Source: the human T2T-CHM13v2.0 reference genome, Homo sapiens
Assembly: GCF_009914755.1 (NCBI RefSeq)
Contig: NC_060941.1
Length of the DNA: 64,000 nucleotides
Strand: one strand, 5' to 3'
The position numbers and the translations under genes are program-made. Positions 1 through 64,000 of the stretch are shown piece after piece (position 1 is the first letter of the stretch; the number at the start of each line of letters is the position of its first letter). The notes beneath the pieces were generated by a model. The model had not been told where the DNA came from and did not search any database. It saw nothing but the letters and a program-made list of their open reading frames with translations.

Positions 1-360
1 GAAACGCACGGAGACCGAGCCTCTCGTGCCGCGCACCACAGTCCGAGTAAACAGCGGTCGTGGCGGGAATGATCAGAAGCGTTTCGAGAGGGTTTTAGGC
101 GTTTTCGAACCTGCCCCTCTGAGGGTCACCGAGCAGCCGGTGCAGGGGCGGAAGCGGGTGACGGCTGCTGACCGGCGCCTTCCGCGGTTGTCTCCAGGCC
201 ATGGCAACAACCGCGCAGCGCACGCAGGGGGGTTTTGTAGCTGTTATTGCCGGAATGGGCTCCTGTGGATGCTGCTCTGTGGCTGGCACTTCTGCGCGTG
301 ACGCCGTGGCAGGAGGCTTCCTAACATTCCATGGGTCGTTCATCCCCGGTGGTGGCTGCG
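1..360. promoter_or_regulatory. NARF: 3' edge of the NARF promoter CpG island (intron 1)
   Basis: CpG-dense sequence that fades by ~360. It lies upstream of the first in-window coding exon, which has an acceptor but no start codon. Contains a forkhead consensus GTAAACA (47-53) and an RFX-like CCATGGCAAC (199-208). Confidence 0.7.
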
Positions 361-505
361 TCCTATTCTAAGTACACCTGTGTCCAGGGGAATTCGCCTG
401 TGGGGTGAAGGCTACAGTTGCTTCTGCTTTTTTATTATTGTAAACAATAGAGATGTGTGTGTGTCCTTCAGTACCTGTTTCACTAGAAGGGTTAGAAGGA
501 TAGAA

Positions 506-2551
<2,046 letters not shown>

Positions 2552-2589
2552 TTACATGCAGTCTCATTTCACGCCCAGAAGGAACATTA

Positions 2590-3110
2590 CATGTAAGCCT
2601 GGCCATTATCCCTGTTTTACTGAGTGAAGGGTGTTGGGAGAGGTTAAGGTCAGTCTACCCTTAGAAAGTACTAGTACCAGTTTATAAATGGAGAGTTGGC
2701 AATATGGCAGAAGCATATTTTTTCCTTAAGTTTAGTAGTCCTGACATGTTTAATCTGACAGGTGTTCTCCCGGTTGCCCTGTGTGCCAGTGCTGTGGGGA
2801 CTGTGGGGCTTAGGGAGCAACAGGGCCTGAGACAAGCAGCCAAAGAGCTGGCCACAGGCAGAAGAGAGGTAGGGTGCATTGGAGCCCTGGAGGCAGCTGG
2901 GGCCAGTGCGCCTGAGTGGCCGACCCCAGGGGCCTCCCTCACCTGCCCTCTGGTTGTGTCGTTGTAGACAGATATCTAAGCCCTGTGAGCCTCGTTTCCT
3001 TATCAGAGGCCTGGGGAGTAGGGTTACCTCCCTCCCAGGACTGTGGTGAGGATGAGATAACGTGTGTACACAGCCTAAGTGGGCGCCCTGCCAGGTCAGT
3101 GATGGACACA
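2590..3110. mobile_element. Two degenerate MIR fragments (~2590-2710 and ~2975-3110)
   Basis: MIR core-like motifs attatccctgttttactga and gagcctcgtttcctt...gtgaggatgagataa. Confidence 0.5.
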
Positions 3111-4174
3111 GGGTGAGAGGAGTTGGGTTGGGGTTAATGGAGTGGACCCTGAAGAGTGGTCAGAATTCAGGGTGGGAGTGTAGGGAAGGGCACTGGCACA
3201 CCAGGCAAGAGGAGGGTGTGGACAGACGTGCTCTAGGGAGAGACAGTGGCTCCCCTTGGCCAGGTCAATGACAGTGCAGAGCTGTGGAGACCGTGAGGGG
3301 GTGACTCAGGTGTTTGTTTTAGGGCAGGTGATGGAGGTAACCGACTTAAGCTGGCTAGAGTAGGGGAAGAATTGCAGGAAGCCACTTGGGTGGCAGCTTT
3401 GAGAGCCTAGGCAGAGGTGGTGGGCCTGGGCAAGTCTACCAGAGTGATAGAGACAGAACAGAGGACGTAGTGCAGGGAAGGGAGTGCAGTTTTAGCTCCA
3501 CAGACACTGGGCCTTCTACGGTGTGTGAGTCTGGGGTTTGGTGAGAGCACTCCGCTGGAAGTGCAGGTGGCAGGGCTGCCCTGGGCTGAGTGAGGCCAGC
3601 AGGCCTGATAAAAGGGAACAGGACTTCTGTAGAATGCATCAGTGTGGAAGGCAGGAGGAATAAGAAGAAAGAATGTGAGGGGTGAGGAGGGAATCAGACC
3701 TGGACCATGAAAACTTATGGAAGGACTGGGTTATACACAGCATGTCTGGTGGCAAGGCAGGGAGGAGGCACTGCTGGGTGAGGGGGGCAGTTTGGTCATG
3801 GGCATCTCAGTGGGGATGGGCTGTGGAGGCACAATTCATGCAGCTATGGGCACCAGATGTTTGGAGTGGAGCTGTGGCTTTGACCCACTGGGAACTTGTT
3901 AGAAGCACAAACTCTTGAGCCCCATGCGGACCTCCTGAGTGCCCATCTGCAGCAGAACAAGATCCCAGGTTGAGTGGGCTGCACAGAGACATGGGGTCAT
4001 GTGTAGGCAGGAGGCAGAGGTGACACCCGAGCTGCGGTTCGTAGCACGCTGTGGAAGGAGGAGGCACATCCATAGCCGTCTCCTGTCAAATCAAGTTTTA
4101 AAGAAAAACGAATGCATGGACTACCTGAGGAGCTTCTGTAATTTATTGACATTACTCCTGTAAGCTTCAGAGTA

Positions 4175-4860
4175 TTCATATGTTCATCCACCAGTTATTT
4201 ATTGAGCACTGTCTGTGTGCAGTACCTCTTGGAAGTGCTGAGGAACAAGAGAACAAGACAGTGTTCAAGCTCTCATGAGCTTACATTTTAGCGAGGAGGG
4301 ACAGACTCCTGCTAGCAGTCAGCAACATAAGTACAGATGGGTGGGGAGGGAAGAGACGGGTGAGGGGGTGGTGCTGTTTTAGCAGGTGTTGGACATCGTC
4401 TCTGCTGAAGGCCACCCAGGGTGAGCCTGGGGCTCTTAGAGGTTGCTTCATGCAGAAGGATGGCGAGAGCAGCAAGGGCCAGTGGGGCTGGACGTGTGGA
4501 GACCAAGGGGGCTGTGATGGGACCCGGGCAGACAGGGGCCACTGGCTTTGCCCAGGCCCTCTGTGTGAGGGGCAGCTGTCTGAGCAGAGCAGAGGTGTGG
4601 TTTATGTTTTAGCAGATGTCGGGGAGCACAAGGGCCAGTCAGGAAGGAGAGGGTGGAGGGGATCAAAGAGTGACTCTACATCCAGGTCAGGATAAGCATC
4701 TTGTTACATGTCCGAGTGCAAACCCAGAGCCAGCACTGAGTTGTAAAGTTCTGAGCCTCAAGGGAGAGGCCAGGGCTGTGGGTGGCCTCAGGGAGCCGTG
4801 GGATGGTAAGAGGGGGCACAGAGCTAGAGGAGCAGTCAGAGGGCTGGATCACAGGCACCA
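4175..4860 (-). mobile_element. Degenerate L2 3' region
   Basis: tatttattgagcact...tgtgcag...ctcatgagcttacatttag is a typical L2 3'-end signature, followed by purine-rich L2-like sequence. Confidence 0.55.
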
Positions 4861-5209
4861 AAGAGGAAGGGGTCTAGGAGGAAGGGGTCTAGCAGTGGGG
4901 TGAGCTTCCAGAACACAGGGGTCATTTACTTCCTACCACGTGACAGTGCTAGGGCTGGGTTCCACCCTTGTCATCTGCATGGTTCCCTAGTGTCATTGTG
5001 GGCTGGGCCCTGTGTCCTGTGTCCCTTCACCACCTTGAGCTGCTCAGTGGCAGAGACTGTCCTGCTTCCAGCCCCTTGAGCACCAGGCCTGGACCCTGGT
5101 ATTATCTCCAATGTTTACTGTGAATTCTGTATATGGGTGTTACCCTCTCTAAAGAAGCACATTAAAGAGTATTTGTTGAATAATCATGCTGAAACGTCAT
5201 CTTTCATAG

Positions 5210-5353
5210 AAGGGAGAATTCCACAAGTTGGCTGATGCCAAGATATTTTTGAGCGACTGCCTGGCATGTGACAGCTGTATGACTGCAGAGGAAGGAGTCC
5301 AACTTTCCCAGCAAAATGCCAAGGACTTCTTCCGCGTTCTGAACCTTAACAAG
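5210..5353 (+). CDS. NARF: NARF coding exon 3 (KGEFHKLADAKIFLSDCLACDSC...LNLNK)
   Basis: Acceptor tttcatag, donor AAG|gtaagg; 144 nt; carries the CxxCxxC Fe-S motif of the Nar1/CIAO3 family. Confidence 0.96.
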
Positions 5354-5867
5354 GTAAGGCATTCGGGGCATTTGCTGATGCTGGGGAGCTGACCTGGAGG
5401 AAGTGGAGGTGAGGCCTGGCTTCCTGCACAGAAGCCTCTGCTGGGACATCGGATGCACATCTCAGCCTTTTCCTGGTGTTGCTAACATCCTGCTTTGACC
5501 TTCCAAACCTCTCCATCAAGAGCAAAATCCCCGCACAATTTCCTGCTCCCTTAATAATGCTCAGGCAGTGGTGGGGGGCTGGCATCACCCCTCAGGCTCC
5601 TGTGGCTTAAGCGGGGCCTCTGCCTGGTGAGGTCAGGTAACACGGGTGTTGGTGATCATGCGGGCAGCACAGAGCCGGAGCTCCTGCTGTTCTGCCTCGG
5701 CTGCACGTTTTCGGACACGAGAGTTATGTTCTAATAGACCGATCAGCTTGGGGCAAGGCAGAGACACTCCAAGGAAGTAAAAATTCCCAAAGCTCCTTCC
5801 TTCAGCTCATCCCTGCAGACCTCCTATACAGAACGAGAGGTGCCACTTGTCTTTCCGTGAGACAGGT

Positions 5868-6231
5868 TGTATTAGTCCATTCTCACATTGCTACAAAGAA
5901 CTACGTGACACTGGCTAATTTATAAAGCAGAGAGGTTTAATTGACTCACAGTTCCACAGGATCTACAGGAGACATGGCTGGGGAGGCCTCAGGGAACAAC
6001 CATGGCGGAAGGGTGAAGGGGAAGCAAGCATGTCTTCACGTGGCAGCAGGAGAGAGCAAGTAAAGGGGGAGGTGCTGCACCCTTGTAAACAACCAGATCT
6101 TGTGAGGACTCACTCACTATCATGAGAAGAGCAAGTGGGAGATCCGCCCCCATGACCCAGTCACCTCCTGCCAGGCCCAGCCTTCAGTTTCACATGAGAT
6201 TTGGGTGGGGACGCAGAGCCAAACCATATCA
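5868..6231 (-). mobile_element. MaLR solo LTR (MSTA-like)
   Basis: TGTATTAGTCCATTCTC...CCAAACCATATCA termini with a perfect 5-bp target-site duplication CAGGT (5863-5867 and 6232-6236). Confidence 0.9.
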
Positions 6232-6504
6232 CAGGTGAAAGAGAAAGAGACAAAGGCAGATGAGGCTGAAAAGCACTTCTTGGTTTCCATGCTGTCACCT
6301 CCACGGGAAGCACCGGCATCCTACCCTGCCCAGGGTGTAGGAGCCCATTCACAGTAGGTAGTGTGCTAGAGCAAGGTAGGGGCCTCAAGAAACACTGACT
6401 GGCACAAGTGGGTGGCATAGGGGACAGCCAAGGAGCCTTCTCAGCGTTTGCCATTCACCCCCATGGCTTCTGGACAAGTCATCCAGCAGCAATTAGATCA
6501 CAAT

Positions 6505-9450
<2,946 letters not shown>

Positions 9451-9686
9451 CATGTTTCATTTTTTAAATCCTGACTTTTAAAAAAATATTTACCAGAAGC
9501 CCAAACCTCACCATAATCCTGATTTTTTTTCTCCTTTTTCTTAATTATGTTTGCCAGTGTTTGTCTATTTTATTAGTCTTTGCATAGACCATCTATTAAC
9601 GTTGTTCTGAATTTCTCATTAAGGTGTGTAACTTTTACTCCTTGTGTAATCAGCAGATACCTAACATTCTCTATTTCTCCTTCTAG

Positions 9687-9819
9687 AAATGTGATACCTC
9701 AAAGCACAAAGTGCTGGTAGTGTCTGTGTGTCCTCAATCTTTGCCTTATTTTGCTGCTAAATTCAACCTCAGTGTAACTGATGCATCCAGAAGACTCTGT
9801 GGTTTCCTCAAAAGTCTTG
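9687..9819 (+). CDS. NARF: NARF coding exon 4 (KCDTSKHKVLVVSVCPQS...GFLKSL)
   Basis: Acceptor ttctccttctag, donor G|gtgagt; 133 nt, frame continuous. Confidence 0.96.
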
Positions 9820-10502
9820 GTGAGTCATCTTTTGATAAATTGGGAATGTATAACTTGAGTTTATAAGCGCCCTTTTTAATCTCTAAAGTTCGTTTTTCAA
9901 GGACGCAGGGTAGATAAGCAACTTCCAAAAGAGTCTCTTGGAACGTAAAAAGACCATGTCCCGTGTGTCATGAAACCCAGCCTCTGATCGATGGTAGACG
10001 AGTGTCACTTTTCTCCTTTGCTGTGCACAGACAGGTGTTTTGTTACACAGTGGGAGCTGACCCCTCTGGGACCAAACAGTGACCACCTTCTGACAACACG
10101 GACAGGACACTGGGAGATTCCCACACTGGCCCAGCAACCTCCAAGTCACCCCTTACCCCCAGAGGGTGTGCATTTGATAAACAGTCACTTCTGAAATGAT
10201 TAGTATCTGGTTTCCCAAGAAGCTCTCTGAAGAGCAGAGCAGAAAGGGAATGGGCTTGTGTTCTTTACTTGAGGAATGAAAGGTAGAAATTTAAGAATAT
10301 AATAAAAGAACTCGGATGTCAACGCTGGAATAGTACTACCTGAAATGTTGATGGATGATGCTTCTGCGTCTTCTGCTTTGGTCAAAGGGGAACTGCCTCC
10401 CTCCATTTGCTTATAGAGGGGCTTTTACAGCCTTGAGCATCCTCATAGCATGATGGTCAGTGTGCAAGTTCAGAAAGGGAAAATGAGCGAGTTGCCAAAT
10501 AA

Positions 10503-13429
<2,927 letters not shown>

Positions 13430-13486
13430 CTAAAAGTAGATCTTTTAGTACGTGATTTAAGCTGAATATGCTCCTCTCTCCTGCAG

Positions 13487-13621
13487 GGGTGCACTATGTA
13501 TTTGATACGACGATAGCTGCGGATTTTAGTATCCTGGAGAGTCAAAAAGAATTCGTGCGTCGCTATCGCCAGCACAGTGAGGAGGAACGCACCCTGCCCA
13601 TGCTGACCTCTGCCTGTCCTG
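13487..13621 (+). CDS. NARF: NARF coding exon 5 (GVHYVFDTT...LPMLTSACP)
   Basis: Acceptor ctctctcctgcag, donor G|gtgagc; 135 nt; first half of the hydrogenase L1-like motif TSACPGW. Confidence 0.96.
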
Positions 13622-13779
13622 GTGAGCCCCTGGACCCCCGCTCTGTTGGCCTGAGGTGCCAAAAGAGGTTTCACAAGATTCTGCAGGCTCTAGATGAGGT
13701 TGGAGGCAGACAGACCCATCCCACCCAGCCTTGTAGACCAGGAGGGAAGAGCTTGGCCTGATTCACAGAGGGTGTTTGA

Positions 13780-18736
<4,957 letters not shown>

Positions 18737-19722
18737 CTGGGGCATTTCTCTCTGTGGCTGCTTCTGTGTCTCTGTGGGTGTTTCCTGAGCACACACGGGC
18801 GTCTTTATAGGTGAAACTTTGATTGTTAAATGGGATTATCATGTCTGACTGTGGGACATGAGCTGCCTCTCACCCTCTGGGCGACCTTCCCCGCCAGGAG
18901 TAGAGTCTCCCAAGGTATCTACCCAGCCCCTGTTTGAGGGCAGGTTGCGTGGCTCTCATGTACACAGGTGTGCAAGTGTCTGTGGGGTCAGGTCCTAAAA
19001 TCAGTTGCCAGGTCAGCAAGTTCTGTGATGTTCTTATGCACTCTGACTGGGCTGTACGCCTGCGGGAAAGGAGTAGGCAGGGCTCCTGCGGTGGAATTGC
19101 TGTTGTGTGGTCAGCTGCAGTGGTGACTTGTGTTCACCCTGGAAACCACAGCAGCACTCAACCTCAGGAAAGTGCTCAGATTGTGCGGGCATGTAGTGAC
19201 ACTACAGATGTTGCTATTTATTACGACTTGAGGAGTATAGATTTCTTATATTTTAAAAAGCGTGCAGTTGTTGGGCTGTTAGTTTCTCGCCGGTGAGAGA
19301 AGTTGGGCAAGCATGTGGCTGCTCTCCCCTGAGCGGTAGCTGCGTGTCCTGGCTGTAAGGACGCTGTAGCTGGCCAGGCGATTTTGCACGGTGCAGCCTG
19401 GGCCGCTGCTCCTGCTGCCTTTCAGTGCTTGTTCCCCTTCACCTTTTTGGGGGACCTGTTACTCCGACTCTTACTTGTCTGTCGGCCTTGCAGGGATGCT
19501 CCCATTTCCCAGTAGCCTCCAGGCCTGCAGGTTCCCATGACCCACAGCCGGGCCACCGAGGACGGGTTTTGGGTCCAGCACGAGCTCCTGGTAAGGCCTG
19601 GGGAAAAGGTGTTCTGGCTTCACCCTGGGGCGGCAGGGACTCGAGCTCAGCATTCCCTGGTGCGTTACAGGAAGACCAGAGGAAGCAGTAAGGAGCTGAC
19701 CGTGGATCCCTTCTCTCCCCAG

Positions 19723-19841
19723 GCTGGGTCCGATACGCCGAGCGGGTGCTGGGTCGCCCCATCACTGCCCACCTCTGCACCGCCAAGTCCCCCCAGCAGG
19801 TCATGGGCTCTTTGGTGAAGGATTATTTCGCCAGACAGCAG
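19723..19841 (+). CDS. NARF: NARF coding exon 6 ([11 protein letters not shown]...[19 protein letters not shown])
   Basis: Acceptor ttctctccccag, donor CAG|gtaagc; 119 nt. Confidence 0.96.
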
Positions 19842-21205
19842 GTAAGCTGACCTCTCTGGAGGGCAGGAAGGGCAGGTGAGGGAGGACCATGGCACAGGGG
19901 CCCAGGAAGGGGAGGTTCCCCATCTGTCCAGCGTGGTCACGGCCCCCCAGGTGAGCAAAAAGGAAGCTGTGGCTTCAGGAAACATCAGCAGTGCTGTTTC
20001 TCACCAACGCCCGTCTCTATTCCTCCCTTCCTCTTACAACCTTTTTCTTTCTTCTTAACCTTTTCTGTGGCATCTGGTGGTTTTCCTGGGCCCATTCGGG
20101 GTAGAGTAGAAATGCTGCCCACCCTGCTGAGAATGAGGCCCCGGACCTTGCCCAGAGATGCTGCCTGCCTGCTGTTGGGATGCCTCACCCAAGGAGGCCT
20201 AAAGTGGCCTGTGCCTGGAGGCTGAGGGCAGCTGTCATTTAGGGAGCCAAACCTGGCCTCTGCCCTGGCCTTTCCCTCAGACCACGGGCATCACATGACT
20301 TCCTTAGCCACTTCTGTGAGATTCCACAGTGGCCATGATGCTGTCCTCCTCTTGATGGAGTGAGTCCCGGCCTGAGGCTCCTGCGTGCCCCCTGCCTCGG
20401 CCCGTCGTGTTCTCCCTTCCCACAACCCTCTGCGGCCCCCAGGTCCTCCCAGAACTCCCTGATGTCTCCAAGGCCACCCTCAAAGGGACCCTAATCCCAT
20501 GGTTTATTCTCCAGCCGCTGGCATGCCCCACACTGCTCTTCTCAATCAGACTTTACACCTCCCTCCGGGGAAGCAGCCATGTCCAGGCACTGTGGTAACT
20601 GGAGTAGAGGGTAACATCAGGATCTTTCAGACATTTGAAGTCAGCCTAAAAAGGCACGCACATTTGGCAGCCTTGTTATTTTAGCAATAGGCAGTGTTTT
20701 CCTTCTATCTAGTTTCTTTCTACCCATAAAGTCATAATTTGGCAAATTATAAACATGATGTCAGAGTATACACGTTCAGTTTAGGCAGGACCGAAAAATG
20801 AGCTATGGGACTTTCTGTCCCTTGCCCTGCCCCCACCTGAAGAGAGCCATGTGTTTCTAGGTCTTCCACGTGCTGCCCTCTCCCCTGGATGGAGCCCAGA
20901 GCTATGTGTCCTCCTGTAGGTGCCATGAGGGGCAGCCGCAGAGACCCGGCCTCCAGCAGCCTCTCACCTGACCACCTGGCACAGCTGCAACCAGGGGCGG
21001 GTTTCCTCTTTTGCTCCGCCCCTGCCCTGAGTGGGTCCTTTCCACCCAGACCTCACCACAGGGTCACTTGGCAACTGCTGGCTCCTGGCTTTGCCACCAG
21101 TTCAGGCCCAGCCACAGGCACCTGCTCTGTGTGGACCCAGGAGAGGGGTAGCTTGGGTGGGCATCGCTTGGGAAGATTCAGGAAAGTCTGTGGGTGAAGT
21201 AGCCA

Positions 21206-21235
<30 letters not shown>
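21206..21235. repeat. (GC)4(AC)11 alternating purine-pyrimidine microsatellite
   Basis: Directly visible. Confidence 0.9.
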
Positions 21236-21236
<1 letters not shown>

Positions 21237-21515
21237 CACTCAGGCCTCCTGCAATGGCTCCATGCTGGACCAGCAACAGCTCCACGCCGGCTGGACTTCC
21301 TCTTACTTGTTTTGTCCCCATGTGCACAGGTTCAGGAGGAAATGGGCTCAGCCTTCCCGGTTCTTCCAGGAGGCTCCACTGGCTGGGGGGCTTTGCAGAT
21401 GTTTGGGAGGACCACACCCAGTCCTGAGGGAGGCAGCAGACAGACATGGATGGAGTGCTGGTGCTCGGTAGAGTTGAAGAGGGGATGGGAGCCAGATGTG
21501 GCTACAGCACTTTCA

Positions 21516-22134
<619 letters not shown>

Positions 22135-22432
22135 GTGAGAGGTGGGCGGGGGTGCACCTGGGCGCTGGGGTAATCTCCTACTGGCCAGTACACACCAGAG
22201 CCAGGCAGATCTGTGTCCCAGAGCCATCTCAGTGCCTGCCAATGTGGTCGCTTGTCTGAAGTTACTGACAGCTGAGGGTCCTAGGGGCTTAACTGCAGGT
22301 GAAGAGAAGGGTCATGTTCGATCTAGCCTCCTGTCTCCTCTGTGCATCTTCCTCAAGATAAATCAGGTCTCAGCTGGGCACAGTGGCTCACGCCTGTAAT
22401 CTAAGCACTGGGAGGCCAAGGCAGGTGGATCA

Positions 22433-22713
<281 letters not shown>

Positions 22714-23720
22714 CTAACTTTACATTACAGTCCATGTAAGGTACTTATCTCTTGGTGGGAAAGTTGTCTATAGCCATAGCGGGTCTCCTAATCACAAACC
22801 AAGTCTGCACTTAAAACACAAGTGAAGTTTTTTTCATTCAGAATAAAATGAAAAAGGCACGTTTGCTCCAGTGATATTGCCTTTACCACGGTATTGGCCA
22901 CTCCTTTCAGATGTTAAGAGCCTACAGTGAGTTCTGTGTGTGTTGTGGATGGAAGTGATTCCCTGGAATTATGTAGAACCCATTCAGAAGAATGTTGACA
23001 TCAGTTGGTGGGGGAAGCTTAAGACTTTGTTAAAATTCTGGCGGAACTGTTTTAATTGGTCTCTGAAAACAGGTCCCTGCAGGTATTTAGATCAGTGGTA
23101 GATGAGGCAGAGAGGTCAGCTCTCAGGGACAATCTTTAAGGGCGCCAATGTCCCTCACAGGCCCCTGACTTGAAATTCTAGCACGCAGACGCCTCTGGAA
23201 AGGTCCCCACCCCATAGGCACAGGCTCCCTGTGGGGTGATGTGGCAGGGGTGTTGAAGGATGAGGGATAGAAGGGTCCTCAGCACGGCCATCCTTCACTC
23301 TCAGAGGAAGGGCCCAGGGGCCATCTGCTTACGTTGACAAAATAAAACATGCGCGGTGGGCTGTCAGAAGAACCATGTCCAGCCATCTTTTTTCTGAGTG
23401 CAGATTTATAGGAAATTACGCTATTTTCTTACCTGTGTTTCCAGCCATCTCACAGCATCTAATGTGATGCCACAGCCATAGTTTTAGAGGCTCAGTTTTT
23501 CTATTAAGGGTTTTTTCAGGCATCCTCATGTAAAAGGAAATACAGAAAGTGGTTCTCACTTTCAGTTGATCTCATTGCAGAATAAACAATTGTCATATAA
23601 ATGTAGCTGGGTACAATGGCTCAGACCTCTAATTCCAGCCACTCAGGAGGCTATGGCTGGAGGATCACTTGAGCCCAGGAGTTTGAGACCTTGCTGGGCA
23701 ACACAGTGAGACCTCGTCTC

Positions 23721-23933
23721 TTTTTTTTTATTTTTTGAGACGGAGTCTCACTCTGTCACCCAGGCTCTGCAGTGGCTCCATCTTGGCTCACTACAACCTC
23801 CGCGCCTCCTAGGATCAAGCGATTCTCCTCCCTCAGCCTCCCGAGTAGCTGGGATTACAGGTGCGCCCCACCACACCAGGCTAATTTTTGTGTTTTTAGT
23901 AGAGAGGGGGTTTCGCCATGTTGGCTAGACTGG
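23721..23933 (-). mobile_element. 5'-truncated antisense Alu (editing partner strand)
   Basis: T-tail followed by antisense Alu consensus, ending at ttggctagactgg. Confidence 0.9.
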
Positions 23934-23958
23934 CGACCTTGTTTCTTAAAAAAAAAAG

Positions 23959-24255
23959 GGCTGGGTGCAGTGGCTGACACGTGTAATCCCAGCACTTCAG
24001 GAGGCTGAGGCAGGCTGGTCACCTGAGGTCAGGAGTTCGAGACCAGTCTGGCCAACATGGTGAAACCCCCGTCTCTACTAAAAATACAAAAATTAGCCAG
24101 GCGTGGTAGTGCACACCTGTAATCACAGCTACTCAGGAGGCTGCGGCAAGAGAATCACTTGAACCCGGGAGGCAGAGGTTACAGCGAGACAAGATTGCAC
24201 CACTGGACTCCAGCCTGGGCGGCGGAGGTGAGACTCCATCTCAAAAAAAAAAAAA
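23959..24255 (+). mobile_element. Sense AluS hosting the cassette exon
   Basis: Full dimeric Alu from GGCTGGGTGCAG to the A-tail. Confidence 0.93.
24090..24227 (+). CDS. NARF: NARF editing-dependent Alu cassette exon (EISQAW[*>W]CTPVITAT...LDSSLGGG, +46 aa)
   Basis: Inside a sense Alu. Donor GAG|gtgaga at 24227/24228. Genomic acceptor is CAA (24087-24089), not CAG. 138 nt, phase 1-1, with one in-frame TAG (24107-24109). An antisense Alu ends 25 nt upstream of the host Alu. Matches the known ADAR-dependent NARF Alu exon. Confidence 0.88.
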
Positions 24256-24638
24256 TGCAACCAGTGTATATTTCATCATCCTATCTCTGTGAGCTTGTTA
24301 TACACAAAAGTTTTCTGTTTGTTTCATGCAAAGTAGGCCAAAAAAGTTTACAGATTTTCCACATGGGAAAATCATGGAGAGATTGTTTACATAAATCCCA
24401 CAGTTCAAGGGCAGAAAGAGGAATGGAAAGAGGAGTTAGAATTGAATTCTGCTTACGTTTTATTAGTGTTTCATTTTATTGGCCTCACTTTGCCCTTTAG
24501 ATGGACTCCTGCTGTGTGTGATGGAGATTTCATAAGAGGGAGGTCACCCAGGGTCACTAATGTCAAATCTCCTGCAGGGGAAGAAAAGTTCCTGTGGCCA
24601 CCTGTGTCTTTTCAGTGTCTTACTTCGTTTGTCTGCAG

Positions 24639-24702
24639 GTGAAATTGCTCAAATAATGGAGCAAGGTGACCTCTCAGTGAGAGATGCTGCCGTCGACACT
24701 CT
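24639..24702 (+). CDS. NARF: NARF constitutive exon 8 (GEIAQIMEQGDLSVRDAAVDTL)
   Basis: Acceptor tttgtctgcag, donor CT|gtaagt; 64 nt. Confidence 0.95.
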
Positions 24703-25371
24703 GTAAGTGGCTTCTCTGGGGAGAGTCCTCTGGGGGGCAGGACCTCTCGTCAGCCCTGCCAGCCACCTGCCAGGCCCAGGGCTGCCCTGCTTTATGACGA
24801 GGCCATGTGAAGCACTGCGATGCAGTCCCCCAGGCCCCTGCCACAACCCTCAGCCACCCTATAGCTGTTGAATGGGATACCATTCACCAGGGCTGCCAGG
24901 GAGTTGAAGGTTTGGCGGGCTTCCATGGTGTGATTGCCACCCTAAACCCTTGAGGAAGGACAAAATGCACAAACAGCTTTGTCCTCGCTGGCGCAGGGCT
25001 GTTCATGTGTGCACCAGCCCCCTTCTTCCTGAGTGCCGTCTGTGCCTCACATTCCGTGTGGTCTATGGGGCAGTGGGGCAGCTCCCTCAGGCCCCTTTGC
25101 ACCAAGAGTGGCAGTCTGGGTTCTGCTGGGGGCGGTGACCTCGATACCCAGCAAGGCCCAGGGCTCCTGCTGCACCCCAGGCACTGGGCAGAGAGCACCA
25201 CAAAGGCAGCAGCGTGTGTCCTCGCCAACAGTCCGCATCCCAGGTGCTGCATTCGTGCCCTTTTGGGGGAAGGTAAGATAGAAGTTTACAGAATTTAAGC
25301 ATCTGTGGGGCCAGGCGTGGTGGCTCACACCTATAATCACAGTACTTTGGGAGGCTGAGGTAGGAGGATCA

Positions 25372-25545
<174 letters not shown>

Positions 25546-25735
25546 TCAGGCAGGCCCTCCCAAGACCCCTCAAGATGCTAGAATGGGACTTTCTGCAAAG
25601 TTTAAACATCTGTACAGGATTTAGCTTCTTTGGTGGCGAACTTGGATTGTGATGCCCTCAGGAAGTCTGGTTTCACTCTTTCTGTCACTGTACGTCAGCA
25701 TTCATGAAGGACTTGTATTTTCTCTGCCTTGTGAG

Positions 25736-25873
25736 GTTTGGAGACTTGAAGGAGGACAAAGTGACGCGTCATGATGGAGCCAGCTCAGACGGGCACCTGG
25801 CACACATCTTCAGACATGCGGCCAAGGAGCTGTTCAACGAGGATGTGGAGGAGGTCACTTACCGAGCCCTGAG
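25736..25873 (+). CDS. NARF: NARF constitutive exon 9 (FGDLKEDKVTRHDGASSDG...TYRALR)
   Basis: Rare GAG acceptor (ccttgtgag), donor AG|gtgtgg; 138 nt; boundaries fixed by frame continuity with both neighbours. Confidence 0.93.
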
Positions 25874-26156
25874 GTGTGGGGCAGTATCCACAGCCTGTCT
25901 GTGCCTGTGGTTAGCACGTGTGCATGGTGTGCCTGTATGGATCTGTGCATGTGGCGGTTCTATGGATGGAGTTTACACTAGTCAAAATCAAAAGGACTTT
26001 TTTGTGTTTATTCAGACCTTTTATTTTGCTGACATTCCAAACTTACATTAGAAAGTGTTCTTGGCCGGGTGCGGTGGCTCGTGCCTGTAATCCCAGCACT
26101 CTGGGAGGCCGAGGCGGGCGGATCATGAGGTCAGGAGATCGAGACCATCCTGGCTA

Positions 26157-26369
<213 letters not shown>

Positions 26370-26419
26370 TCACAGATAAAGGACTTGATGGATCAAAATT
26401 CTCTGTGTTCATTTTGTAG

Positions 26420-26577
26420 AAACAAAGACTTCCAAGAGGTCACCCTTGAGAAGAACGGAGAGGTGGTGTTACGCTTTGCTGCAGCCTATGGCTTTCGAAA
26501 CATCCAGAACATGATCCTGAAGCTTAAGAAGGGCAAGTTCCCATTCCACTTTGTGGAGGTCCTCGCCTGTGCTGGAG
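26420..26577 (+). CDS. NARF: NARF constitutive exon 10 ([10 protein letters not shown]...YGFRNIQN...FVEVLACAG)
   Basis: Acceptor attttgtag, donor G|gtgagg; 158 nt; start of the L3-like motif EVLACAGGC. Confidence 0.96.
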
Positions 26578-28087
26578 GTGAGGCGCCAAGAGCAGCACCT
26601 GGCTCTGTCTCCCACGGGTGCTCAGGCCACACTGGTCCTGCAGCTGCCAGAGAGATGGTGCTCTTGGCCACCCAGAGCCTCTCTCAGCCCTGAGAGCTTT
26701 GTAGGGTATGGATGCTCCCGTGGGGCTTGTGCTGGGACATTCTAGGCTCCATTGGTTTTGCTCTTTTCCTCACCCCATGTAGCATGTGGGCATTCTCTTG
26801 GGGACGTGCCCTCAGGAGGCCCAACATGGCACCAGGTGAGAGTCAGCCCGTGGCGGCTGGCTTAGAGAACAAATCACAAGAGTTGAGGCTGCCCTGCCTA
26901 GGAGAAACACCCCTGCCCCGTGCCAGGCACCAAGCATGAGCCTTCTCTGTCCTGAGTGATGGGAGAGAGCAGTGAGAGGTGGAAGCGGGAAGGGGTGTGA
27001 CCCAGCCTGGGCCTGAGGGGCTCCCTTGTTGCGTGGAGGGAGGGTGGGCCACTGTGGGCTGTGATCATCCAGGCAAGTGAGGAAGGATCCCCACCTGGGG
27101 CAGGGGGAGTGAGAGGATGAGAGGAGGCCAGGACACGGTGGGGGTCTCCGGGAAGGACTTGCTGAGGGTGTGTCAGGGAAGAAGGGGACCCTCTGCCCCT
27201 GACCCATGGTGGTCCATCTGCGCCCCTGGTGGGGAACTGAGGACCTTTGTGCCATTGTGAGTCGGGGGGGGCACCACGAGGGACTCGAGTGGAAATGCCG
27301 GGTGCAGGTCAGTTGGAGGAGCGGCTCCACTGATGTTAGACAAGTGGGACAAGGTGTGAAGCCACAGGATGGGAGGGGCCCTTGGGCAGGGCACAGACAA
27401 GGGTGTGTCCTTCAACACAAAGGATCTCGTAGAGGAGGGGAGGCCTCAGCCAGCACTGACAAGAGGAGGGTGAGGGCAGAGAGGGGAGCCTGTGGCCTTG
27501 GAGGCCTCACTGAGCATTCCAGGGGCACGGAAGGGTCAGTCCCACAGCTGGGCTGAGGAGCAGCCGGGAGGTGGGCCGTGAAGCAGGGCCTCTGGGAGGG
27601 CCTCTGTGTGCAAGCGGGTGGAGCTGGGGCCTGAGGAAGGAGAAGGTGCAAGCCCAGCCCCCTGGGAAAGTGGAGGTTGGAGACCAGCTGGGGTGCCACC
27701 CTGGAACCCATGGGGAGTGAGGTTTAACCAGGGAAATTTGCTCCAGATTGTTTTAAATGAACTCTTACACTACTAAGAGTGACATCATCTAACACGTTGG
27801 AGAGTAAGTAGCATTAATAGATAGGAGACACATTTTTACTCAGGCCAGTGTTGGGTGTGTGGGCTCATGGCTGGGCTCACAGCTTAGCTGCCTCTGGTGC
27901 AGCCTCCAGGCAGGGCCCAGCACACTAACACGTGTGGTGCAGGCAGGAGTGGTTTAACTGCTTGTTCACAATTCCTGTGCTATCCTGGTTTTGCCAAATT
28001 CCAAGAGAAGTTGGAAATCGGGATTTGCATATGAAGCCACCCAGTTCTAAAAGGTTGGCAACTTAGGTTTTAGGTAAAACCATTTTA

Positions 28088-28540
<453 letters not shown>

Positions 28541-28838
28541 TTATTCCTCTCCTGCTTCCAACTCTTCCCTGTGAGGCAAAACTTCCTTAAGACTATCCCG
28601 GCTGGGTGCGGTGGCTCACGCCAGTGGTCCCAGCTCGAAGTAGGATTGCCGCTTGAAGCCAGGAGTTCAAGACCAGCCTGAGCAACATAGCAACACCCGC
28701 CCCTCCCGCCCAATCTCTACAAAAAATTTAAAAATCAGCCGGGCAAGGTGGTGTGTGTCTGTAGTTCTAGCTGCTCAGGAAGCTAAGGCAGAAAGATCGC
28801 CTGAGCCCAGGATAAACTTACCTGTGTTTATCTTTCAG

Positions 28839-29461
<623 letters not shown>

Positions 29462-30042
29462 TAATTTTTGTATTTTTAGTAGAGATGGGGTTTCACTATG
29501 TTGGCCAGGCTGGTATTGAATTCCTGACCTCCTGATCCACCCGCCTTGGCCTCCCAAAGTGCCAGGACTGCAGGCATGAGCCACCGTGCCTGGCAGATTG
29601 GAACGTTTTAACATGAGAGGAGCACTTCCCCAATTTATCCCTTCATCCTAAGATTGTGAAAAAGTCCCAAAGAGTGGGAATGGAGACAGACTACTGTATT
29701 TTAGGTTTAAAAAGAAAAATCCAGAAAGTGTCCTGTGAAGAGCTAGGACCCCCAGAGGTTCTAATGCACATGACTTGAAGGTGATTTGATGTGGGAGTGA
29801 GGGCAGAGGGTGGGGTGGCTGTGCCTGTGGACTCCTGTGGCCCTGGGGTTGTTAGGGCAGGCAGTCCACAGTCCCAGATCCCTGCCCATTTTGGCTCTTT
29901 CTTTTACCCACTCATATTTTCCTTGAAAATGTTTTTGCCAGAACATTAATAACTGTCAGCCTTTTAGAATCAGGAGACTTACGTACAAATCTGGATTTTC
30001 AGCTTTTCTTAGAAAAACTGTAGTTTCTGACAACAGTAGGCC

Positions 30043-30255
30043 CCATTCCTCACAGCCAGTCACCACCCTCCTCCCATTCCTCACAGCCAGTCACCACCCT
30101 CCTGGACCATACTCGGCCCTGGGCCATTCCTCACAGCCAGTCACCACCCTCCTCCCATTCCTCACAGCCAGTCACCACCCTCCTGGACCACACTCGGCCC
30201 TGGGCCATTCCTCACAGCCAGTCACCACCCTCCTGGACCATACTCAGGGCCCTGG
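30043..30255. repeat. Composite minisatellite in the NARF long 3' UTR
   Basis: 30-nt core CCATTCCTCACAGCCAGTCACCACCCTCCT starts at 30043, 30074, 30124, 30155 and 30205 (periods 31/50/31/50). Confidence 0.95.
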
Positions 30256-30621
30256 AGGCCTGGCAACCCAGGCCCCAACTCAAACTTGTACATTCAGTCT
30301 TTCAGTCGGACTCGCACTGGGGCAAGGGTGACAGACACGAGAATGGAAAATTGAGAAGGCTGCCCGCACCAGCTGGGTGGGTGCAGGGGGCCCCAGCTCA
30401 TCATCAGCACTGTCGTGGGGTGGGAGTCGGGGGTAAAGGTTCCGTCTGACCCTGAGGGGTTGAGGATATTCAGGTGGTCCAGCCTCCCGCAGAAGACTTC
30501 CCTGTCACCCTTGGCAGACAGGTTTCTTCTCACACGGCCCTGGCCCATCCACTCGCCATGAAGCCCTCTGTGCTCAGGGTGATGGAGCCCCCTCCATTCT
30601 GGCACTGCACTGTGGGCATGA

Positions 30622-30930
<309 letters not shown>

Positions 30931-31441
30931 TGAGACGGGTTTCGCCATGTTGATCGGGCCGGTCAGGCTGGAATTTCTGACCTCAGGTGATCCAACCACC
31001 TCAGCCTCCCAAAATGCTGGGATTACAGGCGTGAGCCACTGCACCTGGCAAAAAATTTTTTTTTAAAAAGGAGAAAGCAGTTTAACCACAAACAGTGAAA
31101 CAGAGCTGGCAGACGCCTGAAACTCCATGGAACCATGCAGCTGTACCCTAGGGCTCCTCCCAGGAAAAGAGAGATGTCAACGTGGCCCAAGGTGTCCTGA
31201 AGCACTGGGATTGGATTAACTCGAGCGATGGCCTTCCCAGCCCTCCGTGCTGCAGAGCCTCTGCTCGCTAGGCTGCCTTCATCTCACTCTGTGTGCTGTG
31301 CCTGTGCACCTGTCTTGTCAATAACTGCATATATTGTGTTGCGTTGCCTGTCTTGCTGGATAACTGCATATATTGTGTTCAGTTGTGTATTTGTTTTGCT
31401 TTCAGTCTATATACAGTTGGGTTTCCAACCTCTGATTCTGG

Positions 31442-31447
31442 AATAAA
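31442..31447 (+). terminator. NARF: NARF distal poly(A) signal AATAAA
   Basis: Canonical hexamer with a U-rich and TGTA-containing upstream region and a GU-rich downstream region; defines a ~2.4 kb 3' UTR. Confidence 0.6.
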
Positions 31448-31944
31448 CAGTTGCAGCGTGTCTGAGTGAATGGTTGAGTGAGCCGAGCCACCTGCTGCCC
31501 CAGCAGGGCCACATCTTGTGGTGTGTTGCCGTCCTCACTGCGGCCACGCCAGGTGGCCTCGCCCTGTGCTTTCTGAGCCACCACCTGGTGTGGAGTCAGG
31601 AGAGTCCTCTGTCTCCCTCCAGGAAGCTGCTCACCAGGCCTAGAACACCAGAAGTCGGTAGAGGGCCACCCTTGTCCAGCTACAGTGAAGAGATCACCTC
31701 CTGCAGTAACCACTGCGCAGGGCACCACAGCTGGCCTGCCGTGAAGCCGCCCCTGCAGGTCGCGTGGGGAGGCCAGGCTGAGGCACTGGGCACCAACATG
31801 AGACACCAGAGGTCCCCCGTGCCTGCTGGTGGGTTATAGCCATGGGGACTGTGTGCATTTTCTTCTGCACAGGAGAAAAGTGGCGAGATTTCCTTCATTG
31901 TAACCGGAACGGTATTAGCCGTCAGGCCAAGGCGCCTAGATGTG

Positions 31945-32165
31945 GAGGCAGCACACTGGTCGGGAGGGATGGTGTGCCTGGCCCGTGCCTGCTGGTGAGC
32001 CAGGCTGGTCCTGGCATGAGGCAGCACGCTGGTTGGGGGGATGGTGTGCCCGGCCCGTGCCCGCTGGTGATCCAGGCTGACCTGGGGGGATGGTGTGCCC
32101 GGCCCATGCCCACTAGTGAGCCAGGCTGGTCCTGGTGTGAGGAGGAGGAGGAGGAGGAGGACGAG
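31945..32165. repeat. Three-copy degenerate tandem repeat ending in (GAG)7
   Basis: GGGATGGTGTGCCYGGCCCRTGCC...CCAGGCTG three times, then a gag run at 32139-32159. Confidence 0.8.
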
Positions 32166-32805
32166 ATGAGCCCTGGGTGGCATCCCGTGCTGGCACCACC
32201 ATGTAGGAACATGGCCATGTGTGCTCTGGTGCTGCCATGTACTGCAGGGGACCGGAACACGTCTGAGCTGATAAACGTGTTGCCATCCCAGTGAACAGAT
32301 CTGCTGTTCGGTGCCTGTGGTCTGATGGGCAGCGCCTAGGTTTCTCAATTCCATTTCCACCTGGCCTGAGAGCTTGTACTCGTCGCAGCCAGTGTAGACT
32401 GTCCGCACTGGTCCTTAGTGTTGCTGCAGTTGCAAATGGGCTCATCCACTGTGCCTGCCTGTTGGTTTGCCGCTTGCCTGGGATGTAGATCTAGGGTGAA
32501 CCCTTGGGTGTGTGCCGGCTTTGAGGGTGTCCCATGGCCTCATCTGCGGGCCCAGAGCTGAGCAACTGAGGCGTCTGGACACATGGCCTGCCACAGTCGT
32601 GTGACCTTCACGCCGAGTCTAGGCCAGAGATGTCAGAGGAGGGAATTGCGGCCCAGGCAGGGGCTGACTTGCCCAAGGCCACTTGGCCTCCAGATGGGGC
32701 CCGGTGTTTAAGTTTCCACTTCGAACAGAGCATCTGTCTAAAGCAGATCAACCCTCATCTCATGGTTAGGAGCCCTCAGTCCGCCGCTGCAGGGGGCGAG
32801 CTGTC

Positions 32806-32897
32806 GGTTTTGGGTAGAGGCCGGCTCTGCATTCTGAGGATGAGCCTTGTGGGTTTTGGATAGAGGCCGGCTCTGCGTTCTGAGGATGAGCCTTGTG
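32806..32897. repeat. 2 x 46-nt tandem duplication
   Basis: ggttttggRtagaggccggctctgcRttctgaggatgagccttgtg twice. Confidence 0.9.
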
Positions 32898-34980
32898 TTC
32901 TGAAATCAAGGAGAGCAGGTGCCAGGGCTGAACACTTCAAAGTTGTAATGCGAATTGTCCAATAGGCAAAGATTTTTATTAAGTATTCAGCTGAGTAAGA
33001 AGAGGGGGTGCTCACGACTGCTGGCTGGAGTGCAGTTTGGCAGTAACGCCCCAACTTGATGAAAGTCGTATAGTTTAGCTGTTAGGAACTTTCCCTGGAG
33101 CAGTCCACCTCACAGGTGCCCAGTGCGCAGGACCTGGAGAATATCTGTTCTATGTCTGCATTGGTGTAAACAAGCTACAACACCGAACTAAAAGCCCATC
33201 GGGGCAAGTGTCAGGACATCCTGGGGGTTCTAGGAGTGGTTAAAGTATAAAATAGATGTTTATGTCCTGACATGGACTTTTTTTTTTTTTTTTTTGAGAC
33301 AGGGTCTGGCCCTATCACCCAGGTTGGAGTACAATGGCACCATCATGGCTTACTGCAGACTCAACCTCTCAGACTCAATCAATCCTCCCACTTCAGCCTC
33401 CTGAATAGCTGGGACTGCAGGCATGCGCCACTACTCCCAGCTAATTTTTTGTACTTTCTGTGCAGACAGGGTTTTGCCATGTTGCCCAGGCTGGTCTCGA
33501 GCTCCTGGGCTCAAGTGATCCTCTCCCCTCAGCCTCCCAAAGTGCTGGGATTACAGGCGTGAGCCACCACACCAGCCTGATTTGAAATTTGGTTAGAATA
33601 AGAAAGAAAACCTGGCAAGCCAGAGTGACAGACATGGCATCTGCATGGTGAGTGTGGATGAGTGGCAGTGGATTTGGGAGGGGGGACTGGAGCGGGAGCA
33701 GTGGCTGCCAACCATGGGCCTGACCCGGCGAGCCCGTCACCAGATTCCAGATACTCTCACCCCGACTGCTTGGACGTATTGCAAATATAGTGACTCATAG
33801 GATTACTGTCCTTTGATTTATGTTAATCATAGCCTTGAACGCTTTCTTAAAGTGTAAAAGTTACAGTTAAAAAAACCTCCAACCTTACTTTTCATAACTC
33901 TGCCAGCTCTTTGTGGCGGGTTAGCCTTCTGCTCTGGGTGGCACAGTGGCGTCAGCGTCTGTTTTGCTAACTCTGGGCATCTCATCCTAACTGTGCCCAG
34001 CCACACGGAGGGCCTCAGAGAGGGGCAGAGAAGTGCATTTTGGGTGGCTGCATTTGCCATCCAATATCCTAGTTGGAATCGGGAGACCTTGCATCAAGCC
34101 AGGACACAGGACCGCTGTTGGATGCCATGGTCTGAGCAGCAATGTGGCCCTCATCTGAGGTGTGTGCTGGGTCTGCCTCTGCACCAGCTAGGTGTCCTGG
34201 TAAGTTAAGTAACACTTCGCCTGCTCTCTGTTGCCCCTAAGCCTTTGTCTCGCATCAATCTTGGCAGAATCCTCCTGTTCCTCTGTCTTCGGCTTTAGCC
34301 ACCATCAGGGCGTGTGTCCTGCTATTTCCCCACTCGTTTTTGCCCTGTAAAGGAAAGACCATGTAGCAGCTGGCACTCCTTCCCCACTCCAGGCCCGGTG
34401 TCCTGGGCTGTGGCACCTGAAGATTCTGTCCCTGAGCCAGTCTGGACACAGCCAGGCGGCAGCACTGGCATTTTGGGATGTCAGTGCATCATCATGGGCA
34501 CTGTGTGTCCACGTGGGATGCCAGGACCTGGTGCTGGGATGTACAGGGAGTGAGTACTGCGGCTGCATTTCTCTCCTGTTGGAGGGAGGTTCTCACCTCC
34601 AGCTTCTGATGATGTCAGTGGAGCGAGAATGCCAACCCAGAGGGCCGTGACACTCCAGCCCTTTTTTTTTTTTTTTTTTTTTTGAGACAGGTTCTCGTTC
34701 TGTCACCCAGGCTGGAGTGCAGTGGTGCAATCTCAGCTCACTGCAGCTTCGACCTACCAGGCCCAAGAGATCTCTCACACTCCGAGTAGCTGGGACTACA
34801 GGCGCCAGCCACCACACCCAGCTAATATTTTTGTATATTTTTGTAGAGACGGGGTTTCACCATGTTGCCCAGGCTGGTCTCCAACTCCCGACCTCAAGCG
34901 ATCCACCTGCCTCAGCCTCCCAAAGTGCTGGGGTTACAGGTGTGAGCCACTGCACCTGGCCTTGATCTTCTAGCGAAAAC

Positions 34981-34981
<1 letters not shown>

Positions 34982-35015
<34 letters not shown>
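34982..35015. repeat. (AG)17 microsatellite
   Basis: Directly visible. Confidence 0.92.
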
Positions 35016-35019
<4 letters not shown>

Positions 35020-35630
35020 GTTAAGAGGGAAAGAAAAGGCAGGAACCCCTAAGCCCACTCCCTCAGGAGAGGAAGGGAAGAGAGGATGGGGATCCAGCCA
35101 GACCCTTTTGTCAGGAAAACACTTGCTGGGTTCCTTACCTGGAGGGGTCTCTAGTGAGTCGGTTGATGGCAGGAGGCTCCCTGGCAGCCAGACAGGGAGA
35201 AGAATGCCAGCCTCTGCAGGCACCTTCGGCCACGTGGAGGAGCAGACCTAAGTGTGGCCAGGGAGGTTTCAAAGCCTCGAAAATGCTGCAGACAAAGGAT
35301 GCATGTCCTGTGCCAGACCCTGTTCTCTAAGCCAGGAGCAGGTACTGATGGGGGGTCCCGGGCCAGGTGGACACACAGAGAAGAGGACTGAGGAGTGCAA
35401 AACCCCTCCCTTGCTCCCAGGGAGGCATTTTGCCCAAGCCAGGGAATGCAGAGGGCAATGAGCCCACAACTGCCACAATTTCTGGGACAAAGCTATGAGG
35501 CAAGGTATGCTCACATCAAGATTTGAACTCAGATTGCTGCTGTTGCCTGTCCTCCGTGCCTTGACACAAACAGGGACGTTATTGGGGCCTGGAGAAGAAT
35601 TATGGGCCACAGGCTGCCCAGTCAGGAAAG

Positions 35631-35634
35631 AAAA
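35631..35634 (-). terminator. Pol III terminator (T4) of the tRNA-iMet gene
   Basis: Minus strand reads ...CTA TAGACTCCC TTTT CTTT; the T4 run starts 10 nt after the tRNA 3' end. Confidence 0.75.
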
Positions 35635-35643
35635 GGGAGTCTA

Positions 35644-35715
35644 TAGCAGAGGATGGTTTCGATCCATCGACCTCTGGGTTATGGGCCCAGCACGCTTCCG
35701 CTGCGCCACTCTGCT
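35644..35715 (-). tRNA. TRX-CAT1-8: Initiator methionine tRNA (tRNA-iMet-CAT)
   Basis: Reverse complement is AGCAGAGTGGCGCAGCGGAAGCGTGCTGGGCCCATAACCCAGAGGTCGATGGATCGAAACCATCCTCTGCTA, the 72-nt vertebrate tRNAiMet. It has A1:U72, three G:C pairs in the anticodon stem, anticodon CAT (+ strand atg at 35681-35683), and GATCG in the T-loop. Copy-number suffix of the symbol is from memory. Confidence 0.97.
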
Positions 35716-35845
35716 GGCTATAAGGGGGGAGCCTGAGTCAGATCATGACCACAGGAGTCATCTCCCTGCAGGCGGCGACCCCTACTGGCCAAGAGGGGCC
35801 AACAGAGGACTGGCTGGGCAAGGCACATGCTCAATTATAAGCCTA

Positions 35846-36578
<733 letters not shown>

Positions 36579-37879
36579 CTAGTCTAATGAACTGTCTGTG
36601 AGGAGCATCTCGACACAAGCCACGGTCAGCACCGAGGCCTGAGCCCTCAGGGCAGGGTGCATCCTTCCCAGGAGCCTGGACCCTGTGAGAGCTGGAGCTA
36701 ATGGGATGGGCCACCAAACAGGAGGCATGGCTCCCCTGAGAGGAGCCATCGACCCTAGGCCAGGCAGAGAAAGAGCTGGGGAATACCCAAGCCTCTCTCT
36801 CCTCCACCCTCCAATCTCCTTGCCCGTGCCTCCCATTGGCTGCAGCCGCTTAGCTGTCTTGCCCTCTGCCTTCCAGGCGGCCTCAGGTAAGAAAGGCGGA
36901 GGTGGGCCTAGAGGACACATCCCAAAGCACTACAGGAAGTAGGTGTGGCCCTACATGTATGGACACGTTGCCAAGAGCACGGGAGGGAGGGGAGGCTGAG
37001 GCAGAGCCTGCAGCCAGGGAGCTCCGTGATGTTGCTGGCACCTGGCAGGGCACAGGGTGCAGCCCTGGGCCCAGAACCTCCAGACTGGGGGCTGCCGATG
37101 GGGTGAGGCTCCCTGTGCTGCACCCACAGGCCTGTACTGCAAACCTTCACCTCCGCAGTCTAATGGGTGTTGTGTGAGTCTTACAGACCCAAGCACACAG
37201 GTACAGGCACAGAGGTGAAAAGGTGTCGACTGGGAGAAGACAGAGGGAACCTTCTGAGCAGCTCAGAACTGTCCCAGGGCTTGGCCAAGCTGCTAGGCTC
37301 AAAACCAGATTGGAGGGTTGGTGTCAAAGGCTTGCTGATGAGGTATGTGGATGGACTTCTTGCAACAGGCCCAGAAGTTGAGAAGAGATGGTCCCTACTC
37401 TTCTGGGTGTACGAAGCAATCTAAACATGACGGCCAGACTCTCCAGCCACCTTAGTGATGCTTGTTTTATGGCCTCGGACCAAAATGGTCATGAGAACAC
37501 GGAAGGAGGGCACGCCCAGGCTTCTTTCTTCGTCAAGCCTGCCCGGGCAAGGGCTCCTGCTAAAATATTTTAGCGACCAACCACACATCGCAATACTAGT
37601 GGGGTGGGGCAGCCCGCACCTGGTGACAGGTGGCCTCACTCATCCTTCTGTGGAAGGCGCAGGGGCCAGGCCGGAAAAGACCCTGAGGCTGGACCTGGTC
37701 GTATCTGCGTCCCTGCAGGAACCCACTGTCGCTGCCCCTGCACGACGCCCGCCAGCCCACGATGGCAGCAACAGGTGATGGGCCCGTGCAGGTGGGAAAC
37801 CGATTTTCCTCTCAGCCGCTCGCCCTCCGGAGGCAGCTGGCCCAAAAGAGGGGCATCGGGCGTCCTCCTCCACACAGCC

Positions 37880-38700
37880 TTAGAGGGGGAGGTCGGCACC
37901 AGCATCTTTCCCACGCTCCTGGCAGATGCGCCCACGGCTTCTACCCGGGATGCCCGAGCGTCAGTCGGGCCAGCGCCAGCCGCGCGCGCCGGAAGCGTTT
38001 GCTCGTGCAGATCCCCGGCGCGGAAGCCCGACTACGAAGCTGCGGCATCGCAGGCGCCGCCTCAGGTCCCCACCCGCTTCCCCCCGGGTTTGCGGACGGA
38101 GCTGGCGCCTCTGAAGGCGGAGGCGAGGGCCCCGCTCCTTGACCGTTCTTGCTCCTCCGCGGGAGCCGCCGGCCGTCACGTGGGAGGTCACGTGGGTGGT
38201 TTGTCAACTGCTCGCAGACGCCTTCGCGCGCAGCCCCGGCCCTCACGGGAGTGCGCAGTCCGAGCATGCGCAGCAGGAGGCGCGAGTTGTCCTCCACAGC
38301 GCGGCGGGGCGGGAGACCTCCCTCCCACCCAGACCCCGCCGGCCTCCCTCCCACTCAGACCCCGCCGGCCTCCCTCCCACCCCCGCCGACCTCCCTCCCA
38401 CCCAGACCCCGCCGGCCTCCCTCCCACCCACCCAGACCCCGCCGCCCTCCCTCGGCGCTCGGGACAGGCTCGGGACGCTGGGGCCGCGTCCGAGCACGTG
38501 AGGGCTGAGCAGCCCGCGCCTCTCCTTAGGAAACCCAGTGAGACGCTGGGTATTCGAATGTGGTCGCCGGGGAACGGGCGGCGCCCACACCCCCCGCGCT
38601 CGGAGAACTCCCCAGTCCCGCCTGAAACGAACGCGGTGCCCTAAAGTGCGGGCTGCAGGCTCTGCCGCTTGACGCGGCGATGATTGAAGGTGCTGCTTTT
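37880..38700. promoter_or_regulatory. Orphan intergenic CpG island / promoter-like element
   Basis: High GC and CpG content. GTCACGTG at 38175-38182 and 38187-38194; CACGTG at 38495-38500; ETS CCGGAAG at 37989; NRF1-like GCATGCGCA at 38264-38272; GC box GGGGCGGG at ~38306. Confidence 0.8.
38317..38452. repeat. GC-rich minisatellite, ~26-nt unit CCTCCCTCCCACCCAGACCCCGCCGG, ~5 copies
   Basis: Directly visible tandem copies with small indels. Confidence 0.9.
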
Positions 38701-38964
38701 AGGAGAGAATAGAAAGGGCCTTCTTTCCTTTCCCCCGGTGGATGTAAACGTGCTTGTTATTATGGGGCATTTAGAAAAGCTTCTGTCCACTGTGTATTCT
38801 CTTTGGCAACGCTCTAGACACTTTGAGGGTTGCTGTCAGATCTGGCCCAACCTCTCCTATGTGGCGGGAAGGATTTCAGGCATTTCAAGTGCCCCGCGCA
38901 GTGACTGGCCCGGAATTCCGCGCGTCTTCCCGGTAGCGTTTTTCCTTTGTCTTTGGTAGAGGAC

Positions 38965-44025
<5,061 letters not shown>

Positions 44026-45691
44026 GAGGGATTTTCATCTTGATTCTCTGTGCTTCACAGAAGCTCAGAATAGGTTTTTGCACGAGTCAGTGAATAGTAA
44101 CTGCTTGGAACGTTAATTTTTTGTGAAATTTCTCCAGCCTGATTCTGCATGTGACAAGTGCTGACCCTGATCCCAAGCCCCACTCAGAGCTCAGAGTCTG
44201 TTGGGGAGAATGTGTGTGTAAATAAATGACTGTCCCAGACTCTCAGCTGCAGAGGTGATGCTAGGCAGGGCAGCCACTCAGGAGAAGCAGTAACCCTCAC
44301 TGTGCAGTAGTAGGTGGTCGGGTGGCTGACGGAGGGGCTGTGGGAGCAGGTCTTGCAGGCTGGTGGGCGGGGTCATGAGCTGAGGCGCACAGGTGGGCAG
44401 GGGGCCTGGGGAATGGGGCTGGCAGTGTGTGAGGAATTTGGGTGCAGGTCCCGGGTGATGATGACCCAAGTCACGGCTGCTTTCCCCCTGGCCTCATGAA
44501 GGTGGGGTCTGTGCCCCTCTGCTCAAGTGGGCCCTGGAATCCGGCCCAGTGCCCAGCATGAGAATGGAGGAGGGAAGTGTCCTGGACGAGCAAATGAGTA
44601 CATGGCAGCCCTGAGCTTTGGAGCCTAGGAGGTGGGAGGAACAGGGACGCCACCACAAACGCGAAGCATCCGCGGGAGCACCCGGGGGTGCAGGTTCTGG
44701 GGAGCGGAGGCCCCGAGCTGAGGTGACACGGGCCGCTCCGTTTAAAAACAGCCTTTCACTGTCAAGCTAGAGTCTGTCCGACTGTCTGTGTGCTGCATGT
44801 GGATCTGTTTTTCCATGTGAGCTTTGGGGAACACCAGTTTGAGCACAGAGATTCAGAAGGGCAGCCCAGACCACCAGGCTGAAGCAGCTAGAGAACTCTG
44901 TACGTGGTCACCAGGGGACGCCTGGCGCTGCGAGGGAGGCCCCGAGCCTCGTGCCCCCGTGAAGCTTCAGCTCCCCTCCCTGGCTGTCCTTGAGGCTCTT
45001 CTCACACTCAGATGCACGTGGCTCAGAACACAGAGGTTGCAGGGGAGCTCCTGCTGCGCCTGCCTGCACTCCAGGACACATCCTGAGGAGGCTCTTCCAG
45101 ACACGGTGCATTCACTTAGAAGGTCAATTTGTGTAACCTGAATATGACTGGAGTTCATCTGTGTGCCTCCTAGGACACAGCTAAAATTGGGACACTGGGG
45201 TCAGCCTCCTCCTGGTCCCTTGGAGGGCACACGTTACGAACAGGTTCTCCAGCTCCAGGAGCTCCTGAAGGTCTGCGGAGAAGTTCAGGTGCAGGAGGCC
45301 TCAAAACCATAGTTCCTTTCAGATCCAGTTAATATCAATAAATTTAAACATTTTCTTTTCCAAGCAAGATGGCTAATGCCTGTAATCCCAGCACTTTGGG
45401 AGGCCGAGGCAAGCGGATCACTTGAGCCCAAGAGTTCAACTCTAGCCTATGCAACACAGTGAGAACTCATCTCTACAAATTATAAAAATAAACAACATTG
45501 TCTTAGTATATTCTTTTAAAAATAGGTATTATGAGATTTATCGCTGAAGCTCTCATTTGTTTAAAGTGAAATTCAACTAGAAATATATGTATTATTCGGC
45601 CGGGCGCGGTGGCTCACCCCTGTAATCCAAGTACTTTGGGAGGCCGAGGCGGGCGGATCACAAGGTCAGAAGATCAAGACCATCCTGGCTA

Positions 45692-45910
<219 letters not shown>

Positions 45911-46029
45911 CTATAAATCTCACTTGTTCCTGAAATCTGGTGAGATTTAAAAGATCTCACTGGCCAGTTGCAGTGGCTCACGCCTGTAGTCCCAGCACTT
46001 TGGGAGGCCAAGGCAGGAGGATCACTTTA

Positions 46030-46236
<207 letters not shown>

Positions 46237-46329
46237 TCAAATAAATAAATAAAGAAATAAAAATAAAACATTTACCAATTTTTAACTTTTTAATTTTTAT
46301 GTATTTATTTTTTTGAGATGGATGGCTGA

Positions 46330-47009
<680 letters not shown>

Positions 47010-47035
47010 TAGCCAAGAGGGTCTAAATCTCCTGA

Positions 47036-47395
<360 letters not shown>

Positions 47396-47589
47396 TGAGC
47401 CACCGCGCCCGGCCTGTTTTATTTTATTGTTTGTTTTGTTTTCTAAGAGACGAGGTCTCACTCTGCTGCCCAGGCTAGAGTGCAGTGGCACAATCATAGC
47501 TCACTGCAGGCTTGAACTGGCCTCAGTGATCCTCCCACCTCATCCTCCCGAGTAGCTGGAACTACTGACTGGCTCCACTGCACCTGGCC

Positions 47590-49440
<1,851 letters not shown>

Positions 49441-49636
49441 TGTACTTTGGGAGACTGAGGCGGGGGGATCACAAGGTCAGGAGATCAAGACCATCCTGGC
49501 TAATACGGTGAAACTCCATCTCTACTAAAAATACAAAAAAATGGCCGGATGCAGTGGCTCACGCCTGTAATCCCAGCACTTTGGGAGGCCAAGGCAGGTG
49601 GATCACGAGGTCAGGAGATCGAGACCATCCTGGCTA

Positions 49637-49963
<327 letters not shown>

Positions 49964-50012
49964 TCAGGAGATAGACCATCCTGGCTAACATGGTGAAACC
50001 TCATCTCTACTA

Positions 50013-50177
<165 letters not shown>

Positions 50178-50226
50178 TTAAAAAAAAAAAAAAAAGTAGT
50201 CCAGGTGTGGTGGCTCATACCTATAA

Positions 50227-50540
<314 letters not shown>

Positions 50541-51213
50541 TAGCCAGGATGGTCTCAATCTCCTGACCTCGTGATCTGCCCGCCTTGGCCTCCCAAAGTG
50601 CTGGGATTACAGGCGTGGGCCGCCGCTCCCGGCCTCTACAAAAAATTTTAAAAATAGCTGGGCATATGGTGGGCACTTGTGGTCCCAGCTACTTGGCAGG
50701 CTTGAGCCCAGGAGTTCTAGGATACAGTGAGCTATTACCATGCCACTGCATTCCAGCCTTGGTAAGAGAGAGAGACCCTCTGCTAAAAAATAATAAGAAG
50801 GCCAGGCACTGTGGCTTATGCCTATAATCCTGGCACTTTGGGAGGGTGAAGCAGGTAGATCACTGGAGCCTACGAGTTCAAGACCTGGACAACATACCAA
50901 GATCCTGTCTCTACAAAAAAAAAAATACAAAAATTAGCTGGGTATGGTGGTGTGCTCCTATAGTCCTAGCTATTCAGGAAGCTGAGGTAGGAGGATCACT
51001 TGAGCCCAGGAGGCGCAGGCTGCAGTGAGCCATGATTGCACCACTGCACTCCAGCCTGGGTGACAGAGTGAGACTGTCTAAAATAATAATAATGGGCCGG
51101 GTGCGGTGGCTCACGCCTGTAATCCCAGCACTTTGGGAGGCCGAGGCGGGTGGACCACGAGGTCAGGAGATTGAGATCATTCTGGCTAACTGGGTGAAAC
51201 ACCGTCTTTACTA

Positions 51214-51426
<213 letters not shown>

Positions 51427-51435
51427 TTAAAATAA

Positions 51436-51720
<285 letters not shown>

Positions 51721-51873
51721 TGAGATTACAGGCATGGGGCGCCGTATGGCCAATTATTATTATTATTATTTTTGAGACGGAGTCTCACTCTGTCGCCCAG
51801 GCTGGAGTGCAGTGGCATGAACTGGGTTCACTGCAGCCTCCGCCTCCGAGGTTCAAGTGATTCTCCTGCTTGA

Positions 51874-52071
<198 letters not shown>

Positions 52072-52196
52072 TGAGACAGTGTTGCTTTGTCACCCAGGCT
52101 AGAGTGCAGTGGTGTGATCACTGTTCACTGCAGTCTCCACCTCTAAGGCTCAAGTGATCCTCCTGCCTCAGCCTCCTGAGTAGCTGGGATTACAGG

Positions 52197-52812
<616 letters not shown>

Positions 52813-52843
52813 TAAATTATTTTTGGCTGGGCACGGTGGCTCA

Positions 52844-55930
<3,087 letters not shown>

Positions 55931-56487
55931 CTTGTAACAGCAGCAATCAAAAGAGGTTCAAAAATCAGAGTTAGGTTGTTGTAATAAAACTTCCTCTCGT
56001 TCTATTTATTTCTATGTATACATTAATGAAATAACAGGGATAATATTTATATACACCTGCCTCATTATAGCAATAAGCACTTTTCATCAGTGGATACATG
56101 AGTGAATTGTCAGCGGGGAAAAGCTCCAGACATGTTATTAAAAGATATGTCTCCAATGTAATTCAATTTTTTGGTCTTAATAAAAATTTACAGGCTGGGC
56201 ACGGTGGCTCACCCCTGTAATCCCAGCGCTTGAGGAGGCTGAGGCGGATGGATCGCCGGAGCTCAGGACTTCGACACCAGCATGGGCGATATTGCAAAAC
56301 CCCATCTCTGAAAAAATTCAAAAATTAGCTGGGCATAGTGGTGCACACACCTGTAATCCCACCACCACGCCCGGTATATTTTTAGTACAGACAGGGTTTC
56401 TCTGTGTTGGTCAGGCTGGTCTTGAACTCCCAACCTCAGGTGATCTGCCTGCCTCGGCCTCCCAAAGTGCTGGAATTATAGGCGTGA

Positions 56488-56721
<234 letters not shown>

Positions 56722-57362
56722 TAGCCAGGATGACCTCGATCTCCTGACCTCATGATCCGCCCGCCTCGGCCTCCCAAAGTGCTGGGATTACAGGCGTGAA
56801 CCACTGTGCCCGGCCAATTTTTGTATTTTTAGTGGAGATGGGGTTTCACCATATTGGCCAGGATGGTCTCCATCTATTGACCTTGTGATCTGCCCACCTG
56901 GGCCTCCCACAGTGCTGGGATTACAGGTGTGAGCCACCATGCCTGGCCTGCCCATCTTTTTTTGTTGTTCTTTTTTTCTTTTCTTTTTTTTTTGAGACAA
57001 AGTCTCACTCTGTCACCCAGGCTGGAGTGCGGTGGCACGATCTTGGCTCACCGCAACCACCGCCTCCTAGTTAAAGCAATTCTCCTGCCTCAGCCTCCTG
57101 AGTAGCTGGGATTACAAGCATGCGCCACCACGCCCAGCTGATTTTTTGTATTTTTAGTAGAGACAGGGTTTCACCATGTTGGGCAGGCCGGTCTTGAATT
57201 CCTGACCTTTAGTGATCCGCCTGCCTCGGCCTCCCAAAAGTGCTGAGATTACATGTGTGAGCCACCACACCCGGCCTGGTTTTTTTTTTTTTTTTTGGTT
57301 AAATGATACACTTCCTATTTATCATTTCCATAGTCATCTCAATGTCCCCTAAAATCCCTCTA

Positions 57363-57644
<282 letters not shown>

Positions 57645-57932
57645 TCAAAAAAAAAAAAAAAAAAGGAAAAGAAAAAAAAATTCCTCTAATACATAAGTGA
57701 ATATTTAATGAAACAATTTTTTCTGTCTAGGAAATCCTGCCAGAACACTTTGCACCTGTAGGAATTTGTACTATAATTACAAACACATATATGGCAATTA
57801 AGACATGTAAATGTAGGTCGGGCATGGTGGCTCACGCCTGTAATCCCAGCACTTTGGGAGGCCCAGGCAAGTGGATCACGAGGTCAATAGATCGAGACAA
57901 TCCTGGCCAACAGGGTGAAACCTCGTCTACTA

Positions 57933-58163
<231 letters not shown>

Positions 58164-59047
58164 TTAGAAAAAGTTTTTACACATTGAAGGAATAAAAATG
58201 CATGAACTGACCCTGATGTCTCCTGCCTGGGGCCCCCAGTTGGTGGTTCCTGTTCAGGATCTCCACTTTATCCTGCTCCGTTTAAGTCCAGTCTCAAGTC
58301 TTTCTACTCACACTAAACTCCTTTTGTACCTACATTATGATGATGATGATTATTTTCGAGACAGAGTCTGGCTTTGTCACCCAGGCTGGAATGCAGTGGT
58401 GCAATCTCCGCTTGCTTACTGCAATTTCCGCCTCCCGCGTTTAAGCGATTCTCCTGCCTCAGCCTCTCAAGTAGCTGGGATTATAGGCACGTGCCACCAC
58501 ACCCAGCTAATATTTGTATTTTTAGTAGATATGTGGATTCACCATGTTGGCCAGGCTGGTCTCCAACTTCTAACCTCAAGTGATCCACCCACCTCGGCCT
58601 CCCAAAGTGTTGGGATTCAGTCATGAGCCACCGTGCCAGGCCTCTGTACCTAAATTATATCATTTCTCTCTTCTAATTGTTCTTTGCTATTTAACAAGCA
58701 GCAAATAGAGGAACCCTGGGGTGTTTGCTATAACCTGTATATATAGGCTATAATAGGATCTTCTCCTCACACACCCTGCAGGAACCACCATGCTGAAAGA
58801 AGTGAGACAATTCAGGGGGCAGTCCCTCCCCAGCAGAGACTAAATTGGTACCATTTGTTGCTATTTCAGTTTTGCGAAGATGCGCGCTTGGAGCCCAAGC
58901 CATGGTTTCTAGGGCTGACACTGACTTCCCACGGAATTCTTCCTGTTTAAGAGGTTGTAGACTTTTCATGATCCTGAACCTTGAACGTCTCCACAACTGG
59001 TTAAGTACCCGTGAGATACATTTACAGGATTTTTTCTCTCTTTTCCC

Positions 59048-59275
<228 letters not shown>

Positions 59276-59520
59276 TGAACTCCTGACCTTGTGATCCACC
59301 CGCCTCGGCTTCCCAAAGCACTGGGATTACAGGTGTGAGCCACCGCGCCCGGCCACAGGATTTTTTCTTTTTAATGTTAGGAGTTTCATTGATTAGTGAA
59401 CATCTGGACTATTGATCATCTTGATTTAGATGGGATCTTGTAATTTTTTAAACGGTGGCGAAATTCTTTTTTTAAAAACTTAGTATCAGATTGGTTAAGA
59501 TATTAACTATTCGTTCATGA

Positions 59521-59705
59521 GAGTTCATATATATATAGTTCATATATATATAGTTCATATATGTATATAGTTCATATATATAATTCATATATATATAGTT
59601 CATATATATATAGTTCATATATATAGTTCATATATATATAGTTCATATATATATAGTTCATATATATATATAGTTCACATATATATAGTTCATATATATA
59701 CATAT
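59521..59705. repeat. AT-rich minisatellite (AGTTC(AT)4-6), ~12 units
   Basis: Directly visible; abuts the tail end of an antisense Alu. Confidence 0.92.
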
Positions 59706-60189
59706 GAGACGTAGTTTCACTCTTGTTGCCCAGACTGAAGTGCAGTGACGCGATCTCGGCTTACTGCAACCTCCACCTCCCAGGTTGAAGCAATTCTCCT
59801 GCCTCCGCCTCCCAGGTTTAAGCAATTCTCCTGCCTCAGCCTCCTGAGTAGCTAGGACTACAGGTGTGCACCACCACACCCGGCTATTTTTTTTTTTTTT
59901 TGTATTTTTAGTAGAGCTGGGATTTCACCATGTTGGCTAGGCTGGTCTCGAACTCCTGACCTCAGGTGATCCGCTCGCCTCGGCCTCCCAAAGTGCTGGG
60001 CTTACAGGCGTGAGCCACCGCGCCCGGCCTCGTGTATATTTTTAAACTGTGTGCTGACGACAGTTAAGTAAATGTGATTCAGAACTTCTGCGTATTTTGC
60101 AGGACAGTTTTGACACAATGACATGACTCGCTAGCCAGGAAAGATAACGACATCCAGTCCTGGAGCTGCTGGTTAAAAACGAACGTGTC

Positions 60190-61640
<1,451 letters not shown>

Positions 61641-62063
61641 GGAACTGCCCCGAACTAAAATCTATGTCTCTTAACCGATGAAGGGTTGTCTGTTGTCTTT
61701 TGTTGTTGTTGTTGTTCAGTCGTTTTCAGTAGTGAGCTGTTTCAAGAGTGCGGTGTTTTAAGCAGGAAGGACTCCTTTTTCCCTGCCGTGTTTTCAGTAG
61801 GCCAAATTGGAAGACGCTTCAAGCATGATGGATTTTCAATCTGTGCTCTGAACCTTAAAATTTAGGGAAAACTAGATGCTTTTCGCATAACTTCTACAAA
61901 AAGACAGTTGATTAGGAATTATTACAAGGTCATGTAGAGTGTTAAGTCAGCCTGATAGGGAACTGCCTATCCTGCTACAAAACAATTTAGCTTGGTCCTG
62001 TGGTTTTATGAAGTTATCGTTTACTCTGCTTGAAACACAAACTTGCTGTCTAGGAAATGCTAA

Positions 62064-64000
<1,937 letters not shown>

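What the first reader, a model, noticed from the sequence alone, without database searches (positions are those of the whole stretch)
23721..24255. Alu hairpin in which A-to-I editing must both create the splice acceptor and erase a stop codon
Seen: an antisense Alu (23721-23933) lies 25 nt before a sense Alu (23959-24255). The sense Alu has acquired a donor (GAG|gtgaga at 24228). The frame-preserving 138-nt exon begins after CAA (24087-24089), not CAG, and contains one in-frame TAG (24107-24109). Established: this is the published ADAR-dependent, primate-specific NARF Alu exon (AA>AI acceptor, UAG>UIG Trp), so it is not new. It acts as an AND gate: editing the acceptor alone gives an NMD substrate, while editing both sites gives a +46-aa isoform.
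Basis: partly seen in the sequence, partly recalled or inferred. Interest (0 to 1): 0.85.

Follow-up and report, generated by a model that had tools for sequence, protein, structure and literature searches.

The report
Known editing-dependent NARF Alu exon

Summary
Every coordinate in the finding is correct. A 5'-truncated antisense Alu (23721-23933) lies 25 nt before a full sense Alu (23959-24255). The RefSeq-listed alternative exon 24090-24227 is 138 nt. It follows CAA, ends at GAG|GTGAGA and holds one in-frame TAG (24107-24109). The pair folds into a 181-bp hairpin (-332.4 kcal/mol, z = -22.8).

The anatomy matches Lev-Maor et al. 2007 (Genome Biol 8:R29): 25-nt gap, 46 added residues, stop-codon edit at exon position 19, and A at the four other published sites. 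It is already known.

Three glosses need correction:
- **CAA is ancestral.** It is the common Alu state (AA in 77 of 83 other copies in the window), not a lost CAG. TAG is the derived state (TGG in 74 of 83).
- **The AND gate is only formal.** Both edits depend on one duplex. The stop site is a UAG with an A:C mismatch and is published as edited in more than 97% of exon-containing mRNA, unchanged by puromycin. The A:U-paired acceptor is the limiting step.
- **ADAR dependence is inferred.** It rests on partner-Alu deletion and A-to-G mimics. The paper's text has no enzyme depletion.

One untested addition: a second sense Alu in the same intron (22373-22680) is predicted to compete almost equally for the antisense Alu.

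The parts
22005..22134 (+). Constitutive NARF exon upstream (exon 7 of the paper). It ends one base into a codon.
   Evidence: Hub annotation. Phase computed. Translation matches Pfam Fe_hyd_lg_C profile positions 118-153 of 245, E = 8.3e-07.
22373..22680 (+). Second sense Alu in the same intron; predicted rival partner for the antisense Alu.
   Evidence: blastn 81% over query 2-297. Cofold ddG -156.9 against -168.1 kcal/mol for the exon Alu. Whole-intron folds.
23606..23720 (+). Free sense Alu monomer that abuts the T-tail of the antisense Alu; a weak rival partner.
   Evidence: Direct repeat D2, 75% to 23960-24067. RF00017 43.8 bits on the plus strand. Cofold ddG only -42.9.
23721..23933 (-). 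Antisense, 5'-truncated Alu; the upstream arm of the dsRNA.
   Evidence: Aligns as reverse complement to positions 85-297 of the sense Alu. RF00017 53.1 bits on the minus strand. Its deletion abolishes inclusion in the published minigene.
23934..23958 (+). 25-nt spacer between the two Alus.
   Evidence: Read. Equals the 25 bases in the paper.
23959..24255 (+). Full-length sense Alu with A-tail. Its part 24043-24255 is the downstream arm of the dsRNA. Its left monomer 23959-24042 lies in the loop.
   Evidence: sense-arm span paired 24043-24255. RF00017 plus-strand hits for both monomers.
24088..24089 (+). AA at the 3' splice site. A24089 must be read as G (inosine) to give an AG acceptor.
   Evidence: A24089 pairs with U23888, P = 0.997, in an AAA triplet. 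AA-to-AT abolishes inclusion and AA-to-AG rescues it in the published minigene.
24090..24227 (+). 138-nt alternative Alu exon; adds 46 residues.
   Evidence: The hub table lists the exon under other RefSeq transcripts. Length and frame. Peptide with TAG read as Trp is P0001.
24107..24109 (+). In-frame TAG. A24108 is site E1 (exon position 19), recoded to Trp by editing.
   Evidence: A24108 is unpaired opposite C23869, between paired neighbours. Published as nearly 100% edited.
24113..24135 (+). Span holding the published sites E2 (24113), E3 (24121), E4 (24122) and E5 (24135).
   Evidence: All four are A. Coding effects if read as G: Thr to Ala, silent Val, Ile to Val, Gln to Arg. E2 and E5 face C; E3 and E4 pair with U.
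24228..24233 (+). 5' splice site GTGAGA after exon-final GAG.
   Evidence: A GT in the equivalent place occurs in 24 of 69 other Alu copies, but the exact nine-base form in 0 of 69.
24639..24702 (+). Constitutive NARF exon downstream. The junction codon is GGT (Gly) with or without the Alu exon.
   Evidence: Hub annotation.

Best explanation
This is the published editing-dependent Alu exon of human NARF.

**Proposed mechanism**
1. In the pre-mRNA, the truncated antisense Alu (23721-23933) pairs with the right two-thirds of the sense Alu 25 nt downstream (24043-24255). The resulting duplex is about 180 bp long and imperfect.
2. dsRNA adenosine deaminases (ADARs) act on that duplex.
3. Deamination of A24089 turns the genomic CAA into a CAI that the spliceosome reads as CAG. 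With the strong GAG|GTGAGA donor at 24228, this allows inclusion of a 138-nt exon.
4. Deamination of A24108 turns UAG into UIG (Trp), so the exon reads through and adds 46 residues inside the Fe-hydrogenase-like domain of NARF.

**Which step limits inclusion**
- The stop-codon A sits in the best known ADAR context: U on its 5' side, G on its 3' side, and opposite a C. It is edited almost always.
- The acceptor A is A:U paired in an AAA context and is edited in only a fraction of molecules. Acceptor editing, not stop removal, therefore sets the inclusion level.
- The same duplex also hinders the spliceosome, so the partner Alu both enables and caps inclusion.

**Status of each step**
- Shown here: the anatomy, the frame and the predicted pairing.
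- Shown in print: exon inclusion in all tissues tested, A-to-G changes at five exonic sites, loss of inclusion when the partner Alu is deleted or AA is changed to AT, and rescue by AA-to-AG.
- Inferred: inosine at the acceptor itself, and which ADAR acts.
For: **Sequence and frame**. CAA, TAG and GAG|GTGAGA sit at the stated places. The exon is 138 nt, and TAG is in frame and is the only stop the exon adds.

**Duplex.** -332.4 kcal/mol, z = -22.8; 181 inter-Alu pairs over 24043-24255.

**Context of the edited sites**
- A24089 pairs with U23888 (P = 0.997).
- A24108 is unpaired opposite C23869, in a TAG triplet.
- E2 and E5 also face C.
- E3 and E4 pair with U.

Published mean editing is E1 nearly 100%, E2 53.6%, E5 37.5%, E3 26.1% and E4 7.9%. 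The three A:C sites rank above the two A:U sites, which fits the predicted fold.

**Published tests** (PMC1852406)
- The wild-type minigene gives 23% inclusion.
- Deleting the antisense Alu gives none.
- AA-to-AG without the partner gives about twice the wild-type level.
- AA-to-AT gives none.
- AA-to-AG with the partner gives about 30%.
- Mutating the flanks of E1, or the base opposite it, lowers editing.
- Puromycin leaves E1 editing above 97%.

**Other support**
- Exon boundaries 24090-24227 equal an exon of other RefSeq transcripts in the hub table.
- The insertion point is inside Pfam Fe_hyd_lg_C: flanking exons match profile positions 118-153 and 191-239 of 245.
- Later papers restate the case.
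Against: [quoted passage not shown]
- The paper's text has no ADAR depletion or overexpression: 0 occurrences of siRNA, overexpress or ADAR1. Two searches for such a test on NARF listed mainly reviews and editing surveys; none of the listed titles or abstracts reports a depletion test on this exon.
- In an equilibrium fold of the whole intron, the antisense Alu pairs mostly with another sense Alu (116.9 expected pairs) and only 62.5 with the exon Alu. The simple two-Alu hairpin is therefore not the predicted ground state.
- Three genomic AGs lie 6, 10 and 19 nt downstream of the AA. The model does not explain why they are not used when editing is prevented.
- A paediatric-cancer survey reports lower NARF editing in spliced mRNA than overall. 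The passage read does not say which site, and this is not obviously expected.
- No RNA data could be examined here.
Confidence: 0.9

Rival explanations
1. True two-input AND gate. Acceptor editing and stop-codon editing are separate decisions. Molecules edited only at the acceptor are made in quantity and removed by nonsense-mediated decay.
For: The logic is sound on the sequence. TAG at 24107 lies 119 nt before the exon's 3' junction, and four more junctions follow (hub exon table). By the exon-junction rule (established knowledge), an unedited stop would mark the mRNA for decay.
Against: - E1 is edited in nearly 100% of exon-containing mRNA in all tissues and lines tested, and puromycin did not change the level of more than 97%.
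- Both sites lie 19 nt apart in one duplex, so they share the same inputs.
- An A-to-G mimic at E1 raises inclusion, which couples the two events.
Confidence: 0.1
2. The AA acceptor is used without editing. The partner Alu is needed only for RNA architecture, for instance looping that brings splice signals together, and the exonic A-to-G changes are bystanders.
For: Acceptor editing was not observed directly, and there is no enzyme depletion in the paper's text.
Against: - AA-to-AT abolishes inclusion.
- AA-to-AG restores inclusion even with the partner Alu deleted, at twice the wild-type level, so the partner is not needed once a G is present.
- The duplex is demonstrably an editing substrate at five nearby sites.
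- A24089 lies in a stable helix (P paired = 0.997).
Confidence: 0.04
3. Three-Alu competition. The sense Alu at 22373-22680 is transcribed first and competes with the exon Alu for the single antisense Alu. This sets how often, and how far, the exon Alu becomes double-stranded. It adds to the main explanation and does not replace it.
For: - Cofold ddG is -156.9 against -168.1 kcal/mol.
- Whole-intron minimum energies with one or the other sense Alu blocked are -849.8 against -852.0.
- In the free ensemble, 23721-23860 pairs with the intron Alu (116.9 expected pairs) and 23861-23933 with the exon Alu (62.5). The acceptor stays paired (P = 0.997) and the donor is released.
- The published 2.8-kb minigene contained this Alu, and no mutant of it appears in the text read.
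Against: - Equilibrium folding of 2.5 kb is unreliable, and loop-length and kinetic effects favour the partner 25 nt away.
- Published editing at E2-E5 (24113-24135), up to 53.6%, needs a duplex over positions that the split model leaves unpaired with the antisense Alu.
Confidence: 0.2
4. The exon is a tolerated by-product. The mechanism is as published, but the +46-residue isoform has no selected function.
For: - The insertion falls in the middle of a conserved domain, after Fe_hyd_lg_C profile position 153 of 245.
- The exon is young. The paper reports that rhesus lacks the human 3' splice site through a 44-nt deletion.
- The paper states that the function of the isoform is unknown.
- The peptide is ordinary Alu-derived sequence.
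Against: - Inclusion was seen in every tissue and line tested.
- Editing at the stop is near-complete.
- The length preserves the frame.
- However, 27 of 69 other Alu copies also have a length divisible by three over the same span, so the frame argument is weak.
Confidence: 0.35

Closest known systems
NARF exon 8 Alu exon (Lev-Maor, Sorek, Levanon, Paz, Eisenberg, Ast 2007, Genome Biol 8:R29; PMC1852406)
   Same: It is the same locus and the same object: the 25-nt gap, AA acceptor, 138 nt / 46 residues, TAG at exon position 19, and A at exon positions 24, 32, 33 and 46.
   Different: Nothing differs in the anatomy. The paper gives 81% identity between the Alus; blastn here gives 82%.

Added here:
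- The antisense Alu is 5'-truncated.
- Edited sites are sorted into A:C and A:U classes.
- A census of Alu copies shows which states are ancestral.
- A second sense Alu is a predicted competitor.
ADAR2 (ADARB1) self-editing, which makes an AI 3' splice site (cited as ref. 19 in PMC1852406; seen only as cited there)
   Same: An intronic AA is read as AG after A-to-I editing, which creates an alternative 3' splice site.
   Different: As the paper describes it, that case extends an existing exon and feeds back on the enzyme. It is not described there as needing a stop codon to be edited away. Nothing was tested here.
Six other Alu exons with a genomic AA at the 3' splice site, e.g. NR_024561 (PMC2879366, section 8 read)
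   Same: An Alu exon, an AA acceptor, an inverted Alu partner, and extra A-to-G sites in the exon.
   Different: The best-supported case is a non-coding, brain-only transcript. Its exon Alu is antisense and the partner lies 731 nt downstream. That section does not describe any stop-codon recoding.
SELENON Alu exon suppressed by ADAR1 editing of its 5' splice site (PMC9076623, abstract read)
   Same: A-to-I editing within an Alu decides whether an Alu exon is included, and NMD is the fate of the wrong product.
   Different: The sign is opposite: editing destroys a splice site and prevents exonization. In that case ADAR1 dependence is stated by the authors.

Membership tests
Published NARF editing-dependent Alu exon (Lev-Maor 2007) | Lies in NARF between the exons the paper | tested here: met
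   The hub table places NARF exons at 22005-22134 and 24639-24702. Their translations, in the frame that keeps the whole CDS open, match Fe-hydrogenase domains.
Published NARF editing-dependent Alu exon (Lev-Maor 2007) | Sense Alu exon with a genomic AA at the 3' splice site; adds 46 in-frame residues | tested here: met
   CAA at 24087-24089; the exon is 138 nt and in frame.
Published NARF editing-dependent Alu exon (Lev-Maor 2007) | Oppositely oriented Alu 25 bases upstream, about 81% identical | tested here: met
   Spacer 23934-23958 is 25 nt. Identity is 82% over 210 nt by blastn. Inverted-repeat arms are 85-93% complementary.
Published NARF editing-dependent Alu exon (Lev-Maor 2007) | TAG whose A is exon position 19, and A at exon positions 24, 32, 33 and 46 | tested here: met
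   24108, 24113, 24121, 24122 and 24135 are all A at those exon positions. Positions are taken from Table 1 of the paper.
Published NARF editing-dependent Alu exon (Lev-Maor 2007) | A-to-G differences between RNA and DNA at these sites, and the exon present in mRNA | not testable with these tools
   No RNA data were available. Reported in the paper. The exon is listed among RefSeq transcripts in the hub table.
Published NARF editing-dependent Alu exon (Lev-Maor 2007) | Restricted to primates | not testable with these tools
   No primate genomes were available. The paper reports conservation in chimpanzee and a disrupted arrangement in rhesus. A later paper cites gorilla and human. Moller-Krull 2008 is not held. 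The supplementary alignment is closed.
ADAR substrate (A-to-I editing of long dsRNA) | Long, mostly paired intramolecular duplex that covers the edited adenosines | tested here: met
   In silico only: 181 pairs, z = -22.8. All six adenosines lie within 24043-24255.
ADAR substrate (A-to-I editing of long dsRNA) | Loss of editing and of the exon when ADAR is removed | not testable with these tools
   Not found in the paper's text. None of the papers listed by two searches reports such a test on NARF in its title or abstract. The listed papers were not all read.
Alu (7SL-derived dimeric SINE) | Two 7SL-related monomers joined by an A-rich linker, with an A-tail and many copies | tested here: met
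   RF00017 hits for both monomers of the sense copy (46.3 and 30.5 bits) and for the antisense copy (53.1 bits), all below the gathering score of 70, as expected for a derived repeat. The A-tail runs to 24255. There are 138 HSPs in the window. The subfamily names (AluSx, AluSg) come from the paper and were not tested.
NMD target (premature stop upstream of an exon junction) | Stop more than about 50-55 nt upstream of the last exon junction | tested here: met
   True by coordinates for an exon-containing mRNA with unedited TAG (hub exon table). The published puromycin test found no hidden pool of such mRNA.

The most novel reading that the evidence does not exclude
Three Alus, not two, control the exon. 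The sense Alu at 22373-22680 is transcribed before the antisense Alu and is predicted to bind it almost as well as the exon Alu does. It takes over the half of the antisense Alu that would otherwise cover the donor and the 3' part of the exon. Only the roughly 62 bp that hold the acceptor and the stop codon then stay double-stranded. This partial duplex would allow editing where it is needed while freeing the 5' splice site. Variation in this competition would tune inclusion independently of ADAR level.
Probability: 0.15. Interest if true: 0.35.

Novelty: already known. Interest (0 to 1): 0.12.

Why it matters
The case itself matters and is well known. It shows that RNA editing can create a primate-lineage coding exon from an intronic repeat whose DNA lacks a usable acceptor and carries a stop codon. 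Exon inclusion then follows editing activity across tissues.

For this scan, the value is as a positive control. A reader without tools recovered a published editing-dependent exon, exact to the base, from raw sequence.

Three questions remain open in what I could read:
- direct proof of inosine at the acceptor and of the enzyme responsible;
- whether the +46-residue NARF isoform does anything;
- whether other Alus in the intron modulate the switch.

Tried and rejected
- **Extra G at the donor (dropped).** I considered that the extra G, which makes GAG|GTGAGA unique among the window's Alus (0 of 69), was also what made the exon length a multiple of three. Over the same span, the other copies are 138 nt as often as 137 nt (21 of 69 each), and 27 of 69 are divisible by three.
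- **Adjacent sense monomer as a serious competitor (rejected).** For 23606-23720, cofold ddG is only -42.9 kcal/mol, and it has 0.0 expected pairs in the whole-intron ensemble.
- **miRNA-family matches (rejected).** Sub-threshold hits to mir-1303, mir-1268, mir-1285 and mir-3135 are Alu-derived look-alikes far below their gathering scores.
- **Searches for ADAR knock-down or knock-out evidence on this exon.** Searches listed mainly reviews and editing surveys, and no listed title or abstract reports such a test on this exon. The passages I read in four papers only restate the 2007 result or list NARF sites.
- **Not available.** Moller-Krull et al. 2008 (PubMed id 18680752) is not held.
- **Not attempted.** No structure prediction or homology search was run, because nothing here turned on them.

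Full report
**Observation**

I read 23500-24800 and 21950-22200 and checked each position by script.
- 24087-24089 is CAA, 24107-24109 is TAG, and 24225-24233 is GAGGTGAGA.
- The interval 24090-24227 is 138 nt. It is bounded by a genomic AA where an AG acceptor is expected and by a GT donor at 24228.
- The T-run of the antisense copy starts at 23721, and its alignable end is 23933.
- The spacer 23934-23958 is 25 nt.
- The sense copy runs from 23959 to the end of its A-tail at 24255.

**Frame**

The ten annotated coding pieces in the window give one open frame, with a single terminal stop, when read from 915. The six pieces before the Alu exon sum to 742 nt, so one base is carried over. Codons in the Alu exon start at 24092, and TAG at 24107 is in frame.

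With the exon spliced in, the reading has two stops: this TAG and the normal TGA. The junction codon is GAA (Glu) on entry. On exit it is GGT (Gly), the same Gly as in the skipping form, so the exon adds exactly 46 residues. Read with TAG as Trp, the internal 45 codons give protein P0001.

**Are these Alus, and in these orientations?**

- blastn of 23959-24255 against the window gives 138 HSPs on both strands.
- Rfam gives sub-threshold matches to metazoan SRP (7SL) RNA. They fall on the minus strand at 23735-23881 (53.1 bits) and on the plus strand at 23960-24077 (46.3) and 24096-24244 (30.5). A fourth lies on the plus strand at 23606-23722 (43.8). The gathering score is 70.
- The alignment shows that the antisense copy is 5'-truncated and matches only positions 85-297 of the sense copy.
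- The subfamily names AluSx and AluSg are the paper's and were not tested here.

**Hairpin**

- The repeat finder reports arms of 110 nt at 85% and two of 28 nt at 93% complementarity.
- Region 23721-24255 folds at -332.4 kcal/mol, against -175.2 +/- 6.9 for 100 shuffles. That gives z = -22.8, with no shuffle as good.
- There are 181 inter-Alu pairs (6 G-U) over 24043-24255. The left monomer of the sense Alu lies in the loop.
- Such a value follows from any close inverted Alu pair, and the window is full of Alus. The hairpin on its own is ordinary.

**Where the critical adenosines sit**

| Site | Position | Predicted context | Published mean editing |
|---|---|---|---|
| Acceptor | 24089 | pairs with U23888 (P = 0.997), AAA triplet | about one-third in 293T (paper's estimate) |
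| E1 | 24108 | unpaired opposite C23869, between paired neighbours, TAG triplet | nearly 100% |
| E2 | 24113 | faces C | 53.6% |
| E5 | 24135 | faces C | 37.5% |
| E3 | 24121 | pairs with U | 26.1% |
| E4 | 24122 | pairs with U | 7.9% |

Contexts are; editing levels are. The three A:C sites rank above the two A:U sites. It is established knowledge, recalled rather than tested here, that ADARs prefer an A opposite C with a 5' U or A and a 3' G. That fits near-complete editing of the stop and only partial editing of the acceptor.

**What is ancestral**

I compared the other Alu copies in the window.

| Feature | State in other copies | Count |
|---|---|---|
| Acceptor-equivalent dinucleotide | AA | 77 of 83 (AG in none) |
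| Codon equivalent to TAG | TGG | 74 of 83 (TAG in 2 of 83) |
| Donor-equivalent place | contains GT | 24 of 69 |
| Donor-equivalent place | exact nine-base form found here | 0 of 69 |

- The acceptor AA is the normal A-rich linker of an Alu.
- The stop is a G-to-A change that editing reverses at the RNA level.
- The donor is a common change, sharpened here by one extra G.
- The frame-preserving length is not special: 21 of 69 copies are 138 nt over the same span, and 27 of 69 are divisible by three.

**Comparison with print**

I read the Results, Discussion, Methods and figure legends of Lev-Maor et al. 2007 (PMC1852406). The paper describes:
- an Alu exon with an AA 3' splice site as exon 8 of NARF;
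- an oppositely oriented Alu 25 bases upstream, at 81% identity;
- 46 added residues;
- E1 at exon position 19 changing TAG to TGG;
- E2-E5 at positions 24, 32, 33 and 46.

All of these match the window.

Experiments reported there:
- The exon was found in all tissues and lines tested.
- E1 was edited in nearly 100% of exon-containing mRNA, and puromycin left this above 97%.
- The wild-type minigene gave 23% inclusion.
- Deleting the antisense Alu, or changing AA to AT, gave no inclusion.
- AA-to-AG without the partner gave about twice the wild-type level, and about 30% with it.
- Mutating the neighbours of E1, or the base opposite it, lowered editing at E1 and at other sites.
- A-to-G mimics at E1 and E3 raised inclusion, and the mimic at E4 lowered it.

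Later papers repeat the case as an example; I read passages only. The object is therefore already known.

- The 'AND gate with an NMD branch' is formally valid. By coordinates, an exon-containing mRNA with an unedited TAG would carry a premature stop well upstream of later junctions.
- The published data show no hidden pool of such molecules.
- The two adenosines are 19 nt apart in one duplex.
- Editing at E1 itself favours inclusion.
- The better description is one limiting edit (the acceptor) and one saturated edit (the stop), both driven by the same structure and enzyme.
- 'ADAR-dependent' is an inference in the paper. Its text has no siRNA, overexpression or ADAR1, and it says acceptor editing is postulated from the genomic sequence.
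- Two literature searches listed no paper whose title or abstract reports a depletion test on this exon. I did not read all the papers listed, and subscription papers are not in the library.

**Protein context**

The flanking exons match Pfam Fe_hyd_lg_C at profile positions 118-153 and 191-239 of 245. The last coding exon matches Fe_hyd_SSU. The insert therefore falls inside the hydrogenase-like domain, as the paper says.

If edited, E2, E4 and E5 would change Thr to Ala, Ile to Val and Gln to Arg. E3 is silent. The long isoform is therefore a mixture of sequences. Its function is unknown in what I read.

**A second sense Alu as competitor**

Intron 7 (22135-24638) holds another full sense Alu at 22373-22680.
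- Its predicted binding to the antisense Alu is close to that of the exon Alu: cofold ddG is -156.9 against -168.1 kcal/mol.
- Folding the whole intron with one or the other blocked gives -849.8 against -852.0 kcal/mol.
- In the unconstrained ensemble the antisense Alu is shared. Positions 23721-23860 pair with the intron Alu (116.9 expected pairs), and 23861-23933 pair with the exon Alu (62.5).
- The acceptor is still paired (P = 0.997), the helix ends at E1, and the donor is free.

Two points argue against this being the main state. Equilibrium folding of 2.5 kb is a weak guide. Published editing at E2-E5 also needs a duplex over positions that this model leaves unpaired with the antisense Alu.

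The published 2.8-kb minigene contained this Alu, and I saw no mutant of it. This is a lead, not a result.

**An unexplained point**

Genomic AGs at 24095/96, 24099/100 and 24108/09 lie 6, 10 and 19 nt after the AA. Exons starting there would be 131, 127 and 118 nt, all out of frame. The published minigene shows no inclusion when editing is prevented, so they appear unused, and I cannot say why. Editing at E1 would also remove the last of these AGs; that is my inference.

**Limits**

- No RNA data and no primate genomes could be examined.
- Moller-Krull et al. 2008, on the evolutionary steps, is not held. I saw only its reference.
- Earlier findings of this scan were not open.

**Verdict**

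| Question | Answer |
|---|---|
| Observation | confirmed to the base |
| Interpretation | right on identity, overstated on the gate and on enzyme proof |
| Novelty | already known |
| Interest | low, apart from a small, testable idea about a third Alu |

Noticed in passing
window 22373-22680 (+): A second full sense Alu lies in the same intron. It is predicted to bind the antisense Alu almost as well as the exon Alu does. In the whole-intron ensemble it takes over 23721-23860.
   Followed up: partly
window 23606-23768: A free sense Alu monomer (23606-23720) abuts the T-tail of the antisense Alu. The tail-to-tail junction 23690-23768 gives sub-threshold mir-1303 and mir-1954 matches (42.8 and 40.6 bits; gathering scores 107 and 99), so it is not called as a miRNA.
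   Followed up: partly
window 24095-24109 (+): Three genomic AG dinucleotides lie 6, 10 and 19 nt downstream of the AA acceptor. All would give out-of-frame exons. The published minigene implies they are not used when editing is blocked, and this is unexplained.
   Followed up: partly
window 29304-29584 (-) and 30756-31045 (-): Two antisense Alus lie inside the long 3' UTR exon of NARF (28839-31460), and a sense Alu sits at 28136-28419 in the preceding intron. These are possible further editing substrates. They were seen only as blastn hits.
   Followed up: no
window 42823-43116 (+) and 6606-6783 (-): These are the only other Alu copies in the window with TAG at the position equivalent to the edited stop (2 of 83). 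Neither has a GT at the donor-equivalent place or covers it.
   Followed up: no
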